Virus record (IMG/VR): IMGVR_UViG_3300013114_000583
Span: 32,001-96,000 of that record
Source of the DNA: a virus
Reading direction: 5' to 3' (one strand)
Length of the DNA stretch: 64,000 bases
Shown here: piece after piece, positions 1 through 64,000 of the stretch
How positions within the stretch are numbered: the first letter of the stretch is position 1
Layout: each line of letters begins with the position of its first letter
The notes under the pieces: model-generated
The model's database searches: none
Seen by the model: only the letters and a program-made list of their open reading frames with translations
What the model was told of the DNA's origin: nothing
Program-made: the position numbers and the translations under genes

Positions 1-515
1 GAGATACCAGCATTGATCAGCCCCAGTTGAGAAAGGACCTTTTGATCTAAAGTCATATTCTTGAGTTCGTTTTCAAGAGACCATCCGCCATCTCCCTCCG
101 ACGAATCAGTTTCAACAGATTGAAGAGTCTCGGAACCGCTGATTGATTCATCCACACCTCCCCCGCGGTAAAGCTGTTCAAAAGGAACTTTAGCTATTTT
201 AAAGGAAGCAGCAACTCGCCTTTGCAAATCATCTATACTGCTATATACTTCCTCAAGTCGGGATTTCAAATCATTTAGTTTGACCACCTTCGCCGCGTCT
301 GGGTCTGGGCACATGTGTGTGGGTTGAGTTCCTGGCGGCGCCAACGACCCATCAGCCAAACAACCAGCGTGACCCTCATTTAAGACAATATTTAGCTCTT
401 CTTGGATCATATTAATGACACTTTGCTTAATTCGTCGCGTCGGTTGGCGTTTTTGCTGTGATTCTTGGATTAGTTTTCGAGCTTCCTCCAAAATAACTTG
501 TTTGATGTGTTGCAT
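1..515 (-). CDS. hypothetical protein, runs off window; putative head-associated protein
   Basis: Hand-translated, not in track: ATG at 515 with GGAG SD, MQHIKQVILEEARKLIQES...MIQEELNIVLNEG; open to the window edge. Confidence 0.7.
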   Translation of the reverse strand, partial: MQHIKQVILEEARKLIQESQQKRQPTRRIKQSVINMIQEELNIVLNEGHAGCLADGSLAPPGTQPTHMCPDPDAAKVVKLNDLKSRLEEVYSSIDDLQRRVAASFKIAKVPFEQLYRGGGVDESISGSETLQSVETDSSEGDGGWSLENELKNMTLDQKVLSQLGLINAGI

Positions 516-576
516 ATATTCACTCCTTGGGGATGCCTGAAAGTCCCAAAATTTTTTGGCGTTATAATAATTAGTG

Positions 577-765
577 CTATTTTTTCTTTGGGAAACCGAA
601 ATACAACAAATAAAGCACCATTTCTGCCGCAATTGCGACCAAAAGGTAGTCAATCCACTCACCAATCACGAATTGTTCTATGGAAACAAGAAGAATTTGA
701 GTTGAAATCACCAGCAGGTACTGGAATTTCCTCATCTCGCACTTATCGTGGAGCTCTTTCTTCAT
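577..765 (-). CDS. small membrane protein (2 TM)
   Basis: Two hydrophobic segments and a basic C-terminus (PKKK); CTAATTA motif immediately upstream. Confidence 0.55.
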   Translation of the reverse strand: MKKELHDKCEMRKFQYLLVISTQILLVSIEQFVIGEWIDYLLVAIAAEMVLYLLYFGFPKKK

Positions 766-805
766 ATGTTAATTAGTTGGTGATGTTATAACGATGTTAT
801 AATGC

Positions 806-1048
806 CTACATGCGATCGCTTATATGGCCTTTCGTTTTCTTATTAATTTGGGTAATCTGTGTAAGAATGTCGTTCAAGAGTCGGACAATTTCAGTATTAC
901 CGGTCTCTGCGGCTGGTTTTGGCGGTGGCTGCGTAAACATATGTATTTCTTCGGGCCCTTCTTGTTCCGGATCAGTGGGGCCTTCCATTTCAAGGACTTT
1001 TTTCACTTCTTCTGCGATGATTTGTTTAATTTCATTAAGATTTTTCAT
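806..1048 (-). CDS. hypothetical protein with IIAEE-type leader
   Basis: MKNLNEIKQIIAEEVKKVLE; first 20 nt identical to the start of 1081..1677. Confidence 0.75.
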   Translation of the reverse strand: MKNLNEIKQIIAEEVKKVLEMEGPTDPEQEGPEEIHMFTQPPPKPAAETGNTEIVRLLNDILTQITQINKKTKGHISDRM

Positions 1049-1080
1049 TTTTATAATTCCCTTCCAATTTCCGTATTATA

Positions 1081-1677
1081 TTAAAAGTCATGTAACGGCG
1101 GAGGTGTTACGTCAATTGGCTTCCAAGGATCTTCATCAAACCCAACCCCGAAAACTGACTCCGGCCCATGTACCACTATTTTTAAACAAATTAGATAAGC
1201 GCCTAATACTTTTTTTACGTCTTCGGGTTCGATGGGACGTGTACCGACGGGATGAGCTCCCTTGCCGTAAGCATTCATCAACCATTTCTCCATTTTTTCG
1301 GCGCTGTATTCTTGGCTGCCAAAACACGTATCGCAAGAAAACTTCATGTTCAGTGCCTCAACTGCTTTACCTTTACCCCCAGAACATTGTTTTTGGAGCA
1401 CTCTGATGCTACTAGCTATTCTTTCAACCGGCATAAGCTTTACCGCATCAAAAGGACTGTGTTTAGTCGGATAGTCAACATCTTCACCGCTTTGAGTATA
1501 TTCTCCACCTACAGCGGTACTTACACCTGGGTTTGCCTCTCTGAAGGCTTTGGCCATATCGTTTAGTGTTTCTTCCCCCCAATCTCCTAATTTCTGCAGC
1601 TGAGCCTGGGCATCTTCTTTTATTACAAGCTTTCTCCAGTTCTCCATTATTAGTTTCATTTCATTAAGATTTTTCAT
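1081..1677 (-). CDS. hypothetical protein with MKLIMENWRK leader
   Basis: AAGGA SD; leader shared with 1691..2296. Confidence 0.8.
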   Translation of the reverse strand: MKNLNEMKLIMENWRKLVIKEDAQAQLQKLGDWGEETLNDMAKAFREANPGVSTAVGGEYTQSGEDVDYPTKHSPFDAVKLMPVERIASSIRVLQKQCSGGKGKAVEALNMKFSCDTCFGSQEYSAEKMEKWLMNAYGKGAHPVGTRPIEPEDVKKVLGAYLICLKIVVHGPESVFGVGFDEDPWKPIDVTPPPLHDF

Positions 1678-1690
1678 ATTGTTTATTCCT

Positions 1691-2296
1691 TTAAGTTGTT
1701 GGCCGATGGCCTGAACGGGTTTCCAAATATTGGAGCACTTTCTGAAGTTTCCTTATCGATTCCGCAACATTTGCAGGGACGTCCCAGTCTGCTTGCTGAG
1801 CATGCAAGAGTTGGCGATTCGCCCATCCATCGCGCGGCTCGCCAACCACTGGCCGGCCGGGTGCTGCATTGCGCCTAGGTTCTGCTTCGCGAGCTCGAAG
1901 CTTGGAGAGGTCCAATGGTTTGCCTCTTCTTTCCCGCCTGGCACTATCTTCAGCCGCATCCCACTCTTCTGCTTCTGTACCCGTCATTTGGGACCTTTGA
2001 CCTTCGGGAGTTTTAAGCCATTCAGCGTATTCTGCCTGCTCTCTCGCGGTCCGAGCGCGCTCTCCTTTCTGCCATTCGTGGTGTTCATCGTCTGGAATGG
2101 CCCAAGGCGGCAAACCCAGCCTTTTGGCCTCTGCCCACTGGCGTTCGCTGTATTCCACGTCATATCGTCCGGCTTGTTTATTCCATCGCTCCTCGTTTGA
2201 ACCCTCAAGATCGCCGAATTTATTTCTTCTTCGTCCGGGACTTTCTGATAAAAGCTTTCTCCAATTTTCTACTATTAGCTTCATTTCTTTATCCAT
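1691..2296 (-). CDS. hypothetical protein with MKLIVENWRK leader
   Basis: AAGGAG SD; leader shared with neighbour. Confidence 0.8.
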   Translation of the reverse strand: MDKEMKLIVENWRKLLSESPGRRRNKFGDLEGSNEERWNKQAGRYDVEYSERQWAEAKRLGLPPWAIPDDEHHEWQKGERARTAREQAEYAEWLKTPEGQRSQMTGTEAEEWDAAEDSARRERRGKPLDLSKLRAREAEPRRNAAPGRPVVGEPRDGWANRQLLHAQQADWDVPANVAESIRKLQKVLQYLETRSGHRPTT

Positions 2297-2349
2297 CTAA
2301 AATACTCCTTGAAAAGTCTCATTTTTTTGTGGTTGTTATAATTAGTTGC

Positions 2350-2860
2350 TATTTTCCTTTAAAATCTCAAAATTTTATCTGCGCATCGTGAATGTCCCTG
2401 CCCGCGCACATTTCACTACATGTAGGTATGGTACTTACATTCGGGTACATAGGGGGGGAGGGGGGAGGGGGGCCTACATGTAGGTGCTCACACAGAAATG
2501 AATACATCCTCCTACACGTAAGTGCTTTGCCTACATGGTGGTACACTGGAGCACATATGTGTACAATGTGTTCTTATTGCATACACTGTGGTTTAATGTA
2601 TATATATTCTTACTCTCGACCACATGTGTGGGAGTGTAGGGCGATGTAGGTAAGGTAGGTAAAAAAATACCCTTGACTACATGGTGGTTGGGTGTAGTCA
2701 AGGGTAGGTTCCCCACGCACAATGTACGGTGGAGTAAGTGGGTGTGCGCTATGTCCTACATTGTCGGTCTAGCGCGTACACTGTGTGATATGGTGCGAAT
2801 CATCGTATAATGGGGCACATTTCCTTACGTGGCGGTAAAGGTAGGCGGTTTGCCTACCCT
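2350..2860. other. non-coding palindrome/CCTACA-rich region with G-tract
   Basis: G3-G7-G6-G6 tract 2443-2472; palindromes CTACATGTAG 2416-2425 and CCTACATGTAGG 2473-2484; many CCTAC/GTAGG copies. Confidence 0.7.
2668..2706. repeat. 14-bp perfect inverted repeat
   Basis: TACCCTTGACTACA-11 nt-TGTAGTCAAGGGTA. Confidence 0.9.
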
Positions 2861-3105
2861 TCCTCACCTTGCGCTAGAACTTCCGTGAGAGCCGTTTGAA
2901 GGTCCAGCAGGGCCGCGCTGTCCAGATTGATAGCCGCGCTCTTACGTGCGCCGTTAAGGGTACGGAACGACACGCCCGCGCTGACACCGTTAACGATGCT
3001 TTGCGAGATTTGAACGCCTGCTTTGCCGTCCTCAGTCGATACGGAGAAGGCGATGTTAGTAATGTTGGACTGTTGTCTGCGGAGTGCCATGATTTGGCCT
3101 TTCAT
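2854..3105 (-). CDS. hypothetical protein, paralog of 4201..4467
   Basis: Shared QSNIxN...VNGxxAGVxxRTxNGxxKSAAIxLDxxALxDLxTAxxEVLA. Confidence 0.8.
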   Translation of the reverse strand: MKGQIMALRRQQSNITNIAFSVSTEDGKAGVQISQSIVNGVSAGVSFRTLNGARKSAAINLDSAALLDLQTALTEVLAQGEEG

Positions 3106-3219
3106 TTTCCGGCTGCGGTGCCGGGTTGTTGGTTTCGAGGGGTCAAAATTCCCTCATTTCGTATATATATTATCTCATAAAAAACGAAAAAAAACAATTA
3201 AATCGTAAAACCTCAATGA

Positions 3220-3232
3220 TATCAAGGGCTTA
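3220..3232 (+). promoter_or_regulatory. IHF-consensus site (candidate)
   Basis: TATCAAGGGCTTA matches WATCAANNNNTTR, with an A-tract upstream. Confidence 0.4.
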
Positions 3233-3303
3233 AGATTTGGCTGTTCTCGGGCTTCCGTGCCCGTGAAAACAAAACATCATTTGTCCCACCTTTAACCACA
3301 TCG

Positions 3304-3375
3304 GCCCACAGGTAGGATACAGTGCGTTCCTATACGACATGTCGTCGCTCCCCCTACACTGTCCTACCTGTGGGC
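3304..3375. repeat. long imperfect inverted repeat with central palindrome
   Basis: GCCCACAGGTAGGA(TA)CAGTG ... CACTGTCCTACCTGTGGGC; CGACATGTCG at 3335-3344. Confidence 0.85.
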
Positions 3376-3454
3376 TAACTGCTTACATCAACCGACATCC
3401 CTTGCGTCAAGGGTTTGACGCGTCAAGATATTGGCGGCGATGTAGGTTCCGCGC

Positions 3455-3697
3455 CTACAGTTTAAAAATTAACGCTGACAATCTATCGGGTGTTACATTG
3501 TTAACGAGCCAATGCCACCGGTTCGCGAGTGCCTGAGCATCCGATAGATTATTTACGTTGCCGGACATCGAAACTTCGGCTTCAGTCCCGAAAACGTAAG
3601 TAAACGAACCATCTTCGACCTCTTTAATGATAAAAAGGTGTTCTAAAAGCTCGCCAACCCACATATCGGGCTCGTGGTGTTCCCAATCAATTAACAT
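3455..3697 (-). CDS. hypothetical protein
   Basis: 80-aa ORF, protein-like composition. Confidence 0.6.
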   Translation of the reverse strand: MLIDWEHHEPDMWVGELLEHLFIIKEVEDGSFTYVFGTEAEVSMSGNVNNLSDAQALANRWHWLVNNVTPDRLSALIFKL

Positions 3698-3891
3698 ACC
3701 GTTAATATAATTACGTTGACAAAGGGAAATAAGTATGTATTAACGTCACACTACTTTAAATCCCCTTCAACCAACTCTTTTTAGCAAAGGCGACAGTTTT
3801 TTGACTATTAAACTGTGCTGTGTTAGTTTCCTAACACTACTTTCGATTCTTCCTTTTTGTTGCAGCCCATGCTTTACTCACTGATGTACGC

Positions 3892-4077
3892 TTACTCATA
3901 TTCGTGTGTCCCCTCGTTTCCGATGAGACGAATAGTCCCGGCAAGGTCAGCAGTTTGGACCCATCTCTGTGCGCCATTTTCCCATTGGACAAGGGTTTCA
4001 CGTGCGCCGCGTCGTTGTTCGATGGCAACGCCATTCTTTTGTTTAACGTGTGTAGTGATTTTTGATTGTACGAACAT
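3892..4077 (-). CDS. hypothetical protein (small beta-barrel-like)
   Basis: GAGGTG SD; G-V-A-I / LVQW / WV..ADL pattern resembles the SH3-like family. Confidence 0.6.
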   Translation of the reverse strand: MFVQSKITTHVKQKNGVAIEQRRGARETLVQWENGAQRWVQTADLAGTIRLIGNEGTHEYE

Positions 4078-4200
4078 TACTTGACCACCTCAGAAAGCCT
4101 GATAGGGCGATTTGGAAGGCAGCCTCGGGGCCTGCGACGACGACCGGCGATGTATGACCAATCGCGTGACCGGTAGAGTCGTGGTGTGGAAAAAAGCATA

Positions 4201-4467
4201 TTAGTTGACCTCGGATTCAGCACCAACGGCAAGAACTTCATTGACCGCGGTGAGCAGGTCAGTAAGGGCTTCGTGGTCGAGGCCAATGGCTGCGGACTTC
4301 TGGCCACCGTTAATGGTGCGGACTGTTACGCCTGCATTAGCACCATTGACAACAGCTTGATTGATTTCAATCCCCTGTTGCTTGAGCTTGCGGCCCTTGC
4401 TATCTTCACCGGCTTGGTTAAGGATAGTGAATCCTACGTTAACGATATTAGATTGTACTCGCTTCAT
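4201..4467 (-). CDS. hypothetical protein, paralog of 2854..3105
   Basis: AAAGGA SD, own promoter, similarity to 2854..3105. Confidence 0.8.
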   Translation of the reverse strand: MKRVQSNIVNVGFTILNQAGEDSKGRKLKQQGIEINQAVVNGANAGVTVRTINGGQKSAAIGLDHEALTDLLTAVNEVLAVGAESEVN

Positions 4468-4534
4468 TTGGGTTGTCCTTTCAAAGACATATTGTGAGGG
4501 GGACTGGAAATAGGCCCTTCTCGATTGTGTTTAT

Positions 4535-4563
4535 ATAGTAACACGGTTCATTGATTGGGTCAA
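4535..4563 (-). promoter_or_regulatory. sigma70-type early promoter
   Basis: TTGACC-17-TACTAT. Confidence 0.8.
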
Positions 4564-4607
4564 GAAAAAAGTGACCCTCTTTGTAATTTTATTATTTATA
4601 GTCTCGA

Positions 4608-4868
4608 CTAATTGTAAAGGTTGTAGTAAGCCTGTGAATCGAAGAAATAACCATCCTCATCACGTCTGCCGACCTCGGGTTGCTCTTCGCGGTCATCGAA
4701 AGCGCACCCATCTTGCATCATTGCAGTTGACAAAAGGTCGTTCGCTAAGACATCATAACCCATTGTCCAAGCGCGGTTGGCTTTAGCAAGTGTGATTGCC
4801 CGGTCTGAGCCCTCGACACACATATAATAAGCACCCTTGAATGGCACTGAAACATAATTAATACTCAT
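4608..4868 (-). CDS. hypothetical protein
   Basis: GAGGGTG SD, 86 aa. Confidence 0.65.
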   Translation of the reverse strand: MSINYVSVPFKGAYYMCVEGSDRAITLAKANRAWTMGYDVLANDLLSTAMMQDGCAFDDREEQPEVGRRDEDGYFFDSQAYYNLYN

Positions 4869-4883
4869 TTAATTCACCCTCTC

Positions 4884-5219
4884 TTAAAAAATAATCGACT
4901 TCGGTCGAATGAAAAATTCAAATGGCCCCACATGCAATATACTATAAGGCGTCGTGGTGTCTTCACTCAATACCAACGAATAACGCTTGTAGCTTAGGCC
5001 CCAGCGTCGAATATCAAACGCGGAAAACACAGTTAAATTGCCGATGTGATCGAAGCGCGGATAAGTGATAGCCGTGTTGCCCTTTGCAGTCTTCCAAACT
5101 TTCATAACAAATGAATCCCAATCCATAGTGCAAGTGCAGTCCATGGGATTGCAACCAAGCCCAAAAGAATCCAATGATTCAACTTCATTAACAATACCCC
5201 ATTGGTTCACCGGCATCAT
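4884..5219 (-). CDS. hypothetical protein (start uncertain)
   Basis: ORF fills the gap in a minus-strand gene run. Confidence 0.5.
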   Translation of the reverse strand: MMPVNQWGIVNEVESLDSFGLGCNPMDCTCTMDWDSFVMKVWKTAKGNTAITYPRFDHIGNLTVFSAFDIRRWGLSYKRYSLVLSEDTTTPYSILHVGPFEFFIRPKSIIF

Positions 5220-5439
5220 TATAGATTATTGAATCGCGCATGTTATGGTATTCTTCCCAATCGTCCTGTTTGCCACAGTGGGCCATATCTTCGAAGTTGG
5301 CCGCCTCAACATCATCACAGCGGGCTTCGTAATCATCCTCGCCCCTATCGTGACCATTTTCATCATGTGAACACGACGGGCACCACTCGGCATCGAAGAT
5401 AATAACCGCACAATCATCATTAATACATTTAATAGCCAT
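5188..5439 (-). CDS. small acidic Cys-containing protein
   Basis: CxxxxC...CxxC zinc-ribbon-like N-terminus; AAGGGG SD. Confidence 0.65.
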   Translation of the reverse strand: MAIKCINDDCAVIIFDAEWCPSCSHDENGHDRGEDDYEARCDDVEAANFEDMAHCGKQDDWEEYHNMRDSIIYNDAGEPMGYC

Positions 5440-5448
5440 TGTGTCCCC

Positions 5449-5796
5449 TTATGCCAAACCGAACTTCTTGAGCATATCCTGAACATCGTCCATACTCAAG
5501 GGGACATCGTGCACCGATACATCAACCTTGCGCTTATCCGATGGCGCGGGTGCTAGTTTCGTTGTTTCGGCGCGGATTTCGTCCTCTGTCCACTCGCCGC
5601 TTTCGAGGTCATGGTCCGTCAAAACCAAGGTGCGGGCAGGGAGGCGTTTGACGCGCAAGGTCTTTGCAACTTCGGCGCGGGCTTCGGCCTTCGTGACCTT
5701 GCGCCATACGGTAACGCCGCCGGTCCACAAAGCGTGATCATTGTTAGCGTCATCGGCTAGCCGATAGTGAATTCGAGTAGGTTTGGGGGTCCTCAT
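5449..5796 (-). CDS. hypothetical protein
   Basis: AAAGG SD, directly behind a promoter. Confidence 0.75.
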   Translation of the reverse strand: MRTPKPTRIHYRLADDANNDHALWTGGVTVWRKVTKAEARAEVAKTLRVKRLPARTLVLTDHDLESGEWTEDEIRAETTKLAPAPSDKRKVDVSVHDVPLSMDDVQDMLKKFGLA

Positions 5797-5828
5797 AAAT
5801 AAGAGCCTTTCTCATTGTGTGTATATAT

Positions 5829-5857
5829 ATACTAACACGGATCAGCGTTTCAAGCAA
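5829..5857 (-). promoter_or_regulatory. sigma70-type early promoter
   Basis: TTGCTT-17-TAGTAT followed by ATATATACACACAATGAGAAAGG. Confidence 0.7.
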
Positions 5858-5926
5858 GAAAAATCGTACCTAAAATAGTAAAAACTTTCGATACAATCAA
5901 CCATGGATTGTTCTGAACTCTTGAAC

Positions 5927-6136
5927 TCACATCGGATCGGCACTGTAAGCGATTGGTGTTGAAATTACCAATAACTCTAAATCACCCTCATCGAACCATC
6001 GGTCACCATGCGACTGGTGCATAGTATGCCATCGCACGTAAACATTGCTCGCCCGATGAGGAAAATCGCGCACCGATTGAACCAAGCCAACCACATTGCG
6101 ACCATGACGAAGTCTAACCAGATCGCCAACTTTCAT
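5927..6136 (-). CDS. MKVGDLV-family SH3/KOW-like mini-protein (solo copy)
   Basis: MKVGDLVRL...GLVQSV...VYVRW...WFDEGDLELL. Confidence 0.8.
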   Translation of the reverse strand: MKVGDLVRLRHGRNVVGLVQSVRDFPHRASNVYVRWHTMHQSHGDRWFDEGDLELLVISTPIAYSADPM

Positions 6137-6139
6137 AAA

Positions 6140-6834
6140 ACTAAACTCTCGGTTTATGTTTGTGTTCCAAGTGAAGCGTTCGCTTCACACGAAAAATGCC
6201 AAGGGTTCCCAGCTTCCCTTGACTAGATGTGACCTAACGCTTACGCAACGATCCAACCGTTCTGCACTCTATAGAGCGGCTTACGATGCTCCGAAAAGCA
6301 GCTGGTCCCGTTCACATCCCCCACAATGGCATACAGCCTACTAGCTCGTCCCGCCTACTAGCTCGTCCCGCGCATATGCGCTCGGTGCAATTCGGCTCGG
6401 TGCAATTCGGCTGCATACCAAAATAAATCTAATGCCAAGCGTCGGAACACCCATGTCCGATCAAGGGCTTGTCTAGCCATGTTTTCCTTCACACTGGTAG
6501 CAACTCCAGTGTGACATTAAGCTCGAAGGTCTGCAATAAGATGCTGCGTTTAGTCACGCAATGCAGCCACTCGACATCAGAATCATTAAATCTAAACAGC
6601 ACTTGAGCTTGTGGAAGGTTTGCCGGCGTGCACAACGACTCACCTCGCAACCCAAGTCCAGACCCCATTGGCTTGTCGGCCTTCATGGCACCCCCTACGT
6701 TCTCGGGAGTGGGCACGATTCGAACATGCCTCTTGGTTTTACTGCTCTACACTGTTATCCATGACAAGTGATCAATCTTGCAGCACGGACAACACTCAAA
6801 TGCTGATTACGTTCAACGATCCTCAATTGTTTAT
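6140..6834 (-). ncRNA. candidate large structured non-coding RNA (~650-700 nt), family unassigned
   Basis: Perfect promoter upstream; no credible ORF; about 10 helices, several needing G-U pairs possible only on the minus strand; UUCG loop, T-loop and two GAA/AGUA loop-E motifs; ends approximate. Confidence 0.7.
6336..6409. repeat. paired tandem duplications around a palindrome
   Basis: GCCTACTAGCTCGTCCC x2 (6336-6369), GCGCATATGCGC (6370-6381), GCTCGGTGCAATTCG x2 (6380-6409). Confidence 0.95.
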
Positions 6835-6840
6835 GTGTAT

Positions 6841-6869
6841 ATTATACAGGAGCTTTCTGCTTTTGTCAA
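6841..6869 (-). promoter_or_regulatory. consensus sigma70 promoter driving the candidate ncRNA
   Basis: TTGACA-17-TATAAT with extended -10 TG. Confidence 0.9.
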
Positions 6870-6927
6870 CAGGAAAGCGACTTTTATTGTAATTCTTTTT
6901 CTTATATTCTCGACAGATTGTGTCGTA

Positions 6928-7164
6928 TTAGTGAAGTTCGATGCTTGCGGCTGGTGTCATAACAAACTTGATTTCCTGTAAGATTTCCGTGAGCAACTCC
7001 AATTTAGCCTTGTTTGCGTACTTGACCCACGGAATATGGCTCTGTTGAGCAGCAAGGTCGGCAGCTTTAGTATTAAGCAAGGCCACGATATAATCAGTGT
7101 TTGCCAGCGACATCGACAATTCACCTGAGAAAAACTCTCTAATTAATTCTTCGTTCTCAAACAT
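6928..7164 (-). CDS. hypothetical protein
   Basis: Likely start MFENEE at 7164, overlapping the upstream stop. Confidence 0.65.
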   Translation of the reverse strand: MFENEELIREFFSGELSMSLANTDYIVALLNTKAADLAAQQSHIPWVKYANKAKLELLTEILQEIKFVMTPAASIELH

Positions 7165-7369
7165 CTTCACTTCCCACTTCTGGTTTGTCCTCAAAGTACG
7201 GCCTCAAAGCCACTTCGACTTGATTGTGCAATATGCTCGTTAACAATATCGCTTCTTCTTCGGTGATTTCCAGCTCAAAAGGTAGTCTCACTTCAACCTT
7301 TATAGAGTCAGAATGAATCTCTGTATCGAAATAAGCACCTGGTGTTAGGCATTTGGTCTTGAGAGCCAT
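7157..7369 (-). CDS. hypothetical protein
   Basis: Likely start MALKTK at 7369; the longer track ORF runs through a terminator. Confidence 0.6.
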   Translation of the reverse strand: MALKTKCLTPGAYFDTEIHSDSIKVEVRLPFELEITEEEAILLTSILHNQVEVALRPYFEDKPEVGSEDV

Positions 7370-7384
7370 GAAAAATTTCCCGCG

Positions 7385-7463
7385 AAAAGAAAAAAAATGC
7401 GGCGATTGGGCAACGGGCACGAGGCCGATTAATAGTTGATCCCCTTGGCGCGGGCCCAATCGC
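7385..7463 (-). terminator. long hairpin plus U-tract after 7479..7742
   Basis: GCGATTGGGC (7402-7411) / GCCCAATCGC (7454-7463), followed on the minus strand by TTTTTTTTCTTTT. Confidence 0.6.
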
Positions 7464-7478
7464 ACGCGGCTGAGTCCT

Positions 7479-7742
7479 CTATTTCTTAAAGGTCAGCGAA
7501 CCACGATTGTTCTCAATGAAATTTGCCATTTCTCCGGATTGAATCAACTCCTGATCAATTCGTTCCCACTGGGCCGCATAAAGCGTAACTGGAAAGCGAC
7601 CCATACCATAAACGCTTACTGCACCCTTTTGGGAAACCTTCATTTTTAGACCATTAAGTTTGGCCTGTGCCTTGAGATTTGCATTTTCTGCCTCAACAAC
7701 ATTGAGGCGTTCAAGTAATTCCTGGGCTTGCTCTGGTGACAT
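7479..7742 (-). CDS. conserved hypothetical phage protein
   Basis: Coiled coil plus KVSQKGAVSVYGMGRFPVTLY motif recalled from other viruses; AAAGGA SD. Confidence 0.8.
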   Translation of the reverse strand: MSPEQAQELLERLNVVEAENANLKAQAKLNGLKMKVSQKGAVSVYGMGRFPVTLYAAQWERIDQELIQSGEMANFIENNRGSLTFKK

Positions 7743-7775
7743 ATTGAAAATGTCCTTTCTTTATTGTGTATATAT

Positions 7776-7804
7776 ATACTATCACGACTTACTGACAAAT
7801 GCAA
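7776..7804 (-). promoter_or_regulatory. sigma70-type early promoter
   Basis: TTGCAT-17-TAGTAT followed by ATATATACACAATAAAGAAAGG. Confidence 0.75.
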
Positions 7805-7864
7805 GAAAAAAATGTAGGCAGATGCAAGTTTATTTTACCCACACCTACCTACATTTACCTACAT

Positions 7865-8311
7865 TTACTCGTTACCACAATTAATGTCAATTGATAGCGG
7901 TTGCGCTTCGGGGCGTGGCGGGACCCGAACAGTCAATAAACCATTCTCAAATGATGCAACAGTTCCGGAAAGATCCAGATTATCATCATAATTTACATAA
8001 GTGCGCTTAAAGGCGCGTTGGGCAATGCGTCGGTTTGGCCGTTCTGTAGGGTGATGAATAGCATCAGCTGAAACTGTAATACTTCGTTTGGCTGGCAAGA
8101 CATCGACGGTCAAATCCTCCTTGGTGAACCCTGCAAGAGCAAATTCAAGCACGGTATGATCATCCTCATCACGATAAATGTCAGCCACTGGATAGCCAGA
8201 TGTTGACGCTTCGAGATGACGTGGAAAATCGCTAAACAAGTTTTCAAACACATTGGCGAGCGTGGTGTTGCCCAATAAACCTGGGCGAGTGGATAGTGTA
8301 ATTGCATTCAT
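7865..8311 (-). CDS. hsp20: small heat-shock protein, Hsp20/IbpA family
   Basis: YPVADIY..LEFALAGFTKEDL..IAQRAFKR..ASFENGLLTVRVP; start 8311 after AAGGAGG. Confidence 0.92.
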   Translation of the reverse strand: MNAITLSTRPGLLGNTTLANVFENLFSDFPRHLEASTSGYPVADIYRDEDDHTVLEFALAGFTKEDLTVDVLPAKRSITVSADAIHHPTERPNRRIAQRAFKRTYVNYDDNLDLSGTVASFENGLLTVRVPPRPEAQPLSIDINCGNE

Positions 8312-8319
8312 AATTATTC

Positions 8320-8336
8320 CTCCTTCATTAAGCAAG
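8320..8336 (-). promoter_or_regulatory. ROSE-like RNA thermometer hairpin occluding the hsp20 SD
   Basis: CUUGCUU-AAUG-AAGGAG: UUGCU motif with a bulged G paired to the SD. Confidence 0.65.
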
Positions 8337-8530
8337 TTACAATTTTGTGACCGAAACCCTTACGGCGTTTAAAGTCACAAATAATAACGTAAACACATTT
8401 TTTTGTGTGTCAACGCTTTCCTGAGAGTTTTCTACTCTCTAGAATCTTTCTCTGCACCTTCAAAAATTGTGTGCGTGTCAATGGAATGTAATTACCAGTG
8501 CGATTATCCTTTACGAAAAATCGCGATGAC

Positions 8531-8728
8531 CTATTTATGCCTCGCAAGTATTTCTCCCTCCCAATCTTCGATGGCAGCTTGACGCAGCAGCTCCGTACTC
8601 TCATCATCATAGACCGCACAGCCCCGAGTTTCAAGGTGAAGCTGCAATTCCGCTCTGGACATCTGCTGTATCTCTATCAAACTTGTATTTGCAAACGTCC
8701 ATCCGACCCGTTCCATTCTAATCTTCAT
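8531..8728 (-). CDS. hypothetical protein
   Basis: 65-aa ORF in the gene run. Confidence 0.6.
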   Translation of the reverse strand: MKIRMERVGWTFANTSLIEIQQMSRAELQLHLETRGCAVYDDESTELLRQAAIEDWEGEILARHK

Positions 8729-8950
8729 TCTTCTGGCCCCACAACCGAATCAACCCACTTTAGGACTGGCAAACCCATAACCAACGACAGGTACACGCCA
8801 AAAATAAACCCACATATTTCAATAAAATCCATGTTTAACCGAAGAGGCCCGCTATTTTACGGCCAATCTCACACAAGCCGTCTACACCGACAGCATCACC
8901 GAGAAGGAAAGCCGTCACAAAAATTATCAGATATTCAAAAAACTTCATCA

Positions 8951-9205
8951 CTAAGCCACAATGTCAGCCACTCGTCGAGCTAATCCGACATGGCAAGAAG
9001 TAGTTTGTGAGTGATACTCCCAATTACCCGGCGAAGTGTAATCGCGGACAATCTTTTTACCAGTAACCTTGCAAGTATCACCTATCTGAAGCCTATAAGA
9101 GAACAATTTCATCCCATCAGTTGTTAGTGAACCGCGGTGGTTTTCGGCGGGTGGGCCTGATACGGACCAGTTGAGGACCACTTGATCATTTCTTACTCTT
9201 TTCAC
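8951..9205 (-). CDS. hypothetical phage protein
   Basis: AAGGA SD; C-terminal SQTTSCHVG motif. Confidence 0.7.
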   Translation of the reverse strand: MKRVRNDQVVLNWSVSGPPAENHRGSLTTDGMKLFSYRLQIGDTCKVTGKKIVRDYTSPGNWEYHSQTTSCHVGLARRVADIVA

Positions 9206-9214
9206 TTTTTTTCC

Positions 9215-9526
9215 TTAATTATCCAGGGTAAAACGTAGACCAAGGCAACCAGGCCCAGACCTGCGATCAAGCAACCTGCTTCGATTATCTTGCGGCGAAT
9301 CATCTTTAATCCTCTTAATTTCCTCGAATACTCTAATTCTATCATCACTCGGGATAGAAGTCAAGATTTTTGAACGACGTGGGTCAGGGAATCTCATCAA
9401 ATGGCGAGCGAGCCTTCTAACCTGTGCATTTGTCATCTGATATAACACTCTTGATTCTCCAATCAAAGCCCTTTTCAACTCGAATTTTATATGCTTCTCT
9501 CGCGGCCTCCGCGAAAGTGTGAGCAT
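9215..9526 (-). CDS. basic hypothetical protein
   Basis: 103-aa ORF in the gene run. Confidence 0.55.
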   Translation of the reverse strand: MLTLSRRPREKHIKFELKRALIGESRVLYQMTNAQVRRLARHLMRFPDPRRSKILTSIPSDDRIRVFEEIKRIKDDSPQDNRSRLLDRRSGPGCLGLRFTLDN

Positions 9527-9599
9527 TAAAAGTTGCGCGGTGAAAAATACTGTTTGTTTTTACATTTTCTAAAATTATATAATAACTTCTCATCTTCCT

Positions 9600-9860
9600 T
9601 TATCCATTATTATGGTGACCAGGATACATCGGAAAAGGCACAGAATAACAATCCTTGACATCAACACGGATTGGATAACGCTTCCCGTTGTCCACCAGCT
9701 TCAGGTTAGCATAAACCTTTGAATTTTTAATGTCTAATTCTAAACCTACTACGCGGGCTTGGTATTTATATCCAAGAGAAACTGTCACCCTATCTCCTGA
9801 TCTAATGTTATTCGGATTATATTTGTCATACAACCTCTCTATTTCTCTGTTTGAAATCAT
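9600..9860 (-). CDS. SH3/KOW-like protein (divergent family member)
   Basis: IRSGDRVTV...ARVVGL...; GAGGA SD. Confidence 0.7.
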   Translation of the reverse strand: MISNREIERLYDKYNPNNIRSGDRVTVSLGYKYQARVVGLELDIKNSKVYANLKLVDNGKRYPIRVDVKDCYSVPFPMYPGHHNNG

Positions 9861-9878
9861 TATTTATCCTCTGGTCCT

Positions 9879-9965
9879 TGGTAGCTAGGGCGGGACTCGA
9901 ACCCGCAAAGTCAAATGACCGGCAGATTTTAAGTCTGCTGTGTATGCCAGTTCCACCACCTAGCC
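9879..9965 (-). tRNA. trnL: tRNA-Leu(TAA), CCA encoded
   Basis: GGCTAGG acceptor, GCAGA-CTTAAAA-TCTGC anticodon arm, long variable arm, GGTTCGAGTCC, ACCA end. Confidence 0.95.
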
Positions 9966-9969
9966 TCAG

Positions 9970-10042
9970 TGGGGCATCCGAGGCTCGAACTCGGAACCAG
10001 CGGATTAAAAGTCCGATGCGCTACCAATTGCGCCAATGCCCC
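9970..10042 (-). tRNA. trnK: tRNA-Lys(TTT)
   Basis: GGGGCAT acceptor, CGGA-CTTTTAA-TCCG, GTTCGAG T-loop; no CCA. Confidence 0.93.
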
Positions 10043-10052
10043 ATTATTTATA

Positions 10053-10081
10053 ATAATAGCATGATTTATGGCGGTTGTCAA
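10053..10081 (-). promoter_or_regulatory. sigma70 promoter for the tRNA pair
   Basis: TTGACA-17-TATTAT. Confidence 0.8.
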
Positions 10082-10239
10082 GCTCTTTCTATTCGAGAAA
10101 ATTTGATCTTATCACCATACTCTTCAAGGAGTTTTTGCTTCTTTTTCTCACAAATACTCTTGAGTGCGTAAATGTGTTGGCTTTCTCCTCTGGAGACCCT
10201 ATACGTCAAACGATAAATCACTTCTTCTTTTTTTGGCAT
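10078..10239 (-). CDS. small basic protein, 53 aa (not in track)
   Basis: MPKKEEVIYRLTYRVSRGESQHIYALKSICEKKKQKLLEEYGDKIKFSRIERA. Confidence 0.55.
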   Translation of the reverse strand: MPKKEEVIYRLTYRVSRGESQHIYALKSICEKKKQKLLEEYGDKIKFSRIERA

Positions 10240-10397
10240 CTCTTCACCATCTCTAAATGAATAGGACTAACAATCCATTCATTTCCTGTTTCTGTTCTAA
10301 TTACGGCATCCATCGTGTAGGCGTAAAATCCAACTACCTCGCCCTCAATGTTGCCCTTGTTTGTGATCTTAACTCGATCACCCCTTTTAAAGCTCAT
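10218..10397 (-). CDS. MKVGDLV-family mini-protein, 59 aa (not in track)
   Basis: MSFKRGDRVKI...GEVVG...WIVSPIHLEMV; GGAGG SD, ATGA overlap. Confidence 0.75.
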   Translation of the reverse strand: MSFKRGDRVKITNKGNIEGEVVGFYAYTMDAVIRTETGNEWIVSPIHLEMVKRCQKKKK

Positions 10398-10612
10398 TTT
10401 ACCTCCACCTTATGTAAATATCTAACTGCGCAATTCCCCGTATGGGGGATGGCCCATTCTCGTTTTCCACCACGAGTACCAGACCAATAGACGCGGGCCC
10501 GCATTGGCTCCCCCAAGCTATTCTTCAGGGTAATCTCTGTTACGACACCCAAGCCATACAACTCAGGTGGAGCACAGAAATTATCCATAGTCACCAGATC
10601 ACCTACTTTCAC
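10394..10612 (-). CDS. MKVGDLV-family mini-protein
   Basis: Family N-terminus; starts in a 14-nt junction. Confidence 0.85.
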   Translation of the reverse strand: MKVGDLVTMDNFCAPPELYGLGVVTEITLKNSLGEPMRARVYWSGTRGGKREWAIPHTGNCAVRYLHKVEVK

Positions 10613-10787
10613 TGACTAGCTCCACGAAATTAGCACCAAACTTAGTATAATGCGAACCAACCATGACTCGTAAAGTTCGTTGAGACGAAGGTCGATGATG
10701 ATCACCGATCCCTACTACGATTCCGACCTTCCCGCCCCACCAGTAATAGCTATCCTCTGGCAATCTGACCAAATCACCGACTTTCAC
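10599..10787 (-). CDS. MKVGDLV-family mini-protein
   Basis: MKVGDLV...ELVSESR. Confidence 0.85.
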   Translation of the reverse strand: MKVGDLVRLPEDSYYWWGGKVGIVVGIGDHHRPSSQRTLRVMVGSHYTKFGANFVELVSESR

Positions 10788-10959
10788 TTAACACCTCAAA
10801 ATCTGTGTCATAGCTTAACACCTCATAGTCACCATCGAAGTAAAGACACATCATGAACGCAGGCTGATCGCCGGTTGTCGCGACAACCTCCGTTATGATT
10901 CCAACCGGATGGACGCCGGGCGAGACTATATTCACTTTTATCAAATCACCGACTTTCAC
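10774..10959 (-). CDS. MKVGDLV-family mini-protein
   Basis: MKVGDLI...EVLSESR. Confidence 0.85.
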   Translation of the reverse strand: MKVGDLIKVNIVSPGVHPVGIITEVVATTGDQPAFMMCLYFDGDYEVLSYDTDFEVLSESR

Positions 10960-11134
10960 TAATAACCTCTATATCTCTGATGTCTGACCAGAATGTACCA
11001 TAGTCACCGTCCCAACGTACCCTGTACGACATATGGTCACGGTCAACGGCAGCAAAACGGGCTTCAATGATTAGGCCCACGAACACCCTGCCTCTGGGTC
11101 GACCCCGCTTCTGAACCAAGTCACCGACTTTCAC
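10946..11134 (-). CDS. MKVGDLV-family mini-protein
   Basis: MKVGDLV...YRVRW...EVISESR. Confidence 0.85.
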   Translation of the reverse strand: MKVGDLVQKRGRPRGRVFVGLIIEARFAAVDRDHMSYRVRWDGDYGTFWSDIRDIEVISESR

Positions 11135-11309
11135 TTACAACCTCCAAGCTTGGGGTGATAGTAGTAAACAACTGACCCGTTACCACCGATCGGATCTTAA
11201 GCGGAAAACCATGATGCTCAACTATAATACACAAACGATGACCCTCTGGTAAGTGTCTTAGATCCATCGGCGGAAGGCCAGTCCATCGCACCAAGTCACC
11301 GACCTTCAT
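11121..11309 (-). CDS. MKVGDLV-family mini-protein
   Basis: Start at junction ATG 11309; ends EVVSESR. Confidence 0.85.
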   Translation of the reverse strand: MKVGDLVRWTGLPPMDLRHLPEGHRLCIIVEHHGFPLKIRSVVTGQLFTTITPSLEVVSESR

Positions 11310-11536
11310 TTCCATAGTGTCACGATATGGCCGAACTCTCTATCAAATACCTTAACCAAGCCCTCGTAATCACCCATCATCATCACTTTGCAGATGGCAG
11401 CAATTCGGCTTTCTGAATATCCCAGCTTTCGACCGATGGTTCGAGCAGCGGAACATAAAGCAAAGGCGTTCCCCTCTGCCCCGGTTAGATCAATTTCAAT
11501 AGACCCTATGGGTTTATCCTTTTTTGAGCGAATCAT
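11306..11536 (-). CDS. conserved phage hypothetical protein embedded in the array
   Basis: IEIDLTGAEGNAFAL...GDYEGLVKVFDREFG; not SH3-family; 4-nt overlaps on both sides. Confidence 0.85.
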   Translation of the reverse strand: MIRSKKDKPIGSIEIDLTGAEGNAFALCSAARTIGRKLGYSESRIAAICKVMMMGDYEGLVKVFDREFGHIVTLWK

Positions 11537-11736
11537 TGAGCGGTACTTCTCACGATGAATTCGTTTTTTCTGTAGTACCGCACAGGCTCGCCAGGATATA
11601 AAACCTTTATTGAGTATCCGTCGAAGGCAGGATTAACCGTGGCGTGGACATGGTTGCCGATGTAGACACCGACCGTACCTTGTTCGTGAGGTTCAATCCT
11701 GCCCCAACGCTTCTGTACCAAATCACCGACTTTCAC
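11533..11736 (-). CDS. MKVGDLV-family mini-protein
   Basis: Family N-terminus. Confidence 0.85.
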   Translation of the reverse strand: MKVGDLVQKRWGRIEPHEQGTVGVYIGNHVHATVNPAFDGYSIKVLYPGEPVRYYRKNEFIVRSTAQ

Positions 11737-11890
11737 TGATAACCTCGTATTCGCTCATCCACTCCCAATAAATGCTGCTCTCCGTATCAAGAATCAAAAT
11801 ATGCGGGACGGTATGCCGTTGATTCTTGATCTCAAGAACAATTCCTGAGCAGCCTGCGCTTTTGTTCCTCACCAAGTCACCGACCTTCAT
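11723..11890 (-). CDS. MKVGDLV-family mini-protein, 55 aa (not in track)
   Basis: MKVGDLVRNKSAGCSGIVLEIKNQRHTVPHILILDTESSIYWEWMSEYEVISESR. Confidence 0.85.
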   Translation of the reverse strand: MKVGDLVRNKSAGCSGIVLEIKNQRHTVPHILILDTESSIYWEWMSEYEVISESR

Positions 11891-12077
11891 TTAGCACCAC
11901 CAACATATCAGCACGAATCATCTTTGATCCCGAAGACACCAGTGCTACCTTATACCAAAGATGATTTGAGATCCCGTAGTCCACCCCAGACTCAGTAGAA
12001 ACAACAATACCAACTTCACCATACCAAGGTGGCCTAAGTGTGCCGCCTTCCATTTTTACTAAATCACCTGCGCGCAT
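11877..12077 (-). CDS. MKVGDLV-family mini-protein
   Basis: Start MRAGDLV at 12077; ends VLNEGR. Confidence 0.85.
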   Translation of the reverse strand: MRAGDLVKMEGGTLRPPWYGEVGIVVSTESGVDYGISNHLWYKVALVSSGSKMIRADMLVVLNEGR

Positions 12078-12279
12078 ATTTAAGTTCCAACCTTGAGTGT
12101 GCAGGAGGGAATCGGTCGCTACGATTGGAATCAGCCTTTGTCCATTGAACATAATAAGGATAATTTCGACCAGGGAGTACCTTGGTTATTAGCCCCACCT
12201 GGTCTTCGCGTGCTAACCAAAGGTTGTAGTCGCGATCTTTGCCGTATGCGGACAACCTCACTAGATCACCGACCTTCAC
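12064..12279 (-). CDS. MKVGDLV-family mini-protein (LSAYG subtype)
   Basis: Closest paralog is 16836..17063. Confidence 0.85.
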   Translation of the reverse strand: MKVGDLVRLSAYGKDRDYNLWLAREDQVGLITKVLPGRNYPYYVQWTKADSNRSDRFPPAHSRLELKYARR

Positions 12280-12469
12280 TTACCACCTTCAAATCATAGT
12301 CCCACACATTGTTCCCAACGGTACCGTTCCACCACAAGACCTTGAACACCTTATTGGTGCAACCCAGACCCTTGTTGTGTCCGATATTCTCAACGATCAC
12401 ACCAATCTTGTTCGGCACAATCCGGAACCTGCTTGGATGGTTGTCTTTCACTAAGTCACCGACTTTCAC
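12266..12469 (-). CDS. MKVGDLV-family mini-protein
   Basis: Ends KVVSEGR. Confidence 0.85.
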   Translation of the reverse strand: MKVGDLVKDNHPSRFRIVPNKIGVIVENIGHNKGLGCTNKVFKVLWWNGTVGNNVWDYDLKVVSEGR

Positions 12470-12690
12470 TTTGTCAACCTCGTGAAATAATCACAATGAA
12501 CTGTCTTTTTGCTACCATCATGGTGCAAAAGGTCAGCCCAGCCCTCCTCTAGCGAATTATTGCCAGTCCAGCCCAGAAAAATCAGCGGTGATGCGCGGGC
12601 GACCGATTGTGCAAACCACTCAGAAGGCTTAACATGCTCTAGCTCCGGTACCGAACCCCAGTTAAGAAAAACCAAATCACCAACCTTCAT
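12466..12690 (-). CDS. MKVGDLV-family mini-protein
   Basis: Stops at the first TGA of the junction (GTGA overlap). Confidence 0.85.
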   Translation of the reverse strand: MKVGDLVFLNWGSVPELEHVKPSEWFAQSVARASPLIFLGWTGNNSLEEGWADLLHHDGSKKTVHCDYFTRLTK

Positions 12691-12869
12691 AATTTAATCA
12701 GCTCCTCCTCTGAATACCAATCCCTCTCCGAAATACAGTGGTCCACCCATCGTACCCTGTACGGAACTCTTCCAGCTTTCGCCCGGTTTGATTCTATCCC
12801 TATAACGAGACCAACCTCTATGCGGCGGTGGCCATGATGGCGGTACCGAACCAAATCACCGACTTTCAT
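12687..12869 (-). CDS. MKVGDLV-family mini-protein
   Basis: YRVRW...WYSEEELIKL; ATGA overlap. Confidence 0.85.
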   Translation of the reverse strand: MKVGDLVRYRHHGHRRIEVGLVIGIESNRAKAGRVPYRVRWVDHCISERDWYSEEELIKL

Positions 12870-13047
12870 TGATTACTTCCAAGTCTTCTCTCTTGGTGAG
12901 GGTTCTTACATTATTGTCTTTATTCCACATTACGGCCTTCCTTTCATCTGTTCCAGGGATGCACCGAATAATGAGACCACACCAGTCTTTCCAATAGTTT
13001 ATAACAACCCCGTTTGGTGTGTATCTTACCAAGTCACCGACTTTCAC
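12856..13047 (-). CDS. MKVGDLV-family mini-protein
   Basis: Ends DLEVINESR. Confidence 0.85.
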   Translation of the reverse strand: MKVGDLVRYTPNGVVINYWKDWCGLIIRCIPGTDERKAVMWNKDNNVRTLTKREDLEVINESR

Positions 13048-13231
13048 TGACTAACTCCAAGTGAACCGGATCAACCTGGCTCATACCACAATCGCAACAA
13101 ATGATAAAACTGTGGGCACGTTGGGCGTAGGGCATTTGGTACGCCGTGACCACAATCGCTGTCGCACATCTTACATCGCCCGCTTGACCCGAACAGCAAA
13201 GTATCGGTCTTACCAGGTCACCGACCTTCAT
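13034..13231 (-). CDS. MKVGDLV-family mini-protein, Cys-rich
   Basis: 6 Cys; ends ELVSESR. Confidence 0.85.
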   Translation of the reverse strand: MKVGDLVRPILCCSGQAGDVRCATAIVVTAYQMPYAQRAHSFIICCDCGMSQVDPVHLELVSESR

Positions 13232-13500
13232 GGAATCTGCACCCCGTTCCTAATAACCTCAAATTCGCTTCTAAGGTTGTGGATGTTTGTGCCAGCATAA
13301 CCATGAGCGCGGTTGTACATTTGCGGGATCTCTCCCTGCCATGCAACAAACACGTTGTTTTGGTGCCCCCACTTATCCTTACGAATCTCGTATACAACTC
13401 CAGTATATACCCGGCCTTGATAACCGCTGCTCCAGCGGACGCGGTCGTCAGGAGTGACGACGAGCAAGTCACCAAGTTTTGGATGCCTACTTTGCCTCAC
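13228..13500 (-). CDS. MKVGDLV-family protein (extended)
   Basis: PKLGDLLVV...GVVYEI...VFVAW...FEVI. Confidence 0.8.
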   Translation of the reverse strand: MRQSRHPKLGDLLVVTPDDRVRWSSGYQGRVYTGVVYEIRKDKWGHQNNVFVAWQGEIPQMYNRAHGYAGTNIHNLRSEFEVIRNGVQIP

Positions 13501-13672
13501 TGATTAGCTCACAATCATTTTCAATGTACTCCCTGGGAAACCAAGCTACGTTGGGGACGCCCCTAACCACGTCTGCTACCTTATACGTAATAACATCAGA
13601 TTTACTGTCCTTGTCCACTATCAATCCTATCTCGGGATAACCTTTTTCTCTCACCAAATCACCGACTTTCAC
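13487..13672 (-). CDS. MKVGDLV-family mini-protein
   Basis: Ends ELISEAK, 14-nt overlap. Confidence 0.85.
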   Translation of the reverse strand: MKVGDLVREKGYPEIGLIVDKDSKSDVITYKVADVVRGVPNVAWFPREYIENDCELISEAK

Positions 13673-13865
13673 TGATTACATCCACATACTGCTCGTTCCA
13701 CCGCTCTTTGTGTCCTAGATTTGTTAACACCCAAATATCAGGATGTAGACACGGACTTTGGTCAATGTGTGTAAGTTCCCCGTCGTACCCAACCGCAAGA
13801 ATGAAACCAGTGGAATTCCAGCTTATATATTCAGACTTGTATTTTACTATGTCACCGACCTTCAC
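13659..13865 (-). CDS. MKVGDLV-family mini-protein
   Basis: MKVGDIV...DVISESR. Confidence 0.85.
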   Translation of the reverse strand: MKVGDIVKYKSEYISWNSTGFILAVGYDGELTHIDQSPCLHPDIWVLTNLGHKERWNEQYVDVISESR

Positions 13866-14055
13866 TGATTAACTCCAGGTCTTCCTCAAAACAACTATCA
13901 AATTCACCGCTCTGTATCAGTACGTCAACAAGATAATAACATTCATATGGATAAGCCTCTCCACCCGGCTTGCAATCTTCGGAAAGCCTAGGCTTAGACA
14001 TAACAATACCTACTTCATCACAGTGTACTACGAAGACCAAATCACCGGGTTTCAT
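13852..14055 (-). CDS. MKVGDLV-family mini-protein
   Basis: MKPGDLV...DLELISEGR. Confidence 0.85.
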   Translation of the reverse strand: MKPGDLVFVVHCDEVGIVMSKPRLSEDCKPGGEAYPYECYYLVDVLIQSGEFDSCFEEDLELISEGR

Positions 14056-14230
14056 TTTTTATTGCTTGCACATCTTCAGAAGACTCCCAAACCGTATCAA
14101 TTATTGACGGCCTGCACCACCTAACTTTAGCCATTTTCGATTCAACGCAAAGAACCAAACCAACATCATTAAGGACTTTTTCAGTCATCCACTCATTCGG
14201 TTTGTATTTGACCAAATCACCGGGTTTCAT
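14042..14230 (-). CDS. MKVGDLV-family mini-protein
   Basis: MKPGDLV...KNETR. Confidence 0.85.
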   Translation of the reverse strand: MKPGDLVKYKPNEWMTEKVLNDVGLVLCVESKMAKVRWCRPSIIDTVWESSEDVQAIKNETR

Positions 14231-14414
14231 CTACTTCGCCCCAAGCGCACTCCATAACCGCCGCAGAACACTCGTCCAAAGCTATCTTTAGTTTAGATTC
14301 TTCTAGGGAATTACACGATGTCTCTGGTTCGCCAGGTGACGAACTTTTGTGGGTAGCATACGCAAATACCATGAGCAAAATTCCTAATGCTATAACTAGC
14401 TCGCCAATTTTCAT
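14217..14414 (-). CDS. membrane-anchored small protein using array junctions
   Basis: MKIGELV followed by a TM helix; ends EVDETR in a 14-nt junction. Confidence 0.75.
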   Translation of the reverse strand: MKIGELVIALGILLMVFAYATHKSSSPGEPETSCNSLEESKLKIALDECSAAVMECAWGEVDETR

Positions 14415-14737
14415 CTTTCAGTCCAAGGGCCTTTAACAACATTTCCCAGCTCAAACCCAGCTTGGAGTGCAGCGTCTCGGGCTGCCTCTATCTGTGCAGA
14501 ATATTCAGAAGTCAGTGACCACTTAATAGTCGCAGAGGCGTCATCGAGAACGCCCTGTACCTTACCCTCGCAAATACAAGCGAGCAAGGTACAAAACATG
14601 GCTGATGCGCGAGGATCGTCAAAAACTCCGGTTTCATAAGCATGAGCAATATCGTGTAATATCTTCGTACCTTGACGGTTCACGTTTTTCTTTGCAGACA
14701 AGAAGGATTCATACAACTCGGACATAAAAGTCTCCAT
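14411..14737 (-). CDS. hypothetical protein, first gene of the array operon
   Basis: Directly behind promoter 14757-14785. Confidence 0.75.
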   Translation of the reverse strand: METFMSELYESFLSAKKNVNRQGTKILHDIAHAYETGVFDDPRASAMFCTLLACICEGKVQGVLDDASATIKWSLTSEYSAQIEAARDAALQAGFELGNVVKGPWTER

Positions 14738-14756
14738 AGATTTCTAGTGTATATAT

Positions 14757-14785
14757 ATAATATCATGGCCAGAACAACAAGTCAA
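14757..14785 (-). promoter_or_regulatory. sigma70 promoter heading mini-protein array 1
   Basis: TTGACT-17-TATTAT followed by ATATATACAC. Confidence 0.75.
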
Positions 14786-14907
14786 GGACATAGTTCATTT
14801 ATTTATGAGACATCGATGTCTCACTATTTACGCCACCAATCAATAGCAAGTTGACCAACAAATAGACCAATAGCAATCGCGAACACTGTCGCAATAAAAC
14901 TTGACAT

Positions 14908-15228
14908 TTACCCCCCCTTTCGTAAAACCTCATCCAGTACAATTCCGCGATCGAACGAACCCTTAGTTTCTCGTTTTATAGAAGCCGTCCTCTTAACATC
15001 ATTCAAAGACAGTTTCCAGTTTTTTACCAAAGATAAAAAAACCTCATAAATATCCGCTGCTTCATCGAGACATGGAGTCTCTGAAAATTCAAGTAGTTCC
15101 TCCCTCATCTTCTCGATGAGAAGGGCGTCAAATTCTGCGCTGTCAGCAACGTGGGCGCGCAGCTCTTGGCCGGATTCTCTTATGATTCCTGGTATCTTAT
15201 CTCTTACCAGTTTTGGTAAACGCGCCAT
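14908..15228 (-). CDS. MazG/HisE-like nucleoside triphosphate pyrophosphohydrolase
   Basis: KLVRDKIP...EKMREELLEF...DEAADIYEV...KRETKGSF. Confidence 0.85.
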   Translation of the reverse strand: MARLPKLVRDKIPGIIRESGQELRAHVADSAEFDALLIEKMREELLEFSETPCLDEAADIYEVFLSLVKNWKLSLNDVKRTASIKRETKGSFDRGIVLDEVLRKGG

Positions 15229-15230
15229 TC

Positions 15231-15713
15231 CTAAGTATCTTCGTCGGTATCTTCGTCGGTATCTTCGTCGGTATCTTCGTCGGTCTGAATTTCGACTAAC
15301 TCAATCTTAAAATTCAAATCCTTACCCGCCATCGGATGATTAAAATCAATAGTGACATTCTCTTCTGATTCGTTCAATATAGTGCCCATAACAGGGCCGC
15401 CTGCAGGGTTTGTTCCATGAACCACGGATCCTTTTACAAACGGAAAATCCGGCGGAAACTGTTCCTTTGGTACCTCTTGAATCGCCTCTGGGTGATGTGG
15501 GCCATATGCCTGATCGGAAGTTAACGTAATCTCTTTCGTTTCCCCCACAGTCATTCCTAGAACATTCTCTTCAAATCCGGGGATCATCATACCTGCTCCA
15601 AGCGTGAAACTAATTGGCTCCCCTCTGTCAAATGAACTGTCAAACTGTTCGCCGTCAGGGAACGTGCCCCTGTAGTGTACCTGTACCGTGTTTCCATTCT
15701 CTACTTTACTCAT
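15231..15713 (-). CDS. FKBP-type peptidyl-prolyl isomerase, SlyD/SlpA-like
   Basis: VQVHYRGT..G.QFDSS..MIPGFEE..AYGP..IDFNHPMAGKDLNFKIELV. Confidence 0.93.
   Translation of the reverse strand: MSKVENGNTVQVHYRGTFPDGEQFDSSFDRGEPISFTLGAGMMIPGFEENVLGMTVGETKEITLTSDQAYGPHHPEAIQEVPKEQFPPDFPFVKGSVVHGTNPAGGPVMGTILNESEENVTIDFNHPMAGKDLNFKIELVEIQTDEDTDEDTDEDTDEDT
15235..15284. repeat. 12-bp tandem repeat x4 encoding the acidic tail (TDED)4
   Basis: GTATCTTCGTCG, four perfect copies. Confidence 0.95.
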
Positions 15714-15741
15714 TTTTTCTCCTTTATCTGAGCATACACAA

Positions 15742-15770
15742 ATTATACCTTATCTAAATATAAATGTAAA
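15742..15770 (-). promoter_or_regulatory. sigma70 promoter
   Basis: TTTACA-17-TATAAT. Confidence 0.75.
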
Positions 15771-15792
15771 CCTTTTTCTTACTTATTTTATA

Positions 15793-15865
15793 AGCTGACG
15801 GTGAGACTCGAACTCACAACCTGCTGCTTACAAGGCAGCTGCTCTGCCGGTTGAGCTACGTCAGC
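15793..15865 (-). tRNA. trnT: tRNA-Thr(TGT)
   Basis: GCTGACG acceptor, GCTGC-CTTGTAA-GCAGC, GTTCGAG; no CCA. Confidence 0.93.
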
Positions 15866-16089
15866 ACATCCTGTAGTTGGTGTCTGGTCAACGGTTTGGT
15901 GACCAATGCTAATTCGTCTGGGCCGCTCCACCTCCGAAAAAACCGATTGCCTGTTTTAAACCAACAAACTTTAAACTGCGGGATCGCCTTGCACCCATTC
16001 TCTGCTATGATATAACCAACTGGCATTTTCTGGAAAGCATAGTCTACGCGAAAATTCTTCTTCATTTTAACAATGTCACCGACCTTCAC
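15856..16089 (-). CDS. MKVGDLV-family mini-protein
   Basis: MKVGDIV; stop lies inside the tRNA-Thr 5' end. Confidence 0.8.
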   Translation of the reverse strand: MKVGDIVKMKKNFRVDYAFQKMPVGYIIAENGCKAIPQFKVCWFKTGNRFFRRWSGPDELALVTKPLTRHQLQDVLT

Positions 16090-16255
16090 TAATAACTCCT
16101 ATACTTGGATGCCCCGGACAAAACCATCCGTCGCCGTCTCCGGTTTGCCACCTAATGAAAACGTGAGTAAGCGTAACTTGATGTACGATACCGATGTCTG
16201 TCGTAACGCAATCACTATACTCGGTATACCACTGGACTAAATCACCGACTTTCAC
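16076..16255 (-). CDS. MKVGDLV-family mini-protein
   Basis: GTG start at junction 16255; ends VISEGR. Confidence 0.85.
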   Translation of the reverse strand: MKVGDLVQWYTEYSDCVTTDIGIVHQVTLTHVFIRWQTGDGDGWFCPGHPSIGVISEGR

Positions 16256-16451
16256 TGACAGCCTCGCAACAACTTGTGACAAACCATTTGATCCCCTTGT
16301 CGGCTGTCAACACTTTTAGTGTGCCGCCTTCCTCATTATCATACAGAACAATACCAACTTGATCGACTGGCTTTTCATATTTGATACGAGCGGCGTAGTT
16401 GGGGTGGTTACGTGGCGCATAATTGTAAACCACCAAATCACCGACTTTCAT
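16242..16451 (-). CDS. MKVGDLV-family mini-protein
   Basis: Ends EAVSESR. Confidence 0.85.
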   Translation of the reverse strand: MKVGDLVVYNYAPRNHPNYAARIKYEKPVDQVGIVLYDNEEGGTLKVLTADKGIKWFVTSCCEAVSESR

Positions 16452-16626
16452 TGATGACCTCCAGGTGTACTCTGCAAGCTGCCCAAGCCCTCCCGCGGGT
16501 GTCCAAGATACTTACCATATCTAAAGTCGGCAGAAACCTTGTGATGAGGTATACACCGCCGGGAAAGTCAGAGCGCGCAAAACCGAGCTTACGCGGAACA
16601 TGTTGTACTAAATCGCCAACCTTCAC
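16438..16626 (-). CDS. MKVGDLV-family mini-protein
   Basis: Ends LEVINESR. Confidence 0.85.
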   Translation of the reverse strand: MKVGDLVQHVPRKLGFARSDFPGGVYLITRFLPTLDMVSILDTRGRAWAACRVHLEVINESR

Positions 16627-16819
16627 TTACAACCTCCAAGTCTTCTTCGTTATAGTCTTCAACGCCACAGCTAGGATCATCATACCACTCGACTCTAAAC
16701 AAATCATAGCACTGGTACCCACCGCAAATTTTCTTCGGCATGTACCCAATGATCATGCCAAGCGTATCATACTGGGTTTCTTTGCAGTCAATGAAATGAA
16801 CAAGGTCGCCAGGGATCAT
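16589..16819 (-). CDS. MKVGDLV-family mini-protein
   Basis: MIPGDLV; reads through a junction with CGA in place of TGA (VVSEGWR...). Confidence 0.8.
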   Translation of the reverse strand: MIPGDLVHFIDCKETQYDTLGMIIGYMPKKICGGYQCYDLFRVEWYDDPSCGVEDYNEEDLEVVSEGWRFSTTCSA

Positions 16820-16835
16820 AACTTAATAACCCCCC

Positions 16836-17063
16836 TCACTTAACATACATCAGGTCTTTTCTGGTGTTGGAGCGTTCGTAAGACCAGCTCCGGCGGGGAT
16901 GGGTCCAGCTGCTCCGCATCCACTGGACTATGTAATCATCGGCCCACGGTTGTGAATACTCAACCACTCTGGTGATCAGACCAATGTCATCGTGGTCGAT
17001 CCATTCTGCACGTTTTCTTTTCCGGCCATACGCCGATAGCTTCACTAAATCACCGCACTTCAT
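16836..17063 (-). CDS. MKVGDLV-family mini-protein (LSAYG subtype)
   Basis: Start MKCGDLVKLSAYG at 17063. Confidence 0.85.
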   Translation of the reverse strand: MKCGDLVKLSAYGRKRKRAEWIDHDDIGLITRVVEYSQPWADDYIVQWMRSSWTHPRRSWSYERSNTRKDLMYVK

Positions 17064-17220
17064 AAACACGCTCCAGTTCTCTCTTTGGCCACCACTCAGA
17101 ATGGCCCTTATCCGTAAACGTAACCTTGACGAGGTGTCCGTCGAGGCCAAGAATTATCCCAACAACGGGCTTCTTGTCTGCCCAATCATCAACATGATAA
17201 ACCAAATCGCCACACTTCAC
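17050..17220 (-). CDS. MKVGDLV-family mini-protein, 56 aa (not in track)
   Basis: MKCGDLVYHVDDWADKKPVVGIILGLDGHLVKVTFTDKGHSEWWPKRELERVYEVR. Confidence 0.85.
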   Translation of the reverse strand: MKCGDLVYHVDDWADKKPVVGIILGLDGHLVKVTFTDKGHSEWWPKRELERVYEVR

Positions 17221-17390
17221 TCTTCGTCCCTACCATATAACTCATCAATACGTTTTTGTCGAAGATATTCTTTTATTAACTCGCGGCGGAACTCTTCCGC
17301 TTGCGAGGTGTGGCGCGCATAGGACGCCATGCGTGACAAAACATAAACACCCGCCACCAACACCACTAAAATAGCTATTCCTCCATCCAT
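17217..17390 (-). CDS. small membrane protein, 57 aa (not in track)
   Basis: MDGGIAILVVLVAGVYVLSR...; GTGA overlap with the next gene. Confidence 0.65.
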   Translation of the reverse strand: MDGGIAILVVLVAGVYVLSRMASYARHTSQAEEFRRELIKEYLRQKRIDELYGRDEE

Positions 17391-17641
17391 ACCACTTCCT
17401 CTCCTCTCATAACCCTTCTCACATATGATTCAAATGGCGTTTTATCAGGCAATTGCCATAAGGCCTCTTCAGCACACCAAACAAAAGTAACAGATTTTTG
17501 TATATTGTCTTGAAACCGCACAGAGAATATGCTTCGATCTGGATATGTTTCTGAAGACACATCGCTTGCCTTAAAAATTACGCCGACTTGTTCTTTGTCA
17601 CCACGCAAAGCGACAACACAATCCCCTATTTGAAATTTCAA
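17375..17641 (-). CDS. SH3/KOW-like protein (family member)
   Basis: FQIGDCVV...GVIF...FSVRF...WCAEEAL. Confidence 0.75.
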   Translation of the reverse strand: MKFQIGDCVVALRGDKEQVGVIFKASDVSSETYPDRSIFSVRFQDNIQKSVTFVWCAEEALWQLPDKTPFESYVRRVMRGEEVVWMEE

Positions 17642-17985
17642 AATGCAATGCTCCTGCTAATGTACATATCCGATTCCCAGAAACACCCTCTAGACTCGTT
17701 GTCATCGCTGTCGTCCCCGATTCGAAGAAAGTAATAGTCATCTTCAGAAATATTATTCATAAAAGTTTCCACCATATCTATTTCGTTATAGCCTTCATAC
17801 CACTTAACATGTGACCAGAGAAACTTAGTCGTGCACCCACCAAGAACCTCTTCAGGTTCCCATCCGCGCGATTCATCGGCATTATCAAAAAACTCTTTTA
17901 GCTCGGTATTATGCTCGCAAAGCTCTTTTAAGAGTATCGCGGCATCTGTGACCAAAGCAAGTGCTACTTCTGAGCGGTAACCCAT
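17638..17985 (-). CDS. conserved phage hypothetical protein
   Basis: MGYRSEV...VKWY...FLRIGDDSDDNE; start reassigned to 17985. Confidence 0.8.
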   Translation of the reverse strand: MGYRSEVALALVTDAAILLKELCEHNTELKEFFDNADESRGWEPEEVLGGCTTKFLWSHVKWYEGYNEIDMVETFMNNISEDDYYFLRIGDDSDDNESRGCFWESDMYISRSIAF

Positions 17986-17986
17986 G

Positions 17987-18244
17987 TCAATTACTCGTAA
18001 GAATTGGGAAATGGCCAATACTTCCCAAATATCCAATTAAAAGCATCGTACTTAAAAACGTAACCATGCGACCAGTAGCTAGAGCTATCGTCGAAACAGT
18101 CAATACAGCCAAAATTGCAAGAATGTCATGTGTAGACGGAACAAATAAAACAACCGACATGCAAAATAGCATTGTCACTAAATATAAATAAGATTCATAT
18201 ACTGCTTTTCCCGAACCCTTTAGAAAATCGAAAAAACTCTCCAC
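17987..18244 (-). CDS. membrane protein
   Basis: Three hydrophobic segments; AAGGTG SD. Confidence 0.65.
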   Translation of the reverse strand: MESFFDFLKGSGKAVYESYLYLVTMLFCMSVVLFVPSTHDILAILAVLTVSTIALATGRMVTFLSTMLLIGYLGSIGHFPILTSN

Positions 18245-18273
18245 TTAATTCACCTTCTTTTCAATAAGTTATG

Positions 18274-18483
18274 TTAATTTTTCTTCAAATTGTTGGAGTT
18301 ATCTTCCTCTCGAATGACTCTCCATCTTTTCGACGGCCACCATCGTGCATATCCAGCGTTATCCAAGACAAAAAGATCCTCAATTTCGTTAATATCCAAA
18401 ACCAAGCCCCAACTCATTAGGCTTTCGTATTCATCAGAGTTTATGATGTAACAAGCCACAAGGTCACCTTTTTTGATGTGCAT
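18274..18483 (-). CDS. MKVGDLV-family mini-protein
   Basis: IKKGDLV...GLVLDI...WW. Confidence 0.75.
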   Translation of the reverse strand: MHIKKGDLVACYIINSDEYESLMSWGLVLDINEIEDLFVLDNAGYARWWPSKRWRVIREEDNSNNLKKN

Positions 18484-18490
18484 GAAATAA

Positions 18491-18916
18491 TTAGTCCCTG
18501 GTTAGCCATTTAACCCTTGTGCCCATTATGTGATCCATCAGCGGACACAACACACACCAGTTGGCATTCTGGTTCCTGCCCATGTGGTGCTCATAATGCC
18601 AAGGCATCCACTTCTTAAAGAAAGCTACGTGTTGATGAGTTTTGCGATGCAATACCATATAAGCGAACGCATAGATTATTACAGTTGTCGTAAACGGTAT
18701 CGAAACTAAAAATAGAGGCAGGTGTAGCACAATCGCAGCTAGAGTAATCCAAGTTTCATTGTGAAATATTTTTGTTTTATAATCTGAATCATGATTTTTA
18801 TTAGCTCTGGAGATCTTGTGGTGCTTCCAATGAAATTTGAATCGCGACTTACCCTTTGGTTTATGCAATAATATGTGGGCAGCCCAATCAATAAAATTGG
18901 CATACAGGAAGCCCAA
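18491..18916 (-). CDS. fatty acid hydroxylase / sterol desaturase family protein
   Basis: His boxes HILLH, HWKHH, HRKTH and HYEHH; TM helices; NWCVLCPLMDHIMGT; true start may be slightly upstream. Confidence 0.85.
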   Translation of the reverse strand: MGFLYANFIDWAAHILLHKPKGKSRFKFHWKHHKISRANKNHDSDYKTKIFHNETWITLAAIVLHLPLFLVSIPFTTTVIIYAFAYMVLHRKTHQHVAFFKKWMPWHYEHHMGRNQNANWCVLCPLMDHIMGTRVKWLTRD

Positions 18917-19350
18917 GACTATTGCGGTCGTTACCCCAAGCTAGTACCCTCTGTTGGTGGAAAGTGTGTAAGATTTCACACACCTATATTAACTACTCAT
19001 CGACGACCAAAATTACCATTAAAAACACAAAAATAATAAACAAGGCTGTGATGCCTTTCCATATCGTTACCCAATCCATCAACATCTTTTATTCCTATCA
19101 GGGTTCTTGGGGCAGGCTGTCCTCGCCGCCTATGCCTCTCGCCAGCCTATGTCTAATTTTGTCCTTCTTTCTCAAATGCTCGACGTAGCAGCCCAGCAAA
19201 TGAACGTTGAACGCGGTTATAGGCAATCGCGCTATATTTCTAATATATATATCCAAGAACCCGCCGGGGAACACAACATAACCTCATATATTAAACTCTA
19301 GTTATGTTGTGGTATTGACCAACCGACACCACGCTCAACACATGGTTTTC

Positions 19351-20625
19351 TCAATCAATGGCAACAACTCTTTCGTTAGTGGTGAAATACGGACGTCGTG
19401 CATGTTCAAGCGTAGTCATCCACATTCGTTGGCACTTACTTGGTTTTGGTTTCGGAGCACACAGGTCAGTCAATACAATATGACCATCAAACTTGCCAGC
19501 ATTGTTAACATACTCAGTAGGAGCATTAAAATCAGTGCCTCCGCACATAACTCTCTCCTTTTCAACTTTTTTGCCTTTCTTCCAGGTCCAGATCAAATCC
19601 TCTTCAACTCGGGTATCGAACGGAATCACAGTAAACTCCGCGATTTCTGCTAACTTATTAAGTTCAGCAAAAAACTTACCAAGCATTTCATTGGAAACCG
19701 AACCAGACTGATCAATCGAAATAGCCACTTTAGCTACTCGATTGGACTTTTTGCCGGGATGAATATAGGCATAACGACGATTGATACGCTTAATCGAAGA
19801 AGACCTATTAGCCTTCTGACTCGCCTTGACAAAATACCGAAGAACTTTTTTCCAATCAATCTTTGTTTCAAGCACCTTCATAATCTTTTGGCGTGTATTC
19901 GCAGGAATGGAGCCCCAACTATTATTCGCCGCACATTCGTCAGACGCTTTTTTAATAATTTCCTTCAAACGCTCTTTCGCCATTTCTTTCACTTCCTGGT
20001 CGCACTTACCCCAGCCGCTATGATCATCAAGACTATCAGGAATACTCCCTTGGTCTTGGCCAGGGTCTCCACTAGAGTCCCCAGGTGGTTCTTGACCAGA
20101 GCCACCGGGTGCACTATCATCACCTTTACCGCTGCCACCACCCTGGGGGTTCTTTTGAAAATCCGGCAAGTTAGCAAGATACCACTCAGCGGATTGGCCG
20201 CGAGGCAAATTCTCAAAAGGAGAGCCCTTCTCGCCGGGAATCAACCCACCAGGAGGCAAGTGGTGAAGATGCGAATTGATAGCAAGATCAGTTGCCACGT
20301 TCCAAAGTTTCATCTTAACGCCGACAGGGAGACGATCAGTGACATGAAGAAAAAGAATGTGATAGTATTCATGTTTAAGGACGTCTCTGCGCTGCTCGTC
20401 AGTTAACCCAGCAAAAAACTCGGGATTATACAACATTTCAAATTGTGCTGTTTCTGGATTTACCATAACACCAGCAGTAGGCAAAGCATAAGATGCCCTT
20501 TTATCAATACGTCGAGAAATGGCCGCAAAGAACGGCTCATCCATCAAAAGACGAGCAGTGTGAATATTTAAATCAAACTCCTCGCGAGGAACTTTAGAAC
20601 CATTAAACATATCGCGGTCAGCCAT
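19351..20625 (-). CDS. DUF2201-type putative metallopeptidase plus VWA domain protein
   Basis: HEYYH, WNVATDLAIN, Gly/Pro linker, IDQSGS MIDAS, GGTDF, VLTD. Confidence 0.88.
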   Translation of the reverse strand: MADRDMFNGSKVPREEFDLNIHTARLLMDEPFFAAISRRIDKRASYALPTAGVMVNPETAQFEMLYNPEFFAGLTDEQRRDVLKHEYYHILFLHVTDRLPVGVKMKLWNVATDLAINSHLHHLPPGGLIPGEKGSPFENLPRGQSAEWYLANLPDFQKNPQGGGSGKGDDSAPGGSGQEPPGDSSGDPGQDQGSIPDSLDDHSGWGKCDQEVKEMAKERLKEIIKKASDECAANNSWGSIPANTRQKIMKVLETKIDWKKVLRYFVKASQKANRSSSIKRINRRYAYIHPGKKSNRVAKVAISIDQSGSVSNEMLGKFFAELNKLAEIAEFTVIPFDTRVEEDLIWTWKKGKKVEKERVMCGGTDFNAPTEYVNNAGKFDGHIVLTDLCAPKPKPSKCQRMWMTTLEHARRPYFTTNERVVAID

Positions 20626-20627
20626 CG

Positions 20628-21704
20628 TTATTCACCAGACTCCTGGTCACCGGCGAGAATTCGCACAAGATAATCAGAAACTGAGTTGCCATCAACTTCA
20701 GACTGGTGCAATTTAATAGTGTTATTGAGAGCACCATTTCCCAGCACAGACCACAACTTCATTGCAACCTCTGAAGGGAGCATTATAAAATAACGAGCAA
20801 GGTTGTCAACATTTGCTTGTTCCAGCTCTTCTTTAAAAGACTCAGCGGCTTCAAACTTTTCAATTAGAGCGGTGTGATCATTGATCCCAAAATCAGCAAC
20901 CTTATCAAACTTACCGTGAACAAGAATATCTTCAACAGTAACTTGACGATCATAGTTTCCGATAAAATCGTTAAAAGCAACAGCGGCTTCAAAACCAACA
21001 AATGAACCTGCCAAGTGATATAACGTCGGACTAGACTCTAAACTTTCACCCAGCAAACCAGCAGAAGCCAAACAAGAATCAAGACGCTCCCAAGAACGGC
21101 GTGATGGATAAACTTTATTTGGCTCAAAGTCATCAGAGTGCTCAAGGTGCGCACGGTTTTGATTGATAAAATCCCAAGTTACATCAGTGATCTGGTTATC
21201 TTTTGCCCAAGATAACCAGTCTTCAGTAGAAGGCTCAACATCAAATACCGTCCAGCGATCCAACTCGGCGGGATCCATTTCGCCAACCTGATATTGCGCA
21301 CCATGATCACCACCATTAACAGCAGCAAAAATAAGAGTACCGGCATGTAGGCTATGGCCGTTCAATTTACGAGAATCTGTCAACTCAAAAATTCCTTGAC
21401 GGACTTCGAGAGTAGCTCGATCAATCTCGTCGAGAAATAAGATAACAGGCTCGTCGCAAGCTCGTTTGTACCAGTCCGGTGGATTGAATGAAGTGCTGTT
21501 ACCTTTAATAACAGGCAGCCCAACCAAATCACCCTCAGTCATCTGAGAGGCGCGCCTCTCTACCACAGGTAAGTCAATCTTTTTAGCATATTGGTAAACC
21601 ACCGTAGACTTACCAATACCGTGACGACCACGAAGCAAAACAGGTTTACGAACATCAGTAACATGATGAACGATTGCGGAAAATGTCTTGAAATCAACTG
21701 CCAT
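20628..21704 (-). CDS. MoxR-like AAA+ ATPase
   Basis: Walker A GRHGIGKS, Walker B ILFLDEIDR, MDPAELDRW, PSRRSW. Confidence 0.9.
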   Translation of the reverse strand: MAVDFKTFSAIVHHVTDVRKPVLLRGRHGIGKSTVVYQYAKKIDLPVVERRASQMTEGDLVGLPVIKGNSTSFNPPDWYKRACDEPVILFLDEIDRATLEVRQGIFELTDSRKLNGHSLHAGTLIFAAVNGGDHGAQYQVGEMDPAELDRWTVFDVEPSTEDWLSWAKDNQITDVTWDFINQNRAHLEHSDDFEPNKVYPSRRSWERLDSCLASAGLLGESLESSPTLYHLAGSFVGFEAAVAFNDFIGNYDRQVTVEDILVHGKFDKVADFGINDHTALIEKFEAAESFKEELEQANVDNLARYFIMLPSEVAMKLWSVLGNGALNNTIKLHQSEVDGNSVSDYLVRILAGDQESGE

Positions 21705-21760
21705 TGAAAATATCTCCTTTTAACGTGAGCAGTTCTTGTCAACCTCTACTGTATATAAAT

Positions 21761-21789
21761 AGTATGCCACGGATTGCTCTCGATGTCAA
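21761..21789 (-). promoter_or_regulatory. sigma70 promoter for the AAA/VWA pair
   Basis: TTGACA-17-CATACT. Confidence 0.7.
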
Positions 21790-21808
21790 TACTTATTTTT
21801 AATAATTT

Positions 21809-22411
21809 TTATGAAAGTTCTACTATTTTTGCAAAGCCCAGCCTCTGAACAGAATCAAGCCCACATTGCGACAATTTAATTGCTAAAGGAAGATCAAGGT
21901 TCGGGTGTTTCGCCATGTTCTCAAGCTGATATCTAGGGTGGCTACCATAATAATAATTATTGTTTTTATTCGCGTCCATGGAAAATTTTCTTGGATCGTA
22001 GCGATCATCATAAATTTTGTTCAACAAATCAGACGGCGTAGCAGAGTTTTGGCGTTGATGGCGATACCAGTAACCGCCAAAAAAAGCCTGCGACATACGC
22101 CAGCCTGATCGTGACCACGCGCCGGGGTATTTTTCATACAATTCCCAATACTTTTCTGGTTCATTTATGAAGTGACCTTGTTGAATCATTGTAGTTTTGA
22201 GCGTATAACCTTTGTTACACTCGTCGGACCACAAATAGTCTCTTACTTGTTCGGTCAACCCATCATTCTGCGCAAGATAACAATGAGCGCGAGTGTAATG
22301 CCACTTTGCAATGGCCATCTGCACACTTCCTGGGAGCCAGCGATTCTTTGCAAGACCGATGATCTCATCGTTTCGCATCTTGTGAATATTATCTATTAAT
22401 TGTCTAGACAT
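21809..22411 (-). CDS. hypothetical helical-repeat protein (LRV-like)
   Basis: Repeated LAKN / LAQN / MAKHPNL units. Confidence 0.7.
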   Translation of the reverse strand: MSRQLIDNIHKMRNDEIIGLAKNRWLPGSVQMAIAKWHYTRAHCYLAQNDGLTEQVRDYLWSDECNKGYTLKTTMIQQGHFINEPEKYWELYEKYPGAWSRSGWRMSQAFFGGYWYRHQRQNSATPSDLLNKIYDDRYDPRKFSMDANKNNNYYYGSHPRYQLENMAKHPNLDLPLAIKLSQCGLDSVQRLGFAKIVELS

Positions 22412-22641
22412 TTTTGTTCCAATGTAATAATCAATCCTTGAAGAATTGACGTGATATGATGCTTGTTATAGCCCCAACAAGGGGCTGGTTCCACCCTAAT
22501 ATGAACAATCGCATCGGTAATGGCATCTCGGACATGCCGCAAAGTTATGGCACCATCTAATTTTTTATCAGGCGGTGGCTGATCCGGGTGTGTTTCAAAC
22601 GGATTAATTTTCATTTTGTTGCCAAGAAGAATGAAAATCAT
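22396..22641 (-). CDS. hypothetical protein
   Basis: ORF in gene run; start possibly at MKINPFE. Confidence 0.55.
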   Translation of the reverse strand: MIFILLGNKMKINPFETHPDQPPPDKKLDGAITLRHVRDAITDAIVHIRVEPAPCWGYNKHHITSILQGLIITLEQKCLDN

Positions 22642-23455
22642 TATATTCTTCTTTTCTTATAACACTCCATTCCTCGTGAGAGAGGGAGCGTCTTTCCTTC
22701 TCAAAGTCGCTGGCGCGCGGTCCTGGGTTGAGATTAAACCTGTCTTTCAGATGATTTGAAATCGTCTCCAGAAGAGAAGGAGGGCCCTCAACACTCCCGA
22801 CAGGACCAACAAGCTCGTAAGCAGTGACTTGATCTGAGCTTAAATCAAGGTCTTCATTAAAGACTGGTTGCAAAATTTGATGAAGGCCGATGGCAGTTAA
22901 AGACTTTACCTCATTGAAAGATGGGGGGCCATAGTAGCGACCGGGCTCATCATCATAACCAAAAGAAGATACAACCCTCGCTGTTGCAAGAGCGCGCTCG
23001 CGGTTACGCCAATCCTTCGCTATGTTTGTATCCTTTAGGAGAAAATCTACATTTGGCCAATCAATCTTGGTCACCATAGCGACCCAGCCCTTGGACCAGG
23101 GACCGCCCTGGTCACTGCGTGAACCGGTGGGGACCTTCACAAGCGCGCCTGGGCCAAAACCAGCAGAGCTTGTCACCTGATGGAATTCATGGCGATACTC
23201 CTCTTGCCTCTTAGTGATGAGCTTCCGGTCTTCTTTTAGCAAAGCGCAGCCCCTTCGGTTATGTTTTGGTTCTTTGCAATAAGAGCAGACGCGGCTTTCG
23301 ATCTGCCTTTTGCGCTCTTCTTGTTCTCTGTGCCAAGCGCGGCCGATGTACCCATCAGGGTTTTCAAGGGCAATTTTGCGCCTATCGGGACAGCCAAGGC
23401 GATTATGGCCAGGCTGGTAGCAATGGCCGCAGCGTACAGTTCCATTCCAACTCAT
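22604..23455 (-). CDS. double CCHC zinc-knuckle protein
   Basis: CGHCYQPGHNRLGC and CSYCKEPKHNRRGC, then FGPGALVKV (SH3-like start). Confidence 0.85.
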   Translation of the reverse strand: MSWNGTVRCGHCYQPGHNRLGCPDRRKIALENPDGYIGRAWHREQEERKRQIESRVCSYCKEPKHNRRGCALLKEDRKLITKRQEEYRHEFHQVTSSAGFGPGALVKVPTGSRSDQGGPWSKGWVAMVTKIDWPNVDFLLKDTNIAKDWRNRERALATARVVSSFGYDDEPGRYYGPPSFNEVKSLTAIGLHQILQPVFNEDLDLSSDQVTAYELVGPVGSVEGPPSLLETISNHLKDRFNLNPGPRASDFEKERRSLSHEEWSVIRKEEYNDFHSSWQQNEN

Positions 23456-23485
23456 TGAAAAAGTTCCTTTCTTTATTGTATTTAT

Positions 23486-23514
23486 ATAATATCAGATATA
23501 GCTCTGTAAGTCAA
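23486..23514 (-). promoter_or_regulatory. sigma70 promoter
   Basis: TTGACT-17-TATTAT followed by ATAAATACAATAAAGAAAGG. Confidence 0.75.
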
Positions 23515-23519
23515 TGAAA

Positions 23520-23747
23520 TTATTCATTTATTTTTGATAAGTGGGAGAGCCATTTTGCCCTCACCCATTTCACTTCAGAAGTTGTAATAAATTTTACTTT
23601 GCATTTGTATTCATCTGTATGCCACGGTGTTCTCTCGGGATAACTTACGTTCTTGTTGATTGGCTCAGTTTCGATCACAATACCACGTGCACCTGGGTTT
23701 TGATATTTCACTTCTACCAAATCGCCTACATCAAATTTTTGTCTCAT
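23520..23747 (-). CDS. MKVGDLV-family mini-protein
   Basis: Start MRQKFDVGDLVEV at 23747. Confidence 0.8.
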   Translation of the reverse strand: MRQKFDVGDLVEVKYQNPGARGIVIETEPINKNVSYPERTPWHTDEYKCKVKFITTSEVKWVRAKWLSHLSKINE

Positions 23748-23819
23748 GCCATGATAATAGCACATCATTGGACAAAAATTAAACACTTTGAGGAGGCTTT
23801 TTAATTCGTCGTCACTCAC

Positions 23820-24041
23820 TCACACCCTCTCTAAAGACCCACTAGAAAATAAACAAAGTCTTCCAGTTTCTTGGATATGAACCTCAACAAGATTTTCACC
23901 GAGGGCATCAGTATGGGAAGAAATACCCACAACAATTCCTATCTTGCCTTCCCAATCATAGATGCCAAGACCAAATGATGCACCGTGTCGAGATAGTGTC
24001 GGACGTAACTTAAGTGCCCTAACAAGAACGCCGGCGCGCAT
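23820..24041 (-). CDS. MKVGDLV-family mini-protein
   Basis: MRAGVLV...GKIGIVVG...SLERV. Confidence 0.75.
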   Translation of the reverse strand: MRAGVLVRALKLRPTLSRHGASFGLGIYDWEGKIGIVVGISSHTDALGENLVEVHIQETGRLCLFSSGSLERV

Positions 24042-24246
24042 AGTGTACCAATTCCCCTTTTTCTATCGCATTGGAAAGTTTAAGTGCTTCAGCTTCAAAT
24101 TCATTAACGAGGTGATATGCTGGATGGTTGCGTCGAGGGCTGCGCAAAACATATTTCCAGAAAATTATGCCTTCGCGCTTAAAACTTTTGATGAGAATAC
24201 CAGTAGCATTGTGAGGTTCATAATATACCATATCACCTACTCTCAT
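24019..24246 (-). CDS. MKVGDLV-family mini-protein
   Basis: Start MRVGDMV at 24246, just after tRNA-Arg. Confidence 0.75.
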   Translation of the reverse strand: MRVGDMVYYEPHNATGILIKSFKREGIIFWKYVLRSPRRNHPAYHLVNEFEAEALKLSNAIEKGELVHYARRRSC

Positions 24247-24254
24247 AGTGGTAG

Positions 24255-24328
24255 CACCCTGGGCAGGGCTCGAACCTGCGGCATTTTGATTAGAAGTCAA
24301 ACGCTCTATCCAACTGAGCTACCAGGGC
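24255..24328 (-). tRNA. trnR: tRNA-Arg(TCT)
   Basis: GCCCTGG acceptor, TTTGA-CTTCTAA-TCAAA, GGTTCGAG; no CCA. Confidence 0.93.
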
Positions 24329-24521
24329 TAAACATTCTGTACTCAGGGCCGAGTGAATCGACTAACTCAAGAGTTTCCTCGAAATCGTCAAACCAATAGA
24401 CACGCATCAAATGGTCACGCTCGGAGTGGTAACCCAACACCAAACCCATAATCCAGTCTGGTTCGGTGTCACAACCTTCGCACAAATTAAACTGAATTAG
24501 GTCGCCTCTTTTAAGACGCAC
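24306..24521 (-). CDS. MKVGDLV-family mini-protein
   Basis: LKRGDLI...GLVLG...RVYW; stop inside tRNA-Arg. Confidence 0.75.
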   Translation of the reverse strand: MRLKRGDLIQFNLCEGCDTEPDWIMGLVLGYHSERDHLMRVYWFDDFEETLELVDSLGPEYRMFSPGSSVG

Positions 24522-24711
24522 TTATAACCTCCAAGTCACTGGAACAGTTGGCGACGCACTCTCCGTTTTCCCAAAATACGAAGAAATATCTTGTGTTTCT
24601 ATCAAGGATGATGCCGCGCTGGCGTACATCGACGAGGCCAACAGTATCATAATTCACTGTGTGCCAAATTTCGTTTATTTCGTTCCATTTAACGAGATCG
24701 CCTATCTTCAT
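24511..24711 (-). CDS. MKVGDLV-family mini-protein
   Basis: MKIGDLVKW...DLEVISAS. Confidence 0.85.
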   Translation of the reverse strand: MKIGDLVKWNEINEIWHTVNYDTVGLVDVRQRGIILDRNTRYFFVFWENGECVANCSSDLEVISAS

Positions 24712-24914
24712 TCTTTTTTTATCTTCTTTAACATATGAACGGGGAGATCAACTATTTTTGTTTTATCCGACCAAGACATGTGAACGCGCCACCAACCGTC
24801 CGGAATTTCTTGTACAAGAATAGCTTTTGTTGCAATTTTCTCGTTTCTAACAAAGTGAGATGCGCCAGCGACGATCCACACCAGATCGCCCGGCTTAAAA
24901 GCCCCAGTCATCAT
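24708..24914 (-). CDS. MKVGDLV-family mini-protein
   Basis: MMTGAFKPGDLVW; start reassigned. Confidence 0.7.
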   Translation of the reverse strand: MMTGAFKPGDLVWIVAGASHFVRNEKIATKAILVQEIPDGWWRVHMSWSDKTKIVDLPVHMLKKIKKE

Positions 24915-25332
24915 CCATCCAATCAAAGGCCGGCTGATCATAATCCCGTGAACTTCGATGAAGGTCGGCCCGGGACTTTTTTGAAACAATAAATTGCGAA
25001 TCATGCTTACGCAAAAGACCATCGGCCATGGCTGGTAAATACGTCGGGTCGCCACCTTGAAAGATTCTTAGTTTTTCCCCACTTATAGTCGTTATAACAG
25101 GGTCTCCATTTTTTATTTCTCTTAGCTTTATTACTTCCTGGGCTGAAAGTTCTTTGTAAATGGTTTTTCCACCACTAGACAGCGGTACCCGAAATTTGCC
25201 AGATGCGTTTGACTTAATTATTACTCTTTCGTTTTTATACAAAAAAGAGATGTATTTAATTTTCGACAAGGGTCTTCCTCTTCGCTTTGATGTCAGACTC
25301 GTGAACATAAATCGGTGATGATGCGCCAGCAA
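24895..25332 (-). CDS. hypothetical protein (true start likely near 25270)
   Basis: ORF fills the gap; N-terminus overlaps the upstream gene. Confidence 0.55.
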   Translation of the reverse strand: MLAHHHRFMFTSLTSKRRGRPLSKIKYISFLYKNERVIIKSNASGKFRVPLSSGGKTIYKELSAQEVIKLREIKNGDPVITTISGEKLRIFQGGDPTYLPAMADGLLRKHDSQFIVSKKSRADLHRSSRDYDQPAFDWMDDDWGF

Positions 25333-25900
25333 GCAACAACTGATAAATTCTAGCTCCTTTGGCGGCGCGGGTTACAGGCTTCGCATCAACTCGCACGATG
25401 AAGCCGACCTTATCGCCGTCTTGAGACTTTGGTCCATACTTATTATAATTAGCTATGCCAATCTTATTTGTCTTACGGATCTGAACGCAGTCTCCCACCT
25501 GAAATTTCCGGCTTGAATCATATTCCTTTCGAATTTTCTTGGCATATTTGTTTTCGCAAAACGTATCCCACTCTTTCTTTGAGAGAGTGAACTTCTCAGG
25601 ATTCGCGAGAATCTTCATAACATAATTCGAATAATAAGGAGGGTTCGCCTCATAATAATAAGCCACGCGTTTGGCTGTTGTTCTGTGGGCATCAGACCAA
25701 TTTGCGTCCCACTTTTGACTTTCTAGAATAACCTCCTCAGAATATTTCTCTGAGATGGAATCCAACCAACTTTGTTGATTGTCAGATAAATAATGCCGAG
25801 ACACAAGGAAAGTTTTAGCAGATTGCATAAAGTTATATTCTTTTTCCGAACAGTGATTTTTTGTTCTGTGAATTAATTCTTCAAGCTGAATAATATTCAT
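25256..25900 (-). CDS. hypothetical protein with C-terminal SH3/KOW-like domain
   Basis: FQVGDCVQI...VGFIVRV...YQLL...VHESDIK. Confidence 0.8.
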   Translation of the reverse strand: MNIIQLEELIHRTKNHCSEKEYNFMQSAKTFLVSRHYLSDNQQSWLDSISEKYSEEVILESQKWDANWSDAHRTTAKRVAYYYEANPPYYSNYVMKILANPEKFTLSKKEWDTFCENKYAKKIRKEYDSSRKFQVGDCVQIRKTNKIGIANYNKYGPKSQDGDKVGFIVRVDAKPVTRAAKGARIYQLLLAGASSPIYVHESDIKAKRKTLVEN

Positions 25901-26073
25901 GCGTTTACTTTTTTAACTTCCCACGCCATAAGCTCAAACTTCTTGTCTTCAGTAAGTACGGTTAAAAGTAAATTAGACTCGCCGCCCTCAAAAATAGAAC
26001 TATTGATAACCGCCAACACCACACCGGGAAGGCCCGAGGGACAAACTACTAGATCTCCAACTTTTAGAGTCAT
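25897..26073 (-). CDS. MKVGDLV-family mini-protein, 58 aa (not in track)
   Basis: MTLKVGDLVVCPSGLPGVVLAV...; ATGA overlap. Confidence 0.75.
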   Translation of the reverse strand: MTLKVGDLVVCPSGLPGVVLAVINSSIFEGGESNLLLTVLTEDKKFELMAWEVKKVNA

Positions 26074-26106
26074 AAGAAAACCTTTTTAATTTTATGTACT
26101 TATATA

Positions 26107-26289
26107 TTACAACATTTTATTCTCATTGTCAACAAAATTTTCTTCTAATTCTTGACAATGTAGCCATATACCAGGATGTTTAACAAAGATCATAAAGGCC
26201 ATGAACCCCATCACTTTAAGGCATTGACCATAGCATTTATATCTTTTAGAATATAACATCTTGTGTACCTTGAGTTTTTCAGCCTTCAC
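26107..26289 (-). CDS. hypothetical protein
   Basis: GTGA overlap with the upstream gene. Confidence 0.55.
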   Translation of the reverse strand: MKAEKLKVHKMLYSKRYKCYGQCLKVMGFMAFMIFVKHPGIWLHCQELEENFVDNENKML

Positions 26290-26519
26290 AGTTCTTCTAT
26301 TCTGTCAACAAATTTTTGATTTTCGTCCGGTACAAGGCCCGGAGAAGATCTTGTAACCTGCTCTGGAAGCAATTCTGCCCACTCTTGATTTATTGGAAAA
26401 TATATCAAATATTTTCCAGTCGAACCTGTTTTTAAATAAATTCCTCGGCACTCTCGAACATTGAGGTCGAACAAATCGTAATCTACCAAAACCATGACAT
26501 CTTCGCCTTTGGTTATCAT
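26286..26519 (-). CDS. SH3-like hypothetical protein
   Basis: ITKGEDVMV...GIYL...YLIYF. Confidence 0.65.
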   Translation of the reverse strand: MITKGEDVMVLVDYDLFDLNVRECRGIYLKTGSTGKYLIYFPINQEWAELLPEQVTRSSPGLVPDENQKFVDRIEEL

Positions 26520-26812
26520 TTGTCACTTTCCCGCAAAATGGCACCTGAGTAGAGTCGGTCTGCAACTACTTGGCAAATCTGCAATCTCTCCTCCTCAACA
26601 TCCATACAATAGCTTTCATTTTGCTCAAGAACATCGCGTATATATATAAAAACTTTTTCATACACGTTTTGCGCCTGCGTAATCGTCTTTGAGTTTAAGT
26701 TATCCACTGTAAACCCGCTAACCGTTCTTAACCCATGGTCTGTCTCATGGGTGTCAGACCAGTGATATCCCTTTCCTTTTCTCACATTAGCCAATTCCAC
26801 TCTCCAAATCAT
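26516..26812 (-). CDS. hypothetical protein
   Basis: 98-aa ORF, coupled to neighbours. Confidence 0.6.
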   Translation of the reverse strand: MIWRVELANVRKGKGYHWSDTHETDHGLRTVSGFTVDNLNSKTITQAQNVYEKVFIYIRDVLEQNESYCMDVEEERLQICQVVADRLYSGAILRESDK

Positions 26813-26978
26813 TAGCCATTAACAAAATGGCATTTGCTAAATCAAATGCCGAGTCTAAATCTAAATCTATCCGTGTTTCCCCAAAAATAATCATAACACG
26901 CTTTTTTTCTCTAAAAACCTCAACTAAGGTAACGTCGCCAGAGGGCGTACTAACATACACTTCTTCCCTGTCGAACAA
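26787..26978 (-). CDS. hypothetical protein
   Basis: AAGGAAG SD. Confidence 0.6.
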   Translation of the reverse strand: MFDREEVYVSTPSGDVTLVEVFREKKRVMIIFGETRIDLDLDSAFDLANAILLMANDLESGIG

Positions 26979-27002
26979 GGTGCTCTTCCTTTCTAAATTT
27001 CA

Positions 27003-27212
27003 CTAAGATATCAAATCATTCGTTGGTCGAGTCAACGAAAAAAGGTTCCAATATTTGTACTTTTTTATCTGGCCTTCCAAAATTCCGGACACCATCAAAA
27101 CATTATAATAGTCATCAGGCAAAACCCCAACTATTCTCCCCTTCACATTTAGGGGACGACCAAAAGGATAATCTAAAATAAAAACTTCTTCATCTTTTTC
27201 ATAATCTGCCAT
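27003..27212 (-). CDS. SH3-like hypothetical protein
   Basis: YEKDEEVFI...GRIVGV...YYNVL. Confidence 0.65.
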   Translation of the reverse strand: MADYEKDEEVFILDYPFGRPLNVKGRIVGVLPDDYYNVLMVSGILEGQIKKYKYWNLFSLTRPTNDLIS

Positions 27213-27224
27213 AACTTTATTCTA

Positions 27225-27803
27225 TCACAAGCTATTCATATCTTTAACAGCTTTCAAATTTTTATAAAGTTTGGAAGAAGCACGATTAGTATATAAGATT
27301 TCAATATAGAAGCCCTCATCATCGCCTATGAGTCTGGAGTTTATTATAAATAATTTGTTTCGCCACACATTTCTTACAGAGTATAAGCCTAGTTTCACTG
27401 GGTAACAAGCCGCGGCATAGATCAGCTCGTCGATCACTGGATCTTTTTCTATCTCTTTGTATACAAACAATCCATATTTTTTATTCAGCATCCTAACAAC
27501 TTGCTTATATTTGATGACACAGTTGTGCTCGTCGATGCCTTCAGGGCCCAGAATAAGCAGAGCTGTTGCAATTCGTTTTCTTGCGAAATTAACCTGAAGC
27601 TCTGGTTGCATACCTGCAATATCTTTAGTCCCAACAAAAACCCACTGCCCCCATGACAAAGAGCCCATGTAATACTTATATCCCTTCGGAACTTCCAGCA
27701 CCTCGTACTCTTTGTCCCATTTTAAGTTAAGTGGTGTCGCGGTGGCAAAAGACACACAAAACATAAATAAGATGAGGAACATGGCACGGAGGTATTTAAT
27801 CAT
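27225..27803 (-). CDS. secreted hypothetical protein
   Basis: Signal peptide MIKYLRAMFLILFMFCVSFATA. Confidence 0.7.
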   Translation of the reverse strand: MIKYLRAMFLILFMFCVSFATATPLNLKWDKEYEVLEVPKGYKYYMGSLSWGQWVFVGTKDIAGMQPELQVNFARKRIATALLILGPEGIDEHNCVIKYKQVVRMLNKKYGLFVYKEIEKDPVIDELIYAAACYPVKLGLYSVRNVWRNKLFIINSRLIGDDEGFYIEILYTNRASSKLYKNLKAVKDMNSL

Positions 27804-27840
27804 TTTTTACAACAGTGAAGGCCCTAATTTTTTAAAACAA

Positions 27841-28239
27841 TTAACTGTCATCCTTAACACCCTTGCCCAGCCAACGAGCATTACGACCGCGAATATCGTA
27901 ATGAGTAAAAGTTGTGTATAAACCGATGCCGCCTGAATCCATGTGGCCGCTCTTTATTAAAGAAACAATTATGTCCTTTACCGTACTAGGCTGAAGTCCT
28001 GGAATTTTAATGTCGGCTGCCTTAGCAAGCAAATGTTGGCTGCGACGTGCGCCTTTGATTTTTGTGTTGTACTTTTTTGTTCTATAGCCGCTTATCACGA
28101 TAATGGGCCTTTGAACATAGTTTCTCAAAACTTGAAGATTTTTTGCTAATTTTTTAACATTTTCTATTAAATAATCCGGCACTGGCGTCCCATCCCTACA
28201 CATGAACTCCTTCAAATGAAAATTTTCTTCTAACTTCAT
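27841..28239 (-). CDS. peptidase M15A (Zn D-Ala-D-Ala carboxypeptidase-like), probable endolysin
   Basis: NFHLKEF..SGYR..N..GA..SQHLLAKAADI..GIGLYTTFTHYDIRG. Confidence 0.92.
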   Translation of the reverse strand: MKLEENFHLKEFMCRDGTPVPDYLIENVKKLAKNLQVLRNYVQRPIIVISGYRTKKYNTKIKGARRSQHLLAKAADIKIPGLQPSTVKDIIVSLIKSGHMDSGGIGLYTTFTHYDIRGRNARWLGKGVKDDS

Positions 28240-28514
28240 TTGTCTCCGGCCTCCAGCAGCGGGCAGCTCTTAACTTGCCATTCCAGTTGTCGATTGCCGG
28301 TGCAGTCTTCAGAAGTCAAAAGCCAACAATATTTGTGTGGCGCGCCGGGGGCAAAACACTCGTCTGAGCAGACTTTTCCATGATGTGAAGAGTGTGGGTT
28401 ATGGCACACCCAAACCTCGCTTAGAGGCTCGTTTAAGCCCTCGTGAGAGAGACCCTCTTCTGTAAACGGTTGACAACCAACCAAAATAAATGACAACACC
28501 AATAGATACTTCAT
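28236..28514 (-). CDS. small Cys-rich lipoprotein
   Basis: Lipobox LVGC and 6 further Cys; coupled to the M15 peptidase. Confidence 0.7.
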   Translation of the reverse strand: MKYLLVLSFILVGCQPFTEEGLSHEGLNEPLSEVWVCHNPHSSHHGKVCSDECFAPGAPHKYCWLLTSEDCTGNRQLEWQVKSCPLLEAGDK

Positions 28515-28696
28515 TCAAATGAATCCTGAGTCGAATACGGGATCATATAAAATTTTCCTGACAAAGCGTCCAAGATCCCATCTATTAAATTTTCTATGGC
28601 CGCGGCAGAATTTAAATTTATTTGTACATCTTTTGCTTTTGAAAATTCTTTTCTCAAAACTCCTCTGGCCTCCTCTTTAAACTCTTTTTTTAGCAT
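28511..28696 (-). CDS. hypothetical protein
   Basis: QINLNSAAA motif; ATGA overlap. Confidence 0.6.
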   Translation of the reverse strand: MLKKEFKEEARGVLRKEFSKAKDVQINLNSAAAIENLIDGILDALSGKFYMIPYSTQDSFE

Positions 28697-28705
28697 AACA
28701 CAGCT

Positions 28706-29017
28706 TTAAAGCATCTTTTTCAAAAAATGCTTGTTCTTTCCTTTCTCTAAACCAACAAAATAATTTTTTGGGAAGACTGAACGGAGAGTCTTCTCCAGCA
28801 AATAGCGCGGTTTGCGGTACTTTTGGGCTGCTATCTGCGTAGCTGAGCCGATCCCATAACCCTTTACTATAATATACCATATAGCGCGGTTACATGCAAG
28901 TTTATTTTTTCCCTCAATTTTCACTTCTTTATTTTTGTATTTAATGGCACTTGGAAGTGAATCTTGTAGGGCTCTCAGCAATATTTCAATTTTGTCTTTA
29001 TCATTAATCTCAATCAC
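28706..29017 (-). CDS. basic hypothetical protein, possible HTH
   Basis: 103 aa, coupled to the upstream gene. Confidence 0.6.
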   Translation of the reverse strand: MIEINDKDKIEILLRALQDSLPSAIKYKNKEVKIEGKNKLACNRAIWYIIVKGYGIGSATQIAAQKYRKPRYLLEKTLRSVFPKNYFVGLEKGKNKHFLKKML

Positions 29018-29643
29018 AACAACTCTCTTTCGTCTACTAAAGTATATGTAAAATTATTTCCCCAGCGCGCTGCTGCTTCGGTGCAAGTTTCCATAAAATG
29101 ATAAAAATCCAAACTAGACTGAAAAACCTGACAACCGGCGGAAACTCCGTTTGTGTATTCGCGGTCATCGGGGCCCCACTGACGATGTATGTTGATGCCA
29201 AAGAATCCCGTCTCCACTAAGCCTTCGTAATCTGGGGACCTATCTCTATTATTATCTCTCCAAACTGAAACGGGCGCGCCACGTTGAACCAGTGCTCGAT
29301 ACTTGCGCCTACCGCCATGAGTGCCAATCCGATATGCTGAGCGGTATTGGTTCGGAACAAGTATAGCCGTGCCCTTATGTGCAACCGACGCCAAGGGGCG
29401 ACGGAGGATATTTGGGCCAGGCTCCGTGGTTATAAAGTATATATCAACAATCCAATCACCCTCTTCTTTGTAAAAAACATTTAATTTATCATCAAAATGA
29501 TCTGCTAAGCCCGAATCGTTCCTAACTCCAACAATGTTTAAATTAAAATCCCCATTTTTAAAAAAAGCATAACCCAAGTCATCAAAGGCGTCTTTATACA
29601 GCTCCTTCATCTCAAGAGCGTCTTCTCCCGTTAAAGTTATCAT
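29014..29643 (-). CDS. L,D-transpeptidase (YkuD)-like cell-wall enzyme
   Basis: LNIVGVR..FDD..TTEPG..GINIH-X14-SAGCQV His/Cys motif. Confidence 0.65.
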   Translation of the reverse strand: MITLTGEDALEMKELYKDAFDDLGYAFFKNGDFNLNIVGVRNDSGLADHFDDKLNVFYKEEGDWIVDIYFITTEPGPNILRRPLASVAHKGTAILVPNQYRSAYRIGTHGGRRKYRALVQRGAPVSVWRDNNRDRSPDYEGLVETGFFGINIHRQWGPDDREYTNGVSAGCQVFQSSLDFYHFMETCTEAAARWGNNFTYTLVDERELL

Positions 29644-30065
29644 AATGGCAACTCCGATACTACTATCTCTCCATAATTAGAAACAGACGGCCTTGAATGC
29701 CATTTATATTCTTCAACAACTTGTCGGACCAATCGTGACATCACGGGAGAGTCACCGGTAATTATAGTGCAGGGTAGATCTACAAAATTTAAAAAAACCC
29801 TCACTTTTTCATCCACATCTGCGTGTTTTGTTCCATGTAAATCTAGAACCCTATCTTTTCTTTGCTTCTTTCTCATTCCCTTCGCTTCCTGAATTTTTAT
29901 CAAACCAGTGTCAATATTTCTCCAGGCGCGACGCTTTGAAATTCTCCGCTCTCCGCCTGCCATAAAATAATACCAATATTTTTTTGTTTGTTTTAACAAA
30001 AGAGCCTGCTTTTTTAAAGAATCAACAACCAGCAAATCTCCCACTTTGATATTTTTTATTCGCAT
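29640..30065 (-). CDS. KVGDL domain fused to an Smr-like domain
   Basis: IKVGDLL N-terminus; LDLHG...IITGDS Smr motifs. Confidence 0.75.
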   Translation of the reverse strand: MRIKNIKVGDLLVVDSLKKQALLLKQTKKYWYYFMAGGERRISKRRAWRNIDTGLIKIQEAKGMRKKQRKDRVLDLHGTKHADVDEKVRVFLNFVDLPCTIITGDSPVMSRLVRQVVEEYKWHSRPSVSNYGEIVVSELPL

Positions 30066-30331
30066 TTCTTAATCATCGGATATACCCATTTCACTGATAC
30101 ATAACCTAATGTATCACTTATCGCTGATTTTGTCAAATAGTTTTTTTTAAAATAACTTTCATATTTAGTGCCAGGGAGCATATGAATCAAAGCTAGGTGA
30201 CAAGGAGAAGTAAGGCCTTTTTTTACTTCCTTCGAACCCAATAAGATTCCCCTCCAATCTTTGCCATAAAGAAGATGAAACACGAGATCACCGACGATCA
30301 ATCCTTTGCTGTTCAATGTCTCGATCAACAT
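30056..30331 (-). CDS. MKVGDLV-family protein
   Basis: LIVGDLVFH...GILLG. Confidence 0.7.
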   Translation of the reverse strand: MLIETLNSKGLIVGDLVFHLLYGKDWRGILLGSKEVKKGLTSPCHLALIHMLPGTKYESYFKKNYLTKSAISDTLGYVSVKWVYPMIKKCE

Positions 30332-30478
30332 ACTCGTTTACAACCCCTAAAATAATTAAGGACAATAACCACAGAATTATCATAAAATTTAAAGTTTTAT
30401 CATTAAAAAACATCAGATCCCTTAGCTAACACCAAAAATACAGCAAATATTAAAGCAATTATCTTATAAGCTAAATTT

Positions 30479-31051
30479 TCAACACAAAAATTCATAAGAA
30501 ACCATCTTCGTAAGTTTTGACATTTTATAAGAACAAGAAGCAACAATATCAGCTCTATTCCTCAACTCTGCATCTAAAGCGCACTTCCTCAATAACAAAA
30601 AACATTTTTCACAATTTATATAAAACTCAAAAACCTTCAATAGATTTTCATATGCCGAGCCAACAATGGAATCAGACACATCTGAGAATGAAATGTTATT
30701 TTTGTTAACACAGAATTCCAACACCACATTGGAGGCCGCGGCGGTGCCCAGATGATCGTTAAATTTCATTGCAATAGAGAAATTTCTCAACTTTATTTGC
30801 CTTAAGCTGCAAAATTCCTCTGAGTAGTGCCCAAGCAAACCTTCACAAATGGCGTCAACAAAACCATGACCAAAAGCGGAGACCTCCTTTAAAGTGTCGT
30901 TCTCAAAAAACGTAAAAGTGGCACCTGTTGTTATTTCATCAGAGGATTCATATATAGATATGTTCTTTTTTTTTAAAATAATCTTCCCATCTTTTAAAAT
31001 CTCCGAGGTCAAGGCATCTATATTCTGTCTCATGACATCGTGAATTAACAT
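30479..31051 (-). CDS. stand-alone LeuA/CimA regulatory-domain-like protein
   Basis: GHGFVDAI...LRNFSI...LGTAAA.V...SDSIVGSA pattern. Confidence 0.55.
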   Translation of the reverse strand: MLIHDVMRQNIDALTSEILKDGKIILKKKNISIYESSDEITTGATFTFFENDTLKEVSAFGHGFVDAICEGLLGHYSEEFCSLRQIKLRNFSIAMKFNDHLGTAAASNVVLEFCVNKNNISFSDVSDSIVGSAYENLLKVFEFYINCEKCFLLLRKCALDAELRNRADIVASCSYKMSKLTKMVSYEFLC

Positions 31052-31056
31052 GGGCT

Positions 31057-31428
31057 CTATTCCACCCTTTCTAGACCTGGGCTTACTCTATAAATTCTAT
31101 TTACATTTTTTACTTTTCTTATGTTTCTGAGAATTTGCGTTTTTACTTCCTCCGGTATCGAAAATTCCCCAGGGACCGAGGAGACATATTTAAGAGACAT
31201 CCCTGCAACATAGTTTCGTTCCGATATATTCTCGTTCCCTTTGATCACTGATACAATCGTGACATTCGGTATAGACCGAATGTCAGTCGCTATATCATCC
31301 AAGCCTCTCTGTTGTTGGCCTGTGTCGATAGTGTAACCAATCATAAACAAAAATTTGTAAATCCCCCTTTGGCGGGAACGGCCTCGCTCTTCTTCGAGGT
31401 AATTGTTCCATTTTTTTTGAAAGTTCAC
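31057..31428 (-). CDS. hypothetical protein, putative virion-associated
   Basis: KWNNYLEEE leader; DIRSIPNVTIV; CTATTTA upstream. Confidence 0.7.
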   Translation of the reverse strand: MNFQKKWNNYLEEERGRSRQRGIYKFLFMIGYTIDTGQQQRGLDDIATDIRSIPNVTIVSVIKGNENISERNYVAGMSLKYVSSVPGEFSIPEEVKTQILRNIRKVKNVNRIYRVSPGLERVE

Positions 31429-31454
31429 TAAATTGCCCCCTTATTTATAAATAG

Positions 31455-31793
31455 TTAATAATAAATTTGAATGAACAGAATCATCAAAGATAAGCCGACA
31501 CACGACATGGTTTTAAAAGTAAACATAGATTCACCTAACAAAAACCACGTCAACAGCGGAAAAACTATAAAACCAGTGCAAGACCCTATAAAGCGCGCAG
31601 TCCAAACTGACATAGTCTCTTCTGACACTAGCTTCCAAGCATACCAAAAAAGAATGCTAGTTGGGATGCCGAAGGTGAGAGCGGCAGTGATGGGCCTGTT
31701 CTCCCATCCAACATTTAATTTTTGGGTATTCAACTGGAACCACCCAAAAATTTGGCCGGCGAAAAATAATACTATACCGAAAGCGAGATTCAC
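31455..31793 (-). CDS. small 4-TM membrane protein, DMT-like
   Basis: Four TM helices; WFLLGES motif. Confidence 0.7.
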   Translation of the reverse strand: MNLAFGIVLFFAGQIFGWFQLNTQKLNVGWENRPITAALTFGIPTSILFWYAWKLVSEETMSVWTARFIGSCTGFIVFPLLTWFLLGESMFTFKTMSCVGLSLMILFIQIYY

Positions 31794-31794
31794 T

Positions 31795-32145
31795 TTAATG
31801 AGAGTCCATGCTTATGCTATAAGAAGATAACTCTCTTTTTAACATTCTAATACTTTGATAACATGATTTGAGAGACATAAGGCTAATTGGATCAGCTCGA
31901 TATATATTTTCTTCTACCTGGTTATTCTCTTCAAATATAATTCTTAGTGTTGTTTCTGCGAGCTTTAAAGAAGACACAAGCTCGCATGTGATATTAATTG
32001 CATCTTGGTTATTAGCAACCACCACTGTAGAATTCAGAAGATCATTTAAAATTTTATAGCTTTTTTGCATACCTAAGTCAAGATTGCCAAACACAGACAA
32101 AGTTTCAGCCTTCTTAATCAGGAATTCTTCCTTATCCTCCGACAC
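31795..32145 (-). CDS. hypothetical protein
   Basis: 116-aa helical ORF. Confidence 0.65.
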   Translation of the reverse strand: MSEDKEEFLIKKAETLSVFGNLDLGMQKSYKILNDLLNSTVVVANNQDAINITCELVSSLKLAETTLRIIFEENNQVEENIYRADPISLMSLKSCYQSIRMLKRELSSYSISMDSH

Positions 32146-32157
32146 CTTTTCCGCCTT

Positions 32158-32409
32158 TTAATTCTCCAAGTGTTCTACTAGGTCGTTGTATCCGCCAAGA
32201 AAGATCGGATCCTTTTCTGGGGTAAACTTAAAAACCATCGGGACCGTGTTCCAATCATATTTGTTAACATACTCCATCAACAGGGCCCTGTTTTCTTCTA
32301 AATCTCGAAAATGAAATTCCAAAGATTTAGATTCAAGATACTCCTTTGCTTTCACACAATACGGGCAGCTGGTTCGACCCACAATATAAAAAATTTCCCG
32401 ATCAACCAT
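32158..32409 (-). CDS. grx: glutaredoxin
   Basis: CPYC, TVP, LGGYNDL. Confidence 0.92.
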   Translation of the reverse strand: MVDREIFYIVGRTSCPYCVKAKEYLESKSLEFHFRDLEENRALLMEYVNKYDWNTVPMVFKFTPEKDPIFLGGYNDLVEHLEN

Positions 32410-32692
32410 TTAACAACTCTTTGTCTTCTGTCTCTGCGGGTTCAGCATATTTTGTTTGCATATAAGACTTTAAAATACCACTCACATCCATCATGGAAAC
32501 GTCAATACTATATAGTTTTTTCCTAAAATCATCAATAACATCTATTGATTCAGACAAGTTATTGTCTTCAAATTCATGTTTTTCCAGATCTCTTATGAAT
32601 TCCTTTACGGCACCTACATTTGCAAGCGCAATTCTCCCAACTTCCTCCAATACTTCATCAAAATTTACAGTATAAGCTATTTTTACTTTCAT
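32402..32692 (-). CDS. hypothetical coiled-coil protein
   Basis: Start MKVKIAY at 32692 after GGAGG. Confidence 0.7.
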   Translation of the reverse strand: MKVKIAYTVNFDEVLEEVGRIALANVGAVKEFIRDLEKHEFEDNNLSESIDVIDDFRKKLYSIDVSMMDVSGILKSYMQTKYAEPAETEDKELLNG

Positions 32693-32967
32693 GGTCCTCC
32701 TACAGACTTTAATATTATTGCCCCAATAATCCCCACAGTTGTAGTGAAGAGGGTCCAAATCATTCTACTGCTCGTACCTTTCCAAGACTCTAGGGCTCTA
32801 ATTCGAGCATAAAGACCCTCGTCTGGATTGTACACTGCTTCTCTTATTTTGGATATGTCTTCCAAAATTTCTTCCTGCTTTTCCTTCACTGACTCCATAC
32901 CGTTACAGAGTCTATCAAGCTGAGTCTTCATTTCAATCAAGTGAACGATCCCCTTATCTTCTATCAT
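32689..32967 (-). CDS. coiled coil plus C-terminal TM protein, holin/XhlA-like
   Basis: GLYARIRALE followed by a single TM; GGAGG SD. Confidence 0.55.
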   Translation of the reverse strand: MIEDKGIVHLIEMKTQLDRLCNGMESVKEKQEEILEDISKIREAVYNPDEGLYARIRALESWKGTSSRMIWTLFTTTVGIIGAIILKSVGGP

Positions 32968-32993
32968 AACGTAACCTCCAAAGATAACCTATA

Positions 32994-34580
32994 CTAAGTA
33001 GGTTCATATTCTATAATAGACACTTGGGTTGTCAATAAAACCTTTGTAACAGACACGGCGTTCTTTAAGCTAACCCTTGTCACCTTAAATGGATCAATAA
33101 TTCCTGACTCGAACAAATTGCAATTTTCCAGCGTAAGAAAATTATATCCCTCCTCACTAGATAATATACTTTGTGTTTCCTCTTCAGATAAGCCAGAATT
33201 TTTAGCCATAATAACTATAGGATATTTCAAAGACTTCGACATAATACCAACAGCAACAGATTGTTCCTCAGTCAAGCCTAGTTCCGACGGGCCAAGCGAA
33301 TCAAGTACATTACTACAAAATTTAAAACAATTGCCGCCACCCTCTACAATGCCTTCTTCCTGGGCGGATTTAACAGCTTCTAGAGCATCTTCTATTCGAT
33401 GTTTTTTTTCCGTGACCTCAAGATCAGAATTTCCACCAACTTTTATGGTTGCGACACTACTCTGAAGCTGAACCAGCCTTTTTGTTAGATTTTCAGCCTC
33501 ATTTGTAGTGGGTGCTGCTTTAACCAGAGAAGTCAAGTGATCTATTTTCGATAGTATTTCTTCTGTCTTGCCTTCTCCACCTATAATTACTGTATTTTTG
33601 TTCGTGCACCTTATACTTTTCGCGGATCCAAAATTGGCGAGAGTCGCTTGATTTATTTTATCGCCATTGGCGCGTTGAAAGAACTTCGAACCAACAGAAG
33701 TCGCTAAATCTTCCAAAACATCACGACGGTCGTGACCATAACCAGGAGCTTTGATTGCGGAGACTTTCATGGTGCCCCTGACAGAGTTCATTATCAGAGC
33801 CGCCAGCGCTTGACCCTCGATGTCTTCACAAACAAGTATAAACGGGCGCCCTTCACGGGCGACGATTTCAAGACTAGGCAAGATCTGATCAATTGTTTCT
33901 ATCCGGGAATCAGTTACCAAAAACATTGGGTTTTCATAAAAAAGAGTTCTTTTTCTCTCATCCGTTATAAACGACGAAGAGACGTACCCAGCATCAAGGC
34001 GAAACCCCTCTAGCAAATCAAGCAATGTCTCAGATGTTCTACTTTCTTCTATCGTTACAGAGCCCTCATACCCAACCTTATCTACTGCAAGAGTTATTAA
34101 ATCACCAATAGATTCATCATTATTAGATGAAACAGTCGCAATCCTTCTTATATCCTCTAAATCAGTAATCTGTCTAGACTTTTCCTGCGCCAAGTTCAAC
34201 ACATGCGAAGTAACAACATCAAGTCCCCTGGCTAGCTGTATGGGAGAAAGATTAGGATTTTCAAGCATTGCTTCATAAGAATTTTTTAACAAAGCATAAG
34301 CAAGAACAGTTGAAGTAGTCGTGCCGTCGCCAGCCTCAATGTTAGTCCTCTTCGACACTTGTTTTACAATAGTAGAGGCAGCGTCTTCGGTCGGGTCTTC
34401 CAAAGAAAAATGAGATGCCACAGTAACACCGTCTTTAGTTATAAATGGTGGGTGTTGAGAGGTTCTTATAAGGACATTGCGGCCGCGCGGGCCAAGCGTG
34501 GTGCCCACCGCATTCGAGAGTTTTTCCACCCCCGACAAGAGCTTAGAAAATAATGGTGCACCCTGATCAACTTTTTTCAT
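32994..34580 (-). CDS. groEL: chaperonin GroEL
   Basis: TLGPRGRNV, ITKDGVTVA, GDGTTT, KAPGYG, EEGIVEGGG, GIIDP. Confidence 0.97.
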   Translation of the reverse strand: MKKVDQGAPLFSKLLSGVEKLSNAVGTTLGPRGRNVLIRTSQHPPFITKDGVTVASHFSLEDPTEDAASTIVKQVSKRTNIEAGDGTTTSTVLAYALLKNSYEAMLENPNLSPIQLARGLDVVTSHVLNLAQEKSRQITDLEDIRRIATVSSNNDESIGDLITLAVDKVGYEGSVTIEESRTSETLLDLLEGFRLDAGYVSSSFITDERKRTLFYENPMFLVTDSRIETIDQILPSLEIVAREGRPFILVCEDIEGQALAALIMNSVRGTMKVSAIKAPGYGHDRRDVLEDLATSVGSKFFQRANGDKINQATLANFGSAKSIRCTNKNTVIIGGEGKTEEILSKIDHLTSLVKAAPTTNEAENLTKRLVQLQSSVATIKVGGNSDLEVTEKKHRIEDALEAVKSAQEEGIVEGGGNCFKFCSNVLDSLGPSELGLTEEQSVAVGIMSKSLKYPIVIMAKNSGLSEEETQSILSSEEGYNFLTLENCNLFESGIIDPFKVTRVSLKNAVSVTKVLLTTQVSIIEYEPT

Positions 34581-34601
34581 ACTGTTTTTTACCTTTTCTC
34601 A

Positions 34602-34630
34602 AGTATAGCACTAATATATAAAAAATTCAA
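34602..34630 (-). promoter_or_regulatory. sigma70 promoter for groEL
   Basis: TTGAAT-17-TATACT. Confidence 0.65.
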
Positions 34631-36600
34631 GTATTTTCTTGCGATGAGCCTGATTGTAATTCTTCTGTTTTGGCAATGATTTCTTTAGATGAGGTTATTG
34701 CATCCTCGGCAAGAGCGTCATCCTGCATGCCGCCGGCGATATAAGAATAAGAATTATCCTGAACTGACTTAATGTTCACAAATATGTCAAATATGGCATC
34801 ATTAAGTATGGACGTTATACGATTTAACATATTCTGGGTATTATTCACCCCCACCAGTATCTCCCCAAAAAGCGGTTCGGATTGATTATCGGGCAGCACC
34901 TTCTTGTCGGTCTTGAGATGAATCTCAGCTACAGTATTCTGATTTAAGTTAAATTGTTCTGTTGTCAAAAACCCGTAAGTCTGCTTTAGAGCCCTCTTCT
35001 TCTCATCGGGACCAAGCTCATTGTAGTGAGCTACAGAATCTTCTATGGAAGCAAAAACGCCAGGTTCACTCAACTTCTTCGATCTTCGATCATTTAAAAC
35101 AGACTTTGAATAAGTGTTCATAACACTATTCTTTCCAGATGCGCCTCCGCCATTGTTAGCATTCGCTATGCGGCCGGTGATATTTTTAGCTAGTTTGATT
35201 ACCCTTTTATCTTTGGGGTCATATTTTGGCTCACGGTGGCTGACATTGCCGTCTGGTAGTGTGACGGTGTCTGGATCCGGACTCACAGACTCTATTGCTG
35301 AAATGGTCTGCAATACAGTATTGTACACATTCTGGTATTGCTCCTTCCCTGCCTGTTTGCTCATTTTTGAATTTCCACGAGACTTGTATATTGGCTGAAG
35401 CTCCCAAGCCTCAAGTTCCTCACAAGCCCTGTCGTTACCATTTTTACATTTTGCCTTTAATTTTTCCATAGGTACCTTATTTGGATCATAATGCAAAAAC
35501 AAGTCATCGTTAGTAGACCAATTTAAATTTTTGGTTATTAAATCTAGCGTCTCTTCATCAATCTGCAATTCTGGTGTATCAGCATATGTTGTTAGATTCA
35601 TATCATTTATCTCCATTTTCAAGGCCTTGACAAACACCTTCTCCATCACCTCTGGAGAAGGTAACATTGAACCTGGAAGAGTTGCTTCAAAATCCTCTAT
35701 TTCTCCTGATATGTAAGAAGATGGCAACCGGACACACTCTCTGGATTTTGAAGAAGACTTAGATATAATCTCGAATACGTTATCTAGCGTGAAATCAAAC
35801 CGATACCACCGCAAAACCCCGTTTACATCTAGCCCCTCCTTTTTCTTGTGATCAAATTTTTTGGTGACTGCTAAGTATCTCATAAATGGACTATTAGAAA
35901 ACTTTGGTTCAACCAGGTCAATAACCAAATCGGTAAAGCTGCCCCCTACATGAAGTTTTTTATCTTGATATAGCTTCAAACTAATTGGCACCTCACCTTG
36001 ACTATCCGCGTCGATACGACTCACAAAATCAGCAATAGTGCCAGTATTGGCTGGCACCTGATACCCATTTGCGAGAACAGCCAAAAATGCTTCAAAGTTA
36101 AAGCCGGCTGAAGCTGCATTAAAATTCGAAATGACCTTCGTAAGTGTTTTGAAGAAAACCAAATAAGAAAGGGCCGTTGCAATTTTTGCAGCAGAAGAAG
36201 CCTGAGGCTTATCTTCAAACATCTGGGCCATGGCGGCATCGGGATCATCATAAAATTGAGATAAAGACTCAATTTTCTCCAAAAAATCATTACCCTTAAT
36301 GTTCTTCAAAAACTGAATTAGCCTTTCCCTCTCTGGGCCAGGAACTTCTTCGACTCCTTCTCCTTCTATGTTTGTCCACCCGAGCTCTGACACTGCGATT
36401 TCTGGAATCGCTTGAAGTGTCAGTGTTGCGGACCCAGTTTCCTGAAACTCTCTGAGGAGCTTAACTCTCTCAACTTCGAGATTCATTTTTGCGGGATCAA
36501 GAGGTTCGTCTCTCAATACTTGCTCAACCACCCTTATTAAACTTTTAAGTGTAAAAATGTTGGATTTTTTTATAATGTTGTCTAGAATTGGTGTTTCCAT
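34627..36600 (-). CDS. large hypothetical protein, putative virion protein with PD-(D/E)xK-like core
   Basis: AGFNFEAFLA...TIADF...ISLK spacing; GAGG SD. Confidence 0.6.
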   Translation of the reverse strand: METPILDNIIKKSNIFTLKSLIRVVEQVLRDEPLDPAKMNLEVERVKLLREFQETGSATLTLQAIPEIAVSELGWTNIEGEGVEEVPGPERERLIQFLKNIKGNDFLEKIESLSQFYDDPDAAMAQMFEDKPQASSAAKIATALSYLVFFKTLTKVISNFNAASAGFNFEAFLAVLANGYQVPANTGTIADFVSRIDADSQGEVPISLKLYQDKKLHVGGSFTDLVIDLVEPKFSNSPFMRYLAVTKKFDHKKKEGLDVNGVLRWYRFDFTLDNVFEIISKSSSKSRECVRLPSSYISGEIEDFEATLPGSMLPSPEVMEKVFVKALKMEINDMNLTTYADTPELQIDEETLDLITKNLNWSTNDDLFLHYDPNKVPMEKLKAKCKNGNDRACEELEAWELQPIYKSRGNSKMSKQAGKEQYQNVYNTVLQTISAIESVSPDPDTVTLPDGNVSHREPKYDPKDKRVIKLAKNITGRIANANNGGGASGKNSVMNTYSKSVLNDRRSKKLSEPGVFASIEDSVAHYNELGPDEKKRALKQTYGFLTTEQFNLNQNTVAEIHLKTDKKVLPDNQSEPLFGEILVGVNNTQNMLNRITSILNDAIFDIFVNIKSVQDNSYSYIAGGMQDDALAEDAITSSKEIIAKTEELQSGSSQENT

Positions 36601-36619
36601 TTATAATACCTCTTAATAA

Positions 36620-37285
36620 TTAGACTATTACGTCAGCTATTCCATACTCAATTGCTTGTTCTGCAGATATATATATATCAATGTGCTTATTTAGCATTTT
36701 TAAAATCTTTTTCCTGGTCAGTTCTGTTTGTGCCTCCAAGCACTCAATGTAGCGATCTTGAATCCATTTAACTTCTTTTATCTCATTTTCGACGCTAACC
36801 AAAGAACCATGATAACCAGCCATGACATTGTGAAGCATAATTCTGCAATTTTTACCAATCTTTCTATGTCCCTTGGTTCCATTGGCCAAAATCAAAACCC
36901 CTGCTGACATTACCTTCCCTAAACCAATGGTGCTGATTTCGCACTTTGTTTTAACAACTCTCATTAAATCATATATGGCAAACATATCAACAACAGAGCC
37001 CCCATATGTTGAAACATACATGTCGATAGGCCTTAATGGCTTGGTTTCTTTTGGGTCAATGGCTGGCGGGGAGCAACCGGATGCCAAATAAATTAAAGTA
37101 CCCAAAACCTCTTCTGACTTTTCTTCAGTTATGTCTCCGATGAGCCCAACTGACCGAGACGTCTGAGAATTTTCAGGAGTAGGCATGTTATTTATTATAA
37201 CAATTTGGTTTTCATTTACCTCGGAGACAGAAGCCTCCTCCGGGGATTCCGGTTCCAGGGTTGGTTCCTTCGGTTTTTTTGGCAT
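36620..37285 (-). CDS. clpP: ClpP-family serine protease
   Basis: YVSTYGGSV..MFAIYD..GKVMSAG..IMLH..YISAEQAIEYGIAD. Confidence 0.92.
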   Translation of the reverse strand: MPKKPKEPTLEPESPEEASVSEVNENQIVIINNMPTPENSQTSRSVGLIGDITEEKSEEVLGTLIYLASGCSPPAIDPKETKPLRPIDMYVSTYGGSVVDMFAIYDLMRVVKTKCEISTIGLGKVMSAGVLILANGTKGHRKIGKNCRIMLHNVMAGYHGSLVSVENEIKEVKWIQDRYIECLEAQTELTRKKILKMLNKHIDIYISAEQAIEYGIADVIV

Positions 37286-37333
37286 TTTTCCTCTTTTTTT
37301 TATATTTTAGCACAAAATTAGAAATTAATAAAG

Positions 37334-37361
37334 AAAACGCCGCGGTTGGCGGCGTTTTTTT
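37334..37361 (-). terminator. intrinsic terminator (potentially bidirectional)
   Basis: AAAACGCCGC-GGTTG-GCGGCGTTTT with A/T tails on both sides. Confidence 0.85.
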
Positions 37362-37391
37362 GGAGTATTGCTTTAATAAAGAAATTTTTGT

Positions 37392-38012
37392 TTAACGTTG
37401 GATAGCTTGCTGTACCAAGCGCTTAGTCACTCTTTCTAAAACTTTTTTTGTCAGCTGTTCAACAGATTCTGCAACCATCTCATCCTCGGGGGCCTCACCT
37501 TCTTCTCCTCCAGGTGGCTCCATAGCGAACTCTTCACCTTCTTCACCTTCTTCACCTTCAGGTGGCTCCATAGCGAACTCTTCACCTTCAAGGTCTTCTT
37601 CACCCTCCTCTCCGCCAGAGGCGTCTATAATGCTTTGTAAAACCTCGACAGCAGTGCGAAGAGCGGCGACCTGTTCTTCGTCAACAGTGACATCCACATC
37701 TTCTTCCGCTTCTGCTTCGGCGGCTTCGGGATCGGCTTCGCCGGCTCCTTCATCATCCATGGCGACGGGCTCTTCGGCGGCAGGGTCTTCAGGCTCTGGT
37801 TCGGGGTCTACCTCGAAAAGACCTAAGTCCTCTTCTCCCATGGCGCCCAGGTCCTCCTCATATGGATCTAAACCCTCCTCTACTTCCTCGTTGGCGGGCC
37901 ACTCTGATTCTTCCACGGTTTCATTAATAAAGCGGTTAGAATGGCTTGAATTACCTGCTAATTCCATAAACCTTCTAATCCTTGATTCTCCTAATAAAGC
38001 TTTCTTTGACAT
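37392..38012 (-). CDS. very acidic protein, scaffold/prohead-core-like
   Basis: Start 38012 after AAAGGAG; LLGESRIRRFMELAG; Glu-rich; EGEEFAMEPP x2. Confidence 0.7.
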   Translation of the reverse strand: MSKKALLGESRIRRFMELAGNSSHSNRFINETVEESEWPANEEVEEGLDPYEEDLGAMGEEDLGLFEVDPEPEPEDPAAEEPVAMDDEGAGEADPEAAEAEAEEDVDVTVDEEQVAALRTAVEVLQSIIDASGGEEGEEDLEGEEFAMEPPEGEEGEEGEEFAMEPPGGEEGEAPEDEMVAESVEQLTKKVLERVTKRLVQQAIQR

Positions 38013-38065
38013 TTGTTTTACTCCTTTAACGCTAGACAAAATAATGGTCGTATAATAAGTAGTTT

Positions 38066-38329
38066 CTATTTTTCTAAAAGATTTAACAAATTTCCTCTAT
38101 TTTTCAACTTCTTTAGAGCTGCTTTTTCAATTTGCGAAATCCTAACAAAACTAAGATTAAGTCTTTTACCTATTTCTTGTAAAGACATCCTCCCATTAAC
38201 ATAAATAGAAATTAAAGAACAATTATTGTCATCTTTATAAGAAATCCAGTGTTTACAATCAGTGCAGGGGCATGAAACGTCCTCTTCCATGCACTTTTTG
38301 GCACAACTAATTAATGGCTTGTCTTTCAC
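38066..38329 (-). CDS. sigma70 region-4 HTH protein with Cys-rich N-terminus
   Basis: MSLQEIGKRLNLSFVRISQIEKAALKKL. Confidence 0.85.
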   Translation of the reverse strand: MKDKPLISCAKKCMEEDVSCPCTDCKHWISYKDDNNCSLISIYVNGRMSLQEIGKRLNLSFVRISQIEKAALKKLKNRGNLLNLLEK

Positions 38330-38637
38330 AAATCACCATTCTCTTCCTCTAAAAGAGAGTAAAGTTGCTCTTTTTCCTCCTCGGACATGGAGTACTTCGC
38401 TACATTCTTGATCCCTTCAGAGTACGCATCCAAGCTAAGAGCGACACGACTTTTACTAAAACTACTGTCCAGTTCCATCACTTCTTTGAGGACGATTTCA
38501 AAAAAACTAGGATTATTAATATAAAATTCAACCAACCGACCAAGAAGCTTTTGTTGACTCAGGCCATCGTGGCGAAGTTTAATTTTAAAATCTACATATT
38601 CTTTCTCGCCAATATGAAAGGATATCGTTCTTTTCAT
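38326..38637 (-). CDS. hypothetical protein, possible ribbon-helix-helix
   Basis: KRTISFHI strand followed by two helices. Confidence 0.6.
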   Translation of the reverse strand: MKRTISFHIGEKEYVDFKIKLRHDGLSQQKLLGRLVEFYINNPSFFEIVLKEVMELDSSFSKSRVALSLDAYSEGIKNVAKYSMSEEEKEQLYSLLEEENGDL

Positions 38638-39737
38638 CGTGGCCCTAAAATATGGGTATGACTCTCAGATTGTCCAGCAGAAGTTTGTATAACGAACTCG
38701 CACTTCTGCCTTAGCTCAAAAATAGTTCTAGCCCCACTATAAGATAACCCTGATTTCAAGTTTGATTCCAAGTCCTTTAAAATATTGATAACACTGCCCT
38801 TATAAGGTATCGTGGTTGAGATCCCTTCCAGGGAAGTAGCAAACCCCCTCCATTCTTCCTGAGCTTCTACGGACGCCATCCCTCTATAAACTTTATATTT
38901 TTCTCCTGTCTTTTTTTGAAATATTGTACCAGGAGACTCAGTTGTGCCAGCCAACATAGACCCAAGCATTACAAAATCTGACCCACTGGCCAAGGCTTTA
39001 ACAGCATCTCCGGAAGATCTTATTCCCCCATCAGCAATAATAGCGGCAGGCTTAAAATCAACCCCTGTCTTTTCTTGTGTTCCTCTCGCTATGTGACATG
39101 CCATTATTGATTGTAATGTCGGAACACCATGGCCAGTTTGAGTCCTCGTTGAGCAAATAGACCCGCCACCTATGCCAACTCTCACCGCGTCCGCCCCCCA
39201 GTGAGACAAGTCTATATACCCTTCTGGCATTGCAACATTTCCTGCTATAATATAAACTTCGCTACCGAAAATATCCCTAAAAGATTTAATCGCCCTTTCC
39301 ATGAGGGAGTGGTGGCCGTGGGCGATATCTAAGCACATAACCCTTGCTCCCGCATCCCAGATAGCAGTAGCCCTATCAATGTAATCTCCTGTGACACCTA
39401 CCGCGGCGGCGGGGCGCTGGGATTCTTGCAAGACGTCTTGAACCATTTTTACTTGATCATCTATTGAACAATATCTGTGAATGATCCCTAAACCACCATG
39501 CTTGGACATAACAGCAGACATGGCCGGACCCGTGACCGTATCCATAGGACTGGACATGATTGGTAGCCTAAATTGGATATCTCTTAAATCCGAATATAGA
39601 TCAATCTCTTTCCTGCTCTCGATGTTGCTATACTTCGGAACCATCAATAAATCATCGAAACTTAAAGTATATTTAAAAATATTTGTTGTTGCCATCTTAG
39701 TTAACACTATTCTATCTCCCCGAAGCAAGACGGACAC
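38634..39737 (-). CDS. guaB: IMP dehydrogenase / GMP reductase family (no CBS domain)
   Basis: [38 protein letters not shown]; start may be at MATTNI. Confidence 0.92.
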
Positions 39738-39931
39738 GTCAATTTGATTTTTCCATTATTATTTTCCATGTGCCAATCATCAATCTTTTCTCCCTCAATG
39801 GTATTCGGAATTCGAAAACAACCAGTACACATAACTGACTTTTCAAAATTCTTCATTGTTTTTTTAAAATTCTTAACAAACTCCTTCTGTTTAACCCTTC
39901 TGAGTTTTCGTTCTAAGGACGCCACTATCAA
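39707..39931 (-). CDS. zinc-ribbon hypothetical protein
   Basis: CTGC...CPSC. Confidence 0.7.
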   Translation of the reverse strand: MIVASLERKLRRVKQKEFVKNFKKTMKNFEKSVMCTGCFRIPNTIEGEKIDDWHMENNNGKIKLTCPSCFGEIE

Positions 39932-40374
39932 ACCCCCGTCGAGCCAAAGCCGCCGTCGCCGCGGGAAGATGGAGAATCATAAATTGCATCTTCAGTGATT
40001 ATTTCCAACTCCGGGTAGGCGATCGGGATGCAGACGGCCTGGGCGATTTTAGACCCAGATTCAATAGTTTGTGGCTTATTCCCAACATTTTGTAAATTAA
40101 TAAAAATTTCACCATCATAACCATGGTCAATGACGCATGCGCCGGTGACGAGCTGTCGCTTGCTAGCAATACCCGACTTGTTCATTATTTGAATCATGTG
40201 ATTCTCGGGGACTTCCATCTTAATCCCTGTTTCAAGTACTATTGAAACCCCAGGAGGAATAGTGACTATCATCTCCTCCTCCGGACTAAAAAACATATCC
40301 ATGCCCGCGTCTGTCCCGTGGGCCCTTACTGGGATTTTTGCATTTTCTCTAACTTTATAAACCTTAACTTTCAT
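39928..40374 (-). CDS. dut: dUTPase (trimeric)
   Basis: AGMD, KSG, VIDHGYDGEI, KIAQ, RGDGGFGSTG. Confidence 0.96.
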   Translation of the reverse strand: MKVKVYKVRENAKIPVRAHGTDAGMDMFFSPEEEMIVTIPPGVSIVLETGIKMEVPENHMIQIMNKSGIASKRQLVTGACVIDHGYDGEIFINLQNVGNKPQTIESGSKIAQAVCIPIAYPELEIITEDAIYDSPSSRGDGGFGSTGV

Positions 40375-40384
40375 TTTTCCTCCC

Positions 40385-43300
40385 TTATGCTAACAGTTTA
40401 AACATTTTTCTAACGGACCTAGTGCTGAAGCCCCATTGCGGATCATAATTTAGGCGCGCCATGTATGGCCTGTTTACAAATATTAAATCCCTCTCCGGAT
40501 TCACGCCCCAGCATCTTATATTATTTGCCTCATTGTTGCTATCTATAACATTCACAACATAGAAGGCCTTTCCATTTTTAGTTTTCTTTTTTTTGACTGA
40601 TCTTGGTATAAACCAGCAAACTCCCAAATCTGAATCATACTCACTTATAGGTGGTATAAATTTTTCGGCCAACTTCTTTTGCATCTCTGAAGTAACAACC
40701 AAAGACATTGGAAACATCCCTGTCAATTCTACCAAATTAGATATTGTCTCTTCGTGTGAGAATTCGCCCTCTTCCTTATACATGTCGATATTCGCAATTA
40801 AATTCTTTTCTTTCCTTGGCCGGTCAACAGCCACAGAAAACCAAAAGTGTTTTCGCCCAAGAAATCTATCATCCATCAACGAGTCGAGGGCCCCTGAGCG
40901 CACCAATGCATCTATAGATTTCTTATTTAATTTGCTATAAGTTATGTTTTCATTAAATAAGAAATTTTCAATCGAAGAGAAGGGCCGGTTTGCCAATATC
41001 TGCTCTATTGCAGCTTCGCCTAAACCCTTAATCGAAGTTAGAGGTTGGACTAATCTCTTTTCATCGCTCCCTGTTACAGCCCAAGTTGCTCCCGAATTAT
41101 TTATATCAACCTTTTCAATAGCAAAGCCTTGTGACTTGGCTAGATTAATAGCGCGCTCTTTCCGTGTATCCGGCTCTTTGTCTAAGAACGCAGCAGTCCA
41201 CTGTGCAGGATAATAGTTCAGAAGCCACGCGCACTGAAAAGACAAAACACAATAAGAAACTGCGTGAGATTTATTAAACCCGTAGCCGGAAAAATATTCA
41301 AATTTCTCCCAGAGTTCGCGCGCTTGCCATTTAGGCATGCCCTTCTCAATACACCCTTCACGAAATTTAAGCCAAATTGAATCTTTTTGCTCCTGAACTT
41401 CACCGGTGCCCTTCTTTGTTAAAAGTTTTCTAAGTTTATTACCCTCATCAAGAGACAGATCTTTGCCCAACTTGTGAGCCAACATGGCAATCTGTTCTTG
41501 AAAGATTAAAAACCCATAAGTTTCCTCTGTGACTTCTTTAAAAATATTATTGGTATAGTTAATTTCAGAAGGATTTTGCTTAGCACCAATAAACATCTTG
41601 TCTACGCCGGCTGATAAAGGGCCTGGCCTATAAATTGAAGTAATGGCTGCTAAATCTGTTATATTGTCGGGCTTCACTTGCTTGCAAAAACTTTGAGCCC
41701 CAACTTCAGTAAACTGAAAAATGCCCGTCCACTTTCCTTTGTGAAAAACATTCTTCCAAACTTGTGAATCACCCAGGTCCAAAACCCCGGGGTTTAAGTG
41801 CTTATCATAAAAGTCCTTAACCTGCTCAAAAGACGGATTTTGAATTCCTTTTTCTTTTTCCAGAATAAGTTTAATACATACTTCCATCATACGCAAAGAC
41901 GCAAGGCCCAAAATATCAAACTTTATAAATCCCATAGGTTCCAAGTGCCTAACGTTTTGACCCTCGGACCAAGGTGTTTGTCGAACACCTCCGGAATTAA
42001 TCAGCGGCATCCATCTATCGAGATTCTCCCCCACAACAACACCACCAGCATGGCGTGAAGCGGAACGGACTTGACCGTATAACTTGCTGATGTGTGTCTT
42101 TATGTGCGGGTATTTTTTTAAGAATGCTTGCAAGGTCTCGGAGTACTCCATCAGTTCTTCGAAAGAAGGAACATAGACGCCAGCCGTTATCCCTTTCGCT
42201 TTCTTTGCTAAAGGGGTAGCCTCATAAACCATCTTGCTGGTAACATTATTAACTTCTAGAAACTCAATACCATAAAACTTAGATACATCCTTTATAAGAG
42301 ATCTGAGCTGTAAGGTGTTCCAGTTTGTAATTGGGACAACCGTATCGTCACCCCATTCCTCTATAAGCCTCTCTTTCAAAAGCATTGGTTCCGACACATC
42401 ATAGTCTATATCTGGATAACCAGAACCACCAGATGTCAAGAACCTCTCAAATTGCAAGTCGTATTTTATTGGATCAATTTGTGTGATATCCAAAACATAA
42501 GACACTAAAGCGCCGGCGGCGGAGCCGCGGCCAGGACCAACCAGCTGTGTAGACAGGGCACGGTCGGAGATAGATTTCATCGTTAAAAAGTATTTGCTAA
42601 AGCCTCGGGAGCCTATTACTGATAGTTCTCTTTTTATTCTCCTTACGTATTCCTTATTGTTGTGAAGGTTTTTGTCTCTAAGGCCGTGAGTACACAAAAC
42701 CGCTAAAGCTTGGTCGGGCGTTGATCCCTCCGGAACGACAAAATCTGGCAACCTCACCGTGTTATCCGGCAAAAAAGATTCTATACGCTCATGAGCAATT
42801 TCATAAGTTCTGGTAATTGAATTTTTCACCGTCTCATCATCATACTTAATCCCCAATTCCGAAGAATATTTGAGATAGGAATCCCACATTTGGTCTCCGT
42901 TCTTTGGGTATAACTCATAGCCAACCTCTTCAACAGTAATAGGCAGCTCCTCAGACATATAATCTGGCTTGCCTCGGCCGAGCCACCCAAGTCTTTTATA
43001 CAATTCTCGATCCTTCCACACAGTAGGGTCGTAATAGTGAGAATCTGCAGTTGATATGAGCTCAATGCCAAACTCCGTACTCATCTGAATAATATACTGG
43101 TTCAAGACGTGTTGCTCAGGTACGCTGTTCCACTGTAATTCTCCATACCACCTATCCCCGAAGATAGAGATCATCTTTTGCGTAGTTTCACGCATAGCAT
43201 GTAAAACGGCATCTTCTCCGTCCTCGCGGTGCTCCCAATAGTTGCCAGCATAGATGCCGCCCAAGCATGCTGAGGCTGCGATGACTCCCTTGTTGTGCTT

Positions 43301-43810
43301 TTTAAGCAAAGAATAATCCATCCTGGGATATCTATAAAAATTATCGCCGGAATAAGATTTCGAAATCATCTTAAAGATATTTTGTAGCCCCTCTTGATTC
43401 ATCGCCAGTAAAATTAAATGTCTTCGTCGGTTTAAAGAAGATTTTATTTTCTTTTTGGAAGCCTCATTCTCAATCGTCGTACCGGAGGACCGGTCCTCAT
43501 ACTCAGATTTTTTTTTGGCTGCGGCCTTGACTTCTTCGTACTCTTTTTTCCAGTTTGCAACTGAAGGCACGAAATAAGCCTCACAGCCAAAAATTGGTTT
43601 AAAATCTTTACCTTGAATTTTCATTTTTTTAGCATGCAAGACTTGATACGCCAAGCCATTAGCATTACCATGATCAGTCAAAGCAAGGGCATCCATGCCA
43701 TTACTATATGCGTAATCCATATGCTCTTGTGGGTACCCCAAAGCATCAAAAGGTGAGCCGGCCACTGAATGTGCGTGCAGGCCGACAAAGGGTATAGAAC
43801 TATCACTCAA
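40385..43810 (-). CDS. dnaE: DNA polymerase III alpha subunit
   Basis: PHP domain (HAHS, TDHG), GRGSAAG, PDIDYD, KFDILGL, YGFNKSHA. Confidence 0.97.
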   Translation of the reverse strand: MSDSSIPFVGLHAHSVAGSPFDALGYPQEHMDYAYSNGMDALALTDHGNANGLAYQVLHAKKMKIQGKDFKPIFGCEAYFVPSVANWKKEYEEVKAAAKKKSEYEDRSSGTTIENEASKKKIKSSLNRRRHLILLAMNQEGLQNIFKMISKSYSGDNFYRYPRMDYSLLKKHNKGVIAASACLGGIYAGNYWEHREDGEDAVLHAMRETTQKMISIFGDRWYGELQWNSVPEQHVLNQYIIQMSTEFGIELISTADSHYYDPTVWKDRELYKRLGWLGRGKPDYMSEELPITVEEVGYELYPKNGDQMWDSYLKYSSELGIKYDDETVKNSITRTYEIAHERIESFLPDNTVRLPDFVVPEGSTPDQALAVLCTHGLRDKNLHNNKEYVRRIKRELSVIGSRGFSKYFLTMKSISDRALSTQLVGPGRGSAAGALVSYVLDITQIDPIKYDLQFERFLTSGGSGYPDIDYDVSEPMLLKERLIEEWGDDTVVPITNWNTLQLRSLIKDVSKFYGIEFLEVNNVTSKMVYEATPLAKKAKGITAGVYVPSFEELMEYSETLQAFLKKYPHIKTHISKLYGQVRSASRHAGGVVVGENLDRWMPLINSGGVRQTPWSEGQNVRHLEPMGFIKFDILGLASLRMMEVCIKLILEKEKGIQNPSFEQVKDFYDKHLNPGVLDLGDSQVWKNVFHKGKWTGIFQFTEVGAQSFCKQVKPDNITDLAAITSIYRPGPLSAGVDKMFIGAKQNPSEINYTNNIFKEVTEETYGFLIFQEQIAMLAHKLGKDLSLDEGNKLRKLLTKKGTGEVQEQKDSIWLKFREGCIEKGMPKWQARELWEKFEYFSGYGFNKSHAVSYCVLSFQCAWLLNYYPAQWTAAFLDKEPDTRKERAINLAKSQGFAIEKVDINNSGATWAVTGSDEKRLVQPLTSIKGLGEAAIEQILANRPFSSIENFLFNENITYSKLNKKSIDALVRSGALDSLMDDRFLGRKHFWFSVAVDRPRKEKNLIANIDMYKEEGEFSHEETISNLVELTGMFPMSLVVTSEMQKKLAEKFIPPISEYDSDLGVCWFIPRSVKKKKTKNGKAFYVVNVIDSNNEANNIRCWGVNPERDLIFVNRPYMARLNYDPQWGFSTRSVRKMFKLLA

Positions 43811-44604
43811 AATTTTACTCCACTACTTTTTAAATTAAAAAAAACATCTCTACTATAATTCAACTCAAGTCTCTCATTCTTTATATATTCTACATAATTT
43901 TCCCACGAATTGCAAGAAAAATAATCATTCACCTCTATTTTTTTATACTCGCGGGGACGCGGGATGTTCTTAAATTGTAGCCCAGGAGTTTTAAAATACT
44001 TATTATCTTTTTTTAAAGAAATAATTGTTTGTTTTATATAATCCGACTTAAGACAAGCACCTAAATACAAATTATCAAATATGTCACCTTCACGATAGGT
44101 AATAAGGTAATTATCATCCTCTAGCAAATTCAAGCGATGATATTTTATTGTTTCGATATCGTATAAACCATAGCAAAAAGAAATATAATATTTTTTAGGA
44201 ACAAGCCATCTAGATAACTTATTGGAAAAATGATACACAGCCAGGACGGTATTCATGAAATCCCACGCTACACCACTTCTTCTCAACTTATCTTTGGGGT
44301 GCACACAATAATAATATAAAGGTATCATGACCCTATTATCTCTTGGAAATTTTGTGTAATTAGATTTATTTAAATTCACGGGATCTCGAACAAAATCCCC
44401 CAACCTCTCTCTAACAAGAGGCTGCATCAATTCATCACAGCAAATCCAAATAGAGCTGCAGCCGGCGAATGCACACTCCAAGACAGAACCTTCAATAGAA
44501 GTTAAATTCTCGCTAATTCTTTGTAACGACGGATGCCACGGAAAATTATTTTCCAGATTATAGACCGAAGTAATAACAACACCAACAGGTTTACTCTTCA
44601 TCAA
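43807..44604 (-). CDS. hypothetical protein, degenerate nucleotidyltransferase-like
   Basis: SIEGSVLECAFAGCSSIWI resembles a sugar-NTP-transferase N-terminus. Confidence 0.5.
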   Translation of the reverse strand: MMKSKPVGVVITSVYNLENNFPWHPSLQRISENLTSIEGSVLECAFAGCSSIWICCDELMQPLVRERLGDFVRDPVNLNKSNYTKFPRDNRVMIPLYYYCVHPKDKLRRSGVAWDFMNTVLAVYHFSNKLSRWLVPKKYYISFCYGLYDIETIKYHRLNLLEDDNYLITYREGDIFDNLYLGACLKSDYIKQTIISLKKDNKYFKTPGLQFKNIPRPREYKKIEVNDYFSCNSWENYVEYIKNERLELNYSRDVFFNLKSSGVKF

Positions 44605-45292
44605 AGAACCTCACCTTTTCCGTATCCTCGTATAACGAAACCCCCCTTTTAAAGATATCTCTTCTATAACAATTCAAATCTAAATTTAAATGTATCTGAT
44701 TTCCTGAATTATCAAATCCATTCTTGCGTCCTAGGTGCCCCAAATCAACCAACCTATTTATGAGCTTAAATTTGGCATAAGTATCGGAATATTCTAAAGA
44801 ATTGAGCTGCTCTTGTGTCAAAAAAGATTTAGATATGCAAACCTTATTAAGTCCTGGTACGTCAAACCAGATCTTCTTCATAAAAGGTTCATCAGCATTC
44901 ATCTCCGCAGTTGGCAGAAAATCTATAGAATCTAGCGTAAACCAATCATAAACTAAAAAATTCTTTTTTTCACCAATATAAGAAGAACACTTAACCACCA
45001 GATTTTCTGTATCTGTCACCAAGCATTCTTCGAAGTGCACATCAAACACCTTGTTGTTTTTTAATAAAATTGCGGCATGGTCCTCGTTTAAAGTAATGCT
45101 CCTAACCTTATTAAAAAATAATGCTTTACCGCTAATGTTAAGGTCAAAAACCAATTTATTAAATTCCTCATGCTCTTTTTCCATAAAAAAAGGAGATGCC
45201 ACGACGGTAGATACAATAAAAGAATCATCTCTTTTATTGACCTCTCTCAGGGCTCTTATACTGAAGCCAATAAATAGTTGTTTTACAAACAA
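44591..45292 (-). CDS. hypothetical protein
   Basis: 233-aa ORF coupled to neighbours. Confidence 0.7.
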   Translation of the reverse strand: MFVKQLFIGFSIRALREVNKRDDSFIVSTVVASPFFMEKEHEEFNKLVFDLNISGKALFFNKVRSITLNEDHAAILLKNNKVFDVHFEECLVTDTENLVVKCSSYIGEKKNFLVYDWFTLDSIDFLPTAEMNADEPFMKKIWFDVPGLNKVCISKSFLTQEQLNSLEYSDTYAKFKLINRLVDLGHLGRKNGFDNSGNQIHLNLDLNCYRRDIFKRGVSLYEDTEKVRFFDEE

Positions 45293-47460
45293 ATACCAAG
45301 ATTCCAGTCATATAGAATCTCGCGGCGTCGGACGAGGGCGTAACCGTGATAAGGCAATGAGGGAAAATGTATCATTGCGCCGGCATCATCCCCCTCTTCT
45401 TCTTCTTCTTCTTGGCGGTTGTTGATACAGGCAGCCTCTTCAATGGCTTCCGTAATTGTATCTGTGATCTGCTGAGCATGCTGAATGCCAAAACCAGCCA
45501 ATCCGTCAGAGTGCACCGCGCCGAAATCGATGAGTGGTTGATAGCTCCAGCTATTTTGAGGATTACCAATTATAAATACCATTCCATTCGCATGAGCCAT
45601 GGCGCTAGCTGCAGCATGATTGTTAAACTCGGCGCCTTGCGCTTGCTCATCCCCAATGACAATAACTATGCGATGAGTGTATTCGCGGAGATCGACCTCC
45701 CACGCATCTTCGATACCCTGAATTTGTGCCGCTGGGCGGTTAGTGCTCCATAGAATGTTATCGTCGATGCCATCGTGATCCCAGTCAATTCTATCATCGG
45801 TAAAGAATTTTCCAATTGCATCTAATGTGTTCTCGGTCGAGCCCCCCTGGTTGATTGTGCCTGCTCGCAGATTTAGTCTCAAAGTATTGACAGCATTAGC
45901 CATATCTTCAATGGGCACTACTGGTGGATCTTCTACGCCGGGGACGCAAGTGTCCCCAGGGTAGAACAAGTAAGGATCTGGCATCTCATCGTTGCCAACC
46001 ACGGCTAACATATAACACACATCCACTACACCATCATTGAATAACCTTTGTACTGAATTTCGGGTAGCATCGAATGCGATACCTAGCTCTCCCTGGTCCA
46101 TGGATCCAGAGACATCCACCACCATCATAACTGCTACGCTGCCCTGTAAGAAATCTTCGTCTGCTAGGCCATCACAATCATCATCTTCTTCATTGCATCT
46201 CTCTACACCGGGGCGAATTTCTTGCTGACAGTCAAAATACCCATACTGCATTACGCCTTGAGCATCGCGGCGGGATTCGCAAAATGCGGCACCAAGGCGG
46301 CATTCGCCAGCAACATATTGGGGGCCATCTTCGCGTTGTGCATATGTTAATACCTCGTTTGTAAGTAAATCTGTGGAGCATAACATTGACAACGGGCCGC
46401 CATCCGGGCCTTCATCAATGAAACCATCACAATCTTCATCCGCGCCGTTGCACCTCTCTGGCTGAGGGACGTAATCTGGATGATCACAAGCACAGACCTC
46501 GTCAGCGAAGTCTTCGTCTATATTTCCATCACAATCGTTGTCCATGAAATCACACAATTCACGCGGGAGGGCTCCGCATTCGCCACAAGCATTCAGTAGT
46601 CCCTCATCAATCTCGCCGTCGCAATTGTTATCAACCCCATCACACACTTCGATAGGATCTTCTCCGCATTCTCCACAAACATTCAACAACCCCTCGTCGA
46701 TGTTGCCGTCGCAGTCTTCGTCAAAATGACCGCCATCACAGACTTCGACCGGGTCCGGGCCGCACTCACTACAGACGTTTAAAACCCCTTCGTCAGTTTG
46801 GCCATCGCAGTCATTGTCCCGCCCATCACACTCCTCAGCTGAAGGCAATATTTGCTGCTCACACGAGCCGTATTCATAATAAGTTTCAAGCCCGGCGTCG
46901 GTGGTCACGGATACTTCTCGACATACTGATATCCCAGACATACAGGTTCCCTCTTTCGAAGACCCAGGAGGCCCGGTATAACAGCTCACAAATAATATGG
47001 GGTTTTGAGGCTCAGCGAAGTTATCTGCTAAATTTTGATGGGACTCATTTATTTGTCCGTCACAGTCGTTATCTAATTCATCGCAAACCTCGGTTCTAGG
47101 AAAGTTAACAGGGTTACACTGAGACCAACTCGTTACAAAGCAGGTTTTTTCTCCAACAGCACAGGGACCCAAAAGGCCAGGGAGTTGACACTCTTCTCTC
47201 AGACCCAATCGTTCACAAATTTGTGGTGGGGAGGCATCGAGCTGAGCATCGGGTGGGGATGCGTCCCATTGATACACCACTCTAGAATCTTGCGAAATTG
47301 TGCCGGCGGTGGAATCATCAACAATGGAATCGCGAGTGGTGATGAGGCGGGGTGGTGCATCCTGTTGCGCATCAACTAACAGGGGCGAAGAGGTGTTGTC
47401 AGAGCACGCCGTGGTGAGGGCCCAAACAGCGCATAAGGCTATTTTTATTTTATGTTTCAT
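45283..47460 (-). CDS. lipoprotein with Cys/Asp metal-binding (MopE-like) repeats and a VWA domain
   Basis: Lipobox LTTAC; 7 repeats E.C[DN]..D.[DN]CDG..DE; VVDVSGSM MIDAS; IVIGDE. Confidence 0.85.
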   Translation of the reverse strand: MKHKIKIALCAVWALTTACSDNTSSPLLVDAQQDAPPRLITTRDSIVDDSTAGTISQDSRVVYQWDASPPDAQLDASPPQICERLGLREECQLPGLLGPCAVGEKTCFVTSWSQCNPVNFPRTEVCDELDNDCDGQINESHQNLADNFAEPQNPILFVSCYTGPPGSSKEGTCMSGISVCREVSVTTDAGLETYYEYGSCEQQILPSAEECDGRDNDCDGQTDEGVLNVCSECGPDPVEVCDGGHFDEDCDGNIDEGLLNVCGECGEDPIEVCDGVDNNCDGEIDEGLLNACGECGALPRELCDFMDNDCDGNIDEDFADEVCACDHPDYVPQPERCNGADEDCDGFIDEGPDGGPLSMLCSTDLLTNEVLTYAQREDGPQYVAGECRLGAAFCESRRDAQGVMQYGYFDCQQEIRPGVERCNEEDDDCDGLADEDFLQGSVAVMMVVDVSGSMDQGELGIAFDATRNSVQRLFNDGVVDVCYMLAVVGNDEMPDPYLFYPGDTCVPGVEDPPVVPIEDMANAVNTLRLNLRAGTINQGGSTENTLDAIGKFFTDDRIDWDHDGIDDNILWSTNRPAAQIQGIEDAWEVDLREYTHRIVIVIGDEQAQGAEFNNHAAASAMAHANGMVFIIGNPQNSWSYQPLIDFGAVHSDGLAGFGIQHAQQITDTITEAIEEAACINNRQEEEEEEGDDAGAMIHFPSLPYHGYALVRRREILYDWNLGICL

Positions 47461-48154
47461 TTAAAACTCCTTTAATTTCTTTGTAGGCGCCAACAGAGAC
47501 AGGAAAATATTCTTGTACAATGTCAAGGCACGCTTTAGCCACCTGTTGGATCTCCCATTGGGCACCGGGATGAAGTCTTAACATCACAAACTTCATAAGG
47601 TTATGAAGACTAACCGTGCCATAATACTGAGTGTACATGTTTTGCGGAAGTACGCCCCTGGCTTGTTCTCGGCAGACACCATGACGCAGCAAACTATTAT
47701 AAAGTGAGACACATTGTGTGTGATGTTGTTTGACGGCATCACAAGCTTTATCGTAACCATTAATTAGTCCTGATAAAGTCGGGTTAACCAACTCTGGATT
47801 GCTAGCTTGTCTGTTAGAGAGGTGTTGGGTCCTAAAAAACTTTGGTTCATAAAACTGCAGATTTAGACTTGTATATCTTCTACTTATCTCATTATAAGCC
47901 CAAGTTCGGTGACGATGATGCTGGGATCTTACATAAAGAGGTACCGTGAAGCGTAATGTAACAGAGCAGTGCTCAAAAGGACTTGTGTGATCGTTGGAAA
48001 TCAAATATTTTATTAACTTAATATCGCTTTCATCTAGTTCTGTCTTTTCTACAGCGAAAGAAACACGAGCAGCGTTAACAACAGAGAGGTCGTCTCCCAT
48101 GTGTGCAACATACTCAACTGCACCGATATTGTCTTCAAATAAATCAATCCTCAT
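47450..48154 (-). CDS. thyX: flavin-dependent thymidylate synthase
   Basis: AARVS, HTSPFEH, RHRTWAYNEISRRY, REQARGVLP, AQWEI. Confidence 0.96.
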   Translation of the reverse strand: MRIDLFEDNIGAVEYVAHMGDDLSVVNAARVSFAVEKTELDESDIKLIKYLISNDHTSPFEHCSVTLRFTVPLYVRSQHHRHRTWAYNEISRRYTSLNLQFYEPKFFRTQHLSNRQASNPELVNPTLSGLINGYDKACDAVKQHHTQCVSLYNSLLRHGVCREQARGVLPQNMYTQYYGTVSLHNLMKFVMLRLHPGAQWEIQQVAKACLDIVQEYFPVSVGAYKEIKGVLNET

Positions 48155-48467
48155 CCAACCCCCGTAAAATGCCAAGAATATAGTTTTCTAAAATTGCATG
48201 ATATTTTTTATCACTTACTACAAATTCCTCAATCATGTTTTTATCAACTACAATCATACCTCCATCGATCTGATATCCCGTACGTAATTTTTTAAGATCC
48301 GAAGCGCAATCTGAGGCAACATTCAGAACTGTAGCCGTGATGTATCTTTCTTCTTGAGGTTTATAATCCTCGGGAAGCAAGACCGCAGTGTCTGTCTTTG
48401 ATGGATAATGGGGTATAATCGTCACATATCTGTTAACAGGTTTCAAATTTTTTGAAAATTTAAACAC
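48144..48467 (-). CDS. groES: GroES-like co-chaperonin (divergent)
   Basis: LKPVNRYVTI, VLLPE mobile loop, ATVLNV, ILENYILGIL. Confidence 0.65.
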   Translation of the reverse strand: MFKFSKNLKPVNRYVTIIPHYPSKTDTAVLLPEDYKPQEERYITATVLNVASDCASDLKKLRTGYQIDGGMIVVDKNMIEEFVVSDKKYHAILENYILGILRGLDED

Positions 48468-48723
48468 CGGTCAAGCCCCCTTGCTTTTTTAAGTTGTTAA
48501 AGAAGTCAGTCAACTGATCCATATCAGTGTCCGACTTCAGCAGCCGATAGGCCTTAACAGCCAGCCTCATCTCTTCTTTTGAAAGCCACCCATTTTCATG
48601 ATAGCTTTCTCTCAAGTCTCTTTTCTGATCCTTGAAGGGCTCCATGGCTGTTTCAATCGCTGCGACAGACCTTATGTAGCCCCTAATTCTTTCCTCTGTG
48701 GTTATCTCTTTTTCTTCACTCAT
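48460..48723 (-). CDS. GapR/DUF2312/T4 DsbA-like DNA-binding protein
   Basis: ERIRGYIRSV..IE...KRDL.E.Y.ENG..KEEM. Confidence 0.6.
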   Translation of the reverse strand: MSEEKEITTEERIRGYIRSVAAIETAMEPFKDQKRDLRESYHENGWLSKEEMRLAVKAYRLLKSDTDMDQLTDFFNNLKKQGGLTGV

Positions 48724-48743
48724 ATTGAGCTCCTTTCTATTTT

Positions 48744-48772
48744 AGAATAACAAAAATTCTTCCAATTGTCAA
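48744..48772 (-). promoter_or_regulatory. sigma70 promoter
   Basis: TTGACA-17-TATTCT. Confidence 0.7.
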
Positions 48773-48777
48773 ATACT

Positions 48778-50640
48778 TTATACATGTTTTATTTCACATA
48801 AGCCGCCGCTACAAGCAATTTCACCGGATAAATCCGTGTTATCTTCATTTTCAATGATCTTCGTGAGATCAATTTCCTTTAGCAACTGCACGCCAACATC
48901 ATAAGTTTCCTTTGAGCAAGTTTCAAACGGAGCTTGTGTATACGTTCCCCCGTCATAAGGAAGAACCGACAAGCCATTATAATAATTTCTATTATCCCAC
49001 ATCCACTCGCCGACGTCGGCCCACTCTGCATCCTTTATGGAAACAGTCGCAGACACATTGTGTGTATTTTGCCCCTTTTGAAACCCAGGCAGCACCCAGC
49101 CCTCAGTGACGGCCTTAACTCTCTTCAATAATTGCAAAGCAGACTCAGATCTCAAAGTAGCCCCAGAAGGAGCAGATTGAGGGACTGTGATAACTGATGT
49201 TGTGTGTGGACTAAAGTACTCATCCTCTATCAACTCTGGGTGTTTAGCGTTTAAAAATTGATAAATTGTTTCGTTTTTATTAACGCGGAGGCGCCTAACA
49301 TAATACTCATCATGCCAAGCATGAATCCCTGAAGACGTCCCCAGAACCAAAGAAGTGGTGCCGGCAGGCTTTACGCACGTTGTTCGAGCGGCAAAGCGAA
49401 TACCAATCTGGCTAGCAACTCTCCTATTTTCTTTTTTGACTTCCAAAGCTGCAGAAACGAGGTCGAGATCCAGAACCTTACCGGAAGCAATACCAGTCAT
49501 AGACACACCTATGAGGGCGTCTTTCTCTGTTGTAGTTTTCCAAATGTCTCTCAAATAGTGAAAGTCAGTATAACTAGCCTGTAAGGTTCCTATAAATGCG
49601 GCTGCGCGGCAACGGTCTTCAAGATCTTCCTGGCTTTCTATGTTTGATACATTAACCTCTGTAAGATTACAAAATTGATTTGGCCTTAAACCAATTTCAC
49701 AACATGGGTTTGTGCCCCAATCTTTATCATTCGAAAAATAAAACCCCGGTTCGCCAGCGCCGGAGGCGCGTACCCTATCCCACAGCGACATGAAATACTC
49801 TTTATCTATTTTATGCCTCAACAAAACTACAGAGTTGTTGGCTCGGCCTCGCTGAGGGTTGGTTTCCCACCAATTGCCGGTTTTGGCCGAAATCATTTCT
49901 TGATCATCCGCAGAGAACAAAGATATCAATGCCGCGCGGCGAATTCCGCCCGCTAGAACAGCATCCGCGACATGACACATCATATCATGAACCTCTATTG
50001 GCTGCAACTTATCTCCGTTTTCCTTTTCAGAAAGAATTCCTTCTAATTTTACCAAACATTCTCGCAACGGCTGAGGGCCGGGGGCCTTGCCGCCAGAAGT
50101 TACTAGGCGGGCGCCTTTTGGGCGAACATCAGAGTAATCAAATCGCAGCCTTGGTCCTCCGGTAAAGTAACTTCTAACTAAAGCTTTAACCGCGTCGGAC
50201 CAGCCTTCTATAGAGTCGCCAACCAAGAATCTGCGTGTTCTTTTAGAGCTTGGAGAGTGTATTTCTGGCAACTTGTTTGTGTGGTGGGCCTGGACGCTAT
50301 AACCCACCCCTGTTCCACCCAATAACAAAAACATTGCTTCACCAAAAGCACGCCAATCATCCACAGGCATATAGGCGCAATTAAAAATCCTGTTTGGCGC
50401 AACTTCTATAGGCTTTCCGCCGAATTGCATAGACCTCATGGAAGGCAAAACTTTCTTTTCGTAAACAAGCTTATAAGCCTTATGTATCTGTAACTCAAGT
50501 TGAGGAAATTTCTTAAGGTGCATATTAAGGTTCCTGGTTACAAGCTCCTGCCATGTTTCCCTTCTATTCTTCTCTTCTAAAAATCTAGCATACTTCATAT
50601 AAACTGTTATATCAGACAATATCTTGTTTTCTACATTCAT
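48778..50640 (-). CDS. nrdJ: class II (B12-dependent) ribonucleotide reductase
   Basis: RIFNC, GGIRRAA, TNPCCEI, CNLTEV, VKPAGT, C-terminal CSGGLC; no NrdB in window. Confidence 0.92.
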   Translation of the reverse strand: MNVENKILSDITVYMKYARFLEEKNRRETWQELVTRNLNMHLKKFPQLELQIHKAYKLVYEKKVLPSMRSMQFGGKPIEVAPNRIFNCAYMPVDDWRAFGEAMFLLLGGTGVGYSVQAHHTNKLPEIHSPSSKRTRRFLVGDSIEGWSDAVKALVRSYFTGGPRLRFDYSDVRPKGARLVTSGGKAPGPQPLRECLVKLEGILSEKENGDKLQPIEVHDMMCHVADAVLAGGIRRAALISLFSADDQEMISAKTGNWWETNPQRGRANNSVVLLRHKIDKEYFMSLWDRVRASGAGEPGFYFSNDKDWGTNPCCEIGLRPNQFCNLTEVNVSNIESQEDLEDRCRAAAFIGTLQASYTDFHYLRDIWKTTTEKDALIGVSMTGIASGKVLDLDLVSAALEVKKENRRVASQIGIRFAARTTCVKPAGTTSLVLGTSSGIHAWHDEYYVRRLRVNKNETIYQFLNAKHPELIEDEYFSPHTTSVITVPQSAPSGATLRSESALQLLKRVKAVTEGWVLPGFQKGQNTHNVSATVSIKDAEWADVGEWMWDNRNYYNGLSVLPYDGGTYTQAPFETCSKETYDVGVQLLKEIDLTKIIENEDNTDLSGEIACSGGLCEIKHV

Positions 50641-52013
50641 CCCTTTGATTCCTCCTTGTGTTCTTTGTAAAGGTCTTTTATTCTTTTTATCTTATCTCGT
50701 GCGCGCTGTCTTATATCCTGCTCTTGCTCCTCGCCCGTAAAAGGCTGGAGGACTTTTATTTTAACATTGCTGGTATCCATAAACACAGGATACACCAGTC
50801 CATCGGGCCCGTTTCGATTTTTTGCAATGAACAACCGGCCACCATTCGTACTTTTATCCTCTATTGTTCTAGACAAAGAAAATATGAAATCAGCAACAAA
50901 GCATTTGTTAAATGCTTCGGAGATGGATTCCATTGTAATGACTTCAGCATTCAAACCAGATCGGTTTGTTTGAGAGGCCGTCCAAACAGGACACTCATAA
51001 ATTTGGGATATCCCACGGAGCTCTTCATAAATAGTTTCTAACTGATGTCTCTTTTCTTCTTTTTTATAAGAAACAGGTTTTATTAGGTCCCCATAATCTA
51101 CTATTATGACACCTGGGGAAATGCCTCGATTTTTCAACTTCTCCAGGTGCGATTTTAATGTCTGTATTGTCGCTGATCTTGTGGGATACTCTTTAACTAT
51201 TAGGCGTCCCGGGATTTCTTTTATTTCTTCGTATATCTTCTCCTTTAGGGGTATTAAATCTTTAAGGTGAACGCCCGTGATGCAGCTATCATACCTAGAG
51301 GCAACAACGGTATCAGACAACTCTAAAGTATAATGCACAACAGTTTTTCCACTCAACAAAGCTTGAGCGCCTAGATGCGTTAAAACCATGGATTTGCCGG
51401 CGCCAGTTGGGGCAATGACAACACCTAATTCTCCTCTCCCTAGGCCCCCCTTAAGCAGAGGATCAATGCGCGCCCAACCCGTAGAAACGGGATTCCTTGA
51501 AACCAGCTGGAACCTGGCTTCAAAATCTGTTATATAATCGTACCCAAAATCATTTGACGTGCCTAAGTTAATGGCATCATTGATAACAGAAGCCACTTCG
51601 TCGAAAGAGGAGTTCTTTATCAGGTCCACTGATTTTATTAAAGCTTCTTTTAGTTTTTGTTTTTTACAGAAATCTAGTGATGTTCGCTTAATATAATCAG
51701 AATCATTTATTTCCCCGGAAGCAAGAACGCCAGCATAGTAATCTCTCAGTCTGATTTTAATGGACTCAGGCTCGGACTCTAGCTCTGTCCTCAAGACCGA
51801 CTTCATGATTGAAGTAGACGGGTGGACCGAATATCTTTCCCGATAGTTCAAGATCCTTCTTATAAATACCTGTAAATATCTTAATTCAAGAAAGTTTATA
51901 TCCAGAACCTCAAAAATCTGATCGGCAAATGATCGATCGACTAATATTAGGTGACACAAATTTTCTTGAAAAGACTTCCCAAATTTAGAAAAATCAATAT
52001 GACCTTCTGACAT
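50637..52013 (-). CDS. dnaB: replicative helicase, DnaB/T4 gp41-like
   Basis: APTGAGKS, TLEL, IIVDYGDL, TASQTNR, KNRNG. Confidence 0.93.
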   Translation of the reverse strand: MSEGHIDFSKFGKSFQENLCHLILVDRSFADQIFEVLDINFLELRYLQVFIRRILNYRERYSVHPSTSIMKSVLRTELESEPESIKIRLRDYYAGVLASGEINDSDYIKRTSLDFCKKQKLKEALIKSVDLIKNSSFDEVASVINDAINLGTSNDFGYDYITDFEARFQLVSRNPVSTGWARIDPLLKGGLGRGELGVVIAPTGAGKSMVLTHLGAQALLSGKTVVHYTLELSDTVVASRYDSCITGVHLKDLIPLKEKIYEEIKEIPGRLIVKEYPTRSATIQTLKSHLEKLKNRGISPGVIIVDYGDLIKPVSYKKEEKRHQLETIYEELRGISQIYECPVWTASQTNRSGLNAEVITMESISEAFNKCFVADFIFSLSRTIEDKSTNGGRLFIAKNRNGPDGLVYPVFMDTSNVKIKVLQPFTGEEQEQDIRQRARDKIKRIKDLYKEHKEESKG

Positions 52014-52991
52014 TTATGCTGTTTCTTTCTTTCTGCTCAGAGAAATAATATTATTACAACAAATAAACAAATCGTTTAAGCCAACCTCCCCAAACCCTTC
52101 TTCTATCATCAATTTTCTCAACTCAGTTTTGTTGAAGTGGGGGCGCCAATTCTCTACTGTCTCTTTTATTTCCTCTCTAACAATAGCAGAAATCAAAGGA
52201 TTTATCAATTGCATAATTTTAAAATTCAATTGAATTTTGTCCTTCGAGTCTAAAATCTTTTGATATGTGCTAGAGCTGCTAGAGTTTTCTTGACAGTGAG
52301 TTATCACATCCTCCAAAAGCAGGCCGCGGTCTTCTGCGAGGTGAGGAAACCTTTTGCTCACAGTGGTCAAACCAACCCCCCTAACTCCTTCTAGATTATC
52401 GCTTTTGTCCCCAACAATTGATCGCGCGATGCAAAAATTACTCGGATGAATCCCGTATTTTTCCACAACTCTTTTAACATTCAAAACTTCAGATTGGGTC
52501 GGCCGAAATAAGACGGTCTTTTCATCAAGGACTTGAATAAAATCTTTGTCACTAGAGACTATAACTTTTTGCCATTCCTCAAAATAAGACAGAGACTTAA
52601 CATAAGAAATGATGTCATCAGCTTCAATAGCCTCTTTCATAAATTGGAAGACAGGCACCTGATTGAGCATCTCTATTAGTTTAGTTTGTTGCCAAATCCT
52701 ATTTTCAAGCTCTTGTGCGGGACTCAGCTTTTCAGAAGTCCTGTTTAACCTTCTTGGGGGTTTTCTACCCGCCTTGTAATTCTTGTTGTAAGATTTTCTT
52801 TTTTGCGACCCGCCGACACCATCCCAAACAATGCAAACAGCATCCGGTTTGATCTCCCTTGTTAATTTATTAAGGATCTTTAGAAAACCTTTGCAGCCAC
52901 CAATGTGATGACCATTAGAAGATAAACTTGGATCAACAATGTACGACCTTATAAATTGATTTTGTGCATCAATTATCATTAACCTCTTCAT
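52014..52991 (-). CDS. 5'-3' exonuclease / flap endonuclease (PolI N-terminal, T4 RNase H-like)
   Basis: IIDA.N, VWDG, YKAGR, EADD, SSDKDF.Q, GDKSDNLEGVRGVG. Confidence 0.93.
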   Translation of the reverse strand: MKRLMIIDAQNQFIRSYIVDPSLSSNGHHIGGCKGFLKILNKLTREIKPDAVCIVWDGVGGSQKRKSYNKNYKAGRKPPRRLNRTSEKLSPAQELENRIWQQTKLIEMLNQVPVFQFMKEAIEADDIISYVKSLSYFEEWQKVIVSSDKDFIQVLDEKTVLFRPTQSEVLNVKRVVEKYGIHPSNFCIARSIVGDKSDNLEGVRGVGLTTVSKRFPHLAEDRGLLLEDVITHCQENSSSSSTYQKILDSKDKIQLNFKIMQLINPLISAIVREEIKETVENWRPHFNKTELRKLMIEEGFGEVGLNDLFICCNNIISLSRKKETA

Positions 52992-54081
52992 AATAGTTTG
53001 AAGCCTTTCCCTCTCTGTTGCTGAATTTTTTAATTACGTCTTCATCCATTATTTCCAATACACGGGCCTCAAAAGTCGGATCCTCCAAATTCTCCAGCCA
53101 ATTTTTTCTTTGAAATTTCTTTTCTGTTTTATCATTAAAAACCAAAGTAAACCACGCGCCAGATTGCTTAAGACTGCTTGACATCTGTATGGCATCAAAC
53201 CAACTTTCCCGGTCTTGAATGCCGATTTCGTCATCACCCCACAAAATCTTAAAATTACAAGCTCTCCCTTGAGTTCCAAATCTAGACTTTTCAAGTTTAA
53301 CTTTTACCTCAGACCCAACCCTGAACCCATTCTTGTCAACAACATAAGAAGCCTTTGCTTTTCGGCCGGTGAGCCATATTCTCAAGGAATAAGCATAGTG
53401 CATAGCTTTGCCACCCGGTGTTATCCAAGGTGTCACCATGGCTTCGGAGGGCATTCTTGTTATATTTGTTTTCAGCTGGTTCAAAACCAAAAAAGTTGCT
53501 TGTTTTAAAGCTATGGGCTGAGTTATTTTACTCATGCCTTTGGATAATATTCGTGGTTTCATGGCCATTGACGACTGGGGGTTGAAATCTCCCTCTAAAT
53601 CAGAAATAGATGGCGTTAGCGCCAGAGAGTCCCAAATGAATAACCACTTATTGTCTGTTGCTAATAAGTTCTCTATAGTTTCTAAAACAAATTCTACATT
53701 TTGGGCTGGTATATATATCAACCTGTCTAAGTCGCACCCAGCTCTCTCCATAAATCCCGGGTCCATTGCAGATTCAGAGTCAAAATATACAACATCAATG
53801 CCCATCTTCTGGGCATTCGCTGCAATCTGTGTGGCCATGTATGACTTGCCAGTAGACTCAAGGCCTGCAATTTCTGTAATTTTACCAACAGGGATTCCCG
53901 CAAGGGATCCTTTGCAGATAATAGAATCCAACCAATGAGACCCAGTTGGGATCCACTCTTTCACCTCTGTCGGGTTTTCCTCTTTAAGGCTGTGGGCTAT
54001 TGTACGGCCCGCCCCCTTATTGAGGGCGGCGCGCACTTGATTTAAGTCTAGAGTACCCTCTGATAAGGATTTTCTAGACAT
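52969..54081 (-). CDS. recA: RecA/UvsX recombinase
   Basis: GLESTGKS, FDSE, WDS, NQ, TPGGKA. Confidence 0.93.
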   Translation of the reverse strand: MSRKSLSEGTLDLNQVRAALNKGAGRTIAHSLKEENPTEVKEWIPTGSHWLDSIICKGSLAGIPVGKITEIAGLESTGKSYMATQIAANAQKMGIDVVYFDSESAMDPGFMERAGCDLDRLIYIPAQNVEFVLETIENLLATDNKWLFIWDSLALTPSISDLEGDFNPQSSMAMKPRILSKGMSKITQPIALKQATFLVLNQLKTNITRMPSEAMVTPWITPGGKAMHYAYSLRIWLTGRKAKASYVVDKNGFRVGSEVKVKLEKSRFGTQGRACNFKILWGDDEIGIQDRESWFDAIQMSSSLKQSGAWFTLVFNDKTEKKFQRKNWLENLEDPTFEARVLEIMDEDVIKKFSNREGKASNYYEEVNDN

Positions 54082-54082
54082 G

Positions 54083-54829
54083 TCAGCTTCCTAAAAGTTC
54101 GTCGAAGGCAGCTTCAACAGAATTCTCTGTTGTCGGAGCATTATTGTACTTGTCCGTCTCTATCTTTCCTTCTCCTTCGTTTAAGAAAGTTTCTAAAATT
54201 GAAGAAACTTCTTCCGTAGTTTTTCGTTCAAACAATTGTTCAAAATCGGGAACACTCTCCAGCAATTCGGCACATTTATCATCACCGCCAATGGCGTCAT
54301 CACAAAGAACAGATTTGCGAGGACGGGGACGAATATCTGTCGTAGGGTAAGATGCACCAGAGTTCTTCTCATATAGTACCTTAAGGTCGTTTCCCTCATC
54401 AGCGTCAGTGATATCCCCGTAATCCGGATCCAAAACAATATTTAAGAGTTTTTGATATGCCATTTTTCCATATCCCCAGACTTTAACACCCTCCGCTTCA
54501 TTCCCTCTAACCAAAATCGGAGAGAAAAATCTCTGCTTCGCAAACAAAGACTTGGCCATGCGCCGACTATCTTCCGACGAGTCGGACCATAGCTTATTTG
54601 CGAAATCGCAAACGGGACATGAGTCTCCAAAATTCCTCTTTGGGCACAAAAACCCAGATGTCCCCACGTTATAGTGAAAAAACTTTTCTTTAAAAGGATC
54701 CCCATCTGAGGTTGGAATTATTCTTACGTTGTTTTCCCCTTCTTCAGGTCTCCAAAAGTCCTTGTTCTTTCTGTCAGCACCGTTTAACCGATCCAACTTT
54801 TGTTTCATTTTATCTAAATTTAAAGCCAT
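54083..54829 (-). CDS. single-stranded DNA-binding protein, gp32-like
   Basis: FWRP, VRIIP, H..C..CPVC Zn site, DITD..G.D, acidic tail AFDELL. Confidence 0.88.
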   Translation of the reverse strand: MALNLDKMKQKLDRLNGADRKNKDFWRPEEGENNVRIIPTSDGDPFKEKFFHYNVGTSGFLCPKRNFGDSCPVCDFANKLWSDSSEDSRRMAKSLFAKQRFFSPILVRGNEAEGVKVWGYGKMAYQKLLNIVLDPDYGDITDADEGNDLKVLYEKNSGASYPTTDIRPRPRKSVLCDDAIGGDDKCAELLESVPDFEQLFERKTTEEVSSILETFLNEGEGKIETDKYNNAPTTENSVEAAFDELLGS

Positions 54830-54881
54830 TTTATTACCTCCTAGTATGTGTTTGTTGCTTTAACTACCAAATCGCAAATTT

Positions 54882-55733
54882 TCAATTTGGCGATTCAAAT
54901 TCCAACTCCTGTATGAGAGTTGAACTCTTTAATACAATACCAAAATTTGTGTCGCCTGTCAACTCATAAATTGCACATTCAACACTTTCGGCATCGATTG
55001 ATCTTATATGTTTCTTGACTGAGCCAAATAAATCGTGGTCCTCATCAAGTACTTTTTTTACTACACCATAATAGTACATTATTTTTCGCGGCATGTCAAG
55101 ATCAAAAAACATTTTTTCTTTTTTTGTAGCCACATCAAAAATTCCAAAGGCACTGATTTTGGCAGTAGGGGCAATTTTAGAAATATTCGTATAAACTGGT
55201 GTTGTATTCTGGTAATAGTTCAACATATGGAAGGTGTAGGATATGGTATCATATATGTGTTCGTAATACTTAGTCATCGGAGCTGGGTCTGTGACTTTCT
55301 CTAAATCAACAATTGAAGTTAGATATATCCTTTCAATTTTGTTGCTTCTAGCATATTGCTGTAAAACGCCACGAACCATTCTTTCATGTATCCTTGCTTT
55401 GTAACTAAGCATAGAAGAATCAGGCTTTATATACAGAATGCTTATTTGGGTTTTTTCTTCAAGCTCTTGTAATAATCTCAATATACAAGACGTTATCATA
55501 TCTTGCCCAGATAAAACCAAAATAGTATCTTCCTCTAGTTTAGAAAAATACCTCTTTAAACTTCTATAGTTCTCCTCGTATCCCTCGGGATTTTCCTGTG
55601 TTTCCACTTTCCTTGTTTTGTACTTTCCGAATTTTTCAACATCTATTAAAAATAATTTATAAACATCAGAGTTTCTTTCATAGATGTTGGCAGAAATAAC
55701 ACACCCCGTATACCCAAGTCCAATTATATTCAT
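54882..55733 (-). CDS. divergent tubulin/FtsZ-like protein
   Basis: NIIGLGYTGC.I N-terminal loop, LIDV, ILYIKP; the GGGTGSG signature is degenerate. Confidence 0.5.
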   Translation of the reverse strand: MNIIGLGYTGCVISANIYERNSDVYKLFLIDVEKFGKYKTRKVETQENPEGYEENYRSLKRYFSKLEEDTILVLSGQDMITSCILRLLQELEEKTQISILYIKPDSSMLSYKARIHERMVRGVLQQYARSNKIERIYLTSIVDLEKVTDPAPMTKYYEHIYDTISYTFHMLNYYQNTTPVYTNISKIAPTAKISAFGIFDVATKKEKMFFDLDMPRKIMYYYGVVKKVLDEDHDLFGSVKKHIRSIDAESVECAIYELTGDTNFGIVLKSSTLIQELEFESPN

Positions 55734-56920
55734 GATACATCCTTTAAATTTAATAGATTTTTGCCCAAATGAAAACTACACAGAAATTTACCATACCTAG
55801 TCTCTTCCAGAGCTGTTTTGAATTCTTCCAGCAAACAAGCATCCTCTTTTTTACAGTCCAAAACTATAGAGTCGTGAATTGTAAATGCTAATCGGCCTTT
55901 TAGTTGTGGAATTTTACCCAAAGCATTAACGAGAGATTCTACTATCAAGTCATTTGTGGTCGACTGAATTAAGTGGTTCAAAGCCTTAAAGCCAGTTGAT
56001 GGGATATGTCGGCCAAAGTCAGTAACCACCTCGGTGCCATTCCAATACTTTTCTATTATCTTTTCCCTATCAAAAATCATATCTAATTTTTTGTCTACTT
56101 TGGAATTATCATATAACCAGGAAAAAAATCTAATTTTAGATTCGTCGCGGCTGACGCGATTTTCAAATATATGTCTTTTGTTCCATTCGTGCAAATCTTG
56201 ATCCGGCTGTTCTAATCCAGATAACGATAAAAATGTTCTCATCTCAGCTGCGTTGAAATCATAAACAACAAACAAGTCATTATTTGGAAAGATGCCCCTT
56301 CTGAGAGTTTTATCAAGAGTCAAGATAGGAAAAGACCCCGACTTTGTTGTGAAGCGCCCCGTCTTGGTGCCAAAAATGTCGTATTTTATCGTTTCATAGT
56401 CAGTAAGACGCTTAAACCTCCTAACCTTTGAAGAATGCAAATTTTTGCCAACCCATGTTGTGTCAAAATTTAAATTATAGTCTTCTATCATAAGAGAAAG
56501 AAGATGAGCCCCTTTATAAGTCTCGTACAATTTTGGACATATGTTGTAATTTTCCCAAACATAGCTTGTTATTTGATTTAAAACATCTAAGTAATCACTT
56601 AATAAAAATTCCGGAAGCAAATCATAAAAACTTACCTCATTTAAGTCCATATTTACTTTTTTACAAGACAATACGTGCGCTTTATATAAATTGTACGTTT
56701 CTTCCCACTTCTGGTTCTGTGTCTCCTTTATCAAAGATTCTATACTCCTTCCGGACGCCCGTAGCCAAGAAAACTCTACATAAGAAGATGGTTGAAAATC
56801 CTTCCAAGTTATATATCTTTGATTTGGTTCGTAGGTTACAAAGCCCTTCTTAGAAAAAAGGTTTTTTTCTCCCCCCATTAAGTCTTGGACTCTCTGGGCA
56901 ACAATTGGTTCTTTCATCAC
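55730..56920 (-). CDS. polA: short family A DNA polymerase
   Basis: TKTGRF, motif A DFNAAEMR, motif B RDESKIRFFSWLY, NHLIQST, motif C IHDS. Confidence 0.88.
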   Translation of the reverse strand: MMKEPIVAQRVQDLMGGEKNLFSKKGFVTYEPNQRYITWKDFQPSSYVEFSWLRASGRSIESLIKETQNQKWEETYNLYKAHVLSCKKVNMDLNEVSFYDLLPEFLLSDYLDVLNQITSYVWENYNICPKLYETYKGAHLLSLMIEDYNLNFDTTWVGKNLHSSKVRRFKRLTDYETIKYDIFGTKTGRFTTKSGSFPILTLDKTLRRGIFPNNDLFVVYDFNAAEMRTFLSLSGLEQPDQDLHEWNKRHIFENRVSRDESKIRFFSWLYDNSKVDKKLDMIFDREKIIEKYWNGTEVVTDFGRHIPSTGFKALNHLIQSTTNDLIVESLVNALGKIPQLKGRLAFTIHDSIVLDCKKEDACLLEEFKTALEETRYGKFLCSFHLGKNLLNLKDVS

Positions 56921-56925
56921 TTCCT

Positions 56926-58356
56926 TTATATTATAACGTCATGAATATGCGGAGGGGCCCCAGCGTAACCGTAAATAGTTTCACAATGAGGGTAACACGA
57001 GCTTTGGGCTTCTTGAACCACAAAATTAACAATTTTGTGCCTATGCTTTATCTTTGCGTGATCCGGGTGTGATACCATTAATGCCCAGCCGTTACCATAT
57101 TTATCCACCTCATATATATGATCATGGGTGCTATTAACTGTAGTGGAGCCTCGATGTGCAGGGACCGGCTTAATTTTCTTAAAAAATCTAGGATCGTGGT
57201 TCTTGGCATCGTCATTGATAAATTTTAATACAGCGAAAGGAGATCGGTTGGCCAACAAATAGCGTCCTTTCCTTGCATTGTCCTCAACCTTCATATGTAG
57301 TTTTACCTTTTGCTCTTCACTTATATTAAGTTCTGATATTCTTGTCATGTGAACATACTTTAGCCACTCTTCGCTGGATATTCCACTGCTGGCCCGAGTG
57401 ACCAACGACTCTCTAGCTTGGGTTACGGTCCTCATTCTACCATTAGGCAATTCAATCGAATGCACAATCCGCGGATGGAGCCTCCAAAATAAGTTATAAG
57501 AGTTCATAATAAATCTCAAGACAGAATTCAAATCCTCTTTGTATGCTTCATAATAATATCTATTCAAAATGTTGAAACCTGACCCAATGGTGGCGGCGTC
57601 CCCGGAAACTTCTATTTCATTCATCTTAGCAGATTTTACATCAACAATCAAGCGCCATGGGTTATTTTTATCGATAAAAAAACCCTTTTGGGCCGCAATG
57701 GTCTGCAATGCTTGAAAATCGCAATCCTCGAAAAAAGCCTCTTTTTTAAAATCTTCAGAGTTTTTAGAGTACTCAAGATTCACGATTAAGCCACTTACTT
57801 GTGGGGTCACATTAGGAAGTAATATAAAATTTGTTTTAGTGATCGGAAATTTCGTACCAAAATAATTTACAAACTTTTTATAATATTTAATCACATCTTT
57901 CAAATTCTTGATACACTTAGAATATTGCTTTAAATAAACATTCACAAAATAATTGGTTAAATTTGCAAGATGATCTTCGTACAGCTCGTCAGAAGAAACA
58001 TAGCTGCTGACAACTTGAAACTCTTCATACCCGGGCAATGGATTTATGGAACCACCCGAGTTGGCCAAAAGAAACCCATAATCTTGTTTTAATTCTTGCA
58101 AAGGCCTAGTAATGTAATACATGCATGGGACCACATTTTTATTATCTGGGATTGTCCGTAGTGTGCGAGACTGATTAACCATCGGATATATGGTGTCTAA
58201 ATTGTCATTCACCTTGCCATATAGAGAGTCCTCGTACCAAAAGTCTAACATTCTTAAAGAGTCTTCAGGCACCGCATACCTCTTGTATGAATTACGACAA
58301 TGGAACAGGTACTTCGAGGAAAGGTTATTTGTGGCTAAAAATTTAAATTCATGCAT
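56926..58356 (-). CDS. putative baseplate-region protein with His-rich C-terminal domain
   Basis: Follows the baseplate genes; GFFIDKNNPWRL; HDH/HRH/HIH tail. Confidence 0.6.
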   Translation of the reverse strand: MHEFKFLATNNLSSKYLFHCRNSYKRYAVPEDSLRMLDFWYEDSLYGKVNDNLDTIYPMVNQSRTLRTIPDNKNVVPCMYYITRPLQELKQDYGFLLANSGGSINPLPGYEEFQVVSSYVSSDELYEDHLANLTNYFVNVYLKQYSKCIKNLKDVIKYYKKFVNYFGTKFPITKTNFILLPNVTPQVSGLIVNLEYSKNSEDFKKEAFFEDCDFQALQTIAAQKGFFIDKNNPWRLIVDVKSAKMNEIEVSGDAATIGSGFNILNRYYYEAYKEDLNSVLRFIMNSYNLFWRLHPRIVHSIELPNGRMRTVTQARESLVTRASSGISSEEWLKYVHMTRISELNISEEQKVKLHMKVEDNARKGRYLLANRSPFAVLKFINDDAKNHDPRFFKKIKPVPAHRGSTTVNSTHDHIYEVDKYGNGWALMVSHPDHAKIKHRHKIVNFVVQEAQSSCYPHCETIYGYAGAPPHIHDVII

Positions 58357-58362
58357 AATTCT

Positions 58363-61300
58363 CTATCCTCGGCGGCCAATGCTTTCCGTTCCTTCGAAAA
58401 ACTTAAAAACCACCCACCGGCCGGTGGGTGACTTAACGCACTCGTAAACATAACTAGTTGGCCTTGAGGTTGAGCCGCGGCCAGTTTGATTCTCAGTTCT
58501 AGTTTCCCCCTCAATCCAGGTATCATGTCGTATATCCTCCGAACTATAAACTAAATTAAAATAAATGCGTGCGCGGCATTGAATCTGTTCGCTCTTTGGC
58601 AAAACATGTGGTTCATCATAATATTTCAAAGCAACCCGTGGATTTATTTCTTCATCCAAATAAGAAGAAGCTTTACCATTGAAAGACCTCCTAGAGCCTT
58701 CTATAAGTGAATTGTAGTCTCTTATAATTACCGGACCATAATCAGGTTCTTCATTCAAATGTCTCAAGATCTCATTCGCAAATGCTGCGGCACCGTTGGG
58801 GGAACCCCTCCCATCATCCAAGTGAGAAGGATAATCAGACACATCACCGTCGGCTAAATCTTCCATAAATTCATCGGAAGGAGTGCTCGGACCAAAAGCG
58901 ATTTCATTCGTCGTACTAGTAGTTACTGAGGGGGATCCGCTAAACATACCACTGCTTTCACCTAGGATAGAGTCCGCAATGGTTAAAGCCTCGTTTACCA
59001 TGTGGCCTTCGCCACCTTCGCCACCAAGCGGTTTTTCATAATATCCCTTCTCGCCTTCGCCTTTCTCATCCGGATTGTCTCCTGGTTTTGGTTTGTCTTC
59101 ATTCTTCTTAGACCCGTCTGGGTTTTCTGACGTTGGTGTTACCTTGGATACTGGCGGGTCGGCTGGATAAGTGATAGGGTTGTAGTCAGCAAAAACAGTC
59201 GTTGAAAATTCATTATTTTCTGTTATATTGTGAGTAACTCTTTGTACATAATAATAACCAGTAAGACCCAATTTTTGTCCATATGAACCCTTTGAGCGCG
59301 AATCACCAAGGGAAGCTATGCTGGGATTTATGTGAATATCTTGACCTGCTGACATGAACGGAAACCCATGAAGAGACATTTGCACACTATATCTGGCCTG
59401 CATGTAAGAGGCTACGGCTCCACCATCCCTCATCATATTGGCCGTTTGGACCTCTTTTAACTGAATTTTGCTAAATTGCATCTGTTTCACCAGCCCCCTA
59501 TCCTTGCCCAAAGAAAACCAAAATGTTCCGTTCTGCTCGTCCTGTTCTTTATCACCCGACTTGTTGTCAACTGGCAAATAACTGGCATATATTACCGGAT
59601 AAGTGAATAACTTGTCGTGGCCTTTTTTTCCCATACGAGGGGCTGTCATGCGCCTTGTGGAAAATTTTCCTTGCATTTGTTTGATGTTTATTACATTAGG
59701 GCCCTTTGCGACGGAAGCAAATTTATCTTGGCCGGTACTATCATTATGTGTAATCATGGTCATATTCACAGACTTGTTTAGTTCCCCAAGAGCATCACCA
59801 ATAATATCAGCGGCGCCTAAGCACTCTCCCCCAAGCGCAATGGGGATTAAATGATTCACCAAGCCTTGTTCCGAGTGTACTAGAAAATCCTTTAAAGTAA
59901 CTCTAGACTTGTTTGCTTTAATAATCATCTCATTTAAAAATCTATAAAATTGCGATAAAGCAACCGGGATTTGACCTAAATTTAATGACACTTTCTGGCC
60001 CGACAACCTATCAATAAAAATCACTGGACCAATTAAAAACCGATATTTAAATATACTTGGTGGCAACTTTGATGGATCCGACTGAACAAGACTAACAGCA
60101 GCGGCAATAATGTCTCCCAAAAACAAAAACGGTATCTCCTTAGCAGTCGAAGGCATGGATGGTTTCTTCGGGACTTTTTTGTCGGAATCGCCGGCTTTGG
60201 ACTCAGATTTGGCGCGCTCATTCGCATACCCAGCTACAGTCGTAGATCCCTCGTCTACTACTTGGTGACCTATTGCATCAAGAACCTGTTCAGTACCCAA
60301 ACCGCCAGTGTTGCCTCCTTTCTTCCACTGTTTCCAAAGATTCACATTTTTAAGTGTCAGGAAGTGCAATTTTGGTTCGAGAAGCGAGTAGAGAGCGACA
60401 ATGTCTGAGCGCGCTACATTTCTTGCAGCCTCTGTAGCGTCACTGGATCTGGAGCCTCCTTTCTTCTCTTCAGTAGGAGAGTCTGATGGGGCGGGCGGTT
60501 TTGCTTTTTGTGAATTTGCAGAAACCACTCCCGGTATTGCACCGGGAGAAGAAACAACCTCTGATGGAACTGGCCGAAATAAGTCGGCCATAAAAGAGTC
60601 CATCATTCTTTCAAGAGATACATTATATTCAATATCTAATTCTATTGTACCATCTTGCTTAAAAGACATTGTGTGATCCGTGAGTCCCATCTTGTAAACC
60701 ATCTCACAATGTTTAAGAGCCTCCATGATTGGTTTTCGAATTAACTTTACTTTATCTTTCGGAACAGACCATCCAAAAACACCTTGTAATTCAAAATATG
60801 TCGGATCGTCTATTTGAGATGTGTGATCAGATTGACCAGACGAAGGTTTTTCTACTTTTGTTTTCTTTGGGTTTATCGCGAGGTCGGCCGCGATGGCGGC
60901 ATACTCGTCATAAGCAAGAAGTGTATAATACGGCGCCGAATCTTCAGGGTGGCCATTCAAGAACGCGTCAATACTGTCTGCAAAAATTTTCATCCTTATT
61001 TGATATAAGTTAAGGGTATCTTTCGTATTTCCTATCTGAGTTATGTTGACCGACCTAATGCCGACTTCTCCAAGTCTTCCCTGGCCTGCGGCAAAAATAC
61101 GACTTAAGTCCTCTTTATGTATATGGTCTTTAAAAAGGATAGGCTTCACTTCTGGTGCCTGAGATGCCTTCTTTTTATTGTATTCGTATTTCATTCTATA
61201 TAACTGAATCCGCGGGACCAACAATGATAATTCGGCGGGAGATATGTCCATCAATTCCTTGATCATAGGGCCGTTTTCGCCCCACATCGAAGATACAACG

Positions 61301-61434
61301 CTATGAGTCGTACCGTTAACGTAAGTTACTGTGGCTCCTTTTATTTGATTTTTAAAATCAAACAACGGAGCAAGACGAGTTATAAGAGAAGACAATATAC
61401 ACTGGTCTTCATTATCTTTAGAAGTTATACTCAT
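58363..61434 (-). CDS. baseplate hub-like (gp27/late control D) protein
   Basis: YSVQMSLHGFPF..GQDIHI...LTGYYYVQRVTH.I...FSTTV; position after the LysM gene. Confidence 0.65.
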   Translation of the reverse strand: MSITSKDNEDQCILSSLITRLAPLFDFKNQIKGATVTYVNGTTHSVVSSMWGENGPMIKELMDISPAELSLLVPRIQLYRMKYEYNKKKASQAPEVKPILFKDHIHKEDLSRIFAAGQGRLGEVGIRSVNITQIGNTKDTLNLYQIRMKIFADSIDAFLNGHPEDSAPYYTLLAYDEYAAIAADLAINPKKTKVEKPSSGQSDHTSQIDDPTYFELQGVFGWSVPKDKVKLIRKPIMEALKHCEMVYKMGLTDHTMSFKQDGTIELDIEYNVSLERMMDSFMADLFRPVPSEVVSSPGAIPGVVSANSQKAKPPAPSDSPTEEKKGGSRSSDATEAARNVARSDIVALYSLLEPKLHFLTLKNVNLWKQWKKGGNTGGLGTEQVLDAIGHQVVDEGSTTVAGYANERAKSESKAGDSDKKVPKKPSMPSTAKEIPFLFLGDIIAAAVSLVQSDPSKLPPSIFKYRFLIGPVIFIDRLSGQKVSLNLGQIPVALSQFYRFLNEMIIKANKSRVTLKDFLVHSEQGLVNHLIPIALGGECLGAADIIGDALGELNKSVNMTMITHNDSTGQDKFASVAKGPNVINIKQMQGKFSTRRMTAPRMGKKGHDKLFTYPVIYASYLPVDNKSGDKEQDEQNGTFWFSLGKDRGLVKQMQFSKIQLKEVQTANMMRDGGAVASYMQARYSVQMSLHGFPFMSAGQDIHINPSIASLGDSRSKGSYGQKLGLTGYYYVQRVTHNITENNEFSTTVFADYNPITYPADPPVSKVTPTSENPDGSKKNEDKPKPGDNPDEKGEGEKGYYEKPLGGEGGEGHMVNEALTIADSILGESSGMFSGSPSVTTSTTNEIAFGPSTPSDEFMEDLADGDVSDYPSHLDDGRGSPNGAAAFANEILRHLNEEPDYGPVIIRDYNSLIEGSRRSFNGKASSYLDEEINPRVALKYYDEPHVLPKSEQIQCRARIYFNLVYSSEDIRHDTWIEGETRTENQTGRGSTSRPTSYVYECVKSPTGRWVVFKFFEGTESIGRRG

Positions 61435-61437
61435 TTA

Positions 61438-61782
61438 TTACCTCGTGTTATAATAGTAAAGCGCATCTTCGAGAGGAATAGGTATAAATACCGGGTCGCC
61501 AAGCTCAAGATGCGCATCAGTTGGTTTTTGGTTAAACCAGGCAATGAGCCACCACAAAGTATTATCATTGTAGTATGTATGGGCAAGCTTGTGAAGTCTA
61601 TCTCCCAACTTCCAAATATGAGAAAGAGTCTTTATTTTTGTATAGTCCTCTTGAGATAAATTTTTAATTTGCGGCGTTTGGTAATGGAATATAGCTTTCC
61701 TGTTTTTAGACCTTAATACATATTTATACTTTTCTTCTTCGTTGGAAAAAATCTTTGTGCCATCATATCTAGAAATTGACAT
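61438..61782 (-). CDS. baseplate LysM / tail-X / gp53-like protein
   Basis: Start MSISRY at 61782; HIWKLGDRLHKLAHTYYND..LWWLIAWFN. Confidence 0.85.
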   Translation of the reverse strand: MSISRYDGTKIFSNEEEKYKYVLRSKNRKAIFHYQTPQIKNLSQEDYTKIKTLSHIWKLGDRLHKLAHTYYNDNTLWWLIAWFNQKPTDAHLELGDPVFIPIPLEDALYYYNTR

Positions 61783-61783
61783 A

Positions 61784-62710
61784 TTATTCCTCCTCCTCCT
61801 CTCCCTCGTCCTTCCAGCCTCTATTAACCGCGGACGAATACCTATTAGTGTCGCCAATGTTTATATCTTCCACCTGGCCAGTGATGGCGGCGATACGGGC
61901 CTGTCGAATACCAGCAACAATTTTCGAATTTTGCAAATTTGGAACACCGGGGATTCGCTGTGCCAAGCCTCCGACACCATATGGCCATCGACCTGGACCT
62001 CTCCACTCGGACTTGCCACCTTCGGAACCAAATTGTATGGTGATTTCATTAGTCATTTCAGAATCCTGCCACCCCAGCGGCTTTGTGTGCAAGACTGTAA
62101 AATTGCACTTCATAGGGACATATCTCGGAAAAATCGTGCCATGGCCCATGAACACTCCGTTTTTCAGATCTGGCTTATAAGAAAATCCGTCGACTGCGGC
62201 GAGAAGGCCGGTGGCTCCGATAAGCTTATTCAACACAGGGCGAACTACTTCCTTCTCCACTTCCTTGCCATCCACAAATGATTTTTCTTTCTGCCCCATA
62301 AAAAAACCATTTCCCGCTTCATCCTCGTCGTCTGTAAAATCAACATCAACGGCCATATTGGCAAACCTTACCTTAATTAAAGGGGAGGCCTCGATGGTTG
62401 GTGCCAACTCTGAACTATAATGAGGATAAAGCATGGACATGAGAACTTCTATTTTTGCAAGATTAGCTATTGATTCCCCAAGGTCATTTGCTAAAATCCC
62501 CCAAGCCAAAGACATCTTCCTCTCTGTGTTCTTGTACGTCATGATCGGGTCAGATCGACCATAAACAGTTGTTGATGTCCAGTTTGCTTTATAATCATCC
62601 GAAAAATCTTCCAAGTAACCATCAAAAAGAACAAACTTTCCGCTGGGCACATGCGTGAATTCTATAGCAAAGTTTCGCTGTATTGTTAATCCATGATCGA
62701 CTTTCTTCAT
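61784..62710 (-). CDS. tail-tube initiator / CIS tube-like baseplate protein
   Basis: FSDDYKANW...VYGRSDP..TYKNTERKMSL...PLIKVRF. Confidence 0.75.
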   Translation of the reverse strand: MKKVDHGLTIQRNFAIEFTHVPSGKFVLFDGYLEDFSDDYKANWTSTTVYGRSDPIMTYKNTERKMSLAWGILANDLGESIANLAKIEVLMSMLYPHYSSELAPTIEASPLIKVRFANMAVDVDFTDDEDEAGNGFFMGQKEKSFVDGKEVEKEVVRPVLNKLIGATGLLAAVDGFSYKPDLKNGVFMGHGTIFPRYVPMKCNFTVLHTKPLGWQDSEMTNEITIQFGSEGGKSEWRGPGRWPYGVGGLAQRIPGVPNLQNSKIVAGIRQARIAAITGQVEDINIGDTNRYSSAVNRGWKDEGEEEEE

Positions 62711-64000
62711 CTTTTATTTACTCCGGTCGGAATGTCGCCGGACCAAACCCCGGCAACAGCGTCGGCGATTTGAACACCGTCTAGGTTAACTACAATAGGT
62801 CTGGCTTTTTTTATGGCTTCAACTAAATTATCAATTTTTTTGGAGGCGCTCGACCATGTGGTTTTAGCGGCAGACCAAGCTGTTTCGCCGGCTGAAACCG
62901 CGCTTTTGCCAATGCGCTTACCCTGTTCAGTTGCGGTTTCGCGGCCTGTTTTCTCAACAGCGTCATTTCTTGCCTCCAGCTTGGCTTTGCTTGCCTTCAA
63001 GCCTTTAATCGTCGCCGCAGAAGGAGATAGGGATTTTTCGCTTTTCAATTTTTCTGCTGATTTAATATATGCCTTAAGATCCAGGATCTGGCCAGCGATC
63101 TCTGTGCTCCTTGCTTTTAGCTTTACTATATCCGACTGTTTCAAGTCTTTGGCTTTTAGTTTTTCAGCTATCTCTCTCTGTTCCTTGACTAGCCCGGAGG
63201 TCTCATCACCCAATTTTTCGCGGGCCTTTTTGGCCAAACCTTCTCCAAAATCACCTGCGCCTCCAGAAAGGGCTTCCACGGCACCCATTACAGTACCGAC
63301 TTTACCACCTATGATTGCCTGCGCTCGTTGAAATCTAATTACCGCTGTTTTAAAAACCCCTGTTAATTCTTTTCCTGCCCCAAACTCAGTAGAGATAGAC
63401 CTCTTAAACTCTGCCACGAGCATCCTAGTTGCAGTTGCCTCCCTTTCTACCCTTTGAACTCCATATTCAAACAATCTTTTTTCAAAATCTTCTTTTGTTT
63501 CTGCGGCTGAGACGCCCTTTCCTTTGCCACGGGCAAGCCCCGCATCGAGGGCCGCTCGCTGTACTTGCGCCTTATAAGCAATTTCTGTCTCCGTTAGTTC
63601 CTGTTGTTTTAATATGTCAAGCTGAGTTTTGCCATCTCTCAACAATTTAGCAGTAGCCGCCTTGCCGTCCATTTCTTCGCGCGCTATTGCTCTTGTTGCT
63701 TTCGTGGCGGCGGTCACGCCTTTTGCAACCTCTTTACTTTGATTTGCTATAGAGGCAAGAAATTTACGTGCTGCTACCTCACTACCCAGCAGGCCGGCGA
63801 CTTGTCGTTGCAACAGTCGATTGTTTAAATCAACACCTGACTTCTTTAAAGAATTGGTTATGTATCTCTGTCTTTGTTCCGCAGTCATGCGAGTCATTGC
63901 TGCAGGGTTAAGCCGCAATCTGAAAGTGGCATTCAAAGTTGCAATTTTCGGAACCAAGTCAGTAAAAGCATCCATATTTTTACCAAATGATTCACCCAGG
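62707..64000 (-). CDS. tape measure protein, C-terminal part (starts outside window)
   Basis: Ala/Lys-rich helical sequence ending IVVNLDGVQIA; lies upstream of the baseplate genes. Confidence 0.7.
   Translation of the reverse strand, partial: LGESFGKNMDAFTDLVPKIATLNATFRLRLNPAAMTRMTAEQRQRYITNSLKKSGVDLNNRLLQRQVAGLLGSEVAARKFLASIANQSKEVAKGVTAATKATRAIAREEMDGKAATAKLLRDGKTQLDILKQQELTETEIAYKAQVQRAALDAGLARGKGKGVSAAETKEDFEKRLFEYGVQRVEREATATRMLVAEFKRSISTEFGAGKELTGVFKTAVIRFQRAQAIIGGKVGTVMGAVEALSGGAGDFGEGLAKKAREKLGDETSGLVKEQREIAEKLKAKDLKQSDIVKLKARSTEIAGQILDLKAYIKSAEKLKSEKSLSPSAATIKGLKASKAKLEARNDAVEKTGRETATEQGKRIGKSAVSAGETAWSAAKTTWSSASKKIDNLVEAIKKARPIVVNLDGVQIADAVAGVWSGDIPTGVNKR

Follow-up and report, generated by a model that had tools for sequence, protein, structure and literature searches.

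The window analysed here is a stretch of 64,000 nt (positions 32,001 to 96,000) from the IMG/VR virus record IMGVR_UViG_3300013114_000583, a 139.8-kb record that is 77% complete and derives from an uncultured marine phage of about 190 kb. Among its genes are those for tRNAs, a chaperonin, a class II ribonucleotide reductase, a split PolA and DnaB. More than 580 IMG/VR contigs, several of them complete at about 190 kb, carry a DnaB about 70% identical to that of the record; the closest DnaB of a cultured phage reaches 38% identity at most. On the minus strand of the window lies a putative non-coding transcription unit composed of separable modules (Table 1), in which a long hairpin, here called the XY arm, stands between a promoter matching the sigma-70 consensus at 12/12 positions and a terminator-like hairpin. 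The promoter region is kept upstream of the locus in the related loci L011, L111 and L113. GC content is 51% in the locus and 42% across the window. A 75-aa frame was considered as a gene and rejected: relatives match it only in separate nucleotide-level blocks, and L111 has a 90-nt module inside the frame. Megablast and blastn searches of GenBank phages gave no match to the locus. Against Rfam 15, only four tRNAs in the window attain the gathering score; positions 5900-6800 have no credible match at E values up to 10, and the related loci L012, L018 and L019 have none at E values up to 1. The neighbouring small genes belong to no family found in Pfam, and using the 69-aa gene downstream as a search handle returns distant matches only, which lack the RNA.

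Table 1. Features of the predicted non-coding locus and of related loci (window positions unless a locus is named)
Feature	Position or locus	Strand	Basis or remark
Sigma-70 promoter TTGACA-17-TATAAT, predicted driver of the non-coding RNA locus	6841..6869	minus	12/12 consensus match
Putative non-coding transcription unit, about 640 nt, with separable modules A/B, C, XY hairpin and D	6195..6834	minus	no conserved ORF
Module C, segment just upstream of the hairpin	6425..6584	minus	89-91% nucleotide identity to L010, L111
Outer stem, 5' strand UGGUAUGCA	6412..6420	minus	9 pairs with 6335..6327, two being G.U
X1, outer 15-nt unit GCCGAAUUGCACCGA	6397..6411	minus	partner Y2, from the compensatory change in L111
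X2, inner 15-nt unit GCCGAAUUGCACCGA	6382..6396	minus	partner Y1
Apical stem-loop GCGCAUAUGCGC (GCGC-AUAU-GCGC, palindromic)	6370..6381	minus	RNA fold
Y1, inner 17-nt unit GGGACGAGCUAGUAGGC	6353..6369	minus	sequence
Y2, outer 17-nt unit GGGACGAGCUAGUAGGC	6336..6352	minus	sequence; partner X1
Outer stem, 3' strand UGUAUGCCA	6327..6335	minus	one U.G pair is U-A in L111
Module D, multi-helix RNA with terminator-like end hairpin, loop GGAAG-N-UGGGAACC	6195..6324	minus	covariation
Terminator-like stem followed by UUUUU, end of module D	6198..6213	minus	helix covaries in alignment A2
Module D, related loci	L011:3094-3199, L012:1390-1495, L016:9289-9463, L017:8407-8524, L018:419-551, L019:4155-4288, L102, L106, L108		
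XY arm, 2:2 form	window, L111		outer stem of the UGGUAUGCA type; X unit 15 nt
XY arm, 1:1 form	L012, L113/L115, L114/L117, L119		outer stem G(A/G)CACACA / UGUGUGUC; X unit 16 nt

Read along the minus strand from 6420 to 6327, the arm has the layout UGGUAUGCA-(15 nt)x2-GCGCAUAUGCGC-(17 nt)x2-UGUAUGCCA, with 100% identity between the copies of each repeat; the minus-strand sequence thus agrees exactly with an earlier reading, made from the sequence alone, that a 15-nt unit (X) and a 17-nt unit (Y) are each perfectly duplicated. Perfect tandem duplications with a period of at least 10 occur at four loci in the 64-kb window, and X and Y are two of these, 10 nt apart. The minus strand is predicted to fold into a single nested rod (-37.5 kcal/mol; z of -2.1 against shuffled sequences, a modest value). 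The plus strand folds poorly, no better than shuffles (-25.7 kcal/mol, z of +0.6), since several pairs of the rod are G.U. Several homologs also have G.U pairs in their stems, which would become C.A on the opposite strand. One module sets an X strand of 15-16 nt against a Y strand of 17 nt, in the order 3-bp helix, loop-E-type GAA/(A)GUA loop, GC:GC step, 1x4 loop (A opposite ACGA), CC:GG step and 2x1 loop. Watson-Crick pairs account for only about half of the module positions, and the loops break the helix every 2-3 bp. Two other readings of the hairpin were discarded. The A/ACGA loop is not a kink-turn, as it has a single possible G.A pair. Nor does the hairpin look like an intrinsic terminator: six U residues follow the arm only in L113/L115, the corresponding sequence being UUGUGG in the window, UUAAUG in L111 and AAGCCC in L012.

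Homologs were sought with a pattern (GCACCGA, a gap of 5-35 nt, then GGGACGAGCUAGUA) that requires only the last X beside the first Y and is able to catch 2:1, 1:2 and 3:3 forms too. The pattern fixes 21 core positions, and invariance at those positions is partly ascertainment. Six distinct hairpin sequences are available, that of the window and five others from marine phage contigs; a BLAST search of five related phage records found one homolog, L012 (the same as L015, L112 and L121), and the pattern yielded additional true homologs from metagenomes. Copy number, for which the sequence-only reading implied agreement between the two arms, does agree: four sequences are 1:1, two (window and L111) are 2:2, and none is unmatched. 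Pattern scans of the viral, metagenome and species-genome collections found no 2:1, 1:2 or 3:3 arm, and a scan of IMG/VR for tandem X-X junctions found no additional locus. The outer stems of the 1:1 relatives read GACACACA/UGUGUGUC or GGCACACA/UGUGUGUC. Between the 1:1 and 2:2 types the unit cores are near-identical, although no alignment is possible for the outer stems, the apical loops or the flanks.

The second 2:2 sequence, L111 (Ga0310342_100363899), is collinear with the window at 78-94% nucleotide identity. Since it comes from a separate assembly, about 9% different, and has the same layout, the 2:2 form must predate the split of the two phages, and an assembly artefact behind the repeats of the window is very unlikely. 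The two phages share one duplication history, so the matched copy number amounts to a single evolutionary case together with the lack of unmatched forms. Between the window and L111 the repeat units differ by 3 changes in 64 nt, which is not clearly below the divergence of the flanks. Searching with a covariance model of the arm (R2) recovered it from 1 of 40 related phage records and a single time from this genome; the arm must therefore be dispensable. Several matches from the searches were set aside. Five exact 17-mer matches in IMG/VR (L002-L006) are chance matches in unrelated coding DNA, and the metagenome pattern matches L109, L110, L116, L118 and L120 are likewise chance matches in coding DNA. 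Among 185,579 species genomes the pattern has a sole match, the L012 phage, binned into a Legionellales MAG. This contig (L121, PBLX01000048.1) is an 84.5-kb member of a "Legionellales bacterium" MAG, and the roughly 950 bases read around the arm and module D are those of L012. In all likelihood a phage contig was binned with the MAG here, and it gives no evidence of the host.

Substitutions among the homologs follow the predicted pairing. In an alignment of the six sequences (A3), 97% of cells are standard pairs, as against 26-41% when the partner strand is slid by 1-3 columns, and RNAalifold predicts the same helices independently. Four pairs in A3 have changed on both sides. Two of these turn ACGC:GCGU into ACCA:UGGU beneath a conserved GAGA loop, the third is the closing pair of the apical helix (C-G, U-A or G-C), and the fourth is the module-closing pair beside GAA (C-G or U-A). 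The complete 2:2 structure can be compared between the window and L111, and there 100% of pairs are kept. Relative to the window, L111 has a joint change at X1 position 2 and Y2 position 16 (C-G to U-A), a change of C-G to U.G at X1 position 3, a compensatory G-C to C-G in its apical stem GCCCACGGGC and one U.G to U-A in the outer stem. The joint change is the most telling of these, as it shows that the outer 15-mer pairs with the outer 17-mer, and therefore that the duplications jointly add one nested module, which bears out the earlier proposal that two matched duplications lengthen the arm by one module. The earlier description of an RNA helix is borne out as well, by the strand-specific fold and the compensatory changes. 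Together these comparisons indicate that the hairpin is a real RNA structure and a so far undescribed element.

The identity of the GAA/(A)GUA loop is less clear-cut. All 8 X/Y pairs in the six distinct sequences set GAA opposite AGUA. The search pattern had AGUA among its fixed positions; GAA(U) in X lay outside it and is invariant all the same. AGUA/GAA is one of four sequences derived for the sarcin-ricin motif (PMC1865062). The window has C-G as the pair that would close the sheared G.A; the outer module of L111 has U.G, L113 has U-A, and L012, L114 and L119 have C.A. An alternative register has a U7-A11 pair and a symmetric 3x3 GAA/GUA loop; the energy model prefers it in the 1:1 forms, where the extra A of X pairs with U10. 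Loop-E geometry, which the sequence-only reading assigned, is thus plausible from the invariant GAA opposite AGUA, a canonical sequence, but the closing C.A of three relatives calls for reserve, and the 3x3 register closed by U-A appears equally possible. Both the bulged-G and the 3x3 registers belong to the loop-E family.

Known members of that family are arranged differently from the XY arm. Both the sarcin-ricin loop and eukaryotic 5S loop E have AGUA on the 5' strand and the motif turned towards the hairpin loop; in the sarcin-ricin loop it is stacked directly under a GAGA tetraloop closed by C-G. The arm shares with them 5'-AGUA-3' opposite 5'-GAA-3' and a would-be sheared G.A beside a helix (of 3 bp in the arm), but its polarity is inverted (GAA is on the 5' strand, and the would-be sheared pair lies towards the hairpin base), and its motif is repeated at 15-17-nt spacing. 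The apical loop of the window is AUAU on a GCGC stem, about 25 nt away, with no abutting GAGA; the GAGA loops of L012, L113 and L119 are on a distal 4-bp stem. The further suggestion of the sequence-only reading, a sarcin-ricin-loop decoy for ribotoxins, finds no support, given this inverted motif and the lack of an abutting GAGA loop in the window. Bacterial 5S rRNA loop E consists of two back-to-back GAN/GUA submotifs and is bound by L25. It resembles the alternative register (3x3 GAA/GUA closed by U-A, two loops in one helix), but in the arm the submotifs repeat directly at a distance of about 1.5 helical turns, are neither adjacent nor inverted, and have no rRNA context. No L25 gene was found in the phage record (77% complete), and the same record has no match to TROVE (Ro60/Rsr) or RtcB. 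A reading as a Y RNA of the YrlA type was rejected, there being neither Ro60 (Rsr) nor RtcB in that record and no Rfam match.

The element that follows the arm, module D, is more widespread. With a covariance model (R1) it was recovered from 9 of 30 related phage records, and it has one match in this genome. The module is 90-175 nt long, with an invariant 5' GUGGGG, a covarying long-range helix, a UGC-GUAA-GCG hairpin and a terminator-like hairpin of conserved loop sequence, and it often has its own consensus promoter. In a seven-sequence alignment (A2), 18/31 predicted pairs show double compensatory changes. Module D has no Rfam match and appears to be a small-RNA family of these phages that was not described before. 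Its company varies from one phage to the next. It stands alone behind its own promoter in L019 and L106, behind a different 5' hairpin in L017 and L018, behind the XY arm in the window and L012, and behind the arm plus a module E in L114 and L119. In L102 it follows a tRNA plus module E, and the tRNA is at the place that the arm occupies in L114/L119. The other modules are shuffled as well: L111 keeps the arm with a different 3' module, L011 joins module B straight to D with no arm, and in L010 the RNA stops after module C, its U-rich end running directly into the next promoter with no hairpin. A 90-nt hairpin module is common to L111 and L010, and an additional 5' module to L111 and L011. Because the arm is found beside different neighbours, it must be a self-contained unit. 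From these arrangements, the more widespread module-D RNA can carry the arm as an optional accessory on its 5' side, in a cassette-shuffled locus.

The reading that we consider probable is of an XY arm under selection for structure and recognition, with a doubled number of modules; the structure is well supported, and binding is what we infer from it. The arm would be an autonomous rod-like domain of an early non-coding RNA, presumably transcribed by the host polymerase. On the branch that leads to the window and L111, each of the two units would have been duplicated in tandem. Duplication of X-loop-Y in a single step would yield X-L-Y-X-L-Y, not X-X-L-Y-Y, and a template-switch origin was rejected, X and Y not being complementary. 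Since no single event gives X-X-L-Y-Y and a template switch is excluded, two events are needed. The units are flanked by microhomology of 2-3 nt (AGC...AGC for X, GC...GC for Y), a pattern compatible with replication slippage. Most likely, then, two slippage events took place at these microhomologies, and the second restored the rod; the presumed order is that it repaired a bulge of 15-17 nt that the first had opened. G-C, C-G opens the module and always opens the capping helix too (the apical hairpins of relatives begin GC and end GC), so a second copy stacks in register. The outcome would be an arm longer by one module, with its invariant non-Watson-Crick loops doubled. Invariant loops between covarying helices may form a specific recognition surface for a protein or another RNA, and the doubled module would then offer two predicted sites on a longer, rigid, irregular rod. 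The repeated protein-binding site of the sequence-only reading is in this sense one that we infer too. A bolder version, which is speculative and on balance unlikely, would have this widespread marine clade of phages of about 190 kb express, from consensus early promoters, a toolbox of interchangeable small-RNA modules (tRNA, XY arm, C, D and E). The arm would be a valency-tunable sponge or decoy for a host RNA-binding protein or a defence nuclease that binds loop-E-type RNA, and matched duplication would adaptively add a binding site while leaving the fold intact.

It seems unlikely that the hairpin is instead a processing or stabilising signal, such as an RNase III-type site, that splits upstream modules from a downstream small RNA and leaves a protective 3' hairpin behind. 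RNase III sites in T7 early transcripts leave such a hairpin. The arm is placed downstream of protein genes and ahead of further RNA modules in L012, L114/L117 and L119 (directly after the stop codon in the latter two, after a spacer of about 60 nt in L012), the whole locus is a chain of separable modules, and the element at the arm's place in L102 is a tRNA, classic processing punctuation. However, a helix broken every 2-3 bp by 3x3/4x3, 1x4 and 2x1 loops would be a poor double-stranded substrate, invariant loops with variable stems are more typical of specific recognition, and doubling of the module has no obvious use for cleavage.

Quite unlikely, in our view, is a decoy or sponge that mimics a host loop-E RNA (5S loop E or the sarcin-ricin loop) and titrates a host protein or defence nuclease, with doubling to raise its valency. 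Every copy carries the loop-E-type signature, and the locus is early, accessory, cassette-like, under a strong promoter and set among small variable genes. Early regions of small variable genes are the usual habitat of phage host-takeover and anti-defence functions. Against this, the motif points the opposite way from that of the sarcin-ricin loop or eukaryotic 5S loop E, with no adjacent GAGA in the window, there is no Rfam similarity, and no cellular look-alike turned up, the one match in 185,579 species genomes being the same phage in a MAG.

We give equally little credence to the hairpin as a structural spacer with no specific partner, in which near-neutral slippage was kept once a second event had restored a tolerable fold. 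Such a spacer would account for the absence of the arm from 39/40 related records and, at the same locus, from L010 and L011, for the single duplication history, and for a unit divergence between window and L111 (3/64 nt) that is not clearly under that of the flanks. It fits less well with unit cores that are near-identical in the 1:1 and 2:2 types despite unalignable surroundings, and with stem substitutions every one of which preserves pairing. Finally, an element acting at the DNA level (iterons around a palindrome) or as the 3' end of a 40-aa gene with AELHR duplicated is very improbable: direct repeats do flank a 12-bp palindrome, and a Shine-Dalgarno-like GAAGGA precedes an ATG at 6480 whose frame spans both X copies (15 nt = 5 codons) and stops at TAG in Y1, but direct repeats are missing altogether from most homologs, L010 and L111 read GCG in place of the ATG, the 1:1 relatives are thrown out of frame by a 1-nt insertion in X, and the G.U pairs and compensatory changes are strand-specific.

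The reading we prefer, a selected arm with a doubled module, has partial precedents. GOLLD, ROOL and the T4 stable RNAs C and D are large or stable phage non-coding RNAs near tRNA genes. The present locus is like them a structured phage RNA with a predicted promoter in a region with tRNAs (a tRNA replaces the arm in L102), but Rfam has no match to it, and its architecture is one of small modules in a row that can be exchanged. In viroid rods, duplications (CCCVd, CEVd D-104) and insertions (CbVd-3 versus CbVd-1) affect both strands and keep the fold (PMC3185485). The XY arm shares this coordinated lengthening of both strands. The viroid duplications arise in RNA replicons and are attributed to a jumping RNA polymerase, whereas the arm is a DNA-phage element in which two short, non-complementary units were each duplicated in tandem as DNA. 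Template-switch mutations can create or repair RNA hairpins and so change both stem arms coordinately (PMC8794818). A template switch, however, copies the reverse complement of one arm, whereas X and Y are 15 and 17 nt long and about half non-Watson-Crick. For a non-coding RNA of a DNA phage, we know of no account of both strands of an RNA rod being lengthened in concert, and full-text literature searches found none. What appears to be new here is thus the matched doubling in a DNA-phage non-coding RNA, along with the uncatalogued RNA family; lengthening of a viroid rod was known.

The arm is a clean case from nature of an irregular RNA helix with many non-Watson-Crick pairs that grew by one whole module, through coordinated duplications on both arms, and that compensatory mutations have since preserved. 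This is direct evidence of selection on the module as a unit. The locus also adds an uncatalogued modular non-coding RNA family, with predicted strong host-type promoters, in an abundant lineage of uncultured marine phages. If the arm binds a host factor, its 1:1 and 2:2 forms are ready reagents for finding the factor and testing valency.

Several smaller features of the window deserve mention. At 15235-15282 a 12-mer (GTATCTTCGTCG) stands in four perfect tandem copies within the minus-strand ORF 15231..15713, and the other perfect tandem repeat with a period of at least 10 is a 10-mer at 7846-7865. In the 5' part of the predicted RNA, at about 6712-6730 on the minus strand, GCAUG-UUCGAAU-CGUGC resembles a tRNA T-arm; the segment is identical in L111 and differs in L011 by a single C-to-U at the final stem position, and neither ARAGORN nor the Rfam tRNA model calls a tRNA there. 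Just 3' of the RNA locus, at 5927-6136 on the minus strand, is a mini-gene for a 69-aa protein (MKVGDLV...) that has no Pfam family and is absent from the otherwise collinear L111. Between the terminator of module D and the ribosome-binding site of the next gene lies an extra hairpin, GUGAAGCG-AA-CGCUUCAC (6165-6192, minus strand), which is partly conserved in L111.
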